Of a stretch of 64,000 bases of DNA, positions 1-64,000 are shown piece by piece. Positions within the stretch are counted from its first letter, which is position 1. Every line of letters starts with the position of its first letter. The DNA is taken from NCBI GenBank assembly GCA_964508155.1, contig CAZDRE010000006.1, positions 7,266 to 71,265 of the forward strand. Direction: 5' to 3'. Both the position numbers and the translations under genes were made by a program. The notes under the pieces were generated by a model. That model was not told the origin of the DNA, did not search any database, and was given only the letters and a program-made list of their open reading frames with translations. This DNA is from an uncultured Candidatus Bathyarchaeia archaeon (GTDB lineage: Archaea > Thermoproteota > Bathyarchaeia > Bathyarchaeales > DTEX01).

Positions 1-190
1 TTCTTCAATGCTCAATCCGCCGATATTTTTCAGCATCTTCGAGAACATTAAGAGTTGCATGCATGTTCCTCCTTTCAAATCTACATGCAAATCTGAATTT
101 TACGGGAATTAAGAGTTTTGGTCTATGCTGGGTCGGTATCTATAGGGAAAATCTTATTAGTAGTTGAGGTCTTCCTAAAAGGGGGTCACT

Positions 191-916
191 ATGAGTAATC
201 CTGAAGTTCTCATAGAGAAGATGACAAGAAAGGAGATCTCAGAGATGCTCAGTGATGTTGAAGTGATAATAATTCCAGTCGGCAGTACAGAGCAACATGG
301 AAATCATCTCCCACTTAAACATGACACTGCCCAAGTGTGTTTCATAGCTAAGGAGGCAGCCAGCAGATTATATCCAAAGATTCTTGTAACTCCACCTGTC
401 TGCTTCGGACTTTCAGCTCATCATCTGCCTTGGCCGCTGACGATAACTCTTCAGCCGGAAACATTCGTCAATCTCATCTTGGATATCTGTAGAAGCCTCA
501 AGTATCATGGGATTAAGAGGGTTCTAATATTGAATGGGCATGGCGGAAATAAGGTTGAAAGATTATTCCGTGAGGATCTTTATGTTGAGCCTTGGCATAA
601 GGGTTCTCCGATCGAGGAAGCTGCGAGGAGGGCTAGAAGATTAGGCTTAAAGGTATCCGCAGTTACGTGGTGGGATCTCATTCCGGAGGATAGGATGGTT
701 GGGATATTTAAGGGGAGAATTCCGGGGCATGCAGGTGAATTCGAGACTTCATTTGGCTTATTTATGTATCCAGATGAAGTTCGGAAGGCGGAAATGAAAA
801 TGTGCGAGGGAATATCTGATGATGCTGAGCTTGCAAGTGCAGAGAAGGGGAAGATCATATTTAAGGAGGCCGTTAAATACTTAGTCTCATATCTTAAGGA
901 GTTCATGAAAGAATAG
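191..916 (+). CDS. creatininase-family amidohydrolase (creatinine amidohydrolase / ArfB-like)
   Basis: 241-aa ORF. 'IPVGSTEQHGNHLPLKHD' and 'LNGHGGN' match metal-binding motifs of the creatininase fold. Confidence 0.7.
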   Translation: MSNPEVLIEKMTRKEISEMLSDVEVIIIPVGSTEQHGNHLPLKHDTAQVCFIAKEAASRLYPKILVTPPVCFGLSAHHLPWPLTITLQPETFVNLILDICRSLKYHGIKRVLILNGHGGNKVERLFREDLYVEPWHKGSPIEEAARRARRLGLKVSAVTWWDLIPEDRMVGIFKGRIPGHAGEFETSFGLFMYPDEVRKAEMKMCEGISDDAELASAEKGKIIFKEAVKYLVSYLKEFMKE

Positions 917-1831
917 TTATGGTTCAATATTAATGGTAACTTCCTGAGATTCTTTAAGATTTAGAGTGCCCGACTTTTTCGGGACGATCTTTATCAATGG
1001 CTTCAAGAGCGGATACGTGTAAAGTGAAAGTCCAACATTCCTTCCGTTTACGCTGAATTTCACGTCTGAACATTCCGCAATGCACATATTCGCATGAACG
1101 GATTTTACTGTTCCAATTTTCTTTCCGCATAGCATAACTTCGCCTTTAATTGGCTGTGACGTCATGTGAATTCCAAATAGTCCATAATGTGGTATTCCTC
1201 CATCTAAAATACCCAATTGACCATTAACTTCAACGTGGAGGCCGAATTTGAGGCCTCCGTAAACATCAACAAGCGAGTATTCTGGCTTACACTCGATAAT
1301 TACTCCCTTCATCTCATCCTGCGAATCTCCATGATCATGAAGATCCATTAATCTCTCGACTTGGAGGCCGCCTCTTGCACGTATTGGATCGGAAGGCCTC
1401 CTTACCTCAATGTGAATGTGGGGATCAGTCCAGAAATCAAAGAATCCCGATCTGATCAGCCATCCTAGATCATCACCAGGCTCAATCCTATCTCCAACGT
1501 TAACTATCGGATCGACATGAAGTATCTTGATTAATCTCTTGGGGTTCTCAGAGCTTCTAACGATGATCACGCAGTCATGTTGTGAGCTCTCAAAGCCTCT
1601 GCCGCTTGGGCACTCAACCCTTCTAATTCCAACGATCACGCCACTGACGGGTGATGGAGCGACGTATCCGAATCTTCCACTCGGATATATATCGATCGCC
1701 GAGAATGAATGGTGAGCCGTATATGGACTATTAAAGAAGGAGAATCTGCCGTTCTCTGGGCAGTAGATCCTAACATTATCGGAGACGGCTACTGGAAGCA
1801 TCCCAGCTCCAGTTGAACTAGCCAAAATCAT
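917..1831 (-). CDS. M23/LytM-like metallopeptidase-domain protein
   Basis: 304-aa ORF. Its ATG overlaps the stop of the upstream M20 gene (ATGA at 1828-1831). 'ILHVDPIVNVGDRIEPGDDLGWL...TDPHIHIEVRR' resembles the M23 'HL..V.VGd.V..G..iG...HLHfEv' HxH pattern. Confidence 0.45.
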   Translation of the reverse strand: MILASSTGAGMLPVAVSDNVRIYCPENGRFSFFNSPYTAHHSFSAIDIYPSGRFGYVAPSPVSGVIVGIRRVECPSGRGFESSQHDCVIIVRSSENPKRLIKILHVDPIVNVGDRIEPGDDLGWLIRSGFFDFWTDPHIHIEVRRPSDPIRARGGLQVERLMDLHDHGDSQDEMKGVIIECKPEYSLVDVYGGLKFGLHVEVNGQLGILDGGIPHYGLFGIHMTSQPIKGEVMLCGKKIGTVKSVHANMCIAECSDVKFSVNGRNVGLSLYTYPLLKPLIKIVPKKSGTLNLKESQEVTINIEP

Positions 1832-2982
1832 TCACGCCTAGACGCCTTAAGGATCAAGTGTGCATATATTTCAGCCGCCTTGACGATCTCGCTGACATCG
1901 GCATACTCATTTATTTCATGTGCTTGCTCGATCCTTCCAGGCCCAAATATCACTGTTTGGATCCCATGATTCACCAAATGAACCATCTCGCATGTGGCTG
2001 TGAACCCTGAAATTTTAGGTTCAACTCCCATAACCTCTTTGACAGCCTCCCTCATGATTCGAACTATCTCAGCATCCGGACTCGTCATAGAAGGCGGAAC
2101 ATACCTGTATCTCTCAAGCCTATACTTGAACTCTTCATCCCTCCTTCTAATCCCTTCAAGTATACCTATGAGTTCGGATTCTGCATCTTCGACATTCTCT
2201 CCGAGAACCAATCTGCGATCAATCGACGCTTCACAGAAGTTCGGCACTACATTATCCTTCTCGCCGCCTCTTATCGTATTAAGAGAGATAGATGGATGAC
2301 CCAGAAGGGAATGCCTCCTCACGCGTAGTCTCTCCGACAATCTTCTGATCTCCAAGCACGCCTCAGCCATTTTGTATATGGCATTTATGCCTCTTTCAGG
2401 AGAGCTCGAATGCGCTGATCTTCCAAACGTTAAAAGTCTCCATTTAACTCCGCCTTTATGCGCGATCATCACTTCAAGCCCCGTAGGCTCGCCTACAACA
2501 GCCATTTCAGCTTGGTATCCTCTAGAAAGTATGTCCTCGGTGCCCATGCCGGATACTTCCTCGTCTGAAACCAGAAAGACGAGTATCTTACCTTCGATCT
2601 TATCCGCGACGGCCTCAGCTGCCGAAAGGAAAGCGGCAATTGAAGCTTTCATATCAGCTGAGCCTCTTCCGTAAAGTCTGCCATTGATGATCTTCCCCGA
2701 GAATGGATCCCCCTCAATCCATAAGTCCGGGTTTCCTGCAGGAACAGTATCTAAATGTCCATCGTAGATCAGCCTTGCTTCTCTTCCTGAACCGAGCTCT
2801 CCAATTATATTGGGCCTTTCCGGCTTGAAATCGTATCGTGAGACTTTAAATCCTATTTCTCGCATCTTGGACTCTAAAAAATCCGCTAGCTCACGCTCGT
2901 TCCCCGGAGGATTTTCACTTGGGATCTTAACAAGCGAGGATGCAAGTCTCAGAATCTCATCTCTATCTATTTGTATCTTCAT
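1828..2982 (-). CDS. M20-family metallopeptidase / deacylase (ArgE/DapE-like)
   Basis: 384-aa ORF with 'GHLDTVPAG', 'GRGSADMKAS' and 'VSDEEVSG', the M20 metal-ligand motifs. Confidence 0.8.
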   Translation of the reverse strand: MKIQIDRDEILRLASSLVKIPSENPPGNERELADFLESKMREIGFKVSRYDFKPERPNIIGELGSGREARLIYDGHLDTVPAGNPDLWIEGDPFSGKIINGRLYGRGSADMKASIAAFLSAAEAVADKIEGKILVFLVSDEEVSGMGTEDILSRGYQAEMAVVGEPTGLEVMIAHKGGVKWRLLTFGRSAHSSSPERGINAIYKMAEACLEIRRLSERLRVRRHSLLGHPSISLNTIRGGEKDNVVPNFCEASIDRRLVLGENVEDAESELIGILEGIRRRDEEFKYRLERYRYVPPSMTSPDAEIVRIMREAVKEVMGVEPKISGFTATCEMVHLVNHGIQTVIFGPGRIEQAHEINEYADVSEIVKAAEIYAHLILKASRRE

Positions 2983-3110
2983 TGTATCTTCACCTCTTCA
3001 ATATCGCACTTATATAATTGACTTAAGACAGTTCCACTAATCTACAAGTGAATTCGAGAGGGAAAATGATAAATCTTCTTTAGGCCGATAAATGGCTGGA
3101 GGATCATAAG

Positions 3111-4283
3111 TTGATTTCTCAGTTCCTATCCAGACGTGCCCGCGAAGTCCCTGAATCCGGAATTAGGGAGATGTTCAATATCGCTCAGAGATTAAGCGGT
3201 GTCATAAATCTCTCGCTTGGAGAGCCGAATTTCAAAACTCCACAGCACATTATAAGGGCGGCCATGGAGGCATTGCAGAGTGGCTATACGCATTATACTC
3301 CGAATCGAGGATTGCTGGAGTTCAGGGAGGCCGCCGCTCATAAACTTAAGGTTGAGAATAACATAGATGTTGATCCTGAAACTGAAGTTATGGCGACCGT
3401 AGGTTCTATGGGAGCATTATCCTTAACTATGCTTACGATAATCGATTGTGGAGATGAGGTTCTCATACCAAGCCCTGGATATGTAAGTTATGAGTCTCAA
3501 GTCTTAATGGCTGGGGGAAGACCGGTTCCTTACAGGCTAAAGGAGGAGAATCGATTTCAGCCAGATCTAGATGAGATCTCAAGCTTAATTACTCGTAAGA
3601 CGAAGGCTATAGTGGTGAATTCTCCGTCAAACCCGACCGGAGCAGTTTTCGACTATGATGTGCTTAAGGGAATAGCTGATCTGGCAGCGGATGAGAATCT
3701 GCTTGTAATCTCAGATGAGGCGTATGAAAGAATAACCTATGATGGCGTTAGACATATAAGCCCTGCCTCTCTGCCAGGAATGATGGACAGGACGATTAGC
3801 ATATTCTCCTTCTCTAAGACATACGCCATGACTGGATGGCGGATAGGATACGCGGTTGCGAATAAAGAGATAATATCTGAGATGACAAAGCTCCAGGAGC
3901 ATCTTGTTGCTCACCCGAGCTCGATATCTCAGATAGCCGCAACGGCTGCTTTAAGGGAGCTAAACGGCCAAGTTGAAAGAATGGTTAGGGAATACGCTGA
4001 GAGAAGGCGAATAATAATGGACGGACTTTCAAAAATTCCGGGAATAAGGTTTCAAAGGCCTAGGGGCGCCTTTTACATATTCCCAAATATCAGATCATTT
4101 GGAATGTCATCAGAGGAGTTTACGATGTACCTTCTTAGGGAAGCGAAGGTTATTGTAGTTCCGGGATCAGCTTTCGGAAGATTCGGCGAGGGATACATTA
4201 GAATTTCATATTCTGTCTCAGGGGAGATGCTGAAAGAGGCCATTAGAAGAATCGCGGAGTCCATTGAAAGGCTGAATGCCTAA
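3111..4283 (+). CDS. class I/II PLP aminotransferase (aspartate aminotransferase-like)
   Basis: 390-aa ORF with a TTG start. It carries 'NSPSNPTG' and the PLP-lysine motif 'SFSKTYAMTGWRIGY'. Confidence 0.85.
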   Translation: MISQFLSRRAREVPESGIREMFNIAQRLSGVINLSLGEPNFKTPQHIIRAAMEALQSGYTHYTPNRGLLEFREAAAHKLKVENNIDVDPETEVMATVGSMGALSLTMLTIIDCGDEVLIPSPGYVSYESQVLMAGGRPVPYRLKEENRFQPDLDEISSLITRKTKAIVVNSPSNPTGAVFDYDVLKGIADLAADENLLVISDEAYERITYDGVRHISPASLPGMMDRTISIFSFSKTYAMTGWRIGYAVANKEIISEMTKLQEHLVAHPSSISQIAATAALRELNGQVERMVREYAERRRIIMDGLSKIPGIRFQRPRGAFYIFPNIRSFGMSSEEFTMYLLREAKVIVVPGSAFGRFGEGYIRISYSVSGEMLKEAIRRIAESIERLNA

Positions 4284-4329
4284 CCAAATTTAAATTTTTG
4301 AACCGCAACATACATAGTGAGGGTTATTT

Positions 4330-5265
4330 ATGGCTAAGGTTCTGGGCATACTTGGAAATGCCAGAAGAGACGGATATACTATTAGGGTCTTAAGGGAAGC
4401 CTTAAAGGCAGCGTCTGAAAACCCCAATGTAAAGACGGAGCTCATACATCTTTTAGACTATAAATTTGGGCCATGCAGATCATGCTATGAATGTATCAGA
4501 AATAGCAGACATCGATGTATATTACCGGATGATATGGGGGAAAAAGGGAGGCTCTGGAGGAAGATCGAGGAGGCTAACGGTTTAATAATAGCCTCTCCAG
4601 TTCACCTATGGACGGCCGACGCGCTGACCCATTTATTCATGGAGAGATTATACCCGTATGTTTGGAGTGGAGAATTGAGAGGGATACCAGTTATGACCAT
4701 AACCGTAGCGAGTAACCAGGGTTTCCACATAACTGCAAATAGAATATTATGCGAGTGGGCATTCACTCTGGGCATGAAGTATGTGGGAGGTCTCCCCGTT
4801 CACACCGCTCATATGGATAAGTCCCTAAGAGAGGCCAGATATTTGGGAAAAATGCTCGGCGAAGAAGCGCTTAAAGATGAAAAAGAGGGAAGGAGATCTC
4901 CAACGGATCTAGAGCATTGGCTAAGATATCAAGATTCTCCATGGAAGGTTTATCCGCATTACATAGAAAATCTCACAATGGGCACGGGTGATCCTGAATT
5001 CTCCATAATCAGATATGCGCTCTCGCATGAAACTTTCAGGAGGAAAGAGGCTGTAGAGCTTCTTAAGAAGGCTGATGAAGAATTCAGAAGATTTGCACAT
5101 CAATATCAAATGGGAAATCATGAGGATGCGATTAAGCATTTAGTCAGGGCCAGTGCATTTTGGACTCATGCCACATGGAAGGAGTTTTTAGAGGAGCAGT
5201 TAATTAAGGCTCCGCCACCAAAGACTTACCGTCCAATTGAAAAAATTAATCGATTTTACAGTTAA
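4330..5265 (+). CDS. iron-sulfur flavoprotein-like NAD(P)H-dependent FMN reductase with C-terminal helical extension
   Basis: 311-aa ORF with a flavodoxin-like N-terminus 'KVLGILGNARRDGYT'. It has the compact Cys motif 'CRSCYECIRNSRHRC' (Cx2Cx2Cx7C) seen in Isf-type proteins. The last ~120 aa are unassigned. Confidence 0.6.
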   Translation: MAKVLGILGNARRDGYTIRVLREALKAASENPNVKTELIHLLDYKFGPCRSCYECIRNSRHRCILPDDMGEKGRLWRKIEEANGLIIASPVHLWTADALTHLFMERLYPYVWSGELRGIPVMTITVASNQGFHITANRILCEWAFTLGMKYVGGLPVHTAHMDKSLREARYLGKMLGEEALKDEKEGRRSPTDLEHWLRYQDSPWKVYPHYIENLTMGTGDPEFSIIRYALSHETFRRKEAVELLKKADEEFRRFAHQYQMGNHEDAIKHLVRASAFWTHATWKEFLEEQLIKAPPPKTYRPIEKINRFYS

Positions 5266-5295
5266 AGAAGTGATTGGAGGCCGGGGGATTAAAGT

Positions 5296-5883
5296 TTGAA
5301 AGGAAAGATCGAGATTAAGATTGGCGAGGAATTTAGGCCTTCACCAAAAATGAAGACTCTCTATTACCTCTATTTTATCTTAGCGTTGATCCTCGGCATT
5401 TTAACATGGTTCATACCATTAATCCTATTAGCGCCTCTGGGAGTTGCGCTTTTCATCTCAACGATTATTCTGCCCATTCTAATCTTCATCGCATACTGGA
5501 TACCAAAATATTATGACTCGATAATTTACAAGTTTACTGAGAATGAGATTATAGGTAAACGGGGAGTGTGGTTCAAAAGGACGGGGATAGTTCCCTACCA
5601 TAGAATAACGAATATCGATGTGGTTCAAGGCCCGATAGCTAGGAAATTCGGATTAGCATCACTTAGGATTCAGACGGCTGGATACTCTAGAGCCGCGGCG
5701 TCAGAGATGAGTATTGATGGAGTAGAGCATTACGAGGATCTACGAACCATAATTATGGATTTTGTCAGGAGGGGAAGGGAGGCGATAGAAGAGAAACCGA
5801 TGGAGGAGGATATAAACCAAAAGATATTGAGTGAGCTGATGCGTATAAGGGAGATCCTAGAAAAGTCTTATGGGAAGACTTAG
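5296..5883 (+). CDS. membrane protein with bacterial-type PH domain (bPH_2 / YdbS-like)
   Basis: 195-aa ORF with a TTG start and two N-terminal TM helices. 'VPYHRITNIDVVQGPIARKFGLASLRIQTAG' is typical of bPH_2. Confidence 0.6.
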   Translation: MKGKIEIKIGEEFRPSPKMKTLYYLYFILALILGILTWFIPLILLAPLGVALFISTIILPILIFIAYWIPKYYDSIIYKFTENEIIGKRGVWFKRTGIVPYHRITNIDVVQGPIARKFGLASLRIQTAGYSRAAASEMSIDGVEHYEDLRTIIMDFVRRGREAIEEKPMEEDINQKILSELMRIREILEKSYGKT

Positions 5884-6935
5884 GATTTCCTGTTACTCTT
5901 GCCGGGCATTTCATGCTCTTTTCCAAGATGCTTATGCGGATGCTTCATGTGAATATGCTTCATCATCTGAATCGTTATTGCTCTATCTATTTTCCAGAGT
6001 CCCTTCCCAATCTTCCGAGCTGCGCTCAACAACTCTTTGATATCGCCTTTCTTCTTAGCCTCCCTGATTCTTTCCGCGATCTTCTCTCTGAGCTCTGTTA
6101 CATTCTTAACTCCGAAGATCTGCAGGATTTCAGTAACATTTACTCCTGCCGCCCGGGCGATTCCAATTCTATCGATAATGTTCTCTCTGAACCTCCCAAT
6201 TATATGTAAGTAACGATTTACCCTCTGCCTGATCTTGGAGGATGCCTTCTCTCTCAAGTGAGCATATAACTGCTTGATTATCTTGTTTGCTTCGACGAGT
6301 CTACGTGATACTTCACTTACGTTTCCCTCGACCAGTAGCCTCTTAGCCTCAGTAATATTCAGGTATCTCTCTGCTTTCTCTACGAGTTGAAGATCTTCTT
6401 CGCCTATTAGAGATTTTATTTTCTGAAGTCTTATCAATGACCGTTTCATCGCTACTATGAGGCCGCCCGCTCTTTCCTCTTCCCTCACGTCTTGAATCTT
6501 CATGATAATCCTGTGAATCGTCATGCATACATTCCTCATTCTCATAAGTGCCTCCTTCACTAGGCTAATGGCTCCTGAGTAATCATTTGCACTTAGTCTC
6601 TTTGAGGCGTCATCTATGAGGCTTCTGGCATCTTCAAATGCTGATATGTTCCCCTCTAGATCATCAATGAGATCTGCATTCTCCAGTTTCTCTAGAATGA
6701 CGCCGTCATTTTGGATCCTCTTTATGAAGCCTTCCATGCGTTGGGCTACTCGATTTGCAACCTTAATAATCATTTCAGCTCTTTTCTGCAATTTAATTGA
6801 GGACTTATCTTTTTCCGTGGTATTTTCGGCTACTAGAAAACTTATGGGCATAGCTGATATTAGGAGTAGCGATATCATTAATGCGATAGCCATTGTTTTA
6901 AATTGCTTCAAATCAATCACCACCAGAATATTCAA
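5880..6935 (-). CDS. hypothetical signal-anchored coiled-coil protein
   Basis: 351-aa ORF with a hydrophobic N-terminus 'MAIALMISLLLISAMPISFLVA'. The remainder is long and helical, rich in E/K/R/L, and no catalytic motif was recognised. Confidence 0.4.
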   Translation of the reverse strand: MNILVVIDLKQFKTMAIALMISLLLISAMPISFLVAENTTEKDKSSIKLQKRAEMIIKVANRVAQRMEGFIKRIQNDGVILEKLENADLIDDLEGNISAFEDARSLIDDASKRLSANDYSGAISLVKEALMRMRNVCMTIHRIIMKIQDVREEERAGGLIVAMKRSLIRLQKIKSLIGEEDLQLVEKAERYLNITEAKRLLVEGNVSEVSRRLVEANKIIKQLYAHLREKASSKIRQRVNRYLHIIGRFRENIIDRIGIARAAGVNVTEILQIFGVKNVTELREKIAERIREAKKKGDIKELLSAARKIGKGLWKIDRAITIQMMKHIHMKHPHKHLGKEHEMPGKSNRKS

Positions 6936-6988
6936 GAAACTGAAAGATAAGGAATATTGCGGGAAGATTGTTTCAGTATGTTTCAGAA

Positions 6989-8830
6989 TTATTCAATTGA
7001 TTCATAGAGCACCCTGCCCGTCGAGTCTCTGGGCTTCGGCATACTCAGCAGATGCGCTATTGTAGGGGCCACATCTGTGAGGTGAATAGGCTTCTTCACG
7101 TATCCTAACCTTTTAATTCCTGGGCCCATCATAGCGAATACTGATGATACCATGTATTTCCCCATTCTGGTTGATGGTAGATAATATGCATGTGCGCCAA
7201 ATACCATCGTGGCATCATAGATCTTACCTTTAACTATGAGTTCAGGCGAGATCTTCGATGCATTGAGCACTGATATATCCCCATCAAAGAGTTCATATGG
7301 AGGATTGAGGAAGTAAATTACGTCGCCTATTCTGTCACCTTTTAGTCCCATGAATGCAGCGTCATCTCTTCTCAAAACGAGGGAGAATGGCCGTTCCCCT
7401 CGTTCATCCCTTACACCGCTGAGCGCATCTATGACCATATCTACAACGCTATCATATTCGCTGGGCTTAACTATGCCAGTTGGGTCTCTACCTTCAAGAT
7501 TTACCCATATGAAGGGAGGCTCCATGTAAGGGAAGGCAAGGGTTCTATTCCAATCGACGGTATACGTTCTTCCATTCCATTTGTAGGCTAGAAGTCCAGC
7601 ATCCAATAGGATCAATGCAATATTCACGACACGACTTGCTGGCACCGCTCCATGATCAGAAACTATCATCACAACATCATCCTCATCCACAACGTTCTCC
7701 AGCATGTCTCCCACAAACTCATCTGCTAACTTATAGCCCTGCCTAACAGCCTCCTCTACATTATCCTCATCTCCGCTTAGAATGCCCTCATGAAAGGCTG
7801 CATATCTATGGTTCAGATCATCAAATATGTGGAAGTGCAGAAAGCATATTCTCCAGTCCATCCTCGACTTGAGATACCTACATATTTTAACGATGCTTTT
7901 CGCTTCCCTGACGTATGCAACAATTCTATCCCTTTCTTTACCGAAGATTACATATGGGACCTCCTCCAGCATGGGCTCAGCTTGTATAAGCGAATTTAGA
8001 ATGAGCTCTTCCCCTAGATCTTCAGGTATGGTCCACCCGCTGACATTTAGGATCTCACTGCGGATTACCCTAACGTTTGATCCATCCTCAGATGCTCCTA
8101 CGAGCTTAAGTTTGACCATACACTCCAGTAGTCCGTGAGATGTGTCAAGTTTAATTCTAAGCCATTTACTCCACTCATCAAGTCCAGAGACATGCACTCC
8201 CTCATCTGTCTGCACGGCGATTGTATCGTATCCTCGGCCTTTAGAGTCCACCAAGAAGACCTTTTGAGTTCTCGACCTTATTATCAATCCGCCTTCCAAT
8301 GGAACTTTTATCTCTAGTATTGGACTATGAGATTTCAGATCTGGGGGATTATCAACTCTCTTTGTGCTTAGAGAGTATATTTTAGGAGGAGCAATGCTGC
8401 AGGGCTTAGATGCAGGGGTTGGCCATGAAAAGAGTATGATCGATCCATTTCTGAGCCTATCTCCCCATCCCGCCGGATAATTCAAAATAAGAGTTGGCAT
8501 ATCCATTCTATCAGCCACATCCCATACATATTCTGCCTTACAATACGTTGCAAGTTGACTTCTACTCCTCATTTCCAAGCCGAGCTCAAATGGCTCTCCT
8601 GGAATATGCATGTAAAAGCTCGTTGCTCCATGAATTCCCGTAGGAGCTCCAGTAGCTATTGTGGTCCAATTAGTTGGAGTGTCGCATGGAGGGCATGGGT
8701 ATGCCTCATAAAACGCTCCATCCTCAATGAATCTTCGGATGTTCGGCAATAGATCCTCCTCAATATACTTCTTCATTAACGCAGGGATCGCTCCATCTAA
8801 GCCTAAAACTAAGATCCTTTTCGGCTTCAT
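6989..8830 (-). CDS. alkaline-phosphatase-superfamily enzyme, type I phosphodiesterase / nucleotide pyrophosphatase-like
   Basis: 613-aa ORF. It has the N-terminal 'ILVLGLDGA' metal site, 'CDTPTNWTTIATG' (Thr-nucleophile region resembling NPP 'T.PN..ti.TG') and 'VSDHG'. Confidence 0.65.
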   Translation of the reverse strand: MKPKRILVLGLDGAIPALMKKYIEEDLLPNIRRFIEDGAFYEAYPCPPCDTPTNWTTIATGAPTGIHGATSFYMHIPGEPFELGLEMRSRSQLATYCKAEYVWDVADRMDMPTLILNYPAGWGDRLRNGSIILFSWPTPASKPCSIAPPKIYSLSTKRVDNPPDLKSHSPILEIKVPLEGGLIIRSRTQKVFLVDSKGRGYDTIAVQTDEGVHVSGLDEWSKWLRIKLDTSHGLLECMVKLKLVGASEDGSNVRVIRSEILNVSGWTIPEDLGEELILNSLIQAEPMLEEVPYVIFGKERDRIVAYVREAKSIVKICRYLKSRMDWRICFLHFHIFDDLNHRYAAFHEGILSGDEDNVEEAVRQGYKLADEFVGDMLENVVDEDDVVMIVSDHGAVPASRVVNIALILLDAGLLAYKWNGRTYTVDWNRTLAFPYMEPPFIWVNLEGRDPTGIVKPSEYDSVVDMVIDALSGVRDERGERPFSLVLRRDDAAFMGLKGDRIGDVIYFLNPPYELFDGDISVLNASKISPELIVKGKIYDATMVFGAHAYYLPSTRMGKYMVSSVFAMMGPGIKRLGYVKKPIHLTDVAPTIAHLLSMPKPRDSTGRVLYESIE

Positions 8831-8851
8831 GATGGCTTCACCTCAAATCGA

Positions 8852-9766
8852 ATGGTGAACTATCTCTATATGGATGCCGAAAGGCACAATCTATACTTAA
8901 CGAGGTTATATAAAGAATTTAATTTGGGTATGCAGATATTATGGGTGGTGGGTCTCTTGGAACCATCAATTATGATTGGCGTATTTTCAGAGTTGGAGCC
9001 AATCGACGCCATAAGGAGACTTGCAAATATTGGATGGAGAAACTTTGAATTTTACTCGGAGCATCTGGCGATTCTAGACAAGCGTGAAGATCCGGAGGGT
9101 GAGTTTTCGAGAATTAGGGATCTCTGTGAAAAGATGGACCTAACAATCGGAGCCATGCATGACACCTCGTTTTCTGTGAAACCCGAGCGCGTTATGAGAT
9201 GGGCTAAGATCCTAGGAGTCAAGTGGATAGTAATTCATCCCATAAGGGCCGATATGACGTTGAATGAGGATGAAGCTAGACAATGCAATCTTAACATGCT
9301 TCGCGAGTGGATTGAGTTAGCACATAAATTTAAAATTGGAATAGCAATTGAAAATATGCATGACAGGATACCTGGGGTTCACGGTAGGAGATCCTTCGGC
9401 TCAACCCCCTCAGATCTGTTATGGCTTATAAGAAAAGTGGATTCAAGATTCATCGGCGTCTGTTGGGATACATGTCATGCCTATGTTCAGGGGCTCGACC
9501 AATATCGAGCGATAAAGGCTATAGGCGAATATTTGGTTCATACACACATGAACGATAATATCTCAACCGAGGAGGAGCAGCACTTAACGATCTTTGAGGG
9601 GAAGGTTGATTGGGAGAGTATTCTGAGGGCTCTAAGGGAGATTGATTATAAGGGACTCTTTAATATTGAGGGCGGATTCTCAATTAGTAGACTTCCCCTT
9701 TCACTTAGAGACTTGAAGCTCCGTTACCTCCTTAGACTTGTTGAGGAGATGATCTCAAGCCTATAA
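8852..9766 (+). CDS. sugar-phosphate isomerase/epimerase (xylose-isomerase-like TIM barrel)
   Basis: 304-aa ORF with 'IAIENMH', 'CWDTCHA' and 'HTHMNDN', as in the AP-endonuclease-2/xylose-isomerase-like barrel. The true start is probably downstream (TTG 8957 or ATG 8972). Confidence 0.7.
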   Translation: MVNYLYMDAERHNLYLTRLYKEFNLGMQILWVVGLLEPSIMIGVFSELEPIDAIRRLANIGWRNFEFYSEHLAILDKREDPEGEFSRIRDLCEKMDLTIGAMHDTSFSVKPERVMRWAKILGVKWIVIHPIRADMTLNEDEARQCNLNMLREWIELAHKFKIGIAIENMHDRIPGVHGRRSFGSTPSDLLWLIRKVDSRFIGVCWDTCHAYVQGLDQYRAIKAIGEYLVHTHMNDNISTEEEQHLTIFEGKVDWESILRALREIDYKGLFNIEGGFSISRLPLSLRDLKLRYLLRLVEEMISSL

Positions 9767-9829
9767 GCCAAGATCGGAGCAATCATCTTTTATTATACTA
9801 AGGCGATTTAATTTTGGAGGAGAGGATCA

Positions 9830-11218
9830 ATGGATTCCGAATTAAAGATGAGATTGATATTCGCCAAGCCTAAGGACTATTGGCTCTCAGAGAAAGAGGT
9901 GGAGCGAGGCTACTGGGGATTCGTCAGATGCCGCGAGGATTATGAGCAGGAGAAGGCATCTGTGAAGCGGCAATTTAAAGAAATAATCCAAAGTTTAAGG
10001 GACGAGGGGATCAGTATAGGACTCCTGCCTGAAATCGAGATCCAGAATATGGATGATCTATTGAGGAGCATTGATGAAATAGAAAGATCAGATGTAAATG
10101 TGGTCTTGGTGACATTCCCCATAGGCTGGAGAAGTCTTGGAGACATTATATATGGGATCGTCGCAGCCTCTAAGTATGCCATATTTTTCGATAAGTTTAA
10201 GCCGAACACCTATGCCGGAACGCTGTTCACGCCTCCAGCCTACCAAATGCTAAAACAGCATGAACTCGCAAACAACGTATTCCTCGTTGAGGAGGATGTA
10301 GAGAAGCTAAAGGCAATTCTAAGAGCAATATACGGCTTAAAGAGGATCTCATCAGCCAAGCTCATCTGCGTTGGACCTATTAATCTCGCATTTGGAGGGT
10401 GGATGACGTTCAAGAAAGGAACGGAGATCTTCGGCTATGAAACTAGATTTTACACATACGAGGACTTCCTAAAGGACTTTAAGAGCTTCCTTGAAGATGA
10501 AAATAAGCGGAAAAAGGCAATGGAGATCGTTAATAGATTCACGTCTAAAGCCATAGAGGTTGTAGAGCCAACAGAGGAGAAGCTTCTAAGAGCAGGAATA
10601 TATTACATGGTTCTAAAGAAATATCTGGATGAGAATGGAGCTGACTGGATATCCGTGAACTGCCTAAGTGAACTGCTAGAGGAGGCTAAAGCCACTCCAT
10701 GCCTAGCATTCTCAATTCTTAGTGATTCAGGGATAGTAGCAACGTGCGAGGCCGACCCGACAGCTATGATCTTACATTACATTATGCAACGAATCTCGGG
10801 TAAACCAGCATTCTTTAATGATCCAACAGTAAACGAGAAGGATGGAACGCTTATCCTAGCGCATTGCACATCCCCAACAAAGCTTTTAGGATACGATAAG
10901 CCAGCATTCCCATACCAGATTAGAACACATCACGAAACAAATTACGGCGCCACTCCAAAACCGATCTTCAGCAAAGGAACGGTGACGATAGCAGGCCTCT
11001 CATTTGACTTAGATAAAATGCTAATAGTGAAGGGTGAGGTTGTTAGAACGCCAGATCTTAAGATATGTCGATCCCAAGTAGAAGTGAAAGTAAAGGATCC
11101 AACAAGTATACTCGAGGATTGGCAGGGCTTCCACTGGATCCTAATCTATGGAGATTACGTCAAGGAGTTACAGGCGATCTGCAAGATGAAGGGAATAGAG
11201 GCTATTGTCCATGAATGA
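9830..11218 (+). CDS. L-fucose/L-arabinose isomerase-like family protein (paralogue 1)
   Basis: 462-aa ORF. 'TPCLAFSILSDSGIVATCEADPTAMILHYIMQ' matches the FucI-family core, and the ORF is paralogous to 36133-37563. Confidence 0.6.
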   Translation: MDSELKMRLIFAKPKDYWLSEKEVERGYWGFVRCREDYEQEKASVKRQFKEIIQSLRDEGISIGLLPEIEIQNMDDLLRSIDEIERSDVNVVLVTFPIGWRSLGDIIYGIVAASKYAIFFDKFKPNTYAGTLFTPPAYQMLKQHELANNVFLVEEDVEKLKAILRAIYGLKRISSAKLICVGPINLAFGGWMTFKKGTEIFGYETRFYTYEDFLKDFKSFLEDENKRKKAMEIVNRFTSKAIEVVEPTEEKLLRAGIYYMVLKKYLDENGADWISVNCLSELLEEAKATPCLAFSILSDSGIVATCEADPTAMILHYIMQRISGKPAFFNDPTVNEKDGTLILAHCTSPTKLLGYDKPAFPYQIRTHHETNYGATPKPIFSKGTVTIAGLSFDLDKMLIVKGEVVRTPDLKICRSQVEVKVKDPTSILEDWQGFHWILIYGDYVKELQAICKMKGIEAIVHE

Positions 11219-11229
11219 ACATCGAGAAA

Positions 11230-12140
11230 TATATATTAATGGATATCTCCATCCGGTCTCAATCAATGCTAAGCAATTCTCTAATCTGCAATTTGTATAA
11301 CATGAATTGCTTAATGTGATAATACATCTTACTCCCCCGGAGACAACCCTTAAGCACTGCATTGTCTCCTTAATTATTTCCTCTCTGCCCTTAATAGCCA
11401 GATTATCAACCAAACATTAACTATTAGTAATAGGCGATCGCCATACTCCTGATTAACCATGCCCATATTCACTCCAGAGCTTCGATCAAAAGAGCGAATT
11501 CCATAGATATATTCGATATCAATAAGTCCCTTAACGAATGGAACGACAAATCCATCTGTCAGTAGTCTCCTCTATTACAAGCGCGAGCTCTAATGATCTT
11601 TCAAAATAAGAGCTGAAAACCTGCTTGGCATGGATTTTTCCCATGCCGGGTCAAAGTGTGACCTTTTGCTTTCCGCAACTAGCACCCGGCCAACCCTAAC
11701 TATATCTACAATATTCGTTCATCCTCGCGGGATTTAAAATGCTTCAGTGAAGCTCGATGCCCCGAGGTTTTTAGCCTATGACTGTTGGAGCGAAGGCGAA
11801 TTTGTAACCGTAGTTAACGTTAGTGGAGAGTATTTAACGGCAACCGTGAAAAACCAAGTTTAGGGGAGAAGCAACATAAGAGACGTTTAGCGCGGAGATG
11901 AATATCCGGAAACTCTACGAGCCTAAGGTTTGATGTGCCACCGCACATAGCTAAAGCATTATCCAAAGCGCGCAAGGACTTGCAAGCACACATTAAATGA
12001 TTTTCTAAATCCTCATAATACGTTATGCGATTCCTGCGAGACTTCCAAATCATATCTTTACTTTTAGCTCATCTGATGTGCCATTGATGGATTCATTTTA
12101 AAGATTTAAAAGGTCTTGCTGGTAGATCTTGCTTGGGTGA
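11230..12140 (-). pseudogene. possible decayed gene (coding-like fragments in several frames)
   Basis: This ~0.9-kb stretch has no ORF over 81 aa in an otherwise tightly packed window. Minus-strand fragments such as 'NIVDIVRVGRVLVAESKRSHFDPAWEK' and 'LLTDGFVVPFVKGLIDIEYIYGIRSF' are broken by stops or frame changes. The family was not recognised. Confidence 0.2.
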
Positions 12141-12144
12141 GTAG

Positions 12145-13110
12145 ATGGGGCTAGATGTCGTCACAATGGGGGAAGTCTTAGTTCAATTTAATGCGTGCAC
12201 GAATGGACCATTAAGGCATGTAGTTTACTTTGAAAAGCACGCTGCGGGGGCAGAGGCTAGCTTCGCGATTGGAATGAGTAGACTTGGATTTAAAGCAGGC
12301 TTCATCACAAGAGTAAGCAATGATGAGTTTGGAAAGTATATTCTCAGCGTCTTAAGAAGTGAAGGATTAGATGTTTCTAGAGTTAAAGTAGATCCGGAAG
12401 CCCCTAACGGCATATACTTCATACAGAGGAATTATCCAATACCGGGGAGGAGCAGCGTTATATATTATAGGCGTGGATCAGCGGCCAGTCGAATTTCAAT
12501 AGATGATATTGATCCCGACTATATTAGAGAGGCAAAACTGTTCCATTTAACTGGAATTACTCCGGCTTTAAGCAAGAGTTGCAGAGATGCCAGTTTTAAG
12601 GCACTCGATATCGCTCATAGATCAGGCGTTAAGATTTCAATAGACACGAATATAAGGCTTAGATTGTGGAGTGGAGAAGAGGCGAAAAGAACCCTAATTC
12701 CAATGCTTAAAAAGGCTGATATTGTGCTCACAGAACGTGAGGATGCAGAGATCCTATTTGGAAAGAAGGAGCCTGACGAGATCGCTGAGGAGGTACTATC
12801 AATGGGAGCTGAAGTCGTAGCGGTTAAATTAGGCGCGGAGGGAGCCGTAGCATACACCAGAAAAGAGAAGGCTAGAAAGCCCGCATATAAAGTTCCAATC
12901 GTCGACGTTATTGGTGCTGGAGATGCCTTTGCGGCTGGATTCATAGCATGCCTGATGAATGGAAAATCGTTACAGGAAGCCCTTGAGGTCGGAAATGCGG
13001 CAGGGGCTCTCGTCGTAACCGTTAGGGGAGACTATGAAAATATGCCTTCATGGGAGGATATTGAGAAGTTCTTAGCGGCTCAAAGAAAAGAAACCGTGAT
13101 ATTAAGGTAG
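12145..13110 (+). CDS. PfkB-family sugar kinase, 2-keto-3-deoxygluconate kinase-like
   Basis: 321-aa ORF with an N-terminal 'GE.LV' region and the PfkB signature 'DVIGAGDAFAAGF'. Confidence 0.8.
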   Translation: MGLDVVTMGEVLVQFNACTNGPLRHVVYFEKHAAGAEASFAIGMSRLGFKAGFITRVSNDEFGKYILSVLRSEGLDVSRVKVDPEAPNGIYFIQRNYPIPGRSSVIYYRRGSAASRISIDDIDPDYIREAKLFHLTGITPALSKSCRDASFKALDIAHRSGVKISIDTNIRLRLWSGEEAKRTLIPMLKKADIVLTEREDAEILFGKKEPDEIAEEVLSMGAEVVAVKLGAEGAVAYTRKEKARKPAYKVPIVDVIGAGDAFAAGFIACLMNGKSLQEALEVGNAAGALVVTVRGDYENMPSWEDIEKFLAAQRKETVILR

Positions 13111-13462
13111 AATTCAATTATGTTCGGCAGTATATTTTTATTGAGGGTTGTCCCTATCATGTTCCAATTCCGTGAATTTGCTCAAAGCGAATCGAGAAAA
13201 TGAAAATTAAGAGGATCAAATTGTAGTCTGATTTTGGGAATATTGCTTCTTTCCACTTTTCCAATAATTTAGGCGCATAGGCCTACGAAGGCAATTTATC
13301 ACTTAGATGTAATCGATTTGAGGGGTAAGATTACAAAACAATAGAAGAGGATCACATTATATGTCTTGTGGGAAAGCAGGCAAATTTGGGAATCCCTCTG
13401 TGGAATGGCTCAAATACTATGAATTTAAGGGCTGGATAAATTATGGAGAGATCTCCATCGAA

Positions 13463-14002
13463 TCAGCCTTTAAGATCAAGCATCGTCAAAACAAAGTTTT
13501 GATTAAGCTCTCTTTTTATCTCAAAGCCATTCTTTAAGTAAAATTCAAGGGGTCCTGAAGGATTATTCGCCGAGTCTCTTCTGGCAATAGTTTCAATTCT
13601 GCTGAATCCCCGGGCTTTCAAATCGAATATTATGCTCTTAAGGAGCCTTGAGCCCAACCCGATTCCGCGATATTCGGCTTTGCAGATGAATAGGCATGAG
13701 AGGAAGAGCACATCGCCCTCGCCTCGATGGTCGCCGTATGCTCTTATTTGGGGAAGCATGTGATATGGCGCAAATTGGGCATAGCCAGATGGAACCTCAT
13801 CTATATATAGGATCTTTCCGCAGACGCCAAACTCACTTAGTGCTTTGATGAACCAGTTTTTCTTGTGAAAGAAGGCTTTAGCACCGCTTACTTTACCAAA
13901 AAGATTGGGGAACTCCCAATATATGCAACTTCTACATGGAGAAGGTATATCATCTAAGTTTCGCATCGAAATATCAACAATTTGAACATTCATAAAGACC
14001 AC
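13463..14002 (-). CDS. GNAT-family N-acetyltransferase
   Basis: 179-aa ORF with the acetyl-CoA-binding motif 'YRGIGLGSRLLKSII' and an N-terminal 'CRSC' motif. Confidence 0.7.
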   Translation of the reverse strand: MVFMNVQIVDISMRNLDDIPSPCRSCIYWEFPNLFGKVSGAKAFFHKKNWFIKALSEFGVCGKILYIDEVPSGYAQFAPYHMLPQIRAYGDHRGEGDVLFLSCLFICKAEYRGIGLGSRLLKSIIFDLKARGFSRIETIARRDSANNPSGPLEFYLKNGFEIKRELNQNFVLTMLDLKG

Positions 14003-14227
14003 TACAGTTTATGCGTGAATCTTATTTTTAACTCTAACTTTCATTTTCAAGAGAATCGGTTTAGAAGCACAATTAAACAATGTTATCCGGCTTTTATTGA
14101 AGATTCTCTGCGAATAGATAGTCGACCATAAAGGTTTAGTGTATCATCTATTTTGGTGTAATCTTGCATCATTGAACTGAATAATTTAGAGGCTACTATT
14201 AATAATTGCATGATAGCTTAAAATGGA

Positions 14228-14773
14228 ATGATGAAGATGTGGAGGTTTAAGTTGAAAGATGGCCGCGAGGTAATCGTCAGACCCTTAACGGTGGGGGATA
14301 AAGATGGGCTTTTCCAAATGTTTTCGTCGATGTCTGATGAGGCCCTTAAATGGAGCATGGCTCCATACACGATGGAAGTTATCGAGAGATGGATCAGCAA
14401 CATAAAGAATTTAATAGCGCTCGTTGCGAAGTGGAATAATAAAATAGTCGGTTATGCGATGATCTACAAGTTTCCGCATCCGCGACGAAAGGGAGTCGGC
14501 GACTTAGCCATCTATGTGCACCAAGACTTCCACAATGTTGGATTAGGAACGGCGATGATGAAGAAGCTCCTCCAGCTCGCCCAAAAAGAAGGTATGCACA
14601 AAATAGAGCTATATGTCGTGGAAGATAATAAAGTCGCGATTCATCTCTACAAAAAATTCGGCTTCGAAATCGAAGGGGTAAGTAAAGACTCATTCTTTGG
14701 AAGTGACGGCAAATATCATAACATGATAAAAATGGGATTGCTATTGAACTCTGCGAGGCCATCTATCGCTTAA
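14228..14773 (+). CDS. GNAT-family N-acetyltransferase
   Basis: 181-aa ORF with 'HNVGLGTAMMKKLLQLAQKEGMHKIELYVVEDNKVAIHLYKKFGFEIEG', the GNAT motifs A/B. Confidence 0.8.
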   Translation: MMKMWRFKLKDGREVIVRPLTVGDKDGLFQMFSSMSDEALKWSMAPYTMEVIERWISNIKNLIALVAKWNNKIVGYAMIYKFPHPRRKGVGDLAIYVHQDFHNVGLGTAMMKKLLQLAQKEGMHKIELYVVEDNKVAIHLYKKFGFEIEGVSKDSFFGSDGKYHNMIKMGLLLNSARPSIA

Positions 14774-14995
14774 CTATTAAAATTGAGGATTAAATTAACC
14801 TTAAGGGTTTGCGCTGGGAATAGATACACGTTCTCGTTTAAATTTCTCGGAAAAAGCAAATTTTAAGCATTTTCTTGGCAAGACTAGGTAAAGGAATAGA
14901 CTAAAAGACGCTGGATTCTTAAAGTAGAAAATTTGTTTAAAAAATAAGCAAAAAGAATATCAATAAAGCCATATTGCATATAATCTTGATGTAAA

Positions 14996-15450
14996 ATGGT
15001 TAAGACTAAAATAGCATTCGCCTCAGAAGAGAATGTCGGCTTAGACAGCAGATTGCCTCACCGCTTTGGAAGATGCCCGCACTATGTTTTTGTCGAGATT
15101 GAAGATGGAGAAATCAAAAACGTAGAAGTCAAGGAGAATCCATATTTCACCAGCCACATGCCCAAAGCAATTCCACAGTTCATTGCAGATGAAAGAGCAA
15201 AAGTGATAATCGCTGGAGGAATGGGTCCAAGAGCAATAGATTGGTTCAGGAGACTAGGCATTCAACCCGTCACCGAGTTTCAGGCATAATCAGAGACATA
15301 CTTAATGATTATTTAGTTGGGGAGATCCAGTTAGGAGCGAAACCCTGCGGAGAGAAATTGGATATAAAATCTGAAAGAAGCTGGAAAAAACAATTTGTTC
15401 ATAAATGCTGGGTTGCTTATGCAGGGAGACATGCATCTTCGTTATCCTAA
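14996..15450 (+). pseudogene. NifB/NifX-family (dinitrogenase FeMo-cofactor-binding fold) small protein, interrupted by a 1-nt frameshift
   Basis: Frame A (14996-15289) reads 'FGRCPHYVFVEIEDGEIKNVEVKENPY...GMGPRAIDWFRRLGIQPVTEFQA*'. The family's C-terminal part 'SGIIRDILNDYLVGEI' continues in the +1 frame (ORF 15241-15450). One extra T in the run at gagTTTcagg (~15277-15279) would fuse the two. Confidence 0.55.
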
Positions 15451-17362
15451 ACTTTTCAGTTATGGACGTATCGGAAACCTCGAGGTTAAGAATAGGATAG
15501 TTTTTGCGCCGATCTCAACTAACTTAGCAAGCGTTACAGGCGAAGTCACTAAGAGACTTATAGAGCATTATCATCGAATCGCTCAAGGCGGAGCTGGACT
15601 GATAATAGTTGAAAACGCATGCGTACACTTCCCCGAAGGCAGACACGGCGCCACACAGCCCAGAATAGACTCAGACGAGTTTATGCCCGGCCTTTATCAT
15701 CTTGCTCAAGCGATACATCAGGCTGGAGCGAAAGCCTGCATAGAATTGACGCATCCCGGCGGAGCCGCGGACCCTAAAATAACTAAGACAAAGCCGATAG
15801 CTCCTTCATCTGTGCCTATGAGAGCTGATGGAACTGTTCCAAGAGAGCTAACAAAAGATGAAATAGAAGAATTAGCATGCATCTTTGGAGAAGCAGCTCT
15901 GAGAGCCAGAAAGGCATCATTTGACATGGTTGAGATTCAAGCAGGACATGGACTATTAATCAACCAGTTTCTCTCTCCTCTTACAAACAAGAGGAAAGAC
16001 GAGTATGGAGGTAGCCTAGACGGAAGACTTCAATTTCCAAAGATGATTATCGAGAAGGTGAAAGAATACGCTGGGAGAGACTTTCCAGTCAGTGTAAGAC
16101 TTGGCGTTGAAGAGTTCACAGAAGGTGGAATAAGGATTTCAGAGGGCAAGATCATAGCTAAGAGGCTCAGCGAAGCTGGAGCAGACGCGATCCATGTAAC
16201 TCTGGGGAAGACCGATAGGGAGAAGCGTCTTGAGCCTATGCCTTATCCTCAGGGATGGCGGACCTATCTTGCTGAAGAAGTGAAAAGGGAGGTAGATGTC
16301 CCAGTCGTAACTGTAGGCGTCATTAGGGAGCCGTGGTTTGCTGAGAAAATTTTAGAGGAGGGGAAGGCAGACTATGTTGCTCTTGGCAGAGCTCTTATTG
16401 CAGATCCTGAATGGCCCTTGAAGGCGATGAAGGGAGAGGAGAAATCTATTAGAAGATGCATCTCATGCAACGAATGCGTCATGGCTAGGCATTATGAAGG
16501 GCTTCCAATCAGGTGCTCCCTTAATCCAACTGTAGGTCTTGATCGAATGCTCAGCAAGATTGAGAAAACAGAGATTAGAAAGAGAATCATGATTATTGGA
16601 GGGGGGCCAGCGGGAATGGAGGCCGCTAGAATATGCGCCTTGAGAGGACATGAGGTCCACTTATATGAAAGGGAGGTAGAGCTGGGTGGAGCTTTAAATA
16701 TGGCCTCCAAAATCCCCGGAAAAGAGAAGCTCAAATGGATTGTTGAATATTATCTTCATGAACTCTCAAGGTTAGGTGTGCATGTAAGGCTTGGGCGACC
16801 TGCGGGGAAAAGAGAAGCTGAAGAATTGAAGCCGGACGTTATCATACTTGCCGCTGGAGCTGAACCTGTCATTCCAGATATACCGGGCGTAAAAAATTCA
16901 AACGTCGTCTCTGCTCAGGATGTTCTTAAAGGGAAAGTCATAATGAAGAATCGAAGGGTAGTAGTTATAGGCGGCGGCTTAATAGGATTGGAGACCGCGT
17001 GGTACTTAGCATCTAAAGAAAATGACGTTACAGTTCTGAAAAGGTATGAGACAATTTCCAAAAGCATTGAGCCTCTATATGCCTCTTATCTACTTTCCGA
17101 ACTTGAAAGACATAAAGTCAAAATCATCTTTAAGGTTAAAGTAAAAGCGATCAAACCAGACAGTGTTATTGCAGAGAATACGGAAGGGGAAAGCATCAAT
17201 GTCCCTGCGGACTGGGTCGTCTTGGCACGGGAATTGAAGCCTTCATCAGCAATCATTAAGGAGCTAGAAGGATACGAGGTTCATGTGATTGGAGACTGTT
17301 TGAAGCCTAGAAGAATATACAATGCTATTTCAGAAGGATTCGCAACCGCACAGAGAATATAA
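15395..17362 (+). CDS. OYE-type FMN oxidoreductase fused to FAD/NAD(P)-binding domain (2,4-dienoyl-CoA reductase / NADH oxidase-like)
   Basis: 655-aa ORF with the OYE barrel motif 'VEIQAGHGLLINQFLSP' and the 4Fe-4S motif 'CISCNECV...C'. It has Rossmann motifs 'IIGGGPAGMEAA' and 'VIGGGLIGLE'. The likely true start is ATG 15419 or 15431. Confidence 0.85.
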   Translation: MFINAGLLMQGDMHLRYPKLFSYGRIGNLEVKNRIVFAPISTNLASVTGEVTKRLIEHYHRIAQGGAGLIIVENACVHFPEGRHGATQPRIDSDEFMPGLYHLAQAIHQAGAKACIELTHPGGAADPKITKTKPIAPSSVPMRADGTVPRELTKDEIEELACIFGEAALRARKASFDMVEIQAGHGLLINQFLSPLTNKRKDEYGGSLDGRLQFPKMIIEKVKEYAGRDFPVSVRLGVEEFTEGGIRISEGKIIAKRLSEAGADAIHVTLGKTDREKRLEPMPYPQGWRTYLAEEVKREVDVPVVTVGVIREPWFAEKILEEGKADYVALGRALIADPEWPLKAMKGEEKSIRRCISCNECVMARHYEGLPIRCSLNPTVGLDRMLSKIEKTEIRKRIMIIGGGPAGMEAARICALRGHEVHLYEREVELGGALNMASKIPGKEKLKWIVEYYLHELSRLGVHVRLGRPAGKREAEELKPDVIILAAGAEPVIPDIPGVKNSNVVSAQDVLKGKVIMKNRRVVVIGGGLIGLETAWYLASKENDVTVLKRYETISKSIEPLYASYLLSELERHKVKIIFKVKVKAIKPDSVIAENTEGESINVPADWVVLARELKPSSAIIKELEGYEVHVIGDCLKPRRIYNAISEGFATAQRI

Positions 17363-17419
17363 AACACTTCATATATTTACATTTTTTATTTTCGTATTGA
17401 TTTGATCTTTGGGTAAGAG

Positions 17420-17975
17420 ATGAAAATGAGGAAGTTATCGATCGTTACTATTGTTAAGGTTTCTGACGCTGAAAACGAAAACGATGTTTAAGTTTTGAGA
17501 TAAAGGAGGTTTTGCCTCGCTTCACAACGCCGGGATACATTAGACTCACAGCTCAAGCGGACAAAGAAATAGGAGAGGTCATTCCAGTTATCTTTCTGAG
17601 TTATCCCCTAGGAAAGTTAATTATTCACCAAGGGAGAACAGCTTAACCTTACATATTTATAACCGTCTCATCACGCTTTTTGCGGATGACTTGGGAAGGA
17701 TCCAAATGAATGTCTAGATGAGATAGAAAAGAAGCAGATTCTTTAGCATTGGTCAATGAGAATAGATTAGAATCCTGAAGATTTTAATGGTACAAGAGAT
17801 GTGTGTATGCGAGTTGATGATAGCACTAAATCTCAAACAACCTACCGTTTCTCATCACTTGGGGAAGCTAAAAAGAGAAGACATAATTAAGAAGAGAAAA
17901 GAGGGAAAATGGACCTACTATTCAATCGCCAATCGAAAGATTATAGAATTGATGGCCAAATTGTCATCGTTATGA
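17420..17975 (+). pseudogene. degraded regulator: unknown N-terminal domain + ArsR-type wHTH, at least 3-4 frame disruptions
   Basis: The intact 62-aa ORF (17787-17975) has only the ArsR core 'VCELMIALNLKQPTVSHHLGKLKREDIIKKRKEGKWTYYSI'. The expected upstream helix 'ALVNENRL|RILKIL' is split between frames at 17761-17786. Further upstream fragments 'MKMRKLSIVTIVKVSDAENENDV*', 'SFEIKEVLPRFTTPGYIRLTAQADKEIGEVIPVIFLSYPLGKLIIHQG..*' and 'SLTLHIYNRLITLFADDLGR' lie in alternating frames. Confidence 0.5.
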
Positions 17976-18030
17976 GTTAGTGGATATCAAAAATAAAGAT
18001 AAAGAGAATTTTAGCTAAAAAGGTATGAAA

Positions 18031-18054
18031 TTAAACCAAAACAATACGAAAAAT
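18031..18054 (-). terminator. oligo-T terminator-like tract after tRNA-Ser
   Basis: Immediately 3' of the encoded CCA, the minus strand reads ATTTTTCGTATTGTTTTGGTTT. Archaeal RNAP terminates at oligo-T runs. Confidence 0.4.
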
Positions 18055-18161
18055 TGGCGCCGGGGATGGGATTCGAACCCATGAGGCCCGCAAGGGCCAC
18101 TGGATCTCGAGTCCAGCGCATTTCCACTCTGCCACCCCTTATTGGGCCTTATCGGCCTGGC
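18055..18161 (-). tRNA. tRNA-Ser(CGA): tRNA-Ser (anticodon CGA) with a 20-nt non-canonical BHB intron between positions 3 and 4; CCA encoded
   Basis: The reverse complement reads GCC|aggccgataaggcccaataa|GGGGTGGCAGAGTGGAAATGCGCTGGACTCGAGATCCAGTGGCCCTTGCGGGCCTCATGGGTTCGAATCCCATCCCCGGCGCCA. The T-arm is ATGGG/TTCGAAT/CCCAT. The anticodon arm is CTGGA/CTCGAGA/TCCAG. A long variable arm marks it as class II. The acceptor stem GCCGGGG/CCCCGGC forms only after removing 18139-18158. Confidence 0.8.
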
Positions 18162-18274
18162 AACGGTTTTCTCCCGGCAAGATCTTTACATGATCTTCTT
18201 TCGTAAAAATATTTTGATGTTTTACCAAAAGATATTTTTTGGCTTTTGAGTATTTTGATTTGGGGTTGTTGCGT

Positions 18275-18481
18275 ATGCCCTATTGCCCTGAATGTGGAGG
18301 AGAGATGCGTTATATAAGTTCTGTTAGGCGTTACGTCTGCGAGAGTTGCGGTTTGATGCTTACTCATCAGGAGCTTCTGGAGATGCGTGAGCGTTTAAGG
18401 AACAGAATTGACTCTGAGGAGGATGAGAAAAAGAGATATCAAAAGGAATATCTCAAATGGTGGCTTTCAAAGAAGAAGTGA
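18275..18481 (+). CDS. small zinc-ribbon protein with basic/acidic helical tail
   Basis: 'MPYCPECGGEMRYISSVRRYVCESCG' is a CxxC...CxxC ribbon. The ORF track starts at TTG 18239, but ATG 18275 is the more plausible start. Confidence 0.5.
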   Translation: MPYCPECGGEMRYISSVRRYVCESCGLMLTHQELLEMRERLRNRIDSEEDEKKRYQKEYLKWWLSKKK

Positions 18482-18666
18482 AATACGCTCATAATTTCTC
18501 CTAATGAATTCTCGGCTATTCCGCAGAATCTCAATGTTGAGGATTGAGGTTCAATCGAACCTCTTCTGGGATCAACCTTAACTTTAGCAATAATTTTAAG
18601 TTTAAGGGCATTTCATATTTGACGATGAATTAGGATCGCGATGACGGGAAGGTTCAAGGTGATCTT

Positions 18667-19491
18667 ATGTCTGAAGGGAATAATGTCGAGATAATATGCG
18701 TCGGGAATGAGCTTCTCATCGGAAAGACAGTTAATACGAATGCTCATTGGCTTGCTAAGAGGATCACAATTTTGGGGATGAAGGTTCGAAGGATAACGGT
18801 TGTGGGTGACGATTTAGATGAGATAGCTTCTGCCGTGAGGGAGGCTATCAGCCGTAAGCCACGCTTCATTATTACGACAGGGGGGTTAGGACCGACATTC
18901 GATGATAAAACCTTGGAGGGCGTCGCGTTAGGGCTTAATTTGAGGCTTGAAGAGAATGAGGAAGCCCTAAGGATGATAAAGGAGAAGTATGAGAGATATT
19001 ATGCAGAGGGCAGAATTGACAGTTTTGAGATGACGCCTCATAGGGTTAAGATGGGAAGGCTACCTGAAGGGGCAAAGCCGCTGCCGAATCCTGTTGGGAC
19101 GGCTCCTGGGGTTCTTCTTGAGCATGAGAACATAAAGCTGATCATGCTTCCAGGGGTTCCGGAGGAGATGAAGAGCATATTTGATGAATCTGTCGCTCCG
19201 ATGATTCGTGAGGCATCTGGAAACCTAACATTTTATGAGGCGAGCTTGGATGTTAGGAATCTGCCTGAATCTGAATTGGCTCCCATGCTTGACGTAGTCA
19301 TGCATGATAATCCATACGTCTACATAAAGTCTCATCCGAAGAGGTCTGAAGGGACATCTCATCTTGAACTGCACTTTTCAACGACATCTGATGATTCTAA
19401 AGTTGCAAGGCAGAGAATTGAGAGGGCGATTCTTCAGCTCTCCGAGATGATCAGAAAGAAGGGTGGGGCGATCACTCCCGTTAAGGACTGA
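18667..19491 (+). CDS. CinA-like / MoaB-Mog-fold molybdopterin-binding domain protein
   Basis: 274-aa ORF with 'IICVGNELLIGKTVNTNAHWLAKRI' and 'TTGGLGPTFDDKT', typical of the CinA N-terminal domain family. Confidence 0.75.
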   Translation: MSEGNNVEIICVGNELLIGKTVNTNAHWLAKRITILGMKVRRITVVGDDLDEIASAVREAISRKPRFIITTGGLGPTFDDKTLEGVALGLNLRLEENEEALRMIKEKYERYYAEGRIDSFEMTPHRVKMGRLPEGAKPLPNPVGTAPGVLLEHENIKLIMLPGVPEEMKSIFDESVAPMIREASGNLTFYEASLDVRNLPESELAPMLDVVMHDNPYVYIKSHPKRSEGTSHLELHFSTTSDDSKVARQRIERAILQLSEMIRKKGGAITPVKD

Positions 19492-19526
19492 TCGAATTTA
19501 CTCTCACCTCGAGAGATGGTAGAATA

Positions 19527-20291
19527 ATGGTCTATGCAGCATTTATCATCGGAACTGCAGGTTCCGGAAAGTCCCTTTTAACCTCGGCTCTCGTTGAGAA
19601 GATGAGGCAGGAAAGGCAGAATGTTGCGACACTAAACTTGGATCCGGGAGCAATAAGTCTTCCATATTCGCCTGACATAGATGTTCGGGAGCATGTAACG
19701 ATTGATAATCTCATGGAGGAATATAATTTGGGGCCTAATGGAGCTTTGATAATGGCGGCTGATCTTATAGCGAGCAGGATCGAGCAGATTAAAAGTGAGA
19801 TTGAAGAGCTGGATCCTGATGTTCTGATCGTGGATACTCCGGGTCAGATGGAGCTCTTCGCCTTTAGGGTAAGCGGGCCATTTATAGTTCATGCGTTAAG
19901 CGATGAGCCAAAGGCCATAATCTATCTGTTCGATTCGGTCTTTTCTTCTAATCCGCTGAATTACGTCTCAAACATGTTTCTTTCAGCAGCCGTTTACATA
20001 CGCTTTCTCCTTCCACAGATCCATGTTCTTTCGAAGTGCGATTTGGTCTCAAAGTCTGAGTTGGAGGCTATGCTGGAGTGGTCTGAGAGTCCTGAGGCTT
20101 TGGAGGCGGCTATAGATGAGAGATTGGATGATACGAAACGTCTTCTAAGCCATAATGTAAATCAGAGTCTACAGGTTTTGGGTTTGAGTTTCCCATTAAT
20201 ACCTGTTTCGTCGAAGACTAATGAGGGATTGATTGAGCTCAGCGGTATGCTTGAGAGGATCTTCAGGGGAGGAGAGAAGATAACATATTAG
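19527..20291 (+). CDS. GPN-loop GTPase
   Basis: 254-aa ORF with P-loop 'GTAGSGKS', 'NLDPG', GPN motif 'LGPNGAL' and 'DTPGQMELF'. Confidence 0.85.
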   Translation: MVYAAFIIGTAGSGKSLLTSALVEKMRQERQNVATLNLDPGAISLPYSPDIDVREHVTIDNLMEEYNLGPNGALIMAADLIASRIEQIKSEIEELDPDVLIVDTPGQMELFAFRVSGPFIVHALSDEPKAIIYLFDSVFSSNPLNYVSNMFLSAAVYIRFLLPQIHVLSKCDLVSKSELEAMLEWSESPEALEAAIDERLDDTKRLLSHNVNQSLQVLGLSFPLIPVSSKTNEGLIELSGMLERIFRGGEKITY

Positions 20292-20297
20292 GCTCGT

Positions 20298-20918
20298 CTA
20301 TATTATGGTCCAAGCCGCGGCTAATGCGCCGTCCTCGGCGCTTCTAAGATCGTCAGCGCAGACTATTATCGCCACGTCTTCTTCATCAAAATCTATTATG
20401 TCTCTTATCTGCTGATATGCCACCGGATAGGATTTGGAAACGTCCTCCGTGATCGCGGGCATAATCAGTTTATTGTTCCTGTAGATCAGCGTGACGGCTC
20501 CCTTTGCTCCTGCCCTTACCGCAGCATCTCTCTGCTCGATACCCTTCCTAACCTTCTCGGCTCCTCCTCGAACTTGCACTATGACATTATATTCGGCGAA
20601 GGTTAATTCATTCGGACCGATCCTACACATCTTGGGAATAACCTTCTTAATCTCCATGTAGAGCCGTTTACCCTCCTCCGTAAGTGAGCATCCACTCCTA
20701 GACTTCGATATTAATCCAGCCTCAGACAGCCTTGACAGCAGCGTCCTCACAGCTCCTCCGCCTAAACTCAGCTTCTCAGAGAGCTTACCCCTACCTACAG
20801 AGCCAAACTCAGCCAATATCATCAGTGTCTTAACAATATCGAATACGGAGAAGGAAGGCCTCGGACCCGGCATACCACTCGAAACTAGATCCTCAAGAAA
20901 TCCCTTCATAACGACCAC
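20298..20918 (-). CDS. conserved archaeal wHTH-containing protein (DUF4443-like)
   Basis: 206-aa ORF with the N-terminal wHTH-like segment 'GRGKLSEKLSLGGGAVRTLLSRLSEAGLI'. The C-terminal domain is unassigned. Confidence 0.4.
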   Translation of the reverse strand: MVVMKGFLEDLVSSGMPGPRPSFSVFDIVKTLMILAEFGSVGRGKLSEKLSLGGGAVRTLLSRLSEAGLISKSRSGCSLTEEGKRLYMEIKKVIPKMCRIGPNELTFAEYNVIVQVRGGAEKVRKGIEQRDAAVRAGAKGAVTLIYRNNKLIMPAITEDVSKSYPVAYQQIRDIIDFDEEDVAIIVCADDLRSAEDGALAAAWTII

Positions 20919-21103
20919 AAAAATATCTTTGTAAAGAGAACCTTTATAAATGCCATCTCCACAATCGATTCGTCTATTTAAAAACTTTATAAAGAAATTT
21001 TTCGCATTGAGCCTAGAAAATCATGCATCATTCAGAAGGTGGATGACCTCAGCGAACTGAAAAATAAAAGAGGGTGAATGGAGAGTTCAGGAGTGGTGAA
21101 CGC

Positions 21104-21667
21104 TTACGCCGTTACTGAAGTCTCAACGTTACATTCAACGTAATATTGCGCATTCTCGGTGAAGACTGTTATTCCAATAGTTGTTCCAATATCGTTTAGG
21201 CCTATGCTTCCAGGATTCTTAATGTATATCACCATCGTATCTCCAGATGCTAATGGTAGATCTGCACTAGCCTGTGAGAAACTGCCAGTCTGAGAGTCAG
21301 TATACTGGAACGATGACCAATCATGCCCTGAGGTTGCAGGAGGATTCAGTGACGTCGAGAACGAGGAGGATCTCCTAAGGTAGTAGACACTCGACCATGA
21401 AGCCTCGACTCCCCTCACTTGAATCTTATCTATTATCACGTCTCTTCCGCCGACATTATCTATTGCAAACGCTGCGTATGATGTTCCATTGGCGAAGACC
21501 CATATTCTCTGCTTGGTTATCTGGAGGCTCTCTTGCTGTGTTCTAGTAGACGTTATGTTCACAGCATACAGTGCGACTACCCCTGCCAACAGAACTGAAA
21601 CAACTAAGATTATCAGCGCTGTGACCACTGTGCTGAGCGCCTTTCTCTCGTTTAAGAGCCGCCTCAT
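21104..21667 (-). CDS. archaeal type IV pilin-like protein (class III signal peptide)
   Basis: 187-aa ORF. The N-terminus 'RKALSTVVTALIILVVSVLLAGVVALYAV' fits the prepilin-peptidase site [KR][GA][LIF][ST] followed by a hydrophobic helix. Confidence 0.7.
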   Translation of the reverse strand: MRRLLNERKALSTVVTALIILVVSVLLAGVVALYAVNITSTRTQQESLQITKQRIWVFANGTSYAAFAIDNVGGRDVIIDKIQVRGVEASWSSVYYLRRSSSFSTSLNPPATSGHDWSSFQYTDSQTGSFSQASADLPLASGDTMVIYIKNPGSIGLNDIGTTIGITVFTENAQYYVECNVETSVTA

Positions 21668-21763
21668 AATCTCTCACTGGAAAATTCTGCATAGAAGATG
21701 TAATATTTCGGTTTGTGCGTATATCGATTACACAGACAGAAACCAATAATTTCTACACTACTT

Positions 21764-21990
21764 AGTTACTGAGCGAACTCAAATCTGAACTTCAGGTCTA
21801 AACCTAGAGTATAGATAATTCGGGAGAAATATTAATGGTTTCTGAAGATGGTTCTGTTGCGTCTTCGAGGGGTGGGTGGTAGCTTGGCTTGTTGCTTTTC
21901 GAGTGTTGCATTGCGGGAGACGCAACTTCCCCTCTTCTGCTCACCTAGCTTGTCCTCATCGCCGTATGGCTCGTTAGGGCTAGGTTCATA
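21764..21990 (-). ncRNA. candidate TnpB-associated omega/reRNA region (scaffold overlapping the tnpB 3' end, guide-like 15-mer at 21764-21778)
   Basis: The position matches the known TnpB architecture: the scaffold spans the ORF 3' end and right end, with the guide just beyond. Inverted repeats lie at 21856-21863/21919-21926 (GTTGCGTC/GACGCAAC) and 21867-21872/21929-21934 (GAGGGG/CCCCTC). No covariance model was run. Confidence 0.25.
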
Positions 21991-23136
21991 GCTACATTTG
22001 AGGGGCGGTCGAGGGCGAACCACACCCTCCCATCTGAGTAGGTTAATACCTGCTACGATGTGTCTGTTCATTAAGCCGTGTCTTTCGCATTCCACCAGCC
22101 CATTCGGGTATCTCTTCAGCCTAAACCCACATATCGGGCAGGTGGATGAGGAACCCCTGGTGTATCGGCTCTCTACGGTCTTAACGCCCTCCCACAAAGC
22201 CTTATATTCAATCTGGTTGAGGAACTTCCTGAACCACCAGTTGTTCAGTCTTCTCTTGAGTTTCTTAGAGCGCTTTGAGATCAGCTGAACTTTACCGTTG
22301 AACCTGTTGAGTCGTTCACTCTTCGCATTCACGGCTTTCCTTAAGCCCTTCAGGTCCTCATAGATTAAGCCATAATTCTTCTCTCTGCACCATTCTATTA
22401 TGCGTTTTGAGACTTGATGAAGCATCGTGGAGACCTTGTTGCGGTAGTTCCCAGACAGCTTTGAGAGAGCCTTCCTCAATACCCTTCTATCCTTTTGGTA
22501 TCTCCGTTGAAGATTCCTTTTCCTCTCGAAGTATCCGTAACCAGCTTCCTTCAACTTGGATAGGTCGAAGACCTTAACCTCGCCGTCGGAGCTTAAGGCT
22601 GTGACGTTATCCTCATTTATGTCTACTGCGATCCAGCCTTCAGGCTCCTCCGCCTTAACAGTCTTGGAGAAGGCTACATAGACAGCTTTCGAGGTCAGAG
22701 TTACTGAGCGAACCCTATATTCTTCTAGGAGGTCTCTAGCTCTCTTATAGAGCTGTATATGGAGGTATTGTCTAGGCTTTAAGGGTATTCTCAGCATCCC
22801 GTTACCTACTTTAACTGCTTGGTTCCCGATTTTAGCCATGAGCCTTCTAGCTCTAGGAGCCTTAACCCTACTATTTCTCCTCTTAGCTTTCCTGTAATTC
22901 TTGAGGATGACCGTAGCGACCTCTATGGCTGAGAGCACATACCAGCTATGATACCCATATTCCATCAGCCTGTGATAGACCTCTCTCGTAAGCCTAAACC
23001 TCGAGGTTATCCCCTTCTCCAACCCTATGCGGATGCAGTAGTTAACCATATTCCTGAATGCCTCAAGAAGCCTTAGAACATCCTCCGGGGGCTGGTAAGG
23101 TATAGAAACAGCCCTCAATGCCTTGGCCGCTTCCAC
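21832..23136 (-). CDS. tnpB: TnpB-like (IS200/IS605 OrfB) RNA-guided nuclease homologue with non-canonical RuvC-III motif
   Basis: 434-aa ORF with a GTG start. RuvC-I is 'WIAVDINEDN' and RuvC-II is 'LIYEDLKGL'. The zinc finger is 'CPICG...CERHG' (CCCH). The expected 'dRDvNAAiNIl' reads 'NRHIVAGINLL'. A ~65-aa low-complexity C-terminal tail follows. Confidence 0.75.
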   Translation of the reverse strand: MEAAKALRAVSIPYQPPEDVLRLLEAFRNMVNYCIRIGLEKGITSRFRLTREVYHRLMEYGYHSWYVLSAIEVATVILKNYRKAKRRNSRVKAPRARRLMAKIGNQAVKVGNGMLRIPLKPRQYLHIQLYKRARDLLEEYRVRSVTLTSKAVYVAFSKTVKAEEPEGWIAVDINEDNVTALSSDGEVKVFDLSKLKEAGYGYFERKRNLQRRYQKDRRVLRKALSKLSGNYRNKVSTMLHQVSKRIIEWCREKNYGLIYEDLKGLRKAVNAKSERLNRFNGKVQLISKRSKKLKRRLNNWWFRKFLNQIEYKALWEGVKTVESRYTRGSSSTCPICGFRLKRYPNGLVECERHGLMNRHIVAGINLLRWEGVVRPRPPLKCSYEPSPNEPYGDEDKLGEQKRGSCVSRNATLEKQQAKLPPTPRRRNRTIFRNH

Positions 23137-23265
23137 TCCTCATACACCTCCAGAAGCTTCAGTATAACCTCTTCATAGCTTTGCCTAGGATGGACTAAGC
23201 TCCGCCAGCCTCCTCAAAGTTGACCTATGGAGAGCCACCGTCGTCTTTCTATCGATCTCAGACAT
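23115..23265 (-). pseudogene. small RHH/CopG-type (COG1753 VapB-like) gene, frameshifted, overlapping the tnpB start
   Basis: ATG at 23265 gives 'MSEIDRKTTVALHRSTLRRLAELSPS*' (stop at 23185-23187). The +1 frame continues 'VHPRQSYEEVILKLLEVYEEWKRPRH*' (stop at 23115-23117). Joined, they match the 'T..l...T..rL.el....eSy.evI..LLe' antitoxin pattern. Confidence 0.45.
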
Positions 23266-23278
23266 ACAATATCTTGTA

Positions 23279-23301
23279 ATGCCAAGGCATATTTAGAAAT
23301 A
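23279..23301 (-). promoter_or_regulatory. TATA-like box plus 12-bp palindrome upstream of the RHH-like ORF (leaderless-type spacing)
   Basis: The minus strand reads atttctaaatATGCCTTGGCATtacaagatattgtATG. The AT-rich box is centred ~29 nt upstream of the ATG. ATGCC-TT-GGCAT (23279-23290) is a perfect inverted repeat. Confidence 0.4.
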
Positions 23302-23405
23302 TCCAAAGATGCAACGCAAGAAAACCAAAACGCTTTTCTACTACTCACCACTCATAAACGCAACAGAACCCTGAAGATAAAATATTAAGTATCCATCGAT
23401 ATCTC

Positions 23406-24764
23406 TTATCCAACGAACTCGCTGAGGATTCCTTCACGCTTAAGCTCCTTTAATGAATCTTCGAAGCACTCTACTGTATGCTGTAAATCTTCATCACTAT
23501 GCATTATTGATAATATGAATCTTGCACCCATCGGATGCACACCTCGATTTATCATCGCCTTATCCAGATACTCAATTAGCTCCTTATTCATCGCCTTCTT
23601 CCTCTGAAACTCAACGTATCCTTCAATGTCCTTAACCTTCAGATCCTCCTCTGAAAATCCAAATCCAACATAGACTATCGAATCAGTTGTTCCCCAAGCT
23701 AATCCATCAATTCGGGAGTCTTCAAATGCGTCATTTAATGCTCTCCTAAATCTTTCTCCTGCATGATTTATCCGCGGATGAACCTCCCCCTTCAATATCA
23801 AGCCTAAACATGCGTTTCCAGCGGCAGCTGAAAGCGGATTTGCATTAAATGTTCCGGGGTGTCGTATGCGCCTTAGTTCCCAACCCTCTTCATCTTTAAA
23901 ATCAAGCAGTCCCATAATATCTCTTCTTCCAGCAACCGCTCCTCCTGGATATCCGCCGCCTAGGATCTTACCGAGGGTCGAAAGATCCGGAATTACACCG
24001 TATCGTTCTTGAGCTCCTCCCGGGGCATCCCTAAATCCCGTTACAACCTCATCGAATATGAGTATGACATCATTCTCCCTCGTAATCTTCCTTAGCTTTT
24101 CTAGGAACGGCTTGTATGTCGGTAGATATCCCATCGAGGCTCCTCCGGGCTCTAATATTACGCAGGCAACGTCCTCATTTGCTATTGTCTCTTCGACTGA
24201 TTCAACGTCATTTGGAGGGAGCACTATTACGCTTTGCAACGTCCCGTCTGGAATTCCCGGCGGATATGCACCCTCAAGTATATGGGAAAAATCCTGATTG
24301 TAATCTATGATCGTGTAGTCTTGCCATCCGTGGAAGTGTGATAAAAACTTAATTATCTTCTGCTTTCCGGTATATGCCCTTGATAGTCGAAGAGCCATCA
24401 GAGTTGCCTCAGTTCCTGAACTCGTAAACTCCACATATCCATTGCGGGCGCATGGAAGAAGTCTCCTAACCTTCTCGGCCCACTCTATCTCAAGCTCATG
24501 CGATGCTCCGAGGTGCGTTCCTTTTCTCGCCTGTTCAATGGCGGCCTCAGTCACTATTGGATGGGCATGCCCAAGGATTAGAGCTCCATGTCCCATCCAG
24601 TAATCGATGTACTCGTTTCCATCAACATCCCACTTCTTAGAGCCCTTGGCTCCAATACAGTATATTGGCATCGGCTTGAAGTATCTTGCGTCATGTGTTA
24701 CTCCTCTGGCAAACAGTCTTAATGCTCTCTCATAGAGGATCTTAGACCCCGGATGCTTACTCAA
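23406..24764 (-). CDS. class III PLP aminotransferase (glutamate-1-semialdehyde aminomutase-like)
   Basis: 452-aa ORF with 'SGTEATLMALRLSR', 'FDEVVTGFR' and the PLP-lysine region 'LSTLGKILGGGYPGGA'. Confidence 0.8.
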   Translation of the reverse strand: MSKHPGSKILYERALRLFARGVTHDARYFKPMPIYCIGAKGSKKWDVDGNEYIDYWMGHGALILGHAHPIVTEAAIEQARKGTHLGASHELEIEWAEKVRRLLPCARNGYVEFTSSGTEATLMALRLSRAYTGKQKIIKFLSHFHGWQDYTIIDYNQDFSHILEGAYPPGIPDGTLQSVIVLPPNDVESVEETIANEDVACVILEPGGASMGYLPTYKPFLEKLRKITRENDVILIFDEVVTGFRDAPGGAQERYGVIPDLSTLGKILGGGYPGGAVAGRRDIMGLLDFKDEEGWELRRIRHPGTFNANPLSAAAGNACLGLILKGEVHPRINHAGERFRRALNDAFEDSRIDGLAWGTTDSIVYVGFGFSEEDLKVKDIEGYVEFQRKKAMNKELIEYLDKAMINRGVHPMGARFILSIMHSDEDLQHTVECFEDSLKELKREGILSEFVG

Positions 24765-24848
24765 ATACTTCTCATCAATCTTGTTTCCGATGGATTATCC
24801 CTCCTATAATTAGGATTTTTATTTAGCGCTTAGTTATGTCTATTTAAT

Positions 24849-25136
24849 TTAACGTTTAGGTCGCGTCCTCGCCTGTTTCTCATTCTTATGCTCAGAGATC
24901 TTCGATGCAAATCTTCGTTTCAGATATCTTACACATGATCTCTGCATCCTCTTTATGAAGTCTTCATCATTCTCAAGAGCATAAAACTCATTTCTAAGGA
25001 AGCTTAGGCTATCTGGAAGTTCAAGCGGAATGGTTATTACAGGTCTTCCAATAACCCTGCTGAACTCCTTCTTTGCTTCCTCATACTTCTCCATCATCCT
25101 CTCCTTGAAGGAGAGCCACTCCTTAATTTTAGACAT
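24849..25136 (-). CDS. hypothetical small protein
   Basis: 95-aa ORF in an otherwise empty gap, with a charged helical composition. No motif was recognised. Confidence 0.35.
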   Translation of the reverse strand: MSKIKEWLSFKERMMEKYEEAKKEFSRVIGRPVITIPLELPDSLSFLRNEFYALENDEDFIKRMQRSCVRYLKRRFASKISEHKNEKQARTRPKR

Positions 25137-25324
25137 ATAAACCTCCTCTAACGTAAATCATCTCTCAATCCTCAATGATTCCATAAAAATCCAGATGCGT
25201 AAATGCGATGTGCTCGGCAAATTCAATTTTCATCATCGCAGATACCATCTAATTCCACGAAGTAAGATGTAATATTTAAGCTTAGCGCAGAATCTCTTCA
25301 TTCTCTATACGGCCCTTATTATAG

Positions 25325-26587
25325 TTAAAGGCCGAATCTCGCGAGAATATAGATATTCGCTAATAGGAGCTGTGTGAACGTCGTTAGCAGACCTGCCTTT
25401 GTGAATTCTGCGAGGCTGACTTTGAATCCTTCTTTTTTCAGAGCACCAATAGCCATGACCGTGACAACCCCGCTTATCGGAGTCGCCGCTCCTCCCAGAT
25501 TCGAGCCGAATATCAACGCAGACCATACTGGAAGCGGATTACTTAATCCTAAATCCCTAATTATTGGAGTGAATGTTAACGCAACTGCTATGTTGCTAAC
25601 TATCGTGCTTATGAGCCCGCTTGCCCATAGCATAGCCGTGGAAAGTAGGATTCCTCCGCCAGTGATATTTATGAGCATATGGGCTACATCTTTGAGGATT
25701 CCTGTTTTCTCCAATCCCCCCACAATGAAGAAGAATCCTATGAGAAAGAAGATGGTGTCCCAGTCTATACTTCGGAAGATCTCGGCTGAATCAACTCTGC
25801 TAATAGCTAATGCTATGATCGCGCATCCAAGAGCAACGGATTCAGGGGGGATCTTAAGTTTATCATGAAGTACGAAAAGTCCGAGAAAGCCGAGTAGGAG
25901 AAATGCCGACCATAATAGAAGCCTTTTATCCTTTATTCCCTCCCATGGATCAAACTCTGGAACCGGCTTTTTCTCTCCGAGTCTCCGCCTGTAAAACCAG
26001 CAGAGAGTTAGTGTCGTTAAAATCCAGAGGATCAACTCGCACGGCGTGAGGTATGATATGAAATCCGCAAAGCTTAAGCCTGCTGACAAGCCTATAATCA
26101 TGTTTCCAACAGAGCCTATAAGCGTGCTTGTCCCTCCTAGATTTATCATTATGGACGTAGAGACTATGTATGGTATCGGATCATAATCCATTATCCTGCT
26201 TATCGTAGTTGCAGCGGCTGCTATTAGGAGAAGCGCGGTTGAGTCGCTGAGAAACATCGAGACAGCAGCAGATGTAATACATAATATTATAAAGAGCCTA
26301 TATGAGTTTCCCCCTGCAAGTCTAATTATATAAAGTGCTAATAGGCGGAAGAGACCGCTTCTATAGGCGACTTCCATTACAATCATGGTTCCTATGAGAA
26401 GACCTATTAACCTAATATCGATGAAGCCTAAAGCCTCTTCGTAGCTAAAGATTCCATATCCAGTTCCAATCCATAATGCAAATAAAGCTCCAACAAGAGC
26501 CGCGACGGACATTGGAACCATATCGGTTGCTATGAGAAGTAAGGTAAGTAAGTATATCATGATGAAGCTCATCGAGACCGTGTCCAT
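25325..26587 (-). CDS. ArsB/NhaD-superfamily anion permease (citrate-transporter-like)
   Basis: 420-aa polytopic membrane ORF with about 10-12 hydrophobic segments and an internal repeat-like organisation typical of the ArsB/NhaD/CitMHS fold. Confidence 0.6.
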   Translation of the reverse strand: MDTVSMSFIMIYLLTLLLIATDMVPMSVAALVGALFALWIGTGYGIFSYEEALGFIDIRLIGLLIGTMIVMEVAYRSGLFRLLALYIIRLAGGNSYRLFIILCITSAAVSMFLSDSTALLLIAAAATTISRIMDYDPIPYIVSTSIMINLGGTSTLIGSVGNMIIGLSAGLSFADFISYLTPCELILWILTTLTLCWFYRRRLGEKKPVPEFDPWEGIKDKRLLLWSAFLLLGFLGLFVLHDKLKIPPESVALGCAIIALAISRVDSAEIFRSIDWDTIFFLIGFFFIVGGLEKTGILKDVAHMLINITGGGILLSTAMLWASGLISTIVSNIAVALTFTPIIRDLGLSNPLPVWSALIFGSNLGGAATPISGVVTVMAIGALKKEGFKVSLAEFTKAGLLTTFTQLLLANIYILARFGL

Positions 26588-26598
26588 TCCCTAAATTT

Positions 26599-27171
26599 TC
26601 ACCTCCTCCTATTCTCCCTCTCCTCTAAGTAGTTGCTAATCCGATCGGCCATCCTTCTTGCTCTACGGCGGAGAACGTCCCGTATGACCTTCCCGATATC
26701 ATAGATTAAGATGAGAAAGATCCCTAAAGCGACTATGCTGATAGTAGCCGTCAAATATCCTCCAACATTAGGAATTGAGGATAAAATTGGAGATGATGCT
26801 GCGGTTATGAGAAGAGCCAACAAAATATATACCGTATCTCTGCCTATCCTCTTGAGAGGCTTCTTCTCTCGAATTCCAAGGAATCTTGTGATTATCTCAG
26901 CTGAAAGATCAACGAAGAACAATCCATCTAAGATTGCTTTTACAATGAAGATCATGGCGATTAATGTCGCCGTGACCCCGATGATCGAGGATGCGGAATT
27001 GAATGGCGGGGGCATGTTTATTCCGGGGATTGGCAGATCCTTAACGAATAAGGGACCTATCTGACCTATCACCCAAAAGAGAAATGCCATAACTACATTC
27101 ATGAGTACTCTTGGCAATCTACGCCTTAACTCCCTCTTTATGGACCCCCTATTCATAATTTTTTCTCCCAA
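26599..27171 (-). CDS. hypothetical membrane protein
   Basis: 190-aa ORF with 4 predicted TM segments. It lies 11 nt upstream of the permease gene and is co-directional with it. Confidence 0.45.
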   Translation of the reverse strand: MGEKIMNRGSIKRELRRRLPRVLMNVVMAFLFWVIGQIGPLFVKDLPIPGINMPPPFNSASSIIGVTATLIAMIFIVKAILDGLFFVDLSAEIITRFLGIREKKPLKRIGRDTVYILLALLITAASSPILSSIPNVGGYLTATISIVALGIFLILIYDIGKVIRDVLRRRARRMADRISNYLEERENRRR

Positions 27172-27264
27172 TCTGTTAGAGAAAAATTATCCACAAAGAA
27201 TTTAATAAATATAACTTTAGGGAATATGTTATTGTTACCCCGGGTGCCCTAATCTTCATAAATA

Positions 27265-28209
27265 TTGGAGCTGAAGGATTCCTTGACGGGAACATTAACG
27301 TTCATTGGCCACGTCTCAGTTGATCAAGTTGAGACCGTTAGTGGCGTGAACGTTCAGCCTGGAGGAGCGGCGCTTCACGCAGCAGTCGCTGCCAGAACAT
27401 TAAGTGAAGACGTAATACTCGCATCTGTGATAGGTGAGGACTATCCATACAAGGAGATCCTAAGGCTATTTCCGAGGGGATCAATAAGGTTCTCTAGGCT
27501 TCCATCCACTAAGTTTAGGATTAGGTATGATGAGAAATGGGAAGCTAAGTATCTTGAGACGAATTATGGTGCTGGAACGAGAATATCATTTCTTATAATA
27601 CCTCGTAGGGCTTTACGACCGGGCGGAGTGGTGCATATATCTCCACTGCCACCTACGAGGACTCAGAGAATCATTGAGAGGATAAGAGAATCCTCGCCAA
27701 AAGTAAAGATTTCCCTTAACACTTGGATTGGATATATGAAGACTAAAAGAAATAGGGAGATTCTGCGCGATATATCCCGCGAAGTTGATTACTTTATATT
27801 GAACGATTCTGAGGCTAAGGCTTTGGCCGAGGTAAATTCTCTCTCAATAGCTATTAGAATGTTAAGAGCCGGAACGCTCATAGTAACTCTCGGAGAATTT
27901 GGGGCTATAATTTCATCAGAGAAGAGTGGGGTTCAGATGGTTCCAGCTATGAGGTTCCCGGTGGAGAAGATAGTAGATGTCACAGGTGCTGGAGATGCAT
28001 GGTGCGGTGCATTTCTGGCATCGCTTCAATCGACCGGAGATCTTGTGAAGTCTGTAACTGCGGCATCGATAATTTCAGGCATAAAATGCACTGGATGGGG
28101 GTTCAGTAAGCTCTTAAATCTGAAGTTTAAGAGCGTAGATCATCTAATCGAGTATGTTATTGGTCTAAGAGAGGGGAGCTTACAGAGGAGAATAGTCGAT
28201 TTCCTTTAG
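27265..28209 (+). CDS. PfkB-family carbohydrate/nucleoside kinase
   Basis: 314-aa ORF with a TTG start and the PfkB signature 'DVTGAGDAWCGAFLA'. Confidence 0.75.
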   Translation: MELKDSLTGTLTFIGHVSVDQVETVSGVNVQPGGAALHAAVAARTLSEDVILASVIGEDYPYKEILRLFPRGSIRFSRLPSTKFRIRYDEKWEAKYLETNYGAGTRISFLIIPRRALRPGGVVHISPLPPTRTQRIIERIRESSPKVKISLNTWIGYMKTKRNREILRDISREVDYFILNDSEAKALAEVNSLSIAIRMLRAGTLIVTLGEFGAIISSEKSGVQMVPAMRFPVEKIVDVTGAGDAWCGAFLASLQSTGDLVKSVTAASIISGIKCTGWGFSKLLNLKFKSVDHLIEYVIGLREGSLQRRIVDFL

Positions 28210-28212
28210 GGA

Positions 28213-29610
28213 TTAGGGCGTTAGACCCTGCATTATCGGCTCTTTTACAGTTATCCCTCTTCGAATATAGCCGAGCTTCTCCATTATTCTGATGTTATCC
28301 TCTGAGCCTTGAACTAAGTCTCCTAGATCCCTATAGTCAAGAGTGTCTAGAATGTACGAAAGCGCATCTCTCGTTGTTCTTGCGGTATTGCCTTTATCTT
28401 CGATTAGATTCTTCTGTTCGTCGGGGTCTCTACTGAGGTCGTATAGCTCATCTTTTCCATCTGATGACCAGATATACTTGTAGTTATCAATTATTACTGC
28501 CTTAATCCACCTATTCCATCTTCTGAAGTCATAGTGTGGATCGACCTTAAGCATTCTCTCAATTGAGAGGAGCGGTTTTTGATGCTCGGAGAGAGTGAAG
28601 AATCTTTTCTTCTTTCCCTCAACTATCTGTAGTAGGCTTATGCCTTGATTCTGTCTCCAAACATCAACATCCCTAATAGATAATATTTCCAGTAATGTTG
28701 GAAATATGTCGAGTGTTTGAACGAGATCATCTATTACTTCTCCCTGAGGAAAGAGGTCTGGATGCCTGATGATGAGTGGCACGTGTATCCCGCTCTGATA
28801 TAGATGTAGCTGATGTGCTATGTGAGGTGGATAGTGTTCACCTTGTTCATCTCCATGATCGCTCGTTAAAATTAGTAATGTATCATCTAGCAGATTTTTT
28901 TCTTCTAGATAAGCGAATAATTTGCCTAATCTCTCATCTAAACAGGCAGTTTCGCCGTCATAGAGTGCCCTTAGCTCTTTCCATCTGTCCTTCGTAATCT
29001 TTTCGATCCCCATTCTTACCTTCCATGGATCCGGCTGAATCTCCTTGACCCTATCCATATCTGTGTCTCCCAAAAAACGCTTCACATACTTTAATGGGGG
29101 GATATACGGTAAATGAGGTTCAAGGCAATTTATGAAGATGAAGAAGGGCTGGTTGGATAAGTTCCCATCAATCCATTTCGTGGCATGCTCAATTATCCTT
29201 TCGGATCTGACATTTATCCATTCATCATACGAAGCGTAGGAGATGGGATAGAACTCATCGAATCCCCTATCATCTCTAATTCCATATCTTGCCCACCAAT
29301 GCGTGTTTAGGCAGAAACCAGCAGTTCTGTATCCTGATGCCTTTAAGACCTCTGTGAGCGTATACTTCTCAATAGGCTTATAGTTATACTGGGCTCCAAC
29401 TCCATGGCCATATACGTATCTTCCAGTGAAGATGGATGCGTGGGATGGTAGAGTCCAGACTGCCGGAGATATGCATCTAAGAAAAACCGTTCCCTCCTTC
29501 GCTATTCTATCTATGTTTGGGGTGGTCTCCTTATCGTATCCATAACAGTGGATGTTCGAGGCTCTTTGAACATCCATTACTACCAATATTATGTTTGGTC
29601 TATCGTCCAT
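28213..29610 (-). CDS. sulfatase-like alkaline-phosphatase-superfamily hydrolase lacking the CxPxR formylglycine motif
   Basis: 465-aa ORF. 'PNIILVVMDVQRASNIHCYGY...TPNIDRIAKEGTVF' is a typical sulfatase N-terminus and 'TSDHGD' is present. The active-site motif reads 'TLPSHASIFTG' instead of 'C[TS]PSRASLLTG'. Confidence 0.7.
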   Translation of the reverse strand: MDDRPNIILVVMDVQRASNIHCYGYDKETTPNIDRIAKEGTVFLRCISPAVWTLPSHASIFTGRYVYGHGVGAQYNYKPIEKYTLTEVLKASGYRTAGFCLNTHWWARYGIRDDRGFDEFYPISYASYDEWINVRSERIIEHATKWIDGNLSNQPFFIFINCLEPHLPYIPPLKYVKRFLGDTDMDRVKEIQPDPWKVRMGIEKITKDRWKELRALYDGETACLDERLGKLFAYLEEKNLLDDTLLILTSDHGDEQGEHYPPHIAHQLHLYQSGIHVPLIIRHPDLFPQGEVIDDLVQTLDIFPTLLEILSIRDVDVWRQNQGISLLQIVEGKKKRFFTLSEHQKPLLSIERMLKVDPHYDFRRWNRWIKAVIIDNYKYIWSSDGKDELYDLSRDPDEQKNLIEDKGNTARTTRDALSYILDTLDYRDLGDLVQGSEDNIRIMEKLGYIRRGITVKEPIMQGLTP

Positions 29611-29627
29611 TTCAGCCCCTCCGAAAA

Positions 29628-30839
29628 TTAAAGGGATTTATTAGATATTGCTTTAATAATGCTTTCTATCCTTTTCTCAATCTCTTCTGGTAGATCGAAT
29701 ATGCCCACATCCATAAATCCCCTAACAATTAGGGATATTGCCTCCCTTTCTGAAAATCCACGCGCCATCAGATAATGTATCTCTTCTTCAGCGATTTTTC
29801 CAACAGCAGCCTCGTGTGAGAGGTCTGCTCCCGGGGCTTTAGCTAAAAGTTCAGGGACGGCGTGGATCATGGCATTGTCTGATAATAAGAGGCCTCTGCA
29901 TTCGAGATGAGCTCTGCAATTTTCACATCTTCCCTCAAGGAATCCGCGCATGTATATCTTGGAATTATCAGTGGCTATTGCCCTAGTTATGATCTCTCCT
30001 CCAGCCCCATCATTTTGGAGCGTTATCTTTGAGCCAACATCAATTTGTGAATCTTTAGAGCCATAGAGTATGCTGTTAAATCTCACCTTAGAGTTCTCGC
30101 CACTGCAATATGCAACCGGATACATCTGAAGGCTCCTAACAGGCGTGAATAACAGATAATTGCTTATGAAGACTCCATTCTCGCCGATCATTGCCGCCGA
30201 TCTTGGACGTGAATCGAAGCCCTGACTCCATCCATGTATCATAGTGAAAGTTAGCTTAGCATCTTCCTTTATGTAGAATTCTGAGACTCCGACATGTAAA
30301 CCTCTATGAACATTAATGTGGGATGCACATCCAGTTATCACTTGAGCTTCTGATCCAGCCTCGGCAATCACGACGTTATGAACGTTCTGATTGAGATTAT
30401 CCGTTGATACGAAAAGGCATGACTGGATTGGTAGGGTTACCTTCTGATCCTCAAGTATCCTTATAAAGTATCCATGATCCCACATTGAATAAGCCATATA
30501 CGTGAATTTATCGGTGTCCCTTCTAATCAGCCTCCACCAGTAATTCTTGAACCAATCATACTTCTTAATTGCTTCTCTTGTGCTCATAACTTCAACTTGA
30601 TCCCTAAATTTTTCATTGATTGTCTTTGAGACCACCGAATGATCTATTTGAAAGTATGTTGCAGCTCTCATATCTTCATCTAGTATTACTCCTACATCAG
30701 ATGATCGGCTAATAATATCCGCTGGTAGATTTGAGATTGGGCAAGAACTCCACTTAGCAGCCTTTCTAACGAAGGTGAAGGAGCTCGTCAGATCATATTC
30801 TCCCTTATCTTTTTTCTCCTCGGACACTTCATACACCAC
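29628..30839 (-). CDS. Fe-S cluster assembly protein SufB/SufD family
   Basis: 403-aa ORF. The C-terminal 'DLSHEAAVGKIAEEEIHYLMARGFSEREAISLIVRGF' is typical of SufB/D, and the gene lies immediately downstream of sufC. Confidence 0.8.
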   Translation of the reverse strand: MVYEVSEEKKDKGEYDLTSSFTFVRKAAKWSSCPISNLPADIISRSSDVGVILDEDMRAATYFQIDHSVVSKTINEKFRDQVEVMSTREAIKKYDWFKNYWWRLIRRDTDKFTYMAYSMWDHGYFIRILEDQKVTLPIQSCLFVSTDNLNQNVHNVVIAEAGSEAQVITGCASHINVHRGLHVGVSEFYIKEDAKLTFTMIHGWSQGFDSRPRSAAMIGENGVFISNYLLFTPVRSLQMYPVAYCSGENSKVRFNSILYGSKDSQIDVGSKITLQNDGAGGEIITRAIATDNSKIYMRGFLEGRCENCRAHLECRGLLLSDNAMIHAVPELLAKAPGADLSHEAAVGKIAEEEIHYLMARGFSEREAISLIVRGFMDVGIFDLPEEIEKRIESIIKAISNKSL

Positions 30840-31531
30840 CCGTAGCCCTCACTCATTATCTGGCTTAGAATTCTCGTAGGTCTACCTGAGCATACAATAG
30901 TTCCTTTGAGCATGACGTGAGCTATATCGGCGTCGATGAAGCGTAGAATGTGACCTTGATGAGTTATTATCAATCCGGATCTGCCCTTAAGCATCTCATT
31001 TATGAGCTCACCGAGTAACCTCAAGTTTTCAACATCTACGCCAGAGTCTGGCTCATCGAGTAATAGCAGATCTCCTCCCTGAACTATCGCTTGTAGAATC
31101 TCGGATTTCTTTATTTCCCCGCCTGAGAAGCCGAGATTAACGTCTCTTCTGAGAAATTCACGCGGAAAATTGATCCTTTCTAGGATAGAATCGATCGTGC
31201 ATTCATCTTTAATCGAATGATTCAGTATGTCCCCGAGCTTGACACCTCTTATTGCTGGGGGATTCTGAAATGCAACACTTATTCCCAGATTAACTCTCTC
31301 ATTAATCGGCAAGTCAATTATGTTTTTTCCCTTAAAGATTATCTCACCTGAAATCACTTTATAGGCTGGAAATCCGAGGATAGTCATTATTAGGCTGCTC
31401 TTTCCAGAGCCGTTTGGACCAAATAGTATATGCGTCTCTCCCTTCTCAATACGTAGGTCGACATCTTCAAGAACTATCCTGCCGGAGACTTCAACGGTAA
31501 GATCGTTGATCTCAAGCAATTCTCCAGTCAA
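30788..31531 (-). CDS. sufC: Fe-S cluster assembly ATPase SufC
   Basis: 247-aa ORF with Walker A 'GPNGSGKSS', signature 'FSGGE' and Walker B 'LLLLDEPDSG'. Its 3' end overlaps the sufB/D start by 52 nt. Confidence 0.85.
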   Translation of the reverse strand: MTGELLEINDLTVEVSGRIVLEDVDLRIEKGETHILFGPNGSGKSSLIMTILGFPAYKVISGEIIFKGKNIIDLPINERVNLGISVAFQNPPAIRGVKLGDILNHSIKDECTIDSILERINFPREFLRRDVNLGFSGGEIKKSEILQAIVQGGDLLLLDEPDSGVDVENLRLLGELINEMLKGRSGLIITHQGHILRFIDADIAHVMLKGTIVCSGRPTRILSQIMSEGYGWCMKCPRRKKIRENMI

Positions 31532-31624
31532 ATCGTTCTCTCCTAGTCTCGTTTTGCTGAGGCAAGAAAGGTGCAGCTAATTATTGCTTGCCATCTAATA
31601 AATTGTTTGATTTAAGATTTATAT

Positions 31625-32839
31625 TTGGAGCGTAGTTATGGAATCTTTAAAGTAGCGGATGAGATTTATATGCCTAAATTAAATAGGGATCTCACGCTCC
31701 TCTTCATAACCAATATCTTTGTCTCCATCATCTTATACACGACGTACATATTCATCCCCTTATTCATTAGGAGCCTAGGAGTCTCTGTTTTTGAGGTTGG
31801 CATAGTCTTATTCATCGGTAATGCCTCGGCAATGATAATGATGATAATCAGCGGATACCTATCCGACATGTATGGCAGATGGAAGATCATAATTTTAAGC
31901 GGGATCATCCAGATTGTAGCTTCCCTACTGTTTATATCAGCAAGGGGATGGCTTGAAGCAGCATTTTATACGATGCTAATTTACATTGCGATAGCCCTTT
32001 TCATATCGTCGCGATCGGCGATGATAATTGATCTTGCAAGGAGAGGATCAACTGGCGGAATTTTCGGATTGATAAATACTGCATGGCCCATAGGAGGTTT
32101 GATTGGTCCCTTTCTTGGAGGGTTAATAGTTGATGGGTTTGGATGGGTCTTCTTCTTTTACTTTCTATGCTCTATTGCGACATCACATCTTCTTGTAAGC
32201 TTCTTGCTTCCAAGAGGCAGTGTAGCATACAGCCGAGGCAAGATCGGAAAGCCTGAATTTTCGATCAGACAGATAGCTTTAACGCTGACTTTCTTTATCC
32301 TATTACATGTAATAGCGAATACTTCGATCAGTATGCTTTCAACGATCTTTCCATTCTATTTAACTGAGAGATTTGGAAAGACGAAGACTGAAGTTGGAAT
32401 CTTCTTCTCTGTTGGAATGGGATTGGCAACTTTAATCGCTCAAGCTCCAAGCGGATTCTTGGCGGATAATATTGGAAGGAAGAAGACCATATGTTATAGC
32501 GTCCTCCCAATACCGATCCTATCCATGCTTTTCATAGTCACAAATGATTATCTGCTTAATCTTTTACTTTACATGTGCATCTACAGTCTTTGGAGTGCAA
32601 CATGGCCTGCTTCAAACACGTATATAGCCGAGGTCTTCCCTCGTGGAAGAAAGGGTTTCGCGATTGGGATAAGACTTACATCATCCCGTTTAGGCCTCAC
32701 AATAGGCCCACTTATCGGCGGATACCTATGGGATAACTATAATATCCAGACGCTATTCTATCTCTTAACTGTGCTTACCTCCATCTCGCTTCTGATGGCC
32801 ATTCTTCTTAAGGATGAGTCTTCAATTGTGAATAGATGA
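31625..32839 (+). CDS. MFS transporter
   Basis: 404-aa ORF with ~12 TM segments and the motif-A-like 'GYLSDMYGRWK' and 'ADNIGRKK'. An alternative start is ATG 31670. Confidence 0.75.
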   Translation: MERSYGIFKVADEIYMPKLNRDLTLLFITNIFVSIILYTTYIFIPLFIRSLGVSVFEVGIVLFIGNASAMIMMIISGYLSDMYGRWKIIILSGIIQIVASLLFISARGWLEAAFYTMLIYIAIALFISSRSAMIIDLARRGSTGGIFGLINTAWPIGGLIGPFLGGLIVDGFGWVFFFYFLCSIATSHLLVSFLLPRGSVAYSRGKIGKPEFSIRQIALTLTFFILLHVIANTSISMLSTIFPFYLTERFGKTKTEVGIFFSVGMGLATLIAQAPSGFLADNIGRKKTICYSVLPIPILSMLFIVTNDYLLNLLLYMCIYSLWSATWPASNTYIAEVFPRGRKGFAIGIRLTSSRLGLTIGPLIGGYLWDNYNIQTLFYLLTVLTSISLLMAILLKDESSIVNR

Positions 32840-33718
32840 TCAGCCCTTTTGCAGTAATACCTCAAAGATTATCTTCGCCGCCACGGCCGATGTGACCCCA
32901 AAATCGTATGGGGGTGTCGTTTCGGTTATATCGAATGCAACCAGTCGATCCAAGTTTATCTCTGAGATCATATTCAATAGTTGGCGGGTTGATATCCCGT
33001 CAGGCTCAGGAGTTTGAACAGCTGGAGCGAATGCTGGATCGAGAACATCCATGTCCAATGATAGATATAGAGCTTTTGCGTCTTCTAGGAGGCGATTAAT
33101 CTTAGACGAGGAATCCTTGACGTTATCATTTAAGATTTCACGAGAGGATATTATATGGATTCCCTTCTTCTCGGCATATTCGATCTCCTCCTTACATGCT
33201 GCGCGGGCTCCGACAATAATGACTCCTTCCAGATTCTTGTTTGTTTCATAGATCCTTCTGATTACCGTTGCATGAGAGAATTTCATATCTAAATACTCAT
33301 TTCTTAGGTCTAAGTGCGCATCAAAGCATAAGAGCTTAAAGGGCTTATCTATGGCCTTAACAGAGCCTATTGTTAGCGTATGTTCTCCTCCAATGAGAAC
33401 TGGAGTCTTACCTGCCTCTATAATCTCCCTCGTTATGAGCTCCAGACGCCTCAGCGTCTCCTCAATTCTCAGACTGATATTCAAGTCTCCAGCATCGTGT
33501 ATTCTCAAATCTTCAATGCTTTTGTTTGTTCTAAAGCTGAAACCCTCAATATTGAGAGATGCCTCTCTAATTGCACGTGGAGCGAACCTCGAGCCAGGAC
33601 GATAGGAACTTGTATTGTCGAATGGAACGCCAATGATTATGTAATCTGCATCTTCAAATCTACGTTCGCTTCCGGCGAACGTTAATGTCGGCCTAACATA
33701 GAGGTCTAAAAAGCTCAT
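32840..33718 (-). CDS. speB: agmatinase / ureohydrolase family
   Basis: 292-aa ORF with 'GGEHT', 'DAHLDL' and 'SLDMDVLDPAFAP', the Mn-binding motifs of the arginase family. Confidence 0.85.
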   Translation of the reverse strand: MSFLDLYVRPTLTFAGSERRFEDADYIIIGVPFDNTSSYRPGSRFAPRAIREASLNIEGFSFRTNKSIEDLRIHDAGDLNISLRIEETLRRLELITREIIEAGKTPVLIGGEHTLTIGSVKAIDKPFKLLCFDAHLDLRNEYLDMKFSHATVIRRIYETNKNLEGVIIVGARAACKEEIEYAEKKGIHIISSREILNDNVKDSSSKINRLLEDAKALYLSLDMDVLDPAFAPAVQTPEPDGISTRQLLNMISEINLDRLVAFDITETTPPYDFGVTSAVAAKIIFEVLLQKG

Positions 33719-33746
33719 CTAGCATCTACCACTATATTCTTGAGCC

Positions 33747-34826
33747 TTACTTTTCGTCTATGGGATACCGACCATACTTCAGTACCACATTCATTATCTT
33801 CATATATGCCATGTTCCTTTTCTTCGGCGGGACTGTCTCCGTTATTCCAAGCATAAAGCCGTCTCCAGGTGCAGCCTCCTTAAGAAGATTTCTCACGTAA
33901 CTCTCAAGGCTATCGAGCTCATAAAATATGGTTTCAGGCATGTTCAGCCATAATGAGATCTTTCCTCTCCAAGCCTCTCTGGCCTCTCTGACTGATAAGT
34001 TTCCAACTGGAGGAGGAGTAAATCCGTGAATGAAATCTAAATTCGAATCCTTAATGAGGTTCTTTAGTCTTTTTAGTCTGCCATCCATGTGTGAACCTAC
34101 AATTTTACCTCTCTGATGAAGGAGATCAGCGTATTCCCTATAATAAGGAAGGCAATACTTCTCGAACAATCTCGTTCCGATCAAAACTTCATCTATATTA
34201 TCTCCCAAAAGAACTATTTTGGCGGGCGAATCGGCAATTATCTTGCATATCTCCTTCTTCCTTTCGGCCATAACTTCGAGTAGAGCCTCGACTTTCCCAG
34301 GGTTTCTGTGTATTTCGACTGCTAGCTTTTCCATGCCCATATATCTGATTAGGAGATCCATAAAGGGCGTATAGCCCAAATCTGTGCATACTACTCCATC
34401 ATCCCCAAGGTCATCTTCCATCATCTTAAAGTCATCATATTTCGGCTTCACAATCATATTCTCAAAGATATACTCTATAACATTATAGTCCTCATCTTCT
34501 TTGATGAAGTATTCAACTCTCCATTGACTGCTTCTCTCCCCACCTTCTGATGGGAGATTCGTTCTGATCTTCTCTGAGACTTCGCCGACGGGAGTATCAT
34601 ATATCCTGATCGTATAGTCTCCCTTACTTATGTTCTTAACCGTTAATTCCGGAATTGATATGCTGAAGACTGAGCATTGAGGAGTTAATCCCATACCCAT
34701 GTTTCTAAGTTTCCGCTCGATAGATCCCCTGGGAAGATGATTCGGCTTGGAGGTCCATGGAATATAATCTGGATTCCCCCAAGTTAACGCTGCGATAATC
34801 CTTTCCTTTGCATTCATATCGTTCAC
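33747..34826 (-). CDS. uroporphyrinogen-decarboxylase (URO-D)-like family protein (paralogue 1), function unknown
   Basis: 359-aa ORF whose length and C-terminal half ('GSHMDGRL...FIHGFTPPP') resemble the URO-D/MtaA-fold family. No Zn-binding Cys motif is present. Confidence 0.45.
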   Translation of the reverse strand: MNDMNAKERIIAALTWGNPDYIPWTSKPNHLPRGSIERKLRNMGMGLTPQCSVFSISIPELTVKNISKGDYTIRIYDTPVGEVSEKIRTNLPSEGGERSSQWRVEYFIKEDEDYNVIEYIFENMIVKPKYDDFKMMEDDLGDDGVVCTDLGYTPFMDLLIRYMGMEKLAVEIHRNPGKVEALLEVMAERKKEICKIIADSPAKIVLLGDNIDEVLIGTRLFEKYCLPYYREYADLLHQRGKIVGSHMDGRLKRLKNLIKDSNLDFIHGFTPPPVGNLSVREAREAWRGKISLWLNMPETIFYELDSLESYVRNLLKEAAPGDGFMLGITETVPPKKRNMAYMKIMNVVLKYGRYPIDEK

Positions 34827-34850
34827 CGGATTGTTAAGGCTTAGTTAGAC

Positions 34851-36122
34851 CTATTGGATCTCAACTTTTGGCGGGTTTGCCCATTCCTGCCATCTCTCCT
34901 CAACTCTTCCTAACCATGGATCGCCTCTATGAATGTAGATCCTATATCGCATTTCAAATCTATCCCCTCTCGCCTTTGATAGGTATATCGGCCCTTGATC
35001 TGGCCATTCGGGCTTCTTATCATAGAATGGATTTGCTGCAAATAATCCGTATCCCCTCACATGCCACCCTGTTGGATGTCTAATATTTTCTGGATGATCC
35101 ATTGCTGCTATGCCATTTATTGGTCCTCCATTCTTAACAGGCCCATAATAGTCAACCCATCTTGCGGGTCTACCCCAACATTCCTTCTCCGTCATTCTCC
35201 CTTCTGAATTTACGATTCTTCCTCCAGATGTTTCACGCATGCTATCTGCAACTCTGATGGCGAGTGGACCATTCTCCTTAGCCCTTCCCTTTCCTTCAAT
35301 ATCTGCGCCTAAGATTATCTCATCCGTGAGGGGCTCCATCACTGTATGAATGTCTATTATGCGCATGGGAGATACGTTCCAAATCGTTATGGTTCTCCTC
35401 TCCTTCATCAAGATCTTTCCCTTAGACTTAATCTTCCATCTACTTCTATCGTATGTGGGCTCCTCTAACTCATCATTCTGTTTCCAGATGTTCTCCGCCT
35501 CGATCAATCCGAAGACAGGCCCATCTTCTATTTTCCTGAATCTTTGATGAATAACCCTCCCGTGCCTTGGATCCCCGATGTTTCCTAAAGCCCAAAAGTC
35601 TATTCCAGGTTCTCCTCTTTTCCCGGAGACATCTCCTAATGCTATATTTATTCCCTTATGGTGTGGATGATCCCCAAAGTTGGGTATATGCCTAACCACA
35701 TTTAGCCCATCCGGCCCTATTACTGGATATAGAAATGGCCTCTCATATGCATCATTGTAAATATAATTCGTTACATGCATTCCATTTATGAATACTTCGA
35801 GCTGATAGTCTCCTCTATCCCATATCTTGACTCCCTCTGGGAGATTATAGCCCTTAAGCACATCCCTGCCAATGATCACCTCGAGCTTCTCATGTGCATA
35901 GCTGGGATGGATCCATGAAAGCTTCCCTTTTAAGCTTCCATTCTCAGATGGGGAGAATTGGCACGGTATTATTCTCCCCGTCGCCTCATCAACAATTTTA
36001 ATCTCAAAATCCTCTCTATCATTCTGCTTCACATACTCTTTGAGATCTATCTCAATTGAGATAGGTGTTAAATAGAATTTTCGTCCCTCAAAATCCACTT
36101 GCAGACTGATCCTACTCGTCAT
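34851..36122 (-). CDS. DUF6807 / PmoA-like family protein
   Basis: 423-aa ORF. 'RPFLYPVIGPDGLNVVRHIPNFGDHPHHKGINIALGDVSG...IDFWA' matches the family hallmark 'rPyl.Pl..p.G..vtr....DHpHHrGl.f..gdVnG.dFW'. Confidence 0.6.
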   Translation of the reverse strand: MTSRISLQVDFEGRKFYLTPISIEIDLKEYVKQNDREDFEIKIVDEATGRIIPCQFSPSENGSLKGKLSWIHPSYAHEKLEVIIGRDVLKGYNLPEGVKIWDRGDYQLEVFINGMHVTNYIYNDAYERPFLYPVIGPDGLNVVRHIPNFGDHPHHKGINIALGDVSGKRGEPGIDFWALGNIGDPRHGRVIHQRFRKIEDGPVFGLIEAENIWKQNDELEEPTYDRSRWKIKSKGKILMKERRTITIWNVSPMRIIDIHTVMEPLTDEIILGADIEGKGRAKENGPLAIRVADSMRETSGGRIVNSEGRMTEKECWGRPARWVDYYGPVKNGGPINGIAAMDHPENIRHPTGWHVRGYGLFAANPFYDKKPEWPDQGPIYLSKARGDRFEMRYRIYIHRGDPWLGRVEERWQEWANPPKVEIQ

Positions 36123-36132
36123 ATCCTCTCCC

Positions 36133-37563
36133 TTAAACCTGAACGACTTCTATTCCAAGAAGCTTACAAGCATCGGCTATTGGCTTCGTATAGTCTCCAT
36201 GTATCATGCTCGCATGGTGAGTGAATCCTTCCTCGACTATAACTCTATAAAGCAGATCCAGATCCGATACTTTAACCCAGCTCCATGAACCTCTAAGTTC
36301 CTGATCAGACTTTTCAATCTCACCCTTCGTTATGAGCATCTTGAATTCTCCGTCATGCTCGATTAACCTGCATATCGTGACGACCCCCGGTTTTAATTGA
36401 AACTCCGCTGTTCCCATGCATTTCTCCTTCTCTATTGCCGCCGATATGATGCTGTGCTCTCTAATTCTTATTTTGCGTCCCTCGCAAGCCAGAGATGGAG
36501 GAGCGTTTCCGCAGTGCCATGCCAAAAATATATTATCTTTTTCTTGGTGCTTTATGGTCCAATCTATAAAGTGTGGAGGCGTGGTCTTTAATGATGCTAA
36601 GTATTGGATTAGCATGGTTAATGCGCCGTAAATATCTACTTCACATGAGGCCATGATTCCCCTATCGGTTAGTCTGCCCATGACATAGCATGGCGATATT
36701 CCGTATATCTCCTGCATTGCGGTCCAGCATTGGATTCCCATTCCAGAGAGTTTTCTTTCTTCAGCGAATCTCTTTAAGACGAGTTCGAGCTTCGCCATCT
36801 TTTTAACAGTTTCTTCATTTACTTCTGATAGATCAGCCTCTTCTTTCATTTCATTAATGATCTCTTGAACCTCTGGATCATCATCGCCTAGGCGATTAGC
36901 CTCCTCTATTATATCGAGTAAAGATACTGGTATGACGCTCTGATCGAAATTCTCTATCATAGCATCCTCATTGCATATACATGTCTGAAATCTCTCTGGC
37001 CTTGGGCCTACCAGACCTATCCTCGCACCGATGAATCCTTTAATTATTGAGCATACCCGGACGAAATTTCTAACGGCCTCCAAGAACGCTTCCTCTTCGG
37101 GGAATATTATACCAGCGAAGAGGAACGGTATATTTCTTCTATATAGACCTGATGAGATTGAGATGGTTCCGCAGAAAGAATCTGATCTCCTATTACCATC
37201 AGGCGTAAACGCCCCTTCTTTTGTTCCGAAGAGTAGTATCGGTTTTTCCGAGAATGCGGATGCAATGGATAATGCTGAGACTTCATCTCCGAACGTCATA
37301 GTGCCTATGATTATTCCGTCGACGCCTTCTTCTCTAAAGAGTTTGATTACCTTTTCCGCGTCTGAATCATCTCTTACTAGACCGTTTCTTGTTAGTTCTT
37401 CGTCGGGAACTATGGTTACCATCTCTTCTATCTTTGAGAGAGCCCTTAAGCATCTTCTTCTCATTTCGACTGCCCATTTTTCATCGAATGGCTCCCTGTG
37501 ACATGGAACGAATCCAACTTTTATCTTTTCTAAGATCTTAGGAGACAAAATTCGCCCCTCCAC
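36133..37563 (-). CDS. L-fucose/L-arabinose isomerase-like family protein (paralogue 2)
   Basis: 476-aa ORF with 'GIMASCEVDIYGALTMLIQYL' and 'IDWTIKHQEKDNIFLAWHCGNAP', the FucI-family core motifs. Confidence 0.6.
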   Translation of the reverse strand: MEGRILSPKILEKIKVGFVPCHREPFDEKWAVEMRRRCLRALSKIEEMVTIVPDEELTRNGLVRDDSDAEKVIKLFREEGVDGIIIGTMTFGDEVSALSIASAFSEKPILLFGTKEGAFTPDGNRRSDSFCGTISISSGLYRRNIPFLFAGIIFPEEEAFLEAVRNFVRVCSIIKGFIGARIGLVGPRPERFQTCICNEDAMIENFDQSVIPVSLLDIIEEANRLGDDDPEVQEIINEMKEEADLSEVNEETVKKMAKLELVLKRFAEERKLSGMGIQCWTAMQEIYGISPCYVMGRLTDRGIMASCEVDIYGALTMLIQYLASLKTTPPHFIDWTIKHQEKDNIFLAWHCGNAPPSLACEGRKIRIREHSIISAAIEKEKCMGTAEFQLKPGVVTICRLIEHDGEFKMLITKGEIEKSDQELRGSWSWVKVSDLDLLYRVIVEEGFTHHASMIHGDYTKPIADACKLLGIEVVQV

Positions 37564-37648
37564 TATATTAACTGATAAAAGATTCTGTGCGAAGAATAAA
37601 ATATTAACGGTTTATTCTGGGGGAAATATTAATAGATGAGCGGCCGTA

Positions 37649-38425
37649 TTGAGATTGTGGAGGGATATGTCAAGTCATTCATTCTTTACTAAGCATTTGT
37701 TACTTTCAATTTTGCTTGTTATGGCATTTTGTTTTCTCCTTTTAGATGCTTCCTTCTTAATCGGCGAGGGGAATATCGAGCGGTATAGATTGAAGATGCT
37801 TGAGAATGACATTTTAACCATATATTTGAGTCCTCCAGTTGAGAATTTATCCGCGAGATGCATACCTGCTGCTCAGAATGGAGTATACTCGCTCTCCATA
37901 GCAACGAGGTATCTGGATCCTTATGTGATGAGGAGGGAGGTCTCCGCCGTTTGGATCCACCCGGTCAAGCCTGGAATATACAACCTAACCATAAGATTTT
38001 TCAGTAATCAGACTTGGGAGTACATTCTTGGGGTGTATAGTAGAAACTTTGATTTTTATAGTGACTATTATGGGAAGAGAATTGAAGTTAACAAGTTCTT
38101 CATCGAACTTCAGGATCCGCTATCGCGAAACATGGGCGAGTGGACGATAAGCATAATGTTGAGGGTTGAGAGGGTATCTGCTTCTTCATCTATCTTCTCC
38201 TCAATTAAACTTCCATCGCCAGTTAACTTTGCAATATTCGTGGCTATTTTGGGCTTAATGGCGTACATGAACAGTTTTCTCATAATAGATACATACTTCA
38301 AAAGTAGGAGGGAGATGATCTCACGTTTAAGGTGGATTCTCATAGCGTTGGTTGCTTTCATAAGTATCCTAATAGCCTATCAGCTATACGGTTTTATGAT
38401 GCAGTTATCATCAACGGGGAGTTGA
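37649..38425 (+). CDS. hypothetical membrane protein (N-terminal signal anchor, two C-terminal TM helices)
   Basis: 258-aa ORF. No motif was recognised. Confidence 0.4.
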   Translation: MRLWRDMSSHSFFTKHLLLSILLVMAFCFLLLDASFLIGEGNIERYRLKMLENDILTIYLSPPVENLSARCIPAAQNGVYSLSIATRYLDPYVMRREVSAVWIHPVKPGIYNLTIRFFSNQTWEYILGVYSRNFDFYSDYYGKRIEVNKFFIELQDPLSRNMGEWTISIMLRVERVSASSSIFSSIKLPSPVNFAIFVAILGLMAYMNSFLIIDTYFKSRREMISRLRWILIALVAFISILIAYQLYGFMMQLSSTGS

Positions 38426-38429
38426 TGGG

Positions 38430-39092
38430 ATGGTCATTAGGCGTGCCCCCCAAATTTTATCTCCCATACTTCCATCATTCAGGCAGAAATATATTCGCGT
38501 TCCAGCCGAGTATGCCAACAGATGCATAATGCGTATTCTCAGGGAGAATTTCGGTTTAAGGAACGAAGAGATCGAACATTACAACTTAGGCTTAAATGCG
38601 AGGATTGGAGGATTTTTAGGCGTGGATCTAAAAGTTCAATTATCAAGCGAAGGCGAAGTAACGCTTGTAACACTTAGATTCAGCTATAAAAGAGTAACCC
38701 TTGCACTGGCTCTCATCTTCTTTATAGCCACCGTCGTAAGTCTTGCTTTCAGATCAGCTCTCCCATTGGCTGCCGCTTTTTTAGTCTTCCCTGCGATTTA
38801 TAGGGCTAACCTTGAGGCTAATAAGCTTTTAAGTCTCATTAGCAAGGTAGCTCCGCTCTTGGAACGCGAATTTGAACGTCAATCCATCTTAAAGGAGAGG
38901 AAAAGACTTAGTGAATTCGAGATAAACATCGACGATTTGTATAAAAGACTCTGCAGAAGGCATATGGAAGTTTGGGGGAGCTTGAATGTTCTGGAATATA
39001 AGTTGAGAGAATATCGATCCAAGGGATTCTCTCATGAAGAGGCCATTTTGAAGGTCGCTGAAGAGGAGGGCATGATAGAAGGACCTCCATAA
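38430..39092 (+). CDS. hypothetical membrane protein with C-terminal coiled-coil
   Basis: 220-aa ORF, 4 nt downstream of the previous gene, with two central TM helices. No motif was recognised. Confidence 0.4.
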   Translation: MVIRRAPQILSPILPSFRQKYIRVPAEYANRCIMRILRENFGLRNEEIEHYNLGLNARIGGFLGVDLKVQLSSEGEVTLVTLRFSYKRVTLALALIFFIATVVSLAFRSALPLAAAFLVFPAIYRANLEANKLLSLISKVAPLLEREFERQSILKERKRLSEFEINIDDLYKRLCRRHMEVWGSLNVLEYKLREYRSKGFSHEEAILKVAEEEGMIEGPP

Positions 39093-39203
39093 CTTCGAGA
39101 TCCGCAAAAGATCATAAAATGGAATTCTATACGGTTCTCCATTGAGGAGTAGAATGTAATCCGTCCTCTCGAAGTTCGACTTATCCGTGATTATTCACTA
39201 AGT

Positions 39204-40514
39204 TTATGGATAGACTCTATTTATTAGTCTTGGAAAGGCAATAGCATCTCTTATGTGATCCAACTTGCAGATCCACGCTATGGCGCGTTCAACTCCTAAT
39301 CCAAATCCAGAATGAGGAACCGATCCATATCTTCTCAGGTCAACATACCACTTATAATCTTCTGGATTAAGATTTTCCTCTTTAATTCTCCTTATTAGCT
39401 CCTCAACGTCATCTATCCTTTGACCTCCACCAGTTATCTCACCGTACCCCTCCGGAGCCAGTAAGTCAGCCGATAATGTGACTTCCGGCCTCTTCGGATC
39501 TGGTTTATGATAGAATGCCTTAACTCCCTTCGGGAAGTGCGTTATAAAGAATGGCTTATCAAATCTCTTAGTCAGTATTTTCTCATGTGTCCATGTTATG
39601 TCATCTCCCCAAGCGAATTGGATTCCCTCGTCATTTAATATCTCAACTGCCCTATCATACGTTATCCTCTCGTATGGAGGCTTCATCCTCCTCAGATCTT
39701 CAGGTTCTCTGCCGAGATACGTAAGCTCCCTTGACATTTCATCGCATAAGATATCAAGCACGTATGCTAATAGTTCCTCTTGAACCTTAATTATGCAGTT
39801 CAAGTCGCACCATGGAACTTCAACCTCTAAGTGCCAATACTCAGTTAAGTGACGGCGAGTTCTAGACTTCTCAGCTCTAAATGAGGGAGCTACCGTGTAG
39901 ATCTTTCCGAGACTCGCTATTGCAGCTTCTGCATAGAGCTGCCAGCTCTGTGTTAAATATGCCTCCCTATCGAAGTATTTCACTGGAAAGAGAGTTGCCC
40001 CGCCCTCGCATGCGGCCGTTATTATAGTTGGCGAATGAAACTCAGTATATCCGTTCATTTTAAACCATTCTCTTGCAGCCTCAAGAAATTTTGCCCTAAC
40101 GCGTAGTATCGTCTGCATCTTCTGACTTCTTATCCACAAATGGCGATTGTCAAGTAAGAAGTCTGGGCCATGATACTTCTTTGCGATGGGATAACCCTCC
40201 TCTGCTCTATGAAAAACCTTCAGATCTTCAACTCTGATCTCATATCCGCCGGGCGCCCTTTTATCTTCAACTACCTTTCCGATTACCTCAATGGATGATT
40301 CTTGAGTTAGATCCTTCGTCTTCTCGAAGAGTGCATCGTCAACCGTGCCTCTCTTCATTGTGCACTGGATTATTCCAGTCCCGTCTCTGACAATCAGGAA
40401 ATGTATTCCTCCGCTTGAACGCATGTTATGGAGCCATCCCCTAACGTGAACCCTTTCGCCAGTATGTTTGCCAGAAAGTATCGATGATACGCTTGTAGGT
40501 GTAGTCATCATCAC
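39204..40514 (-). CDS. asnS: asparaginyl-tRNA synthetase
   Basis: 436-aa class IIb aaRS. Motif 2 is 'FRAEKSRTRRHLTEYWHLEVE'. 'YGSVPHSGFGLGVERAIAWICKLDHIRDAIAFPR' closely follows archaeal AsnRS rather than AspRS. Confidence 0.85.
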   Translation of the reverse strand: MMMTTPTSVSSILSGKHTGERVHVRGWLHNMRSSGGIHFLIVRDGTGIIQCTMKRGTVDDALFEKTKDLTQESSIEVIGKVVEDKRAPGGYEIRVEDLKVFHRAEEGYPIAKKYHGPDFLLDNRHLWIRSQKMQTILRVRAKFLEAAREWFKMNGYTEFHSPTIITAACEGGATLFPVKYFDREAYLTQSWQLYAEAAIASLGKIYTVAPSFRAEKSRTRRHLTEYWHLEVEVPWCDLNCIIKVQEELLAYVLDILCDEMSRELTYLGREPEDLRRMKPPYERITYDRAVEILNDEGIQFAWGDDITWTHEKILTKRFDKPFFITHFPKGVKAFYHKPDPKRPEVTLSADLLAPEGYGEITGGGQRIDDVEELIRRIKEENLNPEDYKWYVDLRRYGSVPHSGFGLGVERAIAWICKLDHIRDAIAFPRLINRVYP

Positions 40515-40565
40515 CTCTAGCCCTCTTAACTATTGATCACAACGTTCATAAGAAGATTTCCGAGA

Positions 40566-41228
40566 CTATTCTGGCCTCACATCAAGTCTATATAGCCTCT
40601 TCTGGTATGCACTTCTCTGCTTGATCAATCTGATCTTCTCCTGAGGCAGTCTTCTTTTTAGATTTTTCATACGTATGATTGCCTCGGTGATCTTTCTCTT
40701 TGAGCGTATCCTTCTTCGTCTTTCACGTTTAAGGGCTAATGACTTAAACTCTTCAGATAGGCGTTTATGTCTCTGCTTCCTTTTAGTATTTCTTTCTATG
40801 GGCTTAGTCCTTCTGAAGATTACTTCCTTCTTCTCCAAGTTTATCTTCTCTACCATCCAGCCTACTGAAAGCCAAGATTCGCTGTGAGATCTCCCCGGCC
40901 TATTCGACCACCATTCCGGGTTATTAAATGCTGATTGTGGAAGTCTATCACCTATGATCTCCTCTATCCTGCGGAAAGACAGCCTAATACGTTCGCTAAA
41001 TTTAGCCTTTGAGGCCAAATACTCTCTTAAGTAAGTATACTTGCTTCTCCATGAGATCTTAGGCATGATAAGCTTCTTAGCGCAATTTAAGCAGATGGGC
41101 TCTCCATCTTTTCCTTGAATGATGCAGTTGTTACAATAGAGCCTACCACACCTTGAACAGCGATTAAGCAGAAAACTTGGAAATTCAGCTCCACATAATG
41201 AACACTTATTCTCAATAGGAAAAATCAT
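40566..41228 (-). CDS. hypothetical protein: double zinc-ribbon N-terminus, central conserved-looking domain, Lys/Arg-rich tail
   Basis: 220-aa ORF with 'CSLCG...CSRCGRLYCNNC...CLNC', then 'YLREYL...LSFRRIEEIIGDRLPQSAFNNPEWWSN', then a ~80-aa K/R-rich C-terminus. Confidence 0.4.
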   Translation of the reverse strand: MIFPIENKCSLCGAEFPSFLLNRCSRCGRLYCNNCIIQGKDGEPICLNCAKKLIMPKISWRSKYTYLREYLASKAKFSERIRLSFRRIEEIIGDRLPQSAFNNPEWWSNRPGRSHSESWLSVGWMVEKINLEKKEVIFRRTKPIERNTKRKQRHKRLSEEFKSLALKRERRRRIRSKRKITEAIIRMKNLKRRLPQEKIRLIKQRSAYQKRLYRLDVRPE

Positions 41229-41425
41229 GGTTCCTCACTATAAACAGAATGATAAATACCAAAAAAGGCTTTGCATGTCAACTATGAGGATCTTAAATTA
41301 TGTTCAACGTGAAGCTGTAGATTGCCTTTTTGTAAATTAGTGCGGCTCATAATCCGATGACTTTTCCGACAGATTTAAGTATAAGATTTCTTTTCTTTGA
41401 AAGGTTAGTGGAAAGATTGTAGAGG

Positions 41426-41752
41426 GTGGACTTGATGGAGTATATCTATGCTGCTATGCTATTGCATAAGGCTGGCAAGCCAATAGATGAGGATAACATA
41501 ACTAAGGTTCTTGAAGCCGCTGGCATACAGATCGATCCGGCGAGGGTTAAAGCTCTCGTAGCAGCATTATCCGAAGTTGACATCGACGAGGCTATCAAGT
41601 CGGCTCCAACCGTCGTAGCAGCGGCTCCAGCAGCCGCGCCAACGGAGGCAGCTCCAGCAGCTGAGGAGAAGCCGAAGGAAGAGGAAAAGCCTGAAGAGGA
41701 AGAGAAGAAAGAGGAGGAGGCTCTGGAGGGTCTAGGGGCTCTCTTCGGTTAG
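41426..41752 (+). CDS. rpl12: 50S ribosomal stalk protein P1 (L12e)
   Basis: It has '[31 protein letters not shown]', an Ala/Pro hinge and the acidic tail '[18 protein letters not shown]'. The likely start is ATG 41435. Confidence 0.95.
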
Positions 41753-41871
41753 GCAACGACTACATATTTAATGTGAGGCTTGTCTCATTTATTAATAGAG
41801 ACAGTTAATTCATCCTTCGACACTTATTTAAGTCTTAAATTCATAATTGTTTCTGTTCGGCGGGAGATCCA

Positions 41872-44637
41872 ATGAGATTCTCTGAAGAGGAATATCATTT
41901 ACCATTCTTTGATGAGTATGGATATGTTAGGAAGCTTTGTCCAAAGTGTGGAGAATACTTTTGGACGTTAAATCACGATCAGAAGTTCTGCGGCGAATCC
42001 ACGATCCATGGCTGCGCAGATTACACCTTTATCGGAGATCCTCCAATTCGCAAGTCGTATAGTCTAAGGGAGATGAGGGAGGAATTTCTTTCATTCTTCG
42101 AGAAGAGAGGGCATGCACGCATTCAGCCATATCCCGTAGTTGCGAGGTGGAGGGACGATTTATATTTTACAAATGCAAGCATAATAGATTTTCAGCCCTA
42201 CGTGACTGAGGGTATGATTCCGCCTCCAGCAAATCCGCTTGTTATAGTTCAGCCATGCGTGAGATTCCCAGATATAGAAAGCGTGGGATCAACATTCGGC
42301 CGGCATCTAACAATATTTGAAATGGGCGGGCATCATGCATTTAATCATCCGGACAGGCAGATATACTGGAAAGATCAGACAGTAAGATACCATCATGAAT
42401 TTGTAACTAAGATCCTAGGAGTGAAGGATGAGGAAGTAATATACAAGGAGGGCGTATGGATCGGTGGTGGAAATGCAGGTCCAGACGTGGAAAGTGTAAT
42501 TCGAGGATTGGAAGTCGCAACTTTAGTTTTCATGAAGTATAAGGTTGTAAATGGCGAGTTCATAGAGCTCCCGATAAGAACAGTTGATACAGGATACGGC
42601 ATTGAAAGATTCACTTGGCTCTCACAGGGTTGTGTAAGCGGGTTCGAAGCGATCTACGGGGAATTACTCGATAAGATTCGGAGTATGGCAGGAGTTGAGA
42701 TGCCAGATAGAAGATTACTTATGGAAGTCTCTAAAGTTTCAGGTTTAATATCAATATCTAAGACGTCAAGTAGAGCTGAGAATTGGAGGAAAGTCGCCGA
42801 GAGAGTTGGAGTAAGCCCGGATGAGCTAAGTAGACTCATAGATCCAATCGTTAACGTTTATGCCATTGCTGATCATACGAAATGCTTGACTTTCCTCTTA
42901 GCTGAGGGAGTAGTTCCATCGAATGTGCGTGAGGGATATTTGACAAGACTGCTTATTAGAAGGACGCTTAGGCTTCTCAGAAGTCTCTCGATTGAGGATA
43001 GATTATTTGATATTGTTGAAGGCCAAATAGAGCTGTGGTCTAGAGACTTTCCTCATCTTAAAGATATGAGAGATGAGATTCTAGAGCTCCTCTCCGTCGA
43101 GAAGGAGAAGTATGATCACACGCTTGATCGTGGAAGGGGCATAATTAAGAGAATGATAAGGCATGGACGGGGAAGACTCTCACTCAATGATCTCATCGAA
43201 CTATATGACTCTCATGGTTTGACTCCCGAATTTGTTGGTGAGATGGCCAGATCTGAGGGTGTAGAGATAAGCATACCTGAGAACTTCTATAGTTATGTCG
43301 CGGAGAGGCACATGGCCGCTCCGGAAGCCGAAAGGTCAGTATTAACGGAGGGGATCTCTGATGTTAAAGGTGAATTCTCCGATCTTCCGGAAACCAAGAA
43401 GCTGTATTATGAAGATGTATACCTGAGGGAATTTAGAGCTAAGGTTCTTAGGGTTTCAGGAGACCGAGTTATACTCGACAAGACAGCCTTTTATCCTGAG
43501 GGCGGAGGTCAACCATCTGATAGGGGTTACCTCCTTTTTGATGGGAAAGAGGCTAGGGTGACTAATGTTCAGAAGGCAGGCGGAGTAATAATCCACTTTA
43601 TTGAGGGACCTACTCCAAAGGAGGGAGATGAAGTAATAGGTAAGATCGACTGGGACAGAAGGATCAGCCTGATGAGAAGTCATACTGCAACTCATATACT
43701 GATCGGGGCGGCTAGAAGGGTGCTGGGGGAGCATGTATGGCAGGCTGGAGCTCAGAAGGGAGTTGAAAGAAGCAGACTTGACATATCACATCCGAAAAGA
43801 ATTACCATCAATGAATTGAGGAAGATGGAGGAGCTTGCAAACCAAGTAGTAATGAGAAACCTTAAAATTGAGACTTCATGGATGCTTAGAGAGGATGCTG
43901 AGCGAGAATATGGTTTTAGAATATATCAGGGAGGAGTCGTCCCTGGCAGGGAGGTTAGGATAGTCAAGATCGAAGGTTGGGATGTAGAGGCCTGTGGAGG
44001 AACACACTGCACATCTACGGGCGAGGTCGGATTTATAAAGATAATTAGAACCGAAAGAGTTCAAGACGGGGTTGAAAGGTTAATATTCTCCGCTGGAACT
44101 CCAGCGGTGAAGGCCATACATGAGATTGAAGAAAAAATATTTAGAATTGCAGGTTTGCTTGAGGTTCCAGCGGAGAAGGTCGAGAAGACAGTAGAGAATG
44201 TGGTATCTGAATGGAGATTGCTCAGAAGAGAAAGGGAGAGATTAACCTCAAACTTAGCGAGGTTCTTGGCTGAAGATTACCTTTCTGAGGCCGAGGAGAT
44301 AGCCGGAGTCAAGATTGTATCGAAAATCGTAAATGCAGATGAGGCCGATCTAGATCTGCTGATAAAAGTATCATCCGAGATAGTAAAGCATGATAAGAGA
44401 GCCGTTGCATCCCTATTGCATGTAGATAAAAGTGCACGGCTCATAGTTAATGTTGGAGATGAAGCCCTAAGTTCCGGGGTTGATGCGAGAGAGATTGCGA
44501 GAGAGGCTGGCTCTATACTTGGAGGAGGGGGGAGTGGAAAGGTGAATTTCGCTCAGGCTGGCGGAGTAAGGGTTGAGATGGCGGATGAGGCCTTAAGGAG
44601 AGTTAAGGAGGTAATTCGGAAAAGATTGGAGGGATAA
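41872..44637 (+). CDS. alaS: alanyl-tRNA synthetase
   Basis: 921-aa ORF with the archaeal N-terminus including 'CPKCG'. The editing domain carries 'HTATH' and 'CGGTHC'. Confidence 0.95.
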   Translation: MRFSEEEYHLPFFDEYGYVRKLCPKCGEYFWTLNHDQKFCGESTIHGCADYTFIGDPPIRKSYSLREMREEFLSFFEKRGHARIQPYPVVARWRDDLYFTNASIIDFQPYVTEGMIPPPANPLVIVQPCVRFPDIESVGSTFGRHLTIFEMGGHHAFNHPDRQIYWKDQTVRYHHEFVTKILGVKDEEVIYKEGVWIGGGNAGPDVESVIRGLEVATLVFMKYKVVNGEFIELPIRTVDTGYGIERFTWLSQGCVSGFEAIYGELLDKIRSMAGVEMPDRRLLMEVSKVSGLISISKTSSRAENWRKVAERVGVSPDELSRLIDPIVNVYAIADHTKCLTFLLAEGVVPSNVREGYLTRLLIRRTLRLLRSLSIEDRLFDIVEGQIELWSRDFPHLKDMRDEILELLSVEKEKYDHTLDRGRGIIKRMIRHGRGRLSLNDLIELYDSHGLTPEFVGEMARSEGVEISIPENFYSYVAERHMAAPEAERSVLTEGISDVKGEFSDLPETKKLYYEDVYLREFRAKVLRVSGDRVILDKTAFYPEGGGQPSDRGYLLFDGKEARVTNVQKAGGVIIHFIEGPTPKEGDEVIGKIDWDRRISLMRSHTATHILIGAARRVLGEHVWQAGAQKGVERSRLDISHPKRITINELRKMEELANQVVMRNLKIETSWMLREDAEREYGFRIYQGGVVPGREVRIVKIEGWDVEACGGTHCTSTGEVGFIKIIRTERVQDGVERLIFSAGTPAVKAIHEIEEKIFRIAGLLEVPAEKVEKTVENVVSEWRLLRRERERLTSNLARFLAEDYLSEAEEIAGVKIVSKIVNADEADLDLLIKVSSEIVKHDKRAVASLLHVDKSARLIVNVGDEALSSGVDAREIAREAGSILGGGGSGKVNFAQAGGVRVEMADEALRRVKEVIRKRLEG

Positions 44638-44639
44638 AC

Positions 44640-47528
44640 TTGTCGTTTGAATGGAGAGAGATTGAAGAGAAGTGGAGAAGAAGATGGGAGGAGGCTGGAA
44701 TATTCGAGGCGGATCCCGACCCCAAACGTAAAAAATGCTTTGTTACGTTTCCGTATCCATACATGAATGGGCCGCTACATTTGGGACATGGATTCACAGC
44801 CTGCAGAGTTGATGTTTATGCACGTTATAAGAGGATGAGAGGCTTTAATACGCTCTTCCCATGGGCTTGGCACTGGACCGGAGAACCAATAGTAGGCGCG
44901 GCATTACGAGTTAAAAGGGGAGACAAGGACATGATCAGGATGCTGAGGGAGATCGATGGTGTCCCCGAGGAAGAATTAAGCAAATTTGCAGATCCAGTTT
45001 ATATGGCTGAATACTACACGGCTGAGGGCAGAGAGACCGTTAAGAGAATCGGTTTCTCAGTCGATTGGAGAAGGGAATTTCACACAACATCCCTTGAGCC
45101 TACATACAGTCGTTTCATCGAGTGGCAGTATGAAACGTTAAGGAAGAAGGGTTACGTCGTTAAGGGAACACATCCGGTTGTTTGGTGTCCACATTGTAAA
45201 AGCCCAACTGGAGATCATGATCGCCTGGAAGGCGAAGGAGTATCAGCAGAGGAATATACACTCTTAAAGTTTCAATTTGAAGATGCCTATCTGCCTGCTG
45301 CAACTTTCAGGCCGGAAACGATATATGGAGTCACAAATATGTTTTTAAATCCAGATGCGACATACGTTGAGGCTCTCGTTGACGGCGAGAAGTGGATAAT
45401 CAGTAAAGAGGCGGCCTATAAGCTCTCAGAGCAGCTCAGAAAAGTTGAGATTTTAAGAGAGTTTAAGGGTGCTGAACTGATAGGGAAATACTTTATTGAT
45501 CCAGTAAGTAAGAGGAGGCTTCCTATACTTCCGGGATGGTTCGTTGATCCAAACTCAGCGACTGGAGTAGTATATAGTGTTCCAGCGCATGCCCCGGCGG
45601 ATTGGATAGCAATTAGGGATCTGATGGAGAAACCTGAACTCCTAGAGAAGTTTGGTATAGATCCGAAGGTTGTAAAGGAAATAAAGCCTATATCGCTTAT
45701 TGAGGTTGAGGGATTCGGCGAGTATCCAGCCATAGAGATAGTTGAGAATATGAAGATTAAGGATCAGTTTGATCCGAAGGTTGATGAGGCAACATCAATC
45801 GTGTATAAGAAGGAATTTCATACGGGAGTGTTAAAGCCCATAACTGGCAAGTATGCTGGTAGAACAGTTAGAGAAGTTAAGGCCGAGTTAATAGAGGACT
45901 TTAAGAGGGATGGAATAGCAGATTCGATGTATGATCTGCCTGAAAAGGTTGTATGCAGATGCATGACGAGATGCATAGTTAAGGTTCTCTCGGATCAATG
46001 GTTCCTAAAGTATTCCGATCCAGAATGGAAGGAGCTCGCACATGAAGCGATAGATAGGGCTAAGATATTTCCTGAGTCAGCCCGCGCATACTTCCATGAG
46101 AAGATAGATTGGCTTAGGGATTGGGCATGCGCTCGGAGAACCGGACTTGGAACGCCTCTCCCATGGAGTCCAGACTGGATAGTTGAGACTCTGAGCGACT
46201 CGACGATATATATGGCATTTTATACGATAGCGAAGCATATTAGGCAGTATAATATTAGGGCTGAACAATTAACGAATGAGGTCTTTGATTACATATTCTT
46301 CGGCTTGGGAGATCCGGAGAGGCTCGCCGAGAGGTCTGGGATAGACGTTGATGTGTTAAGGGGGATGAGAGAGGAATTCACGTATTGGTATCCGGTTGAT
46401 TTGAGGGTCTCAGCGAAGGAGCTCGTTCCAAATCACCTTTCATTCTTCATCTTCCAGCATACAGCTCTCTTTCCGCCGGAACTATGGCCAAAAGCAATAG
46501 GAGTTAACGGTATGCTCTCAATCGAAGGGAAGAAGATGTCTAAGTCTAAGGGAAACTTCCTTAAGCTCAGCGATGCAGTTGAAAAGTTCGGGGCTGACGT
46601 TACAAGGCTAACTCTTCTACTCGGAGCTGAGGACATGAACGATCCAGATTGGCGTGTTGAGAATGCAAAAAGCATAGATTCAAGGCTTAGAGCACTTTAT
46701 AGATTTATCAGTGAGATAATCGGCCTGAAGGGCGAATCTGAGGTTAGAAATATTGATCGTTGGTTGATCTCCATTCTTCAAGGAAGAATAAGAGCCGTGA
46801 CGGATGCTATAGAGAACTTGAAGACTAGAACAGCCGCTGAGGTAGCACTTTTTGAAATCTGGAATGATATTCGATGGTATCTGAGGAGGGCTGAGAATCC
46901 GAATCCGAAGATCCTATTGGAAGTTGTTGATGTTTGGATTAGGCTCTTAGCTCCTTTCATCCCGTATCTATGCGAGGAGCTCTGGCATATGATTGGAAGG
47001 GACGGCTTCGTATCCATTGCTGATTGGCCATTACCCGATGAGTCGAAGGTTGACGTGAAGGCTGAAGAGGCCGAAGATATGATCAGACAGCTCATAGATG
47101 ATACCGCAAACATCATCGAGGTCACGAAGATAACGCCTAGGAAGATATGCTATTACGTATCTTCAGATTGGAAATGGAGAGCATACTTGGAGATGCTTCG
47201 AGCATCAACCTCGGGAAAGGTTGATATGGGCTCAATAATGAAGAGTCTGATGAGAGATCCCGAGCTGAGGCGTTTAGCGAAGAATGTATCCGCGTACGTT
47301 GGAAAGAGCCTGCAGGAAGTGAATACCCTGCCAGATGAAAAAAGGTATAGGAGACTGGAAGCAGGGGAGATGGATGAGCTTAAGATATTAAATGAAGCAA
47401 GGAGCTTCATTGAGAGAGAATTTAAGGCTGAGGTTCTTGTATTCAGCGAGGATGATCCGGAAAGGTATGATCCGAAGAATAGGGCTGGAGCAGCGAAGCC
47501 CTATAGGCCAGCGATCTACATTGAGTAG
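44640..47528 (+). CDS. leuS: leucyl-tRNA synthetase
   Basis: 962-aa ORF with a TTG start 2 nt after the alaS stop. 'PYPYMNGPLHLGH' is the HIGH motif and 'KMSKSKGN' is the KMSKS motif. Confidence 0.95.
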   Translation: MSFEWREIEEKWRRRWEEAGIFEADPDPKRKKCFVTFPYPYMNGPLHLGHGFTACRVDVYARYKRMRGFNTLFPWAWHWTGEPIVGAALRVKRGDKDMIRMLREIDGVPEEELSKFADPVYMAEYYTAEGRETVKRIGFSVDWRREFHTTSLEPTYSRFIEWQYETLRKKGYVVKGTHPVVWCPHCKSPTGDHDRLEGEGVSAEEYTLLKFQFEDAYLPAATFRPETIYGVTNMFLNPDATYVEALVDGEKWIISKEAAYKLSEQLRKVEILREFKGAELIGKYFIDPVSKRRLPILPGWFVDPNSATGVVYSVPAHAPADWIAIRDLMEKPELLEKFGIDPKVVKEIKPISLIEVEGFGEYPAIEIVENMKIKDQFDPKVDEATSIVYKKEFHTGVLKPITGKYAGRTVREVKAELIEDFKRDGIADSMYDLPEKVVCRCMTRCIVKVLSDQWFLKYSDPEWKELAHEAIDRAKIFPESARAYFHEKIDWLRDWACARRTGLGTPLPWSPDWIVETLSDSTIYMAFYTIAKHIRQYNIRAEQLTNEVFDYIFFGLGDPERLAERSGIDVDVLRGMREEFTYWYPVDLRVSAKELVPNHLSFFIFQHTALFPPELWPKAIGVNGMLSIEGKKMSKSKGNFLKLSDAVEKFGADVTRLTLLLGAEDMNDPDWRVENAKSIDSRLRALYRFISEIIGLKGESEVRNIDRWLISILQGRIRAVTDAIENLKTRTAAEVALFEIWNDIRWYLRRAENPNPKILLEVVDVWIRLLAPFIPYLCEELWHMIGRDGFVSIADWPLPDESKVDVKAEEAEDMIRQLIDDTANIIEVTKITPRKICYYVSSDWKWRAYLEMLRASTSGKVDMGSIMKSLMRDPELRRLAKNVSAYVGKSLQEVNTLPDEKRYRRLEAGEMDELKILNEARSFIEREFKAEVLVFSEDDPERYDPKNRAGAAKPYRPAIYIE

Positions 47529-48793
47529 TGCACGCTTACAGATATTTTCTCTTTTCTCATTATCGCGTTTATAACTGCTTCTTCAGTTGCCTCAACCTCG
47601 ATAGGCCTTGCAAACTGTTTTACAACTATGTCAGGATCTTTAAGTCCATGTCCAGTGAGTATGCAAACGACAGTTTCATCTTTATCTATTAAGCCTTCGC
47701 TGACAAGCCTTATCAATCCGGCTATTGAAGCTGCGCTTGCAGGCTCAACGAATATTCCTTCGAGTTGAGCAAGAAGCCTCTGAGCCTCAAGTATCTCCTT
47801 ATCAGAGACCTTCTCCACAGTGCCGCCGGATTCCTTAACGGCTCTAACAGCTTTCTTCCAATTAACTGGAGAGCCTATCCTAATGGCTGTTGCAACGGTC
47901 TCGGGATTTTCAACAAACTCGATTAAGTCCATTCCCTTTTTGAGAGAATTCGCGATTGGCGCCGCGCCTTCAGCCTGTATGCCAATCATCTGTGGAAGAT
48001 CATCGATTAAGCCAATCTTGCGAAGCTCCGTGAAGCCTTTCCAGTAAGCGCTGATGTTCCCCGCGTTCCCAACTGGAATCACGATCTTATCTGGAACCTT
48101 CCCGCATAGTTGGTCGCGTATCTCGAAGGCCGCTGTTTTCTGCCCCTCCAGACGGAAAGGATTAACTGAATTGAGCAGATATATCCTATGAGTGTGACAT
48201 ATACTTCTGACTATCCTGAGAGCCTCATCGAAATTTCCCCTTATCTGTATTACTTTAGCCCCATGGATTATGGCTTGAGTCAATTTTCCGAATGCTATCT
48301 TACCTGATGGTATAAGAACTATGCATTCTATTCCAGCCCTTGCAGCATATGCTGCAAGGGAGGCTGATGTATTTCCAGTCGAGGCGCATGCAACCCTAAT
48401 CATTCCAAGCTCTAGGGCCTTAGTAACCCCGACGGTCATGCCTCTGTCCTTGAATGATCCAGTCGGATTTTCACCTTCATTCTTAACGTAAAGGTTCTTC
48501 AATCCGATTTTATCGGAGAGTCTTATGCATCTGTTAAGTGATGTTCCGCCTTCGCTGAGGCTTACTCGACGCTCAAATGTGCTCACCGGGAGGAGCTCTC
48601 TATATCGCCAAACGGATAAAGGCCTTCTTCTCCATGCATCTTCAATATCTTCAGGAATTTCTGAGAGATCATATTCAACTGATAATAAGTCTCCACATCT
48701 CCCGCAGTTGTAGATCACCTGATCGGGATTATACCTTGATCCGCAGCCTATGCACTCCAAGTGGAATGGTATCTTCATCAACTCACCATCCAA
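47516..48793 (-). CDS. thrC: threonine synthase
   Basis: 425-aa ORF with an N-terminal zinc ribbon 'CIGCG...CGRCG', PLP-lysine motif 'PTGSFKDRG' and 'PVGNAGN'. The likely start is 'MKIPF' at 48778. Confidence 0.9.
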   Translation of the reverse strand: MDGELMKIPFHLECIGCGSRYNPDQVIYNCGRCGDLLSVEYDLSEIPEDIEDAWRRRPLSVWRYRELLPVSTFERRVSLSEGGTSLNRCIRLSDKIGLKNLYVKNEGENPTGSFKDRGMTVGVTKALELGMIRVACASTGNTSASLAAYAARAGIECIVLIPSGKIAFGKLTQAIIHGAKVIQIRGNFDEALRIVRSICHTHRIYLLNSVNPFRLEGQKTAAFEIRDQLCGKVPDKIVIPVGNAGNISAYWKGFTELRKIGLIDDLPQMIGIQAEGAAPIANSLKKGMDLIEFVENPETVATAIRIGSPVNWKKAVRAVKESGGTVEKVSDKEILEAQRLLAQLEGIFVEPASAASIAGLIRLVSEGLIDKDETVVCILTGHGLKDPDIVVKQFARPIEVEATEEAVINAIMRKEKISVSVHYSM

Positions 48794-48917
48794 ACTGTAG
48801 AGTCCCCTACAAAGTCAATACTCCTCCGCTTAAAGAATTTTGGGCTAATAATCGATGAGTAATTTTGGCCTGTAAAGAACTCTCTCATGGCTTGAAGGAT
48901 CCTGCATCTTCATCATG

Positions 48918-49436
48918 CTAAATTGAAATATCTTGAATGCTCTGAAATCTGATCTTTTCCGCAAAGTCTTTAAGTGGAAGAGTCTTCATCTGTCTAAGGC
49001 ACTTCATATTTAGTTCCAAGAGTAACCTTGCTTTTTCGCATTCAAGAAGTAACTTCTCCATATTCTTTCTACGTTCTTCGCTGAGGCAAGAAATATTCTT
49101 TCTGAGATAATTTATTGTGGAAGATAATTGTCGCTCAACTATCTCTTGAAAGAAGCGTTCGAGGACATCTAAAATGGATCTCACAGCTTTATACAGCTTT
49201 TTTCTTCCCTTCTTCCTATGAGTGACCAAACCGATGGCCTCAAGAAATGAGAGGCTGCTGCTAATGAGACCTGTGCTATAACCAGTCAACTGGGTAAGTT
49301 CATCTTGCGTCAAGTATCCCCCATGAAGTAGTAGAGAAGTGAATATCTTCCCAACAGTCTCGCCTAAGCCCAGCTTGGATATCAACTTTGAAATTATCGA
49401 AATGAAATCGTCGGCAATGTAAGATTCATCGCTCAT
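48918..49436 (-). CDS. wHTH transcriptional regulator (MarR/GbsR/TrmB-like)
   Basis: 172-aa ORF with 'GKIFTSLLLHGGYLTQDELTQLTGYSTGLISSSLSFLEAIGLVTHRKKGRKKLY'. It lies upstream of thrC and is co-directional with it. Confidence 0.55.
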   Translation of the reverse strand: MSDESYIADDFISIISKLISKLGLGETVGKIFTSLLLHGGYLTQDELTQLTGYSTGLISSSLSFLEAIGLVTHRKKGRKKLYKAVRSILDVLERFFQEIVERQLSSTINYLRKNISCLSEERRKNMEKLLLECEKARLLLELNMKCLRQMKTLPLKDFAEKIRFQSIQDISI

Positions 49437-49596
49437 CTCATCACCTAAAAAAGTAATCTTTCATTGTTAAATATAACAGTAATTCATTTTTCGGCAAAAA
49501 TTGACGGCATAAAGCCCTAAAAGATAATTTTCAATATTTTATGAATTTTTAGAAAATTATAAATCAAGCTCCTCCATACATAGCAATGAGCGGCGA

Positions 49597-50397
49597 ATGA
49601 AAAACTCTTTGAAGTGCATCATCGGGTTATCAAGGCCTTTGGGATGGAAGGCATACCTCTGGATGGCTATAATCGGTTACATTGATGGAGCTAAATCCTT
49701 AACTTTCAATCCTCTATTCGCGTATACAATAGTATCCTATCTGGCAATAGCATTTGCAGTGAATGATCTTTTCGATATCGATTCTGATTCATCGAACCCC
49801 TCAAAGAATAATCTTCTATGCTCCCGTAGATGTGACAGAAAACACGTCATAATTTTATTGACGAATCATATATTGGCCTGTCTCTGCTTGTATGTGCTCG
49901 ATCTCAGTATGTTTATGCTTTATGTGTTCATGTCATGCTTGGCAATAGTCTATAGCGTCCCTCCAATCAGGTTGAAGGGAAGGTCATTCCTTGATGTGGT
50001 TTCCCATGCGCTCTTCTTTGGAGGGTTGATATATCTCTATGGATACTTCATGGGGGGAGGAGAAATCCATGCGCTCAGCTGGGCTAAGCCTATACTTCTC
50101 TCATTATACTCAATCTTCTTACAGCTAAGGAATTTATGTGAGGATCGCATATATGATATGGCCGCTGGAGATTATACGACGGCAGTGGCTCATCCAGAGG
50201 CTTCAAGGCTTACTCTAATACTCGTCGGGTCGTTATTGACTGTGTTCTCGACTGCTCATCTCCTGTTATGCGCCATTCCTTTAACTTCCATAATCTTCCT
50301 TGTCTCATTCTTTCTAGGATATAAGTTAGGCTGGGAACGTTTCATAGATTGCCTATTCGTAGTCTCAGTAACGCTCTCCTCTTGGTGGTCGCTTTGA
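49597..50397 (+). CDS. UbiA-family prenyltransferase
   Basis: 266-aa polytopic ORF with the Asp-rich motif 'NDLFDIDSD' (NDxxDxxxD). Confidence 0.7.
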   Translation: MKNSLKCIIGLSRPLGWKAYLWMAIIGYIDGAKSLTFNPLFAYTIVSYLAIAFAVNDLFDIDSDSSNPSKNNLLCSRRCDRKHVIILLTNHILACLCLYVLDLSMFMLYVFMSCLAIVYSVPPIRLKGRSFLDVVSHALFFGGLIYLYGYFMGGGEIHALSWAKPILLSLYSIFLQLRNLCEDRIYDMAAGDYTTAVAHPEASRLTLILVGSLLTVFSTAHLLLCAIPLTSIIFLVSFFLGYKLGWERFIDCLFVVSVTLSSWWSL

Positions 50398-51500
50398 GGA
50401 TACTCATGGTCTCAGAATGGTCACCATGCACATATGGGAGCGTAGCATCACAAGTCAGGTTGCTCTCAAAATGGCTTATCAGCAGGGGACACGAAGTAAG
50501 CATATTATTCAAGGAGGGGGAATGCAAATATCAGAATGCTATAAGAGTAAAGGCTGTATTCCCCCTCGATTATCATATAGTTCCTCCTTCTATTCAAGAG
50601 GTTAAATGTGCTATTAAAAGGATAAAGCCCGATATCGTGCACGTGCATCACTCTTTCACTCCTCTTTCATTAATTGCCGTTAGGGCCTCAACAAAACTTA
50701 AAATACCATGCGTCCTTACAAATCATTCTTTACCCCCAACTAATGATATAAATCACTGGATGAGGATTTCCTATATAACCCCGCATAGATGGTTACTTAA
50801 ACCGACACTTGTAACTGCCGTCAGCAACTCTGCAGCGGATTTCATAAGGAGATTCCTAGGTCTAAAGAGCGAAGTGAAGGTTATCCCAAATGCTGTGGAT
50901 ACCAATGAATTTAAGCCGTATGTGCCGCTTCAACTCAGAGAGGATTCCATTCTTTACTTGGGCAGACTTGTGCATAGAAAGGGGGTTCATATACTCATAA
51001 AGGCCATGAAGTATCTTAGGAGGCGTAGGGTAAGAGCTCGTCTCGTTATAGCTGGCAGGGGATATATGGAGCCGTTCCTCAAGATAATAGCATCTGACAT
51101 CGACGATATCACGTTTATGGGCGCTGTGAAGGAGGTGGAAAAGCCTCGAATATACGCGATGGCCAAAGTATTCGTTCTTCCAAGTCTTGCAGGCGAGAGC
51201 TTTGGTGTTGTGCTACTAGAGGCTCTATCTTCGGGAACCCCCGTTATAGCCACTAGAGTGGGAGGTATACCAGAAATAATAAGATGCGGCATTGAAGGGA
51301 TCCTAGTTAATCCGGGGGATCCAATAGAGCTTGGAGATGCAATAAGACATCTTCTATCATCCTCGAACGATTGGATGGTTATGTCTAAGCAAGCAAGAAG
51401 GAAAGCCGTCGAGAAATTCTCCATCGAAAGAATCGGAAAGCTCTACGAAAATATATATTTAGAGGTTACTGGAGCGGCAGATAAACATAGATATCAATAA
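50394..51500 (+). CDS. GT-B glycosyltransferase, family 4-like
   Basis: It has 'RILMVSEWSP...G', 'GRLVHRKG' and 'ESFGVVLLEALSSGTPVIAT'. An in-frame TTG at 50394 overlaps the UbiA stop (tTTGA), and ATG 50406 is the alternative start. The ORF-track start at 50349 is unlikely. Confidence 0.8.
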   Translation: MRILMVSEWSPCTYGSVASQVRLLSKWLISRGHEVSILFKEGECKYQNAIRVKAVFPLDYHIVPPSIQEVKCAIKRIKPDIVHVHHSFTPLSLIAVRASTKLKIPCVLTNHSLPPTNDINHWMRISYITPHRWLLKPTLVTAVSNSAADFIRRFLGLKSEVKVIPNAVDTNEFKPYVPLQLREDSILYLGRLVHRKGVHILIKAMKYLRRRRVRARLVIAGRGYMEPFLKIIASDIDDITFMGAVKEVEKPRIYAMAKVFVLPSLAGESFGVVLLEALSSGTPVIATRVGGIPEIIRCGIEGILVNPGDPIELGDAIRHLLSSSNDWMVMSKQARRKAVEKFSIERIGKLYENIYLEVTGAADKHRYQ

Positions 51501-51738
51501 CGCAGATAATCATAGGTAATCTTGTGATAGTCATTTTCTTTTCTTATCAATGCTAAGCGCCATATTCTTGAAGAATCTTTAAAGACCAAGTAAATTCGTC
51601 CAAAACTGGGAGGATTGGAGAATTCAATTAAGATGGCTACAAAATGGATTGCAAAAATTGTGCCTCGATGCGAAATGCCAGATTCTCTCTTTAATTCTTT
51701 TGTTTGCCATTTCTTGGGAAAACTCAAAATAAATATTT

Positions 51739-53163
51739 ATGCGGCAATATTTATTGTGGGGCGACTATTCTTTGGGCAGCCTCCAATGCGTCGATTGTGG
51801 AAAAATCCAAGATTATCCTCCAGTGATTAAATGCCCAAAATGCGGAGGTTTAGTCGAATATAGGATCGACATTGAAAGATCGAAGGAAATAGATCTCAGC
51901 GGCGAATTTTCATTCTGGAGATATAGACCTCTTCTTCCAGAGGTAAAAAATGTTGCATCCATGAAAGAGGGTGGAACGCCATTCTACAGAGCTGAGAGAC
52001 TCTCAAAGGAGCTCGGGATATCCGCATTATACTTAAAGGATGAAACCCGAAATCCAACAAATTCCTTCAGAGACAGAGCCGCCGCACTATTAGTCTCAAA
52101 TATCCTCGACTTAAAAATGAAGGTAGCGGTATGCGCAACGAATGGAAATATGGGAGCCTCGTTATCGGCATATTGCGCCAAATATGGCATAATCTGCCAT
52201 GCGATAATCCCAAGGATCGTGGATATGGGTAAACTTGCCCAAATGTTGGTTTATGATGCCATCATAGAGGAGCATGGGGAGACCGTTGATGAGTCCATCG
52301 AAAGAGCCAAGGTCCTTGTTGAGGAAACCGGATGGTATCAGGCGACTCCGGAGCTAAATCCACTGGTTATAGAGGCACAAAAGACTATAGCATTTGAAGT
52401 CATCGAGCAGTTTGGAGTTCCGGACTGGTTTATAGTCTCTATGGGGAGTGGGGGAACAGCTTACTCAATATGGAAAGGCTTTAGAGAGTTCTATGAAATT
52501 GGAAAAATAGATGCTTTACCCAAGATTCTTGGAGTTCAAGCTGAGGGATGCTCGCCTATAGTCAATGCCTACCTTAATAATGATCTTGGATCTGAAGGGG
52601 CATTTACACATGCAATTGGAATACTCGTCAGAAATCCACTTCAAATGAACCTGGCATTGAAGGCAATCAAAGACTCAGATGGTATGGCAATTTCAGTCTC
52701 TGATCAAGAGATATTTGCAGCTGAGCAAGAAATAGCTAGGCTTGAAGGGATATTTGCTGAACCCGCAAGCTCCGGGACGATAGCGGCATTAAAGAAGGCC
52801 ATGACGGAATCGATCATTAAGGGCGACGAATCTGTTGTATGCTTGATAACTGGAAGCGGATTAAAGGCAACAGATATTCTGCAGGCTCTTTCAAAGAAGA
52901 GGAAATCAGCGGCGCTTGGAGCGGAATTCAGCACAAAGGAGAAGATACTCAGGCTGTTATCTAAAGAGGATAAATATGGATATGAGCTTTGGAAGGATCT
53001 CGGTAGGATTATGACGAGATCCGCAGTCTATCAGCATCTAAATGAGCTCTGCAATCGAGGCCTGCTCTTACCTTATGTGAAAGACGGAAGGAAATACTTC
53101 AGAATTACCAACAGAGGAAAAAGAATTTTAAAGGCGCTTGACGAGATAAAAATTCTGCTTTAA
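51739..53163 (+). CDS. threonine-synthase-like (PLP fold type II) domain with Lys->Arg at the PLP site, fused to a C-terminal PadR-like wHTH
   Basis: 474-aa ORF that aligns along its length with the ThrC at 47516-48793, including the Zn ribbon 'CVDCG...CPKCGG'. It reads 'PTNSFRDRA' (AGA at 52069-52071) where ThrC has 'PTGSFKDRG'. The C-terminal segment is 'KYGYELWKDLGRIMTRSAVYQHLNELCNRGLLLPYVKDGRKYFRITNRGKRIL'. Confidence 0.75.
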   Translation: MRQYLLWGDYSLGSLQCVDCGKIQDYPPVIKCPKCGGLVEYRIDIERSKEIDLSGEFSFWRYRPLLPEVKNVASMKEGGTPFYRAERLSKELGISALYLKDETRNPTNSFRDRAAALLVSNILDLKMKVAVCATNGNMGASLSAYCAKYGIICHAIIPRIVDMGKLAQMLVYDAIIEEHGETVDESIERAKVLVEETGWYQATPELNPLVIEAQKTIAFEVIEQFGVPDWFIVSMGSGGTAYSIWKGFREFYEIGKIDALPKILGVQAEGCSPIVNAYLNNDLGSEGAFTHAIGILVRNPLQMNLALKAIKDSDGMAISVSDQEIFAAEQEIARLEGIFAEPASSGTIAALKKAMTESIIKGDESVVCLITGSGLKATDILQALSKKRKSAALGAEFSTKEKILRLLSKEDKYGYELWKDLGRIMTRSAVYQHLNELCNRGLLLPYVKDGRKYFRITNRGKRILKALDEIKILL

Positions 53164-53222
53164 CACAAACGGCTCACATAAAATTTATTCCAAAAAAATA
53201 ATATTAAAGTTATAACTGTAAT

Positions 53223-54002
53223 ATGAGGGTATTATCAATGCTGAAAGAGAAGAAAGTAACATCACCTTTTATTGTAGCCTTAGCGGCGATCTTTACATCC
53301 TTCGTCTGCATAGCAACCATACTATTCTCTGTGTATATTCCATCCACCGAGGGATTCTTTAATATCGGGGAATCCATGGTCTTCCTCTCAGCTCTGCTCT
53401 TCGGCCCATATGTAGGCGCATTCGCTGGCGGAGTTGGTTCAATGTTGGCTGATCTAATTTTGGGATATCCACACTACGCGCCTGCAACATTAGTGATTAA
53501 GGCATGTGAGGGTTTCATTGTAGGCTTCTTGGCCGAGCATAATCCCAAATTGAAATCAAGACTTAAATGGAAGATCTTCACATTGCTTCTCGGCTTAGTA
53601 GTCGGGCTCCTATTGGCCATTATCGGCTCCATCTACTATAGTGGCGAAGGCGAACTAACACTCGGATTTATAACATGCAAGTTTATGTTGCCATGTGTGT
53701 TCTGGCTGATACTCGGAGGATTAGTAGCATTTCTAATCTCGCTGGTAGGCTTTCTCTCTGATCCACAATTTGGATGGATCTTGTTCTCAGTGACTCTAGG
53801 AGGCCTAATGATGGTTCTTGGTTATTTCCTATATGAAATGTTCATCATTGGTTGGCTCTTTAATATTTCAGTGATAGCCATAGCTGAGGTTCCAGTAAAT
53901 GTTGGGCAGATGATTATAGGGGCGCTTATAGCTATTCCAACTGCAAGGGTGATCAGGCGTGCATTTCCGCAGATGAGGAGAAGTGCCGATTCAAAGTTTT
54001 AA
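53223..54002 (+). CDS. ECF-transporter S-component-like membrane protein
   Basis: 259-aa ORF with 6-7 TM segments. 'GESMVFLSALLFGPYVGAFAGGVGSMLADLILGYPHYAPATLVIKACEGFIVG' resembles S-component signatures. Confidence 0.55.
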   Translation: MRVLSMLKEKKVTSPFIVALAAIFTSFVCIATILFSVYIPSTEGFFNIGESMVFLSALLFGPYVGAFAGGVGSMLADLILGYPHYAPATLVIKACEGFIVGFLAEHNPKLKSRLKWKIFTLLLGLVVGLLLAIIGSIYYSGEGELTLGFITCKFMLPCVFWLILGGLVAFLISLVGFLSDPQFGWILFSVTLGGLMMVLGYFLYEMFIIGWLFNISVIAIAEVPVNVGQMIIGALIAIPTARVIRRAFPQMRRSADSKF

Positions 54003-54038
54003 GGCTGACACGCCCATTAGATATCGAGGGAGAAGAAT

Positions 54039-54647
54039 TTGAGTTTTAAGGGGCAAAGGCAAGAACGTAGTATCTACATAGTTACTGGAACTCCCGGAGT
54101 TGGAAAATCCTCGATTTCAAAGATGCTTGCATCCATTTTAGGGGCTAGACTCATCTCCATCGGTGAATTAGTTAAGAGGGAGGGCCTCTATACTGGATGG
54201 GATGAAGAGAGAGAGACTTTAATTGCCGATACTGATAGACTTTCGGAGAGGATCAGCGAGATCATAAATGCCGAAAAAAGAACCATAATTATCGAGGGGC
54301 ACTACGCTGTTCATATCGTTCCTCCCGAAAAGGTAGATTTGATCTTCATACTCAGAAGGGATCCGAGAGAGCTTAAGAAGACTCTGGAGGATAGAGGATA
54401 TAGTCGGAGGAAGGTTATGGAGAACTTGGCAGCTGAGATCTTGGATGTATGCCTATTCGACGCTGTAGATGTTTGCGGAGTTGAAAAGTTATGCGAGATA
54501 AACACGACATCTAAGAGTCCAGAAGAGGTTGTGGATGAGATAATCTCAGTCATAAAGGGGGAAAGAAGACCTGAGGTTGGAATCGTAGATTGGCTTGGGA
54601 TGCTTGAGTCTGAGGGAATACTCGACGATTACCTGAAGGAATTTTGA
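54039..54647 (+). CDS. adenylate kinase isoenzyme 6 / Fap7-like NTPase
   Basis: 202-aa ORF with a TTG start and P-loop 'VTGTPGVGKSS'. Size and layout match archaeal AK6. Confidence 0.7.
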   Translation: MSFKGQRQERSIYIVTGTPGVGKSSISKMLASILGARLISIGELVKREGLYTGWDEERETLIADTDRLSERISEIINAEKRTIIIEGHYAVHIVPPEKVDLIFILRRDPRELKKTLEDRGYSRRKVMENLAAEILDVCLFDAVDVCGVEKLCEINTTSKSPEEVVDEIISVIKGERRPEVGIVDWLGMLESEGILDDYLKEF

Positions 54648-54676
54648 AGTGAGAGATCGTTTAATTCTAAATTTTA

Positions 54677-55618
54677 TTATTTACTCGACTTTTCTATGAT
54701 GATCTCCTTTGCAATTTGATATGCAACTTTATAATCGAATATTCCTTTCGGCTCCTCCGCGGCTCTTCTGATAAGCTCGGCTTCAGTTTTATTCTTGAGT
54801 TTCCCTATCGCTAATGCTCCTATTCCAAAGATCCCGGGCAGAACTTCATCTCCATCCGCAGATGATTCTAGTCCCTCAATTCCAGGCGGCGGAACAGCAT
54901 TTACGTCAGCCACGACCTTACACTTCTTTCCATATTCCTTAAGTATGCTTATTGGGAGTAGCTGAACTCCGGCCGCTCCGGTCGAGGCTATGATCTCAGC
55001 ATCCTTAATCGCCTCTCCAATCTTTTCCGGCGTGTCAGCCTCAGCCGCAAACACCCTCTCCTCACCGAGCTCCCTATTTATCTTCTCAGAGAAGGCCTTA
55101 GCCCTCTTTAAACTGCGTGATGTAATCGTAACCTTAGCCCTCTCGGATGCATAAAGCATGGCGGCGGTTCTGCCAACCGGCCCCGTCCCAGCGAGAACTG
55201 TAACTCTCTTATTCTCTAAGTCTCCAAGTTCCTTGCTCATTGATAGTTCCAGAGTTTTTGCGACTAGTGCTGAAGCAGTTGTGTATGCGCCTCTGGGATC
55301 GATTATTACGCTTAGCTCGAAGGGTGGAAACATGCACTTCTTAATCTTCCTTAGAATCTCATTTGTAAGTTCCATGTCCCTGCCATTAATGAAGATTTTA
55401 GTATGCTTGATCCCTTTGGGTCCGCGTGGAAATATAATGTCGTATATTAGCCTCTCGGCATCCTCGACTGTTACGTTCTCATATTTCCAAATCGCTGAGT
55501 CCGGATATAGATCTAATGTCAAGAGCATATCAAATGGGCTTGCATGCTTGTCAGTGTCAAGGAATATAAAGGCCTTCTTATACTTCTGTTCGGACAAAAC
55601 TTTTCTCCCTCCACACAT
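54677..55618 (-). CDS. NAD(P)-dependent methylene-tetrahydromethanopterin/-folate dehydrogenase-like (MtdA/MtdB family)
   Basis: 313-aa ORF with the N-terminal 'FIFLDTDKHASPFDMLLTLD' and Rossmann motif 'VTVLAGTGPVGRTAAMLYA'. These resemble my recollection of methylotroph MtdA ('FQFDTD...PSVFDVVV', 'VVLAGTGPVG'). Confidence 0.55.
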   Translation of the reverse strand: MCGGRKVLSEQKYKKAFIFLDTDKHASPFDMLLTLDLYPDSAIWKYENVTVEDAERLIYDIIFPRGPKGIKHTKIFINGRDMELTNEILRKIKKCMFPPFELSVIIDPRGAYTTASALVAKTLELSMSKELGDLENKRVTVLAGTGPVGRTAAMLYASERAKVTITSRSLKRAKAFSEKINRELGEERVFAAEADTPEKIGEAIKDAEIIASTGAAGVQLLPISILKEYGKKCKVVADVNAVPPPGIEGLESSADGDEVLPGIFGIGALAIGKLKNKTEAELIRRAAEEPKGIFDYKVAYQIAKEIIIEKSSK

Positions 55619-55631
55619 CTACTTAATAAAT

Positions 55632-56816
55632 CTAAATCTTTTTATGCCTATGCTTTCTCTTTTCCCTTTCAATGATGTTTAAATGCTTAAAATTCCCACG
55701 TTTTATCGGATACTTACCGACTTTCTTTGCATATTCCACTTCATATTTTAGCATTTCCGGGGGGATATTCGCGTATGTCTCTCCTCCATTATCGAAGATG
55801 TATCCTCCGCCTGGAGCCGCATAATATATGCATCTCTCAACTTCGATTTCGATTGCCTCAAATGAATTCTCTAGGAGAGCTCTCCAGTTTGCGTTTCCGT
55901 TGAATATGGCTTTTCCCCTAAATTTCTCAGCTAGAACTTTTATGTCGCTTTCAACTCCAACATCTACGCTTCTAACCTTATAAACATCCGTAATTATGTC
56001 TGCTATGTGCTCCATGTGGCTGTCCATGTGGAGGGATCTGTCTTTTGTGCCGAAGGTTTCGTATAGGCTTAGGTTATAGGGCAGAGTGAACTTCTCGTAC
56101 ATTCTCCTATTTAAATATCCGGAATGATCATCTGCAAGTCCTAAATGTCCTCTTTCGGCTCCAGTAACCTCGTAATAGTATTCTCTCAGAACCTTGAATG
56201 TCTCTTCAAGCTTTCTGAAGAGCTTATGCATTTCGTTTGGATACTTTAAAAGCCAGAAGTAAAGTCTGCTTGTTCCGAGTAGAGATCCAGCCGCTGAAAC
56301 GGGTGGATGTATCCCCAAGCCGCCTCCAACTGGAAGATCGCCATAATTCTCCCTTACAATCCTCTTAAACTTCTCGAATCTACTATAATATTCCCTTATG
56401 CCCACATGCTCATATGGATCTGGAATTTCGAGGTTATCTATATCCTCTAGGCTCTTAATGCAGGGTATGATCCATGGGCTTCTCCAGGAATTCTCATCAT
56501 CCGGCATCTTTATCTCGCAGTTGAAGACTATGCCTTCGGCTATTGAGCCTACATCGAAGCTCACGCCTATATACGAAATATCATCTTTAAGCCAATTTAT
56601 CCTCCACTTAATTCCCTTGATCTGAGCATCAAGCATGACCCTCAAATTTCCGTAATACTCCTTGAATGTATAGCCGAAAATCTTAGCATAATAGGGGCCT
56701 CCAAGACCTATAATAACGGGGACTCTATCAGGCTCCTCGAACTCCTGAACTCTCTCCAGTCTTCTCCTGTTCTCCTCGATCAGGCTATTATATTTTTCAT
56801 AATTGAACGGTTCCAT
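55632..56816 (-). CDS. URO-D-like family protein (paralogue 2), function unknown
   Basis: 394-aa ORF with the URO-D/MtaA-fold layout. 'LHMDSHMEH' stands where Zn-dependent MtaA-type enzymes have Cys ligands. Confidence 0.45.
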   Translation of the reverse strand: MEPFNYEKYNSLIEENRRRLERVQEFEEPDRVPVIIGLGGPYYAKIFGYTFKEYYGNLRVMLDAQIKGIKWRINWLKDDISYIGVSFDVGSIAEGIVFNCEIKMPDDENSWRSPWIIPCIKSLEDIDNLEIPDPYEHVGIREYYSRFEKFKRIVRENYGDLPVGGGLGIHPPVSAAGSLLGTSRLYFWLLKYPNEMHKLFRKLEETFKVLREYYYEVTGAERGHLGLADDHSGYLNRRMYEKFTLPYNLSLYETFGTKDRSLHMDSHMEHIADIITDVYKVRSVDVGVESDIKVLAEKFRGKAIFNGNANWRALLENSFEAIEIEVERCIYYAAPGGGYIFDNGGETYANIPPEMLKYEVEYAKKVGKYPIKRGNFKHLNIIEREKRKHRHKKI

Positions 56817-56866
56817 ATATCCGCATAAATGTAAAGTTCAATTATAACCTTTTTGCGGAGATCCTT

Positions 56867-57964
56867 TCATCCTTTACTTTTGCTCTCTCTTAGCATGTCA
56901 TCCTCGTAGAGCCTCAATCTAAGCGGACAAGGTTCTCTCTTCTCATTGAAGGCGAAGCCTGCGGTCACCCAAATCTCGCCTGGATGAGCCTCAAAGACGT
57001 ATGGATAGCATAGTCTCCCATTTCTGTAGCGAGCTATCACGACGGGCGGAGTCCAAGTTTTTCCATCATCCTCAGAGAAGGCTATTGAGAGTTCTTCACG
57101 ATGCCAAGAGGCCGATATTTCACGATGCCACGGCCCAGGCTTTCTCCTAGGATACGTGAAGCCCTCGGGATTAAGCCTATTCCATACAACAGCCAGTCGG
57201 CCGCTCTTTAACCTAATCATCTTCGCTGGGGAGCTGCTTGCATCGAGTGGGGAGGGCATAATTATTCGCCAGTATCTACCTCCATCCTCAGAGATCGCCT
57301 GCCAAAGCCTATCAAGATTTGTGCGGATGAGCATCAGTAATCTTCCATCACTCAATTCGGCGAGTGTAGGCTCTAAGGCCCCATCGTGGTGTCCATGTCC
57401 TCCTAAGTCTATCCAGTTGCTTCTATGCCAAGTCTTCCCCTCATCATCTGAGAATATTGATGCTACTATGAAACGGCCTGGATCGGATGCGCAGTGCTCT
57501 ATACTCGCCACTACACGTCCAGAGGACGTCTCAATGAAACCGAAGAAATTCGCGTTATAACCGCCCAAAACCATCTGGTTATCGATCCAAGTCATGCCGC
57601 CATCTAAGCTACGGATAGACCATATCTCTAATCTGCAATCGTCACCTGGCTCTCCCAGCTCGTCATTCCACGTGAAATTGTATGTGGTGAAGTTCAAGTA
57701 GAGCAGAATTATCGTTCCCTTTTTTGTCTGAACTAAACTATAGGATGATGGCTCTTTGTCATTTATGCCCTCGCAGACTGGTATTGGATTAGTCCATGAA
57801 AGACCATCATCACTACTGAATCTTATTCCATTTCGATCTACTGTTGCCAATCTTCCATCTTTCAGCCTCAAAAATGGGCCGTTGCTATCTATTTGAAGTT
57901 CTTCGCAGAGAGGATGTATCCATCTATTCTCCATAGTGATCTGCCCATATTTTACTTTTAACAC
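56867..57964 (-). CDS. BNR/Asp-box repeat protein (sialidase-like beta-propeller)
   Basis: 365-aa ORF with five Asp-boxes: 'SSDDGLSW', 'SLDGGMTW', 'SDDEGKTW', 'SEDGGRYW' and 'SEDDGKTW'. Confidence 0.8.
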   Translation of the reverse strand: MLKVKYGQITMENRWIHPLCEELQIDSNGPFLRLKDGRLATVDRNGIRFSSDDGLSWTNPIPVCEGINDKEPSSYSLVQTKKGTIILLYLNFTTYNFTWNDELGEPGDDCRLEIWSIRSLDGGMTWIDNQMVLGGYNANFFGFIETSSGRVVASIEHCASDPGRFIVASIFSDDEGKTWHRSNWIDLGGHGHHDGALEPTLAELSDGRLLMLIRTNLDRLWQAISEDGGRYWRIIMPSPLDASSSPAKMIRLKSGRLAVVWNRLNPEGFTYPRRKPGPWHREISASWHREELSIAFSEDDGKTWTPPVVIARYRNGRLCYPYVFEAHPGEIWVTAGFAFNEKREPCPLRLRLYEDDMLRESKSKG

Positions 57965-57990
57965 TTAGAGGCTTATTATAGTAACAGATC

Positions 57991-58332
57991 CTATGCTAAA
58001 CTTCTTATAATTTCCGATCTCGTGATAAGTTTTATTCCCCTACGATTCGCGTAGGCCTTTGCATGCTCACTGAACTTTTCTGAGATTAATATTGGATTTG
58101 AGAATCTCTTATCTTGTGATGCCTTATCAAAGTTTATTACGACGTTAACTCCGACTGTTCTGTTCCATTCTTTAACCAAGACTGGATGCATTTCATTCTG
58201 CTTAACTACAATAAAGTCTATCTTGGAGCTTTCCGATGTAGATGATGACCCCTTTTGCCCCGGCCTCTCAATCCTATATCCTCTCCTCCTGAAATATTCA
58301 ATCGCTAATTTCATTAATGGTTCACGTAACAT
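57991..58332 (-). CDS. Mrr-cat-like restriction-endonuclease-fold (PD-(D/E)xK) protein
   Basis: 113-aa ORF with 'YFRRRGYRIE', 'IDFIVVKQNEMHPVLVKEW' and 'PILISEKFSEHAKAYANRRGIKLI', which fits the Mrr catalytic-domain layout. Confidence 0.5.
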   Translation of the reverse strand: MLREPLMKLAIEYFRRRGYRIERPGQKGSSSTSESSKIDFIVVKQNEMHPVLVKEWNRTVGVNVVINFDKASQDKRFSNPILISEKFSEHAKAYANRRGIKLITRSEIIRSLA

Positions 58333-58370
58333 CTCATCAAGAAATATGCGTTATTCACAAAAAAGCCTTT

Positions 58371-59453
58371 TCATTCAAGCGTTCCTTTTCTATCATAGAG
58401 GAGCCCCAATTCTAATGCATGTCTCAACCCCATCCACTGGACTATTATGAAGCCAACTATTATCTGAAACCAGAAGGTAACTATTCGTATCAGCGAGGTT
58501 GCTAAGCCATTCATCGCAGGAGACGTTTTGAGCAAAATATTATAGAGATAAGTCATTACAAACTCTACAAGTCCAACTGGAAATCCCACAGGGATCGTCT
58601 GAACAGCCAGAGTTATCGAGAAAACAACGATCATTTGTGGAACATAATAGATTATACATGAGACTCCTAGTGCGTAAAAGACGAGTAGATAGACGATGAG
58701 CTGAGAGAACCATGAGAGATAACTGTATAGGAGAGGCTTAACCAACATCCATGGATTCTTACCTAAGACTATGGCCGCATCATAGAATACCGATAGTTCA
58801 CGCATGCTTCTATCCTTTAGGCTCTCAAGGCTCTTTTCATCCTTTACTAGAAATGAGGCAACCTTAATGATTGCATGGGCTATCCTTTCCGCGGACTTTC
58901 TATTCAATGATAGATATAGAATTAGTATTATTGTGGCAGTTGTGCATGCCAAGACGCTTAATAGAAATATTATGATGTCCAATCGGATCCTATAAGCAAT
59001 TATCAGGTAGATCGAGCTAGCCGCTAATGCGAATAACGTTGTCGAGATCGAGATTAAACGGTGATAAACTAGAGATACGGCTGCTCTTCCCAAGTCGCCC
59101 TTAATATCGCGCTGAATTAGATAAAGCCTAGTTAATTCTCCGCTTATGGTCTCTAATGGAAGGACGAGGTCAACAAAGTTTCCAACCCAACTGTAAAGGA
59201 TTGCTCTTTTCAAACTCAATTTCAGCGAGAGCATTCTAAGTATGTCATGCCAAGTCATCGCATAGAAGATTATGCTCAGTAGAATTGCCATGATGGCCAA
59301 GGAATAATACATGGAATATTCAAGCGGATCTATCTCTCTAAGGATCTCAAAGATGTCCCCGAATCCAACAAAAAAGTATAGGTATAATATGAAGAGCAGT
59401 AGGCCGAGGAGCATAATTATGATGGAAGCTCTAAATGTTAATCGACTTCTCAT
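58371..59453 (-). CDS. flippase-like membrane protein (UPF0104 / lysyl-PG-synthase TM-region family)
   Basis: 360-aa ORF with ~8 TM segments and 'LPLETISGELTRLYL'. This family is frequently encoded next to GT2 genes. Confidence 0.5.
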   Translation of the reverse strand: MRSRLTFRASIIIMLLGLLLFILYLYFFVGFGDIFEILREIDPLEYSMYYSLAIMAILLSIIFYAMTWHDILRMLSLKLSLKRAILYSWVGNFVDLVLPLETISGELTRLYLIQRDIKGDLGRAAVSLVYHRLISISTTLFALAASSIYLIIAYRIRLDIIIFLLSVLACTTATIILILYLSLNRKSAERIAHAIIKVASFLVKDEKSLESLKDRSMRELSVFYDAAIVLGKNPWMLVKPLLYSYLSWFSQLIVYLLVFYALGVSCIIYYVPQMIVVFSITLAVQTIPVGFPVGLVEFVMTYLYNILLKTSPAMNGLATSLIRIVTFWFQIIVGFIIVQWMGLRHALELGLLYDRKGTLE

Positions 59454-59836
59454 ACCATCTCAAACCTAACTAGACTTACTAAATCTATGTCTTCTTTGGA
59501 GGGAAATGTTCCCTAAATATCTTTGGAGGATCCTGCATAATTGAATAATCTAATCGATTCCAATCCGAGCTATGTGCAGCCTTCTCCACGCGTAAATAAA
59601 TATCATCACCTAAATTTCCTCTACTTCTGATAAAAGTCTTTTCAGCTCTTTTTTCAAATGCTACCGCTGAAAGAGTCTCAGCCATATTAAATTACAGAAA
59701 GAAAAGAAATTCGTAAATGTTTCTCGCCTCCTTCAGCGTCAAAGACAAAGAAGCGAACCTAAGACTTCAAAATCTCGGAGCTTCAAGACTTTATGAAATG
59801 CTTGACCAGAGCGAGCTTCTTAATTACTGGTTAAAA

Positions 59837-60379
59837 TCACATATCAGATGGTGAAATGCCGAGATTAACATTTTTAATGGCTCTTGCAAATTCATATAAT
59901 GCCTCTCTCTGCCGAGCGTTTAGAAAAGAAACGCTCCTTATACTTTTTATTTTATTTATTGCTTCATTTGGTTTGAGTCCCTTTGAGACAAGATAAGCAG
60001 CTGCAACGAGCATTGATCTTCCACGTCCTAAATTGCAGTGTATAAGGATCTTCTTTCCGTCCTTGACTCTTTTCTTTATTATCTTTATGATCTCGAACAG
60101 AACGTTGGGGGGCGCTCCCATTCCATCGGGAATCTTTATATTAAAATATTCTATTCCGTGCTTCTTTAGGATAGACTGATAGCTGCCGGCATCTTCTTCT
60201 CGAAGGTCTATTACGGTATCGAATCCCTCAGATATAACGGTTCTAGGCGAGTTTAAACCTCCAACCCAAATGTTATTGGTGATCATGTTTGCATTGAAAA
60301 GTATTCCCGCTAAGCCCATATATTTCAAGATTCTAGCCTTGATCCCTCCGATCACCAAATCTAAGGTTTTTATGATCAT
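59837..60379 (-). CDS. Cys-based dual-specificity protein phosphatase
   Basis: 180-aa ORF with the active-site loop 'IHCNLGRGRS' (HCx5R[ST]). Confidence 0.8.
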   Translation of the reverse strand: MIIKTLDLVIGGIKARILKYMGLAGILFNANMITNNIWVGGLNSPRTVISEGFDTVIDLREEDAGSYQSILKKHGIEYFNIKIPDGMGAPPNVLFEIIKIIKKRVKDGKKILIHCNLGRGRSMLVAAAYLVSKGLKPNEAINKIKSIRSVSFLNARQREALYEFARAIKNVNLGISPSDM

Positions 60380-60405
60380 CCTTCTCCTATTCCGAAAAAT
60401 GAAAG

Positions 60406-61128
60406 CTACTTTCTATCTGTCTGAAACTTCTTTTTATAAATTATGTATATTGCTATTATAACTGATGGTATGAAGATTAAAGGGGTTATTCCGGGCAGTT
60501 CAGGTATTACTTCCCGTGCAACGGTGTATCTTCCGGTATCGGGAGCTCTATCCTTAATCTTGAAGTGAGGTATCTTAGGTATATCTTCTGGTCCTTTAGG
60601 AAGTGTGCCATTCCCAAATGGAGACTTGGTAGGAGCCTTCTTTTCTTTAAGCGTGAATTGATGTGTTGTTGCGACTACACCCACTATCTCCTTTACTCCA
60701 CTTGGGTATTCGATATCGCTGAGCTTAGCCATCAAATGTATCCTCTTGTCCTCCACGGTAACGACTATGGGAGCCTTATACCTGATTATTATGGTTCCAT
60801 CAACCACTTCGATCTCATAAAGGCCGGATATGCCGTCAGCGACTAGACAGTAATCTGGGAATGGCCCGCCCTTCGTATCCATCCAGACAATATAAACTTT
60901 GAAGAATGAAGGTGCAGGAGTTCCTCTACACTTAAGGATGAACTTGAAGTGCGTACCATTATTTGCAATAAATACCTTTAGTATATCAAGTGATGCTGGA
61001 TGCGCATCCCCACTTGGATCAGTTCCGAGTAGCACCACTATAAAATCTGCCAGTAAAGGTGATGCACTGGATAATATCAGCAGTGGGAGTAGAATTGACA
61101 GCAGAATCCCTTTTTTTCTGAAGCTCAT
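60406..61128 (-). CDS. secreted protein with C-terminal TM anchor / sorting-signal-like tail
   Basis: 240-aa ORF with signal peptide 'GILLSILLPLLILSSASPLLA'. The C-terminus is 'PELPGITPLIFIPSVIIAIYIIYKKKF' (Pro/Gly motif, TM helix, basic tail). Confidence 0.5.
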   Translation of the reverse strand: MSFRKKGILLSILLPLLILSSASPLLADFIVVLLGTDPSGDAHPASLDILKVFIANNGTHFKFILKCRGTPAPSFFKVYIVWMDTKGGPFPDYCLVADGISGLYEIEVVDGTIIIRYKAPIVVTVEDKRIHLMAKLSDIEYPSGVKEIVGVVATTHQFTLKEKKAPTKSPFGNGTLPKGPEDIPKIPHFKIKDRAPDTGRYTVAREVIPELPGITPLIFIPSVIIAIYIIYKKKFQTDRK

Positions 61129-61196
61129 TTCCTATCCCTCAATCTTATTTGCTCCTTTTGCATTTTCAGTGCTGGTTCTTCCCCTTTAGCACAGGT

Positions 61197-63227
61197 CTAC
61201 TCCTCTTTACTTTTTCCTCCCCCTAAGAGCATAGATATGCTTCTCTTCAAATCTTCTAGTGCACTGGCTCTCTCATCCGTCTCTTTATCTCGAATAATCT
61301 GAGTCTCTCCACCCATCTTGATGGTGGAACCTTCAGCTCCATCGAATGGCTCCTTAACTAGACCTTCAGATGGAGGTTCTTTTGGCTTAAGGTTTCTGTC
61401 TAGATATCCCTTTCCAATAAGGCTGTTGATGGCTTCTTCAACCTCGACTGGGTCTAAGAGTAGTCTAAGGCATATCTCTTCTGAAGACTTACACCTGTGG
61501 GCTGCCTCCAGAACTTTCGCCTCGAGAGGGGTTAATCCGCTTCGATCAATCGCGCGAATCGAGATTCCCCTATTCTTCTCAAGCAATTTTATGCGTTCCT
61601 CAAGATACTTGAAGATTCTATCTTTCGTGCTTACTGCCTTGATGGTAGCCTTAGGAGTCACAATCGCCTCTTTCGGCCTTTCGATTTTAGGCTTAAATGT
61701 CTGAGCTGGAGCTACTTCAGTTTTGGTCTCGGTGATCTTAGAAGTTGGAGATTGACTCGTTAATCTCCAACCTAATTTGAATTTTCTCCAGTCGTGGTAA
61801 TCCTTTTCCCAAATGAACTCGTATCTCTTGAGCTTAGTTATGGCTTTTGCTACATGCAGGTCGTAATTCTTGATCAGTGATGGATTTATACTGCCGAGGA
61901 CAAGATGAGCATTTGAGAATACCTCTGGTATTAGCCTCTTTGCGCTTGTTAATATAACTTGTATGTTTGCGTGTCTTCCTCTGGTTACCGCGCTGATAAC
62001 ATCATATTTGTCGGCTTCCTCGACTATCAGAAGTATAGGAGTCTTCCATCTAATCTGGGTGATCCTCTTGAGAAATTCGCTTATAATTAATCTCTCAACT
62101 TTAGCATCGATTATGTTCGGTCTGATCGAAATATTGCCTTCTGACCTAGCGATATAATCTATCATGCTGTTAATTAAGCCTTCAATATCTCCCCAAATGT
62201 TGAAGGATATAAACGTCTTGAAGAGATCGCTTCCGACAATTGGAATTGTCTTATCGTAATTTATGTTGAAAGGCTCAAATGGATATTCTCTGTAGACGTC
62301 GATCACAACGATCTTCTTTTTGCTCATTAAACGCGGAATTATATAATTCTTAATGAGGTAAGTCTTTCCATACCTGGTTGGAGCATACAAGTATAAGTGG
62401 CCGACTTCGGGATCAAGTTCCTCAAATGGGATCTCTCCTTCAGCGGTCTCCTCTTTCCTTGCGGGAGGGACGGGTTCAGCTGGCTTTAAAGTTTCCTTAG
62501 CGGGCTTCTTTTCAATAGCAGTAGGCATTTCTGGAGCTGGCTTTGGAATCTCCTCCTTAACCTCGATAGCTTCTGGTTTGGGCGGTTCAACCTCTAATTT
62601 GGCCTCCTCGGACTTAGCGGGCTTTTCCACTGTTATTTCTCCGGGCAGAGTAACTATTGAGGAGCCGGAGAGTATCCTCCTGTTTATCTTCGCGTTTGGG
62701 CCTACCTTCACAGTCTTTTCGGTTGATACTGCCTCTACGACAGCGTTCTCTCCGAGAGTTATATCTTTAAGCGAGTCAACTATGCCTTTAACTATGCAAT
62801 TCTTTCCAATTTTGACCTCGCCCTCGGAGAGGACATGCCCATCAACTATTGTGGATTCGCCCAATTCTATATCGCCGAATGCCTTCACGCTTCCGTAGAT
62901 ATGGACCTTCTTTCCAACCTTCAGATTTCCATGAACCATCAGGTGATTATTGATCTCTGCTCCATCGGGGATGCTGATGTCGCCTGTTATTCGCATGATG
63001 TCGCCAACCGCCTTTAAGCGGGCGTCTCCCCGAGCACGCTCAAGCCTAGAAATCTCAGGTTTGCTCTCTGCTGTTTGAGGGAGATCCTTCAGGTCAGGCG
63101 TTTCCTCATATGTTGTCTGCTCCGGAATCTCACGTGGACCCCTATCTTTTCTCTTCAGATACTCAATGAATGCTGGAATGAATGGGATGATGAGGAGTAT
63201 TAGCGGCACAAATATTAGGTAGTTCAT
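61197..63227 (-). CDS. multidomain protein: N-terminal TM + bactofilin-like beta-helix + Pro/Glu/Lys linker + P-loop NTPase (FtsK/HerA/Zot-like) + wHTH
   Basis: 676-aa ORF. Its ATG overlaps the GT2 stop (ATGA at 63224-63227). The TM helix is aa 1-25. Repetitive 'G.v.v....I.G.v' beta-helix repeats span aa ~75-190. Walker A is 'APTRYGKT' (62361-62384) and Walker B is 'ILLIVEEAD' (62013-62036), followed by 'TRGRHANIQVILTS'. The wHTH is 'LTPLEAKVLEAAHRCKSSEEICLRLLLDPVEVEEAINSLIGKGYLD' (61398-61541). Confidence 0.6.
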   Translation of the reverse strand: MNYLIFVPLILLIIPFIPAFIEYLKRKDRGPREIPEQTTYEETPDLKDLPQTAESKPEISRLERARGDARLKAVGDIMRITGDISIPDGAEINNHLMVHGNLKVGKKVHIYGSVKAFGDIELGESTIVDGHVLSEGEVKIGKNCIVKGIVDSLKDITLGENAVVEAVSTEKTVKVGPNAKINRRILSGSSIVTLPGEITVEKPAKSEEAKLEVEPPKPEAIEVKEEIPKPAPEMPTAIEKKPAKETLKPAEPVPPARKEETAEGEIPFEELDPEVGHLYLYAPTRYGKTYLIKNYIIPRLMSKKKIVVIDVYREYPFEPFNINYDKTIPIVGSDLFKTFISFNIWGDIEGLINSMIDYIARSEGNISIRPNIIDAKVERLIISEFLKRITQIRWKTPILLIVEEADKYDVISAVTRGRHANIQVILTSAKRLIPEVFSNAHLVLGSINPSLIKNYDLHVAKAITKLKRYEFIWEKDYHDWRKFKLGWRLTSQSPTSKITETKTEVAPAQTFKPKIERPKEAIVTPKATIKAVSTKDRIFKYLEERIKLLEKNRGISIRAIDRSGLTPLEAKVLEAAHRCKSSEEICLRLLLDPVEVEEAINSLIGKGYLDRNLKPKEPPSEGLVKEPFDGAEGSTIKMGGETQIIRDKETDERASALEDLKRSISMLLGGGKSKEE

Positions 63228-64000
63228 AATATCAGCCTCCCACCTCCATTGAAGAGCCGTCCGTTCTTGCCGTTGAGATGGTTGTATCCGTTTCCGTTAT
63301 GAATTGTATGTGTCCATCTATGCTTCTTATTTCCAGTCAATACGAGGTCCATTAAGGCTTTGGTGCAACAAAATACCATTATGAAGAAGGCGAATGAAAG
63401 AGCTGGAAGCAGCCATAGAAGTCTCTTTCTTTCATCCATGTATGCTCCTGAGCCTACCTCGAAGAAGGGAGCGAAGTTCCCGATGGTGCTGTATGTGAAT
63501 ACTGAGAGAACGAAGAAGTAGTATCGGCAGAGGTCAGTTGTGAAGAAGATTGTTTCGTGAGATAGGTATGCTCCGACTCCTATAATCCATGCAACGAGAA
63601 CTATGACTGGCATGAAATATATGCATAACAGTAACGCTAGCTCCATCTTTTCGTAGAGAGATAGATGCTCAGCCTTGAATACATTCTTCAAGTGTTTAAT
63701 TGCGCATTGCATATGTCCCTTTGCCCACCTATATCTTTGATTCCAGTATGCCCTCCAGCTCGTTACTGCCTCCTCATATGATTCAGCGTCATTCACGTAT
63801 CTTATCTGGTACCCATGGAGTATCAATTTGATTGTTAAGTCGGTGTCCTCGGTGAGCATTGTCGGATCCCAACCTCCAACCTTTTCTAGCGCTTCCTTCC
63901 TGAAACCACCGACCGTTCCGCCATATTGAGGAATTAGAATAAGTTCATCTCTTGCCTGCTGGTCTATTCTGTATCCCCCTATCCTCTCAAGCGTCACTAT
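63224..64000 (-). CDS. processive family-2 glycosyltransferase (cellulose/chitin/PNAG-synthase-like), 5'-truncated by the window edge
   Basis: It has 'TEDTDLT' and 'QRYRWAKG' (QxxRW) followed by 4 TM helices. The reading frame is open to the window end. Confidence 0.75.
   Translation of the reverse strand: MVTLERIGGYRIDQQARDELILIPQYGGTVGGFRKEALEKVGGWDPTMLTEDTDLTIKLILHGYQIRYVNDAESYEEAVTSWRAYWNQRYRWAKGHMQCAIKHLKNVFKAEHLSLYEKMELALLLCIYFMPVIVLVAWIIGVGAYLSHETIFFTTDLCRYYFFVLSVFTYSTIGNFAPFFEVGSGAYMDERKRLLWLLPALSFAFFIMVFCCTKALMDLVLTGNKKHRWTHTIHNGNGYNHLNGKNGRLFNGGGRLIL

Follow-up and report, generated by a model that had tools for sequence, protein, structure and literature searches.

A TnpB-like protein with histidine at the third RuvC catalytic position is carried by an archaeal mobile element with IS6-like terminal inverted repeats

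We analyzed a TnpB-like gene that lies between genes for an aminotransferase and a pilin-like protein, in housekeeping surroundings, within a 64-kb window (the whole stretch of DNA examined). The gene, a disrupted small RHH gene and a structured RNA are enclosed by terminal inverted repeats (TIRs), which are in turn bordered by the two copies of a target site duplication (TSD). The features are listed below in window coordinates, in the order in which the minus strand is read.

23379..23388, minus strand: target motif TTAATATTTT, adjoining the left TSD copy on its 5' side
23371..23378, minus strand: left TSD copy, ATCTTCAG
21850..23370, minus strand: whole mobile element, 1,521 bp, bounded by TIRs and holding the RHH pseudogene, the TnpB-like gene and the omegaRNA-like RNA
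23309..23370, minus strand: left TIR, starting with GGTTCTGTTGCGT at 23370 on the minus strand
23288..23299, minus strand: TATA-like box TTTCTAAATATG, a putative internal promoter about 25-35 nt upstream of the RHH start, read directly from the sequence
23115..23265, minus strand: small RHH gene (DUF7557 / VapB-antitoxin-like), disrupted in the window
21832..23136, minus strand: TnpB-like ORF, GTG start, 434 aa; the folded part of the protein is about aa 1-372
22612..22623, minus strand: span from Asp172 to Glu175 in RuvC-I, with Asp172 of AVDIN at 22621-22623 and Glu175 of the D-x-N-E motif at 22612-22614
22357-22359, minus strand: RuvC-II Glu260, in IYEDLK
22078..22140, minus strand: CCCH zinc finger, C333/C336/C350/H353
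22060-22062, minus strand: His359 codon (cac) at the position of the RuvC-III catalytic Asp
21850..22032, minus strand (the gene's strand): omegaRNA-like structured RNA, core 21926-22032; codons ~370-434 of the ORF overlap this RNA gene and the right TIR, with the stop codon beyond the element boundary
~21856-21928: terminal RNA hairpin, in which GTTGCGTC pairs with the TIR's GACGCAAC and an AGAACC tail is left over
21850..21911, minus strand: right TIR, ending in GACGCAACAGAACC at 21850 and also forming the 3' arm of the terminal RNA hairpin
21842..21849, minus strand: right TSD copy, ATCTTCAG, which would supply the first 8 nt of a presumed guide
21830..21849, minus strand: DNA presumed, by analogy with TnpB omegaRNAs, to template the guide; it consists of the TSD copy and flank and would be read out from the right end

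The ORF encodes a protein with the TnpB/Cas12f fold, comprising WED, REC, RuvC and zinc-finger (TNB) parts. Its Pfam matches are OrfB_IS605 and Cas12f1-like_TNB, and it scores 93.7 bits against the NCBIfam model guided_TnpB, just below the cutoff of 100. The AF2 model has a pLDDT of 83.9, with residues 375-434 below 50, and its best Foldseek matches are Cas12f/TnpB structures (TM 0.52-0.65; E down to 4e-14). The original prediction held that RuvC-I and RuvC-II are intact and that N-R-H stands where RuvC-III should carry its Asp. The motif positions confirm the former. For the latter, phmmer against the PDB aligned MNRHIVAGINLLR of the window protein with MMDRDLNAAVNICR of 9j09_A, and the family profile 'ldRhvnaclnlL' aligned onto the 'NaDxNAaxNI' motif of Cas12f/TnpB structures. 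Because both alignments agree, we place His359 at the RuvC-III Asp position, so that the site retains D172 and E260 of the canonical D-E-D triad and has His359 as its third residue. The triplet is encoded by aac (N357), aga (R358) and cac (H359). These codons are 100% identical in two Logan assemblies built independently from separate sequencing runs (L001 and L112), and the motif recurs throughout the clade, which excludes a sequencing error or frameshift as its source. A degenerate pseudogene is likewise excluded, given an intact ORF, two conservative deviations from the consensus and a dN/dS of 0.14-0.25.

The third RuvC residue is His in 99, Asp in 51 and Gln in 9 of 175 distinct family proteins. 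NRH had been read as a two-residue departure from DRD. The His is meaningful, but N357 is not diagnostic, because the first triplet residue varies across the family (D 97, N 46, S 11, G 6); a large 'NADxN' TnpB clade also has N at this position (PMC10691335). The His proteins come from Bathyarchaeia, other Thermoproteota and Asgard Atabeyarchaeia, and xRH is present in nearly all homologues with 43-100% identity to the window protein. The His is therefore not peculiar to the window copy. Of the 99 His proteins, 96 have both D172 and E260; across the family, D172 is present in 170/175 and E260 in 172/175. The zinc finger is CCCH or CCCC in relatives.

A second residue co-varies with the His. 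Glu175 is found in 97/99 His proteins, whereas Asp-clade proteins mostly have Leu there (43/51). An exhaustive search of 1.84 billion representatives returned at least 28 His clusters, and among 50%-identity representatives His is paired with Glu175 in 27/28. In a neighbor-joining tree the His has a single origin, lineages with Asp plus Glu175 are basal, and a Gln subclade (8 proteins) is nested within. Gln at the RuvC-III position occurs in 9 family proteins and in 9-10 representative clusters. Therefore, neither a carboxylate nor an imidazole is strictly required at the third position; the Gln subclade fits a loss of catalysis as well as compensation by Glu175. Values of dN/dS are 0.13-0.25, window-versus-relative pairs included, which indicates purifying selection, and the window protein departs from the ≥90% consensus of the clade just twice, each time conservatively. 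These data indicate that the His is the fixed state of a large, singly derived clade and not a lesion of the window copy.

The boundaries of the element were read from its relatives and from its repeats. DNA homology with a copy in an unrelated context (L002, 83% identity) begins and ends exactly at 21850/23370. A script located the TIR pair, a 62-bp inverted match with 74% identity (23309-23370 / 21850-21911), and the TSD, whose copies match exactly (8/8) directly outside both TIRs. The TIRs of the window element begin GGTTCTGTTGCG, which is IS6-like. Family elements have TIRs of roughly 20-60 bp; the terminal GGTTCTGTT is kept in 43 elements, and this terminus is conserved across elements whose proteins are as divergent as 26% identity. 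TSDs of 8-9 bp border 27 elements, 20 of them perfect and 7 with one mismatch. Apart from the RHH gene, no second ORF was found in the 43 elements, which encode neither a TnpA nor a DDE transposase. In a weak test, an approximate IS26 Tnp sequence used as a tblastn query gave no match to an IS6-type transposase in ~720 kb of window and loci.

One Atabeyarchaeia chromosome holds at least 12 copies, and a 316-bp MITE consists of the repeats and the RNA alone and has a perfect TSD. Deletion derivatives and the MITE retain the RNA scaffold beside the TIR. No neighborhood is shared among ~120 related loci, and close xRH homologues sit in unrelated neighborhoods, each with its own TSD. In the evolutionary sense, then, these homologues are mobile, which is one half of what had been named as evidence against an impaired enzyme (mobile and cleaving relatives). 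As read from the sequences, the TIRs, TSDs, many insertion sites and the MITE show past transposition. Recent mobility appears low, because identical proteins (P0011 and P0079) occupy a single locus each across samples, and identity among Atabeyarchaeia copies is just 78-88%. Searches by tblastn, blastn and covariance model found no other copy or fragment within the 64-kb window; a lone GGATCTGTTAC lies at 57991 and has no partner repeat. When an empty-site allele of the window insertion was sought with the exact neighbor proteins, only the same strain was retrieved, with the insertion present.

Insertion sites share an oriented motif. Among the 27 elements with a TSD, the asymmetric consensus AAnnYTTW adjoins the TSD on the left: T is at -3 in 22/27 (p=5e-9) and at -2 in 24/27 (p=2.5e-11), with A at -8/-7. 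In the His clade alone, Y is at -4 in 17/17 and T at -3 in 16/17. The right flank of the 27 elements has no motif. AAnnYTTW may be a TAM. Alternatively, given its resemblance to an archaeal BRE followed by one half of a TATA box, it may belong to a promoter-like BRE/TATA element.

The 3' end of the gene overlaps a structured RNA, which begins right after the RuvC-III helix and ends at the right boundary of the element. RNAalifold found 12 pairs with compensatory changes, and the hairpin that uses the right-TIR arm (helix 6) has four such pairs. Helix cells are 96.3% paired, versus 41-50% in slid controls, and 0/500 shuffles were as high. A covariance model (R1) scored 118 bits at 21926-22032, its sole match in the window, and matches all His-clade elements at 66-118 bits. 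By its predicted structure and its position, this RNA has the properties of an omegaRNA. Matches to Rfam C/D-box families reached only 17 bits, below threshold, and we attribute them to chance. Within the 64-kb window, the candidate guide matches nowhere else.

Upstream of the TnpB-like gene, the window copy carries a broken RHH gene. Comparison of the window translation with four intact relatives (L002, L082, L086 and L003) revealed a 2-nt deletion near 23195 that leads to a premature TAG. In the relatives, a 50-aa RHH ORF overlaps the TnpB start and matches DUF7557 (E=4e-7 to 6e-8; L002 also has a precomputed match to DUF7557) as well as VAPB_antitox. Neither the Atabeyarchaeia subfamily (1.29 kb) nor any Asp-clade element has the RHH gene. 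Atabeyarchaeia copies have TTTAAATA at the place equivalent to the TATA-like box.

We favor, at a probability of about 0.62, the reading that the locus encodes an intact TnpB effector that underwent a once-and-permanent Asp-to-His exchange and is carried, with its guide-RNA gene, on a 1.5-kb mobile element with IS6-like TIRs, that its catalytic site is functional, and that the element is moved in trans. The TnpB-like protein would bind the 3' RNA, whose guide would be transcribed from the right flank, that is, from the TSD copy plus flank. An unoccupied target site would then read YTTW, TSD and flank, equivalent to a TAM and protospacer. Therefore, each copy would be programmed against its own empty site, much as in homing or retention by IS200/IS605 TnpB. 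Enzymes with an RNase-H fold tolerate Asp/His exchange at the last catalytic position, Argonaute (DEDH vs DEDD) being the established case. Most likely D172, E260 and H359, possibly with some help from Glu175, still coordinate metal and make up a functional site, and the initial caution that the His may be a metal ligand was justified. A separate transposase, perhaps of the IS6 kind, probably mobilizes the element. We found no biochemical assay of any His-variant TnpB in the literature searched.

Loss of the catalytic Asp also invites the reading that the His and Gln variants are nuclease-dead but transposon-borne, acting as RNA- and TAM-guided DNA binders in the life cycle of the element. Such proteins might mark YTTW-adjacent sites for an unlinked transposase, in the manner of Cas12k, or might regulate the element together with RHH. 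The stable Gln subclade shows that the position tolerates a residue that is not a ligand, the omegaRNA is retained, and Cas12k and TldR are precedents (PMC10705468). The distance between the insertions and an asymmetric TAM-like motif is also constant, which a symmetric DDE transpososome alone would hardly explain. However, the near-constant retention of D172 and E260 among His proteins differs from TldR, whose sites decay progressively, and the His has been conserved over a radiation down to ~40% identity. A guide drawn from the present flank cannot direct insertion at new sites, no transposase partner was identified, and the published inference is of an active clade (PMC10691335). We consider inactive binders unlikely. 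That the TnpB-like protein is itself the transposase is improbable. In such a scheme the D-E-H/D site would cut the ends and transfer the strands while the TAM-reading domain picks YTTW sites, which would suit the TAM-like asymmetry of the target, the lack of any other candidate transposase (0/43 elements), the persistence of the TIR terminus across such divergent proteins and the RNA scaffold left beside the TIR in deletion derivatives and the MITE. To our knowledge, there is no precedent for TnpB as a transposase. The IS6-like ends and 8-bp TSD point instead to a DDE enzyme acting in trans, and the MITE shows that mobilization in trans occurs anyway. Moreover, TnpB is dispensable for transposition of IS608 and ISDra2 (PMC3119063).

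Two further readings assign the locus a role other than that of a mobile element. Altae-Tran et al. (2023) hypothesized that RHH and TnpB form a toxin-antitoxin pair, with RHH as the antitoxin and the TnpB nuclease as the toxin. A small RHH/VapB-like ORF does overlap the TnpB start in several subfamilies, and a co-fold model and a patchy distribution have been published (PMC10691335). In a type II pair the antitoxin should be intact wherever the toxin is, but here RHH is frameshifted while TnpB is intact and well conserved. Without RHH, a simple pair would kill its host unless its toxin does no harm when no matching target is present. RHH is missing from the Atabeyarchaeia subfamily and all Asp-clade elements, and the genes lie inside a transposon with TIRs and TSDs. 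We regard the toxin-antitoxin explanation as quite improbable. The original prediction that the window copy is nuclease-impaired and domesticated, as a TldR-like RNA-guided repressor serving its host, fares worst and is highly improbable. Its attractions are a single copy in the 64-kb window beside aminotransferase and pilin-like genes, a substituted catalytic Asp, and a TnpB ORF that stayed intact when its RHH partner broke. Yet the gene sits inside an insertion with intact TIRs and a perfect 8-bp TSD, its neighborhood recurs at none of ~120 related loci, and the candidate guide lacks a second target in the window. Only one of three catalytic residues is changed, as against at least two in the TldR definition, and there is no fixed host or phage partner. 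The substitution is clade-wide in multi-copy elements, including the Atabeyarchaeia chromosome with its dozen or more copies; D172 and E260 are kept under purifying selection; and the Asp-to-His clade had already been published and inferred to be active (PMC10691335).

A broader reading can be put forward only tentatively. The elements might constitute an undescribed archaeal IS family, spread over Bathyarchaeia, other Thermoproteota, Nitrososphaerota and Asgard archaea, in which a TnpB-omegaRNA module rides on or drives a TIR transposon that makes 8-9-bp TSDs, and in which target choice is tied to the TAM-like AAnnYTTW motif in such a way that the guide of every copy fits the empty site of that copy. 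If so, the homing logic of TnpB would extend beyond IS200/IS605/IS607, the change from Asp to His (with Glu175) would be a functional re-tooling and not a loss, and the published reading as non-mobile RHH-TnpB toxin-antitoxin systems would be wrong. The Asp-to-His substitution itself is already known; the architecture of TIR, TSD and TAM may be undescribed.

Single-residue changes in RuvC are easily misread as 'dead' enzymes, and the conservation seen here suggests a maintained, probably working site. A natural D-E-H site, nested D-E-Q variants and a co-varying Glu form a series for probing the third RuvC residue. This series might further supply thermophilic, compact editors that prefer other metals or substrates. 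The geometry of TAM-like motif, TSD and flank provides a testable model of RNA-guided homing by a cut- or copy-and-paste element, applicable in archaea that are often polyploid, Asgard lineages included. A clade filed as immobile occurs in bona fide transposons that break the rule of no TIR and no TSD that holds for IS200/IS605.

The window family shares with ISDra2-type IS200/IS605 (IS1341-type) TnpBs the WED/REC/RuvC/zinc-finger fold, an omegaRNA whose sequence runs across the ORF's 3' end and stops at the right boundary, and a short T-rich motif in the left flank, the side expected for a TAM. Elements of the IS200/IS605 type have no TIRs and no TSD and are mobilized by a Y1 TnpA (PMC4810608; PMC13565253). 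In contrast, the window family has ~20-60-bp TIRs and 8-9-bp TSDs, no TnpA, and His in place of Asp. Its TSD separates the YTTW motif from the left end, whereas IS200/IS605 elements insert directly 3' of a 4-5-nt target. The window element therefore departs from IS200/IS605 in its ends, in the lack of a Y1 HUH TnpA and in its point of insertion. TldRs have lost at least two catalytic residues and/or have a truncated C-terminus, have lost the transposon ends, and are fixed beside fliC or oppF in phages and bacteria (Wiegand et al., PMC10705468). Like the window protein, they derive from TnpB, have a changed RuvC site and have kept a guide RNA gene, but the window element has one changed residue, an intact zinc finger and RuvC-III helix, intact ends and no fixed partner.

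The IS6 family (IS26, IS257/IS1216) makes an 8-bp TSD, and we know of no oriented target motif in that family like the one seen here. The window element has both an IS6-type TIR start (GGTTCTGTTGC / GGCACTGTTGC) and an 8-bp TSD, although in the 43 elements no DDE transposase lies between the repeats. The first 11 nt of its terminal GGTTCTGTTGC are the same as in ggttctgttgcaaag, the inverted repeat of the IS6 family (PMC2920175), and the similarity stops there. TnpBs and Fanzors linked to DDE transposons, such as the IS630-linked 'DDE-6', also have inverted ends, and solo TnpBs among them are presumed to be moved in trans (PMC10691335). As in the window family, a TnpB homologue thus lies inside a transposon with symmetric inverted ends. 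These branches include autonomous copies with an adjacent DDE gene, whereas none was seen in the window family. In the parts of PMC10691335 consulted, we found no link between DDE-associated TnpBs and IS6-like ends with 8-bp TSDs.

The closest published counterparts are archaeal TnpBs with a 'rearranged' RuvC-III, in which Asp has become His, that are linked to RHH/MazE genes and predicted to be active (Altae-Tran et al. 2023, PNAS; PMC10691335). The same study names the branches 'RIIIr-4', 'MazE' and 'RIIIr-6' and files the His clade as non-mobile and possibly toxin-antitoxin. The window family shares with them archaeal hosts, the RuvC-III Asp-to-His change, intact RuvC-I and RuvC-II, a long 3' region able to encode a guide RNA, a conservation that implies retained function, and an upstream RHH/antitoxin-like gene (in the window copy the same gene, with its 2-nt deletion). 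It differs in having TIRs and 8-9-bp TSDs at many sites, in its RHH-less subfamilies and in the broken RHH gene of the window copy. Loss of the C4 zinc finger is stated for the major clade RIIIr-4 (PMC10691335), whereas the window family has a zinc finger (CCCH/C4). If the window family is one of the published branches, 'MazE' or 'RIIIr-6' is a more probable match by description than RIIIr-4 proper.

The window gene belongs, in well-preserved form, to a known archaeal TnpB clade in which the third RuvC Asp is changed to His. It rides a transposon with terminal inverted repeats (TIRs) and target-site duplications (TSDs), together with a small upstream gene, RHH, broken here, and an omegaRNA-like gene. 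The features are as follows.

21832-23136, minus strand: TnpB-like ORF, GTG start, 434 aa
C333/C336/C350/H353 of the encoded protein: zinc finger
22060-22062, minus strand: His codon of the RuvC-III segment N357-R358-H359-IVAGINLL
23115-23265, minus strand: RHH gene with a 2-nt deletion (GAGCTTA--GTCC) and premature stop, relative to four intact homologues

The ORF matches OrfB_IS605 and Cas12f1-like_TNB in Pfam and just misses the NCBIfam guided_TnpB cutoff (93.7 bits against 100). As the original prediction described, RuvC-I (AVD172IN) and RuvC-II (IYE260DLK) are both intact, and the His codon lies where it was placed. We aligned the protein to TnpB/Cas12 profiles and structures and surveyed its homologues, two checks proposed with that prediction. 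In pairwise HMMER comparison, MNRHIVAGINLLR of the window protein aligns on MMDRDLNAAVNICR of a solved Cas12n, and the family profile 'dRHvnaclnlL' aligns onto 'NaDxNAaxNI' of several Cas12f/TnpB structures. Both alignments put His359 at the RuvC-III catalytic Asp position. The claim of 'NRH' for 'DRD' holds for this last residue; N357 is uninformative, since D, N, S and G all occur there across the family. A single-base error had been discounted, and two Logan assemblies built independently, each from its own sequencing run, indeed agree at every codon of the segment. An AF2 model, confident over residues 1-372 and disordered over 375-434, matches Cas12f/TnpB structures along their full length.

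His at RuvC-III is a clade character and not a lesion of the window copy. Among 120 database homologues, nearly all of those at 43-100% identity read x-R-H, and D-R-D appears at about 30%. In loci of species-representative genomes, the His form occurs in Bathyarchaeia, other Thermoproteota and Methanomethylicaceae, and Nitrososphaerota relatives retain Asp. One complete Asgard (Atabeyarchaeia-1) chromosome carries at least 12 His-form copies. When 175 distinct proteins were pooled, the residue was His in 99, Asp in 51 and Gln in 9, and 96 of the 99 His proteins retain both D172 and E260. In an NJ tree, His arose once, within a lineage already having Glu175 (motif D-x-N-E), with Asp+Glu175 forms basal and a Gln subclade nested inside the His clade. 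Pairwise dN/dS is 0.13-0.25, and K8R and V247I are the only differences between the window protein and the 90%-or-higher consensus of the clade.

Glu175 (window 22612-22623 spans protein positions 172-175) tracks His or Gln at RuvC-III almost perfectly. It appeared earlier than the Asp-to-His change; in the Asp clade, Leu is the usual residue at this position. When 1.84 billion 50%-identity representatives were searched exhaustively with a profile, 252 family members scored E<=1e-30; the best 150 of these included at least 28 His clusters, 27 of 28 with Glu175, and 9 Gln clusters. Glu175 may be a compensating carboxylate. Two members of the Gln (D-R-Q) subclade (P0039, P0042, P0045, P0047, P0050, P0052, L098 and L008) have also lost D172, which is replaced by Tyr; this loss suggests incipient decay of the site in that subclade.

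DNA similarity to the copy at locus L002 (82% identical) spans 23370 to 21850 and ends there. The ends are 62-bp imperfect inverted repeats, each starting GGTTCTGTTGCG, with the octamer ATCTTCAG directly outside both. In Atabeyarchaeia, ten copies can be aligned along about 1,292 bp; their TIRs read GGTTCTGTTACCTCTGCGGTTG, and each site has its own, different 8-bp direct repeat. The TIRs of 43 elements give the consensus GGTTCTGTTRMNTYT..CGG, left and right ends agreeing at a mean of 17.5/20 positions; TSDs of 8 or 9 bp are perfect in 20 elements and have one mismatch in 7. Because Asp-clade elements are among those with TSDs, the TIR/TSD architecture is older than the Asp-to-His change. Derivatives also occur:

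L102:1311-1626, 316 bp: MITE inserted in another TnpB-like gene, bounded by TIRs of the family and by an exact 8-bp TSD (CCACTCCA)
L025:3940-4672, 733 bp: Atabeyarchaeia copy shortened by internal deletion; the TIRs at both ends and the RNA scaffold (94 bits) remain, most of the ORF is gone

A lone GGATCTGTTAC 11-mer at 57981-57991 (minus strand) resembles a TIR terminus, has neither inverted partner nor RNA-model match, and is probably due to chance.

The closest long-contig homologue, L002:1-21308, is virus- or plasmid-like, with many small ORFs lacking family hits, a DUF5131 gene and a second, canonical TnpB (2658-3692, N-A-D-Y-N motif). At L006:3734-5258 (Thermoproteota MAG, 74% identical) the element is decaying: TnpB has an in-frame stop (RLNNW*FRKF) and an insertion in the zinc-finger region, the RHH gene is frameshifted, and the 8-bp TSD is still perfect. 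One kb from the main Atabeyarchaeia copy, L010:2054-2968 holds a second, truncated TnpB-like gene of another subfamily with its own GGTTCTGTTAAC end; thus several subfamilies share one genome. P0104 (559 aa, JGI), annotated as thiamine-monophosphate kinase, has a TnpB C-terminal segment amid AIR-synthase-type domains and is probably a gene call running across an insertion in thiL. At the P0011 locus (L113:3001-6403), a full-length MCM helicase gene begins 5 nt after the TnpB-like gene and a 53-aa ORF precedes it, an arrangement constant in 14 contigs.

In several subfamilies the RHH gene, which encodes a 50-aa protein (DUF7557/VapB-like), extends over the start of TnpB; in the window it is disrupted whereas the neighbouring TnpB ORF is intact. 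On the TnpB strand, a conserved structured RNA extends from W369 to the right TIR. Compensatory changes occur at 12 of its base pairs, and 96.3% of cells are paired, compared with 41-50% in slid controls; 0/500 shuffles reach the observed values. In the last helix, GTTGCGTC pairs with GACGCAAC of the TIR and co-varies with TIR subtype; AGAACC remains as a tail where the element ends. A core covariance model finds one window site (21926-22032, 118 bits), all His-clade elements, the MITE (86.8 bits, minus strand), which is essentially this scaffold plus repeats, and, weakly, three Asp-clade elements. The 3' RNA thus has the layout of an omegaRNA. The last 60 codons run through the RNA region to a stop codon beyond the element, and this accounts for a C-terminal tail that is disordered and unconserved. 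Sub-threshold Rfam C/D-box hits (sR39, 17.7 bits; SNORD75, 17.4 bits; gathering scores 50) at 21905-21963 and 23110-23158 (minus strand) fall on the omegaRNA-like region and on the junction of RHH and TnpB; we treat them as chance matches.

Across 27 independent insertions, the 4 nt directly 5' of the left TSD copy read YTTW, with T at -3 in 22 (p=5e-9) and at -2 in 24 (p=2.5e-11), and A at -8 and -7; no signal was seen on the opposite flank. In the His clade alone, Y occupies -4 in 17/17 and T occupies -3 in 16/17. Because YTTW abuts the left TSD copy, the empty site would read YTTW + TSD + flank, and the guide of an RNA reading out through the right end would consist of TSD + flank. We infer that this order matches TAM-protospacer geometry, the TAM being the motif beside a target. 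The flank motif also resembles an archaeal BRE with half a TATA box, a promoter-like element. The elements bring their own TATA-like box, and the MITE is inserted within coding sequence beside only CTTG; both observations mildly favour the TAM reading. At the window insertion site, TTAATATTT occurred twice in near-identical form with a spacing of about 18 nt (23371-23388 and 21829-21849, minus strand), one now left of the element in a TAM-like position and the other just right of the TSD copy.

The original prediction further proposed a disabled, domesticated TnpB akin to TldR. Clade-wide His and the TIR/TSD transposon speak against this, as does location: the window copy has a class-III aminotransferase gene on one side and an archaeal pilin-like gene on the other, neighbours found at none of about 120 related loci. 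Its candidate guide matches nowhere else within the window. The proposal is not supported. No sign of recent movement emerged, however: proteins that are identical between samples each keep to a single locus, and paralogues share 78-88% identity. This may be the reason for the clade's non-mobile score.

Six branches with an altered RuvC-III motif have been described, their activity inferred from conservation, and archaeal TnpBs of an RHH/MazE clade, which have a long 3' UTR, were classed as non-mobile with a proposed toxin-antitoxin role (Altae-Tran et al. 2023, PMC10691335). The TldR screen of Wiegand et al. was confined to proteins with at least two mutated DED residues, single changes often being spurious (PMC10705468). 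Five polymorphic 'IS-like' elements, from 1.3 kb, are reported for Atabeyarchaeia (PMC11529989). No experimental test of a His-variant TnpB was found in the literature searched. IS6 elements produce 8-bp TSDs. Their inverted repeat ggttctgttgcaaag equals the first 11 nt of the window family's ends (PMC2920175). Unlike IS6, none of the 43 elements carries a DDE gene, and a search of the window and loci, about 720 kb in all, with an IS26 query, a weak test, revealed no DDE transposase. In general, TnpBs that are DDE-linked and have inverted ends are known, as are solo copies moved in trans (PMC10691335). The canonical TnpB carriers IS200/IS605/IS607 lack TIRs and TSDs (PMC4810608, PMC13565253), whereas the window family has both.

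Follow-up and report, generated by a model that had tools for sequence, protein, structure and literature searches.

A threonine synthase-like archaeal protein without the Schiff-base lysine as a probable vitamin B6-responsive regulator

The analysed window is the whole 64,000-nucleotide stretch of DNA from an uncultured Candidatus Bathyarchaeia archaeon (GenBank assembly GCA_964508155.1, contig CAZDRE010000006.1). It contains two genes related to threonine synthase (ThrC). One is a canonical thrC, which reads PTGSFKDRG at the active site and scores 376.6 bits on TIGR00260 against a cutoff of 167.1. About 3 kb away lies an intact open reading frame for a 474-aa paralogue, in which a zinc ribbon and a ThrC-like domain are followed by a C-terminal domain of the PadR type. 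Here the motif reads PTNSFRDRA, and an AGA codon for Arg111 replaces the lysine forming the Schiff base with pyridoxal phosphate (PLP). The next gene downstream belongs to family PF07155 and encodes an ECF-type S component, and a palindrome is found at its promoter. The features are listed in Table 1.

Table 1 Features of the locus (window coordinates)
Feature	Coordinates	Strand	Remarks
Canonical threonine synthase gene (thrC)	47516..48793	-	Comparator and paralogue; probably not part of the regulon
Gene for the ThrC-like/PadR fusion protein	51739..53163	+	474 aa; proposed B6-responsive regulator
N-terminal zinc ribbon	51775..51867	+	Residues ~13-43; C17, C20, C32, C35
Fold-type II PLP-enzyme (ThrC-like) domain	51958..52854	+	Residues 74-372; proposed sensor
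AGA codon	52069..52071	+	Arg111 in place of the Schiff-base lysine
Flexible linker	52879..52926	+	Residues 381-396
PadR-type winged helix-turn-helix (wHTH)	52927..53160	+	Residues 397-474
AT-rich TATA-like stretch	53184..53200	+	Inferred promoter of the S-component gene
Candidate operator (palindrome)	53201..53224	.	Halves ATATTAAAGTTA and TAACTGTAATAT
ECF-type S-component gene, PdxU/PdxU2(HmpT) family	53223..54002	+	Predicted regulated target; the true start may be the ATG at 53238

The domain assignments are supported by sequence and by predicted structure. A Pfam search identified PALP (PF00291, E 1.5e-71) and, at residues 403-465, PadR (PF03551, 31.3 bits, gathering score 27). The four cysteines of the zinc ribbon are consensus residues in the family alignment, and the model shows beta strands at residues 13-17 and 38-43. 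AlphaFold2 gave a pLDDT of 91.9 for the protein, values below 50 for the linker, and a winged helix with the topology a1-a2-a3-b1-b2-a4 at residues 399-473. In a Foldseek search, the top hits of the ThrC-like domain were the threonine synthases 2D1F, 2ZSJ, 6NMX and 1V7C, with TM-scores normalised to the target of 0.82-0.86. A profile of the C-terminal domain retrieved PadR structures first in the PDB (5DYM, 4.3e-12), and about the top 45 hits were almost all PadR-family or PadR-like. The separate model of this domain was also confident (pLDDT 95.8; H6-16, H21-27, H34-46, E50-55, E58-63, H65-80), with query-normalised TM-scores of 0.72-0.85 to PadR and ArsR wHTH proteins. Structure alone, however, does not separate PadR from ArsR.

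Since lysine and arginine codons can differ by a single base, a sequencing error or a decaying pseudogene had to be considered. This explanation is refuted by the survey of orthologues. All 120 closest homologues (63-93% identity), from many samples and with the same architecture, read P-T/S-x-S-F/Y-R-D-R. In a MAFFT alignment of 150 representatives at 50% identity, 73 of 79 proteins carrying the C-terminal extension lack the lysine, whereas 67 of 70 without it keep the lysine. Loss of the lysine is thus tightly coupled to the extension, and the residue is replaced by R, L, I, V, M, T, F, Y, S, A or N. All 76 fusions form one clade on the catalytic core, spanning Bathyarchaeia, Asgard archaea, Nitrososphaerota, Thermococci and Desulfurococcales. 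Nevertheless, pseudoenzyme status is not universal. Some family members keep the lysine yet have the same wHTH, operator type and neighbour, so the loss of the lysine is not what makes the protein a regulator.

Other changes set the protein apart from functional threonine synthases. The motif NPFRLEGQKT, found in the ThrC of the window and in 2ZSJ, reads NPLVIEAQKT, and the loop ASTGNTS becomes ATNGNMG. The arginine of the first motif, which probably binds the phosphate of O-phosphohomoserine, aligns with valine here, with S/T/A in the Arg clade and with F/L/Y in the hydrophobic clade. In contrast, the cofactor pocket is kept. Residues S109, F110, D112, R113, N137, G236, G238, T371 and G374 are invariant or at least 90% conserved at 32-50% overall identity.

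Current annotation nonetheless implies a threonine synthase. The protein passes the TIGR00260 cutoff (186.6 against 167.1) and matches NF004170, also named "threonine synthase", end to end, although its score of 382.1 is below the cutoff of 421. Together with the largely retained active-site scaffold and the few family members that keep the lysine, this could suggest a bifunctional threonine synthase or another PLP enzyme with an accessory DNA-binding domain. This seems very unlikely. Replacement of the Schiff-base lysine, by arginine here and by aliphatic residues in the sister clade, should be incompatible with catalysis in fold-type II PLP enzymes, and a canonical thrC is present in the same window. 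Indeed, NF004170 itself is centred on such lysine-less fusions, as the Thermococcus chitonophagus protein WP_068578498.1 scores 799.6 bits. The cutoffs therefore do not discriminate the pseudoenzyme, and this annotation can make threonine biosynthesis look complete or duplicated in archaeal metabolic reconstructions.

The conserved partner of the fusion gene is not thrC but the S-component gene. A PF07155 gene is adjacent in 49 of 73 loci, with a median gap of 69 bp. Among loci with at least 1.5 kb of flank on both sides, 46 of 55 have the S gene or pdxST nearby. The S gene lies on the same strand in Bathyarchaeia, Odinarchaeota and Thermosphaera, and is divergent in Thor/Hermodarchaeota and Nitrososphaerota. 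The association is not without exceptions. In Thermococcales and some Methanomicrobia and Jordarchaeia loci, no B6 gene lies next to the regulator gene. A survey of the neighbours in loci lacking the S gene (Thermococci, Methanomicrobia, Jordarchaeum and some Nitrososphaerales) revealed only housekeeping genes, i.e., FttA, RpiA, MCM, GINS and topoisomerase IB.

The palindrome of 22-24 bp (consensus TAGTATAGTTnnAACTATACTA) has 12-nt arms in the window, which are 92% complementary and 0 nt apart. It overlaps the start of the S gene and abuts the TATA-like stretch, an arrangement also seen in orthologous intergenic regions. With a position weight matrix, it is the only hit of 8 bits or more in the window (23.5 bits; shuffle maximum 13.8), although this site was among the 28 used to build the matrix. 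The palindrome is conserved at the S-gene promoter in about 33 Bathyarchaeia loci and follows the S gene in four loci where this gene is displaced from the regulator. In a metagenome scan based on the motif only, 102 of 120 hits were located -56 to +46 bp from the start of a PF07155 gene, and 69 of those loci also hold the regulator gene. Other clades carry other palindromes at the same place, while no obvious palindrome was seen in the intergenic region of a Thermosphaera locus. A role of the palindrome as an RNA hairpin or terminator finds little support. The predicted fold is no better than that of shuffled sequences (z-score +0.76), no Rfam element is present, and the site travels with the S gene rather than with the end of the regulator gene. 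As for autoregulation through the same palindrome in Bathyarchaeia, no copy was found upstream of the regulator gene, where a different semi-conserved element, ...AACCGATAAAGAAAAGTT, is present instead.

Several findings link the locus to vitamin B6. PF07155/COG4720 is the family of PdxU and PdxU2/HmpT (PMC9997740), and pyridoxamine is the substrate of HmpT (PMC4860826). The S protein of the window scores 114.9 bits on PF07155, and its only PDB sequence hit is HmpT/PdxU2 (4HZU_S, E 4e-12). The HmpT pocket residues E41, Y120, N140 and Q143 are conserved in 52 archaeal S proteins. Interestingly, the same palindrome precedes pdxS in two contigs. In locus L024 the order is regulator, palindrome, pdxS, pdxT, and in locus L114 it is regulator, palindrome, pdxS. 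In a Nitrososphaerales locus of the Ile type, pdxS-pdxT is divergent to the regulator gene, with the motif of that clade in between.

Uptake of a different micronutrient, such as the thiamine precursor HMP, is an alternative. PF07155 members (HmpT) were originally predicted to transport HMP (PMC4860826), and a ThiL/HypE-like AIRS gene of the PurM type follows the S gene in 23 loci. Moreover, three pocket positions differ from HmpT in all 52 archaeal S proteins (H84K, Q87E, S136E), so the substrate could be a non-B6 compound. This alternative is nevertheless considered doubtful in view of the pdxS and pdxST loci, the PLP-binding residues kept in the sensor and the absence of a TPP riboswitch. 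No ECF A/T components were found in the 64-kb window.

The sequence-only reading had proposed a pseudoenzyme transcription factor sensing threonine, homoserine-phosphate or PLP-related metabolites. Its core idea is supported by the comparative evidence, but of the three signals only the last is favoured. A regulator of threonine biosynthesis, controlling thrC and hom, would be in line with the descent of the sensor from ThrC. Furthermore, thrC is a neighbour in 11 of 73 loci, divergently upstream, and in four loci only 100-150 bp lie between the genes. One locus (L003) also has hom and an ACT-domain gene. However, these loci are all close Bathyarchaeia relatives, and the adjacency could simply be a remnant of tandem duplication. 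No operator-like site lies near thrC in the window, no shared palindrome appears upstream of the regulator gene, and the putative phosphate-binding arginine is lost. Some room for a threonine link is left, but it appears unlikely.

Taken together, the gene most likely encodes a one-component transcription factor and not an enzyme. This reading is held with moderate confidence; it rests on comparative evidence and the protein is linked to the palindrome by co-localisation only. The ThrC-derived domain would serve as the sensor, tethered by the flexible linker to the winged helix. The protein probably acts as a dimer, as inferred from the dimeric ThrC and PadR families, and would bind the palindrome and repress the S-component gene. 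The most likely effector is PLP or another phosphorylated B6 vitamer, held non-covalently in the old cofactor site. When B6 is plentiful, the holo-repressor would shut off B6 uptake, and in other lineages the same logic would apply to pdxS-pdxT biosynthesis.

It is about as likely as not that the protein belongs to a pan-archaeal family of PLP/B6-responsive repressors, present in Bathyarchaeia, Asgard archaea, Nitrososphaerota, Desulfurococcales and Thermococcales. Such a family would have arisen once, by fusion of a threonine synthase to a PadR domain followed by loss of the catalytic lysine. It would control a PdxU-like ECF transporter, pdxST, and an uncharacterised PurM-superfamily enzyme that may be a missing step of B6 salvage or homeostasis. 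No description of the fusion was found in the literature searched, from which the regulation of PLP, an essential but toxic cofactor, is not known in archaea. B6 transporters are likewise described as largely unidentified (PMC9997740). Orthologues exist in cultured organisms, namely Thermococcus chitonophagus and Thermosphaera aggregans.

The proposed regulator can be compared with several known systems. In the bacterial MocR/GabR/PdxR regulators, a PLP-enzyme-derived sensor is also fused to a winged helix, and PdxR regulons contain pdxST, pdxK and the transporter gene pdxU (PMC5320631), the same gene families found next to this protein. In contrast, their sensor is a fold-type I aminotransferase-like domain, their wHTH is of the GntR type and the domain order is reversed. 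MocR proteins keep the PLP lysine, which this family has mostly lost, and they are reported absent from Archaea (PMC5320631). The analogy thus concerns only the proposed function and logic, without homology of architecture, and would be a case of convergence between fold-type II and fold-type I enzymes turned into sensors. Archaeal vitamin regulators such as RbkR (riboflavin kinase and wHTH; PMC5397151) are also one-component proteins, in which a domain from an enzyme of the vitamin's own metabolism senses the cofactor. They control biosynthesis and uptake genes, including ECF S components, through lineage-variable palindromic operators. Both the sensor and the DNA-binding families differ, however, and the sensor proposed here derives from a cofactor-using enzyme and not from a cofactor-making one. 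RbkR is still catalytically active, which this protein most likely is not. Threonine synthase shares the zinc ribbon and the fold-type II PALP fold, but has the Schiff-base lysine and the motif arginine and lacks the PadR domain. Finally, PadR-family proteins such as PadR, LmrR and AphA share the wHTH sequence signature and topology, and like them the protein would bind a palindromic operator. Classical PadR proteins are small stand-alone proteins of about 110-190 aa that bind ligands at their own dimer interface, whereas here the domain would be the output module of a much larger fusion.

The ORF of the fusion gene encodes 474 aa and carries Arg, encoded by AGA, at the lysine position. A search against Pfam identified PALP at residues 74-372 (E 1.5e-71) and PadR at residues 403-465 (31.3 bits against a gathering score of 27). 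The AlphaFold2 model, which was run with a 113-sequence alignment, has a pLDDT of 91.9 and shows a Zn-ribbon hairpin, a ThrC-like core, a disordered linker at 381-396 and a winged helix at 399-473. The best PDB matches found by Foldseek are threonine synthases, with TM-scores normalised to the target of 0.82-0.86. The canonical thrC of the window scores 376.6 bits on TIGR00260. The sequence-only reading described a threonine-synthase paralogue in which Arg replaces the PLP lysine and which is fused to a PadR-like DNA-binding domain. Every element of this observation is therefore correct.

Location of the features in the window and in the surveyed loci (L numbers denote loci or contigs of the survey, outside the window)
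Location	Strand	Feature	Remark
Window 51739-53163	+	Threonine-synthase-like/PadR fusion gene	474 aa
Window 52060-52080	+	Motif around the lysine position	In frame N-S-F-R-D-R-A
Window 52069-52071	+	AGA codon	Arg at the lysine position
Window 47516-48793	-	Canonical thrC	PTGSFKDRG
Window 53201-53212 and 53213-53224		Palindrome in front of the S gene	12-nt arms
Window 53223-54002		S-component gene (PF07155)	
Window 53238		ATG	Suggested by the median operator spacing to be the real start of the S gene
Window 48918-49436	-	Small TrmB/ArsR-like wHTH protein	172 aa; between canonical thrC and a UbiA prenyltransferase and GT4 glycosyltransferase pair; an independent regulator of unknown target
Window 21832-23136	-	TnpB / IS605 OrfB-like protein	Cas12f1-like TNB domain plus OrfB_IS605; mobile-element relic
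Window 54677-56816	-	Protein with the N-terminal domain of methylene-tetrahydromethanopterin dehydrogenase (Mpt_N), next to a URO-D/MtaA-like methyltransferase	A hint of H4MPT-linked C1 metabolism
Window 56867-57964		BNR-repeat protein	Follows the preceding entry
Window 18059-18141	-	tRNA-Ser(CGA)	The only RNA gene found in the window by ARAGORN and Rfam
L001:10048-11067, L024:11042-12049		AIRS/AIRS_C protein, also in 21 other loci	About 335 aa
L205:10001-14149		Regulator gene, S gene, duplicated ABC ATPase, 232-aa protein	Thermosphaera aggregans-like contig
L121:2083-2104, L128:1372-1393, L153:435-456		Palindrome inside the 5' end of a class I fumarate hydratase gene	Three metagenome contigs
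L049-L068, L074, L079		Bipartite motif of the hydrophobic clade	Just upstream of the regulator gene
L001, L002, L009, L012, L013, L015, L039		Semi-conserved element AAAATGTTTACTAAGCAACCGATAAAGAAAAGTT	About 40-70 bp upstream of the regulator gene

A sequencing error is effectively excluded as the origin of the Arg. All 120 closest homologues (63-93% identity, mostly Bathyarchaeia) carry both PALP and PadR, and all have Arg at the lysine position. The survey was extended to 150 representatives of 50%-identity clusters. Proteins with a C-terminal extension of at least 55 aa lack Lys in 73 of 79 cases. The replacements are R 16, L 20, I 15, V 6, T 5, M 4, F 3, and single S, Y, A and N, and two further sequences are fragments with no residue aligned at this position. 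In contrast, proteins without the extension keep Lys in 67 of 70 cases. In a neighbour-joining tree built on the catalytic core alone, for which no support values were computed, all 76 fusions fall in one clade, with an "Arg" subclade and a "hydrophobic" subclade. Interestingly, two Lys-bearing fusions (P0121 and P0125) are nested in the Arg subclade. According to source names and GTDB genome titles, the family is found in Bathyarchaeia, Loki-, Hel-, Thor-, Hermod-, Odin- and Jordarchaeia, Nitrososphaerota, Terraquivivens, Methanomethylicota, Thermococci, Methanomicrobia and Desulfurococcales.

Despite an overall identity of only 32-50%, residues conserved in Lys-bearing relatives remain invariant or at least 90% conserved in the fusions. 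These are S109, F110, D112, R113, N137, G236, G238, T371 and G374, which lie in the ThrC motifs around the cofactor. Other positions have changed. The position aligned with the Arg of NPxR(I/L)EGQKT is Val in the window protein, S/T/A in the Arg clade and F/L/Y in the hydrophobic clade, and ASTGNTS has become ATNGNMG. These motifs probably correspond to the PLP-phosphate, O3', N1 and substrate-phosphate contacts of ThrC. On this assumption, the pattern is interpreted as selection acting on the cofactor site but not on the chemistry and the O-phosphohomoserine site. A true enzyme is effectively excluded, although current annotation implies one. The window protein passes the TIGR00260 thrC cutoff (186.6 against 167.1) and aligns end to end, wHTH included, with the 442-position NF004170 (PRK05638) "threonine synthase" model. 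However, the Arg-type protein of Thermococcus chitonophagus (WP_068578498.1) scores 799.6 bits on that model, against a cutoff of 421. The curated equivalog is therefore centred on the Lys-less family of proposed regulators, which looks like systematic misannotation.

As for the C-terminal domain, a profile search against the PDB returned PadR-family structures first (5DYM, 4.3e-12), and about the top 45 hits are almost all PadR-family or PadR-like. Modelled alone, the domain has a pLDDT of 95.8 and the topology a1-a2-a3-b1-b2-a4. It superposes on PadR and ArsR wHTH proteins with query-normalised TM-scores of 0.72-0.85.

The neighbours of 73 fusion loci were clustered without prior assumptions. 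The top family is an ECF S-component-like membrane protein (PF07155), which is present in 49 loci with a median gap of 69 bp. The second is a PurM-superfamily AIRS/AIRS_C protein, which follows the S gene in 23 loci. Its nearest relatives are HypE and ThiL, but it scores below every NCBIfam cutoff, and it is a candidate uncharacterised B6-related enzyme, e.g., a kinase. Canonical thrC appears in only 11 loci. Among loci with at least 1.5 kb of sequence on both sides, 46 of 55 have the S gene or pdxST within 3 kb. The orientation of the S gene differs by clade: it is downstream on the same strand in Bathyarchaeia, Odinarchaeota and Thermosphaera, and divergent in Thor/Hermodarchaeota and Nitrososphaerota. 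This pattern argues for functional coupling rather than inherited synteny. In the Thermosphaera aggregans-like contig (L205), the S gene is followed by a duplicated ABC ATPase (430 aa) and a 232-aa protein with no Pfam match. This arrangement looks like a complete ECF-type operon, but no palindrome was evident in the 49-bp spacer. In Thermococcales (L204, i.e., Thermococcus chitonophagus CP015193.1, and L045, L046 and L051), the regulator gene always sits directly after FttA/aCPSF1 and has no B6 gene beside it.

The intergenic region in front of the S gene carries a 22-bp palindrome, TAGTATAGTTnnAACTATACTA, directly after a TATA-like element. Allowing up to 5 mismatches, it occurs 41 times in 1.1 Mb of fetched loci, almost always at the S-gene promoter, including four loci where the S gene has moved away from the regulator gene. 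The window copy was also found independently in a search for repeats. It is the only PWM hit of 8 bits or more in the 64 kb (23.5 bits; the maximum over 20 shuffles is 13.8), although this site was among the 28 used to build the PWM. A threonine or O-phosphohomoserine regulon is disfavoured, as there is no operator near thrC, thrC adjacency is lineage-restricted and the residue aligned with the ThrC motif Arg is gone. A motif-only scan of metagenome contigs returned 120 loci. In 102 of them, a PF07155 gene starts -56 to +46 bp from the site (median 13), and 69 of those loci also hold the regulator gene. The remainder include obvious bacterial chance hits. The palindrome inside the fumarate hydratase gene of three contigs is either a chance match conserved in one lineage or an extra site. 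As RNA, the region folds no better than shuffled sequence, and no Rfam family matches it. Other clades carry different palindromes at the same position. Odinarchaeota has ATACTTGTATACAAGTAT. In 18 loci of the hydrophobic clade (Thor/Hermod/Promethearchaeota, Nitrososphaerota, Terraquivivens), the motif is the bipartite ATATATAAg-N5-6-rGCCTATATATAGGC, which overlaps TATA-like elements in the divergent promoter region. The element AAAATGTTTACTAAGCAACCGATAAAGAAAAGTT, found in a subset of Bathyarchaeia, is not the operator palindrome and may be the regulator's own promoter.

PF07155/COG4720 is the family of the B6-vitamer S components PdxU and PdxU2/HmpT (PMC9997740). The only PDB sequence hit of the window's S protein is 4HZU_S, HmpT/PdxU2, whose substrate was identified as pyridoxamine (PMC4860826). 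In 52 archaeal S proteins, the window's included, the HmpT pocket residues E41, Y120, N140 and Q143 are conserved, whereas H84, Q87 and S136 are uniformly K, E and E. This suggests a related but possibly different vitamer. Speculatively, an invariant pocket Lys might suit an aldehyde vitamer such as pyridoxal. Three further loci tie the regulator directly to PLP synthesis. In L024 (DATHCJ010000024.1), the same palindrome follows the regulator gene and precedes pdxS (SOR_SNZ, 341 bits), pdxT (SNO, 184 bits) and the AIRS-like gene. The record title of this contig says "Candidatus Limnocylindrales bacterium", but it carries a Bathyarchaeia-type regulator (59% identity) and its operator, and was probably mis-binned. 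A second locus, L114, shows regulator, palindrome and pdxS. In L079, a Nitrososphaerales locus with an Ile-type regulator, pdxS-pdxT is divergent to the regulator gene, with that clade's motif between them. Archaea make PLP only through PdxST (PMC9997740). A non-B6 micronutrient such as HMP nonetheless remains possible, given the original HmpT prediction, the ThiL-like neighbour and the altered pocket, but it does not explain the pdxST loci.

It is proposed that the protein is a repressor, inferred to be dimeric, whose ThrC-derived domain binds PLP or another phosphorylated B6 vitamer non-covalently. In the ligand-bound state, the PadR domains would bind the palindrome, which overlaps the transcription start region downstream of the TATA element, and block expression of the B6 transporter. 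In other lineages, the same mechanism would block pdxST. Both the direction of control and the identity of the effector are inferences. Loss of the lysine would remove catalysis and make cofactor binding freely reversible, which suits a concentration sensor. Nevertheless, Lys-retaining members with the same operator type and neighbour (loci L029-L032) show that the fusion, rather than the Lys loss, defines the regulator.

No description of this architecture or function was found in the literature searched, and the whole case is computational. Enzyme-derived sensors fused to a wHTH and controlling vitamin metabolism are already known, however, namely MocR/PdxR, RbkR and ThiR, next to which the present proteins would form a new family. 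Bacterial PdxR (MocR) regulons comprise pdxST, pdxK and pdxU, and MocR regulators are reported absent from Archaea (PMC5320631).
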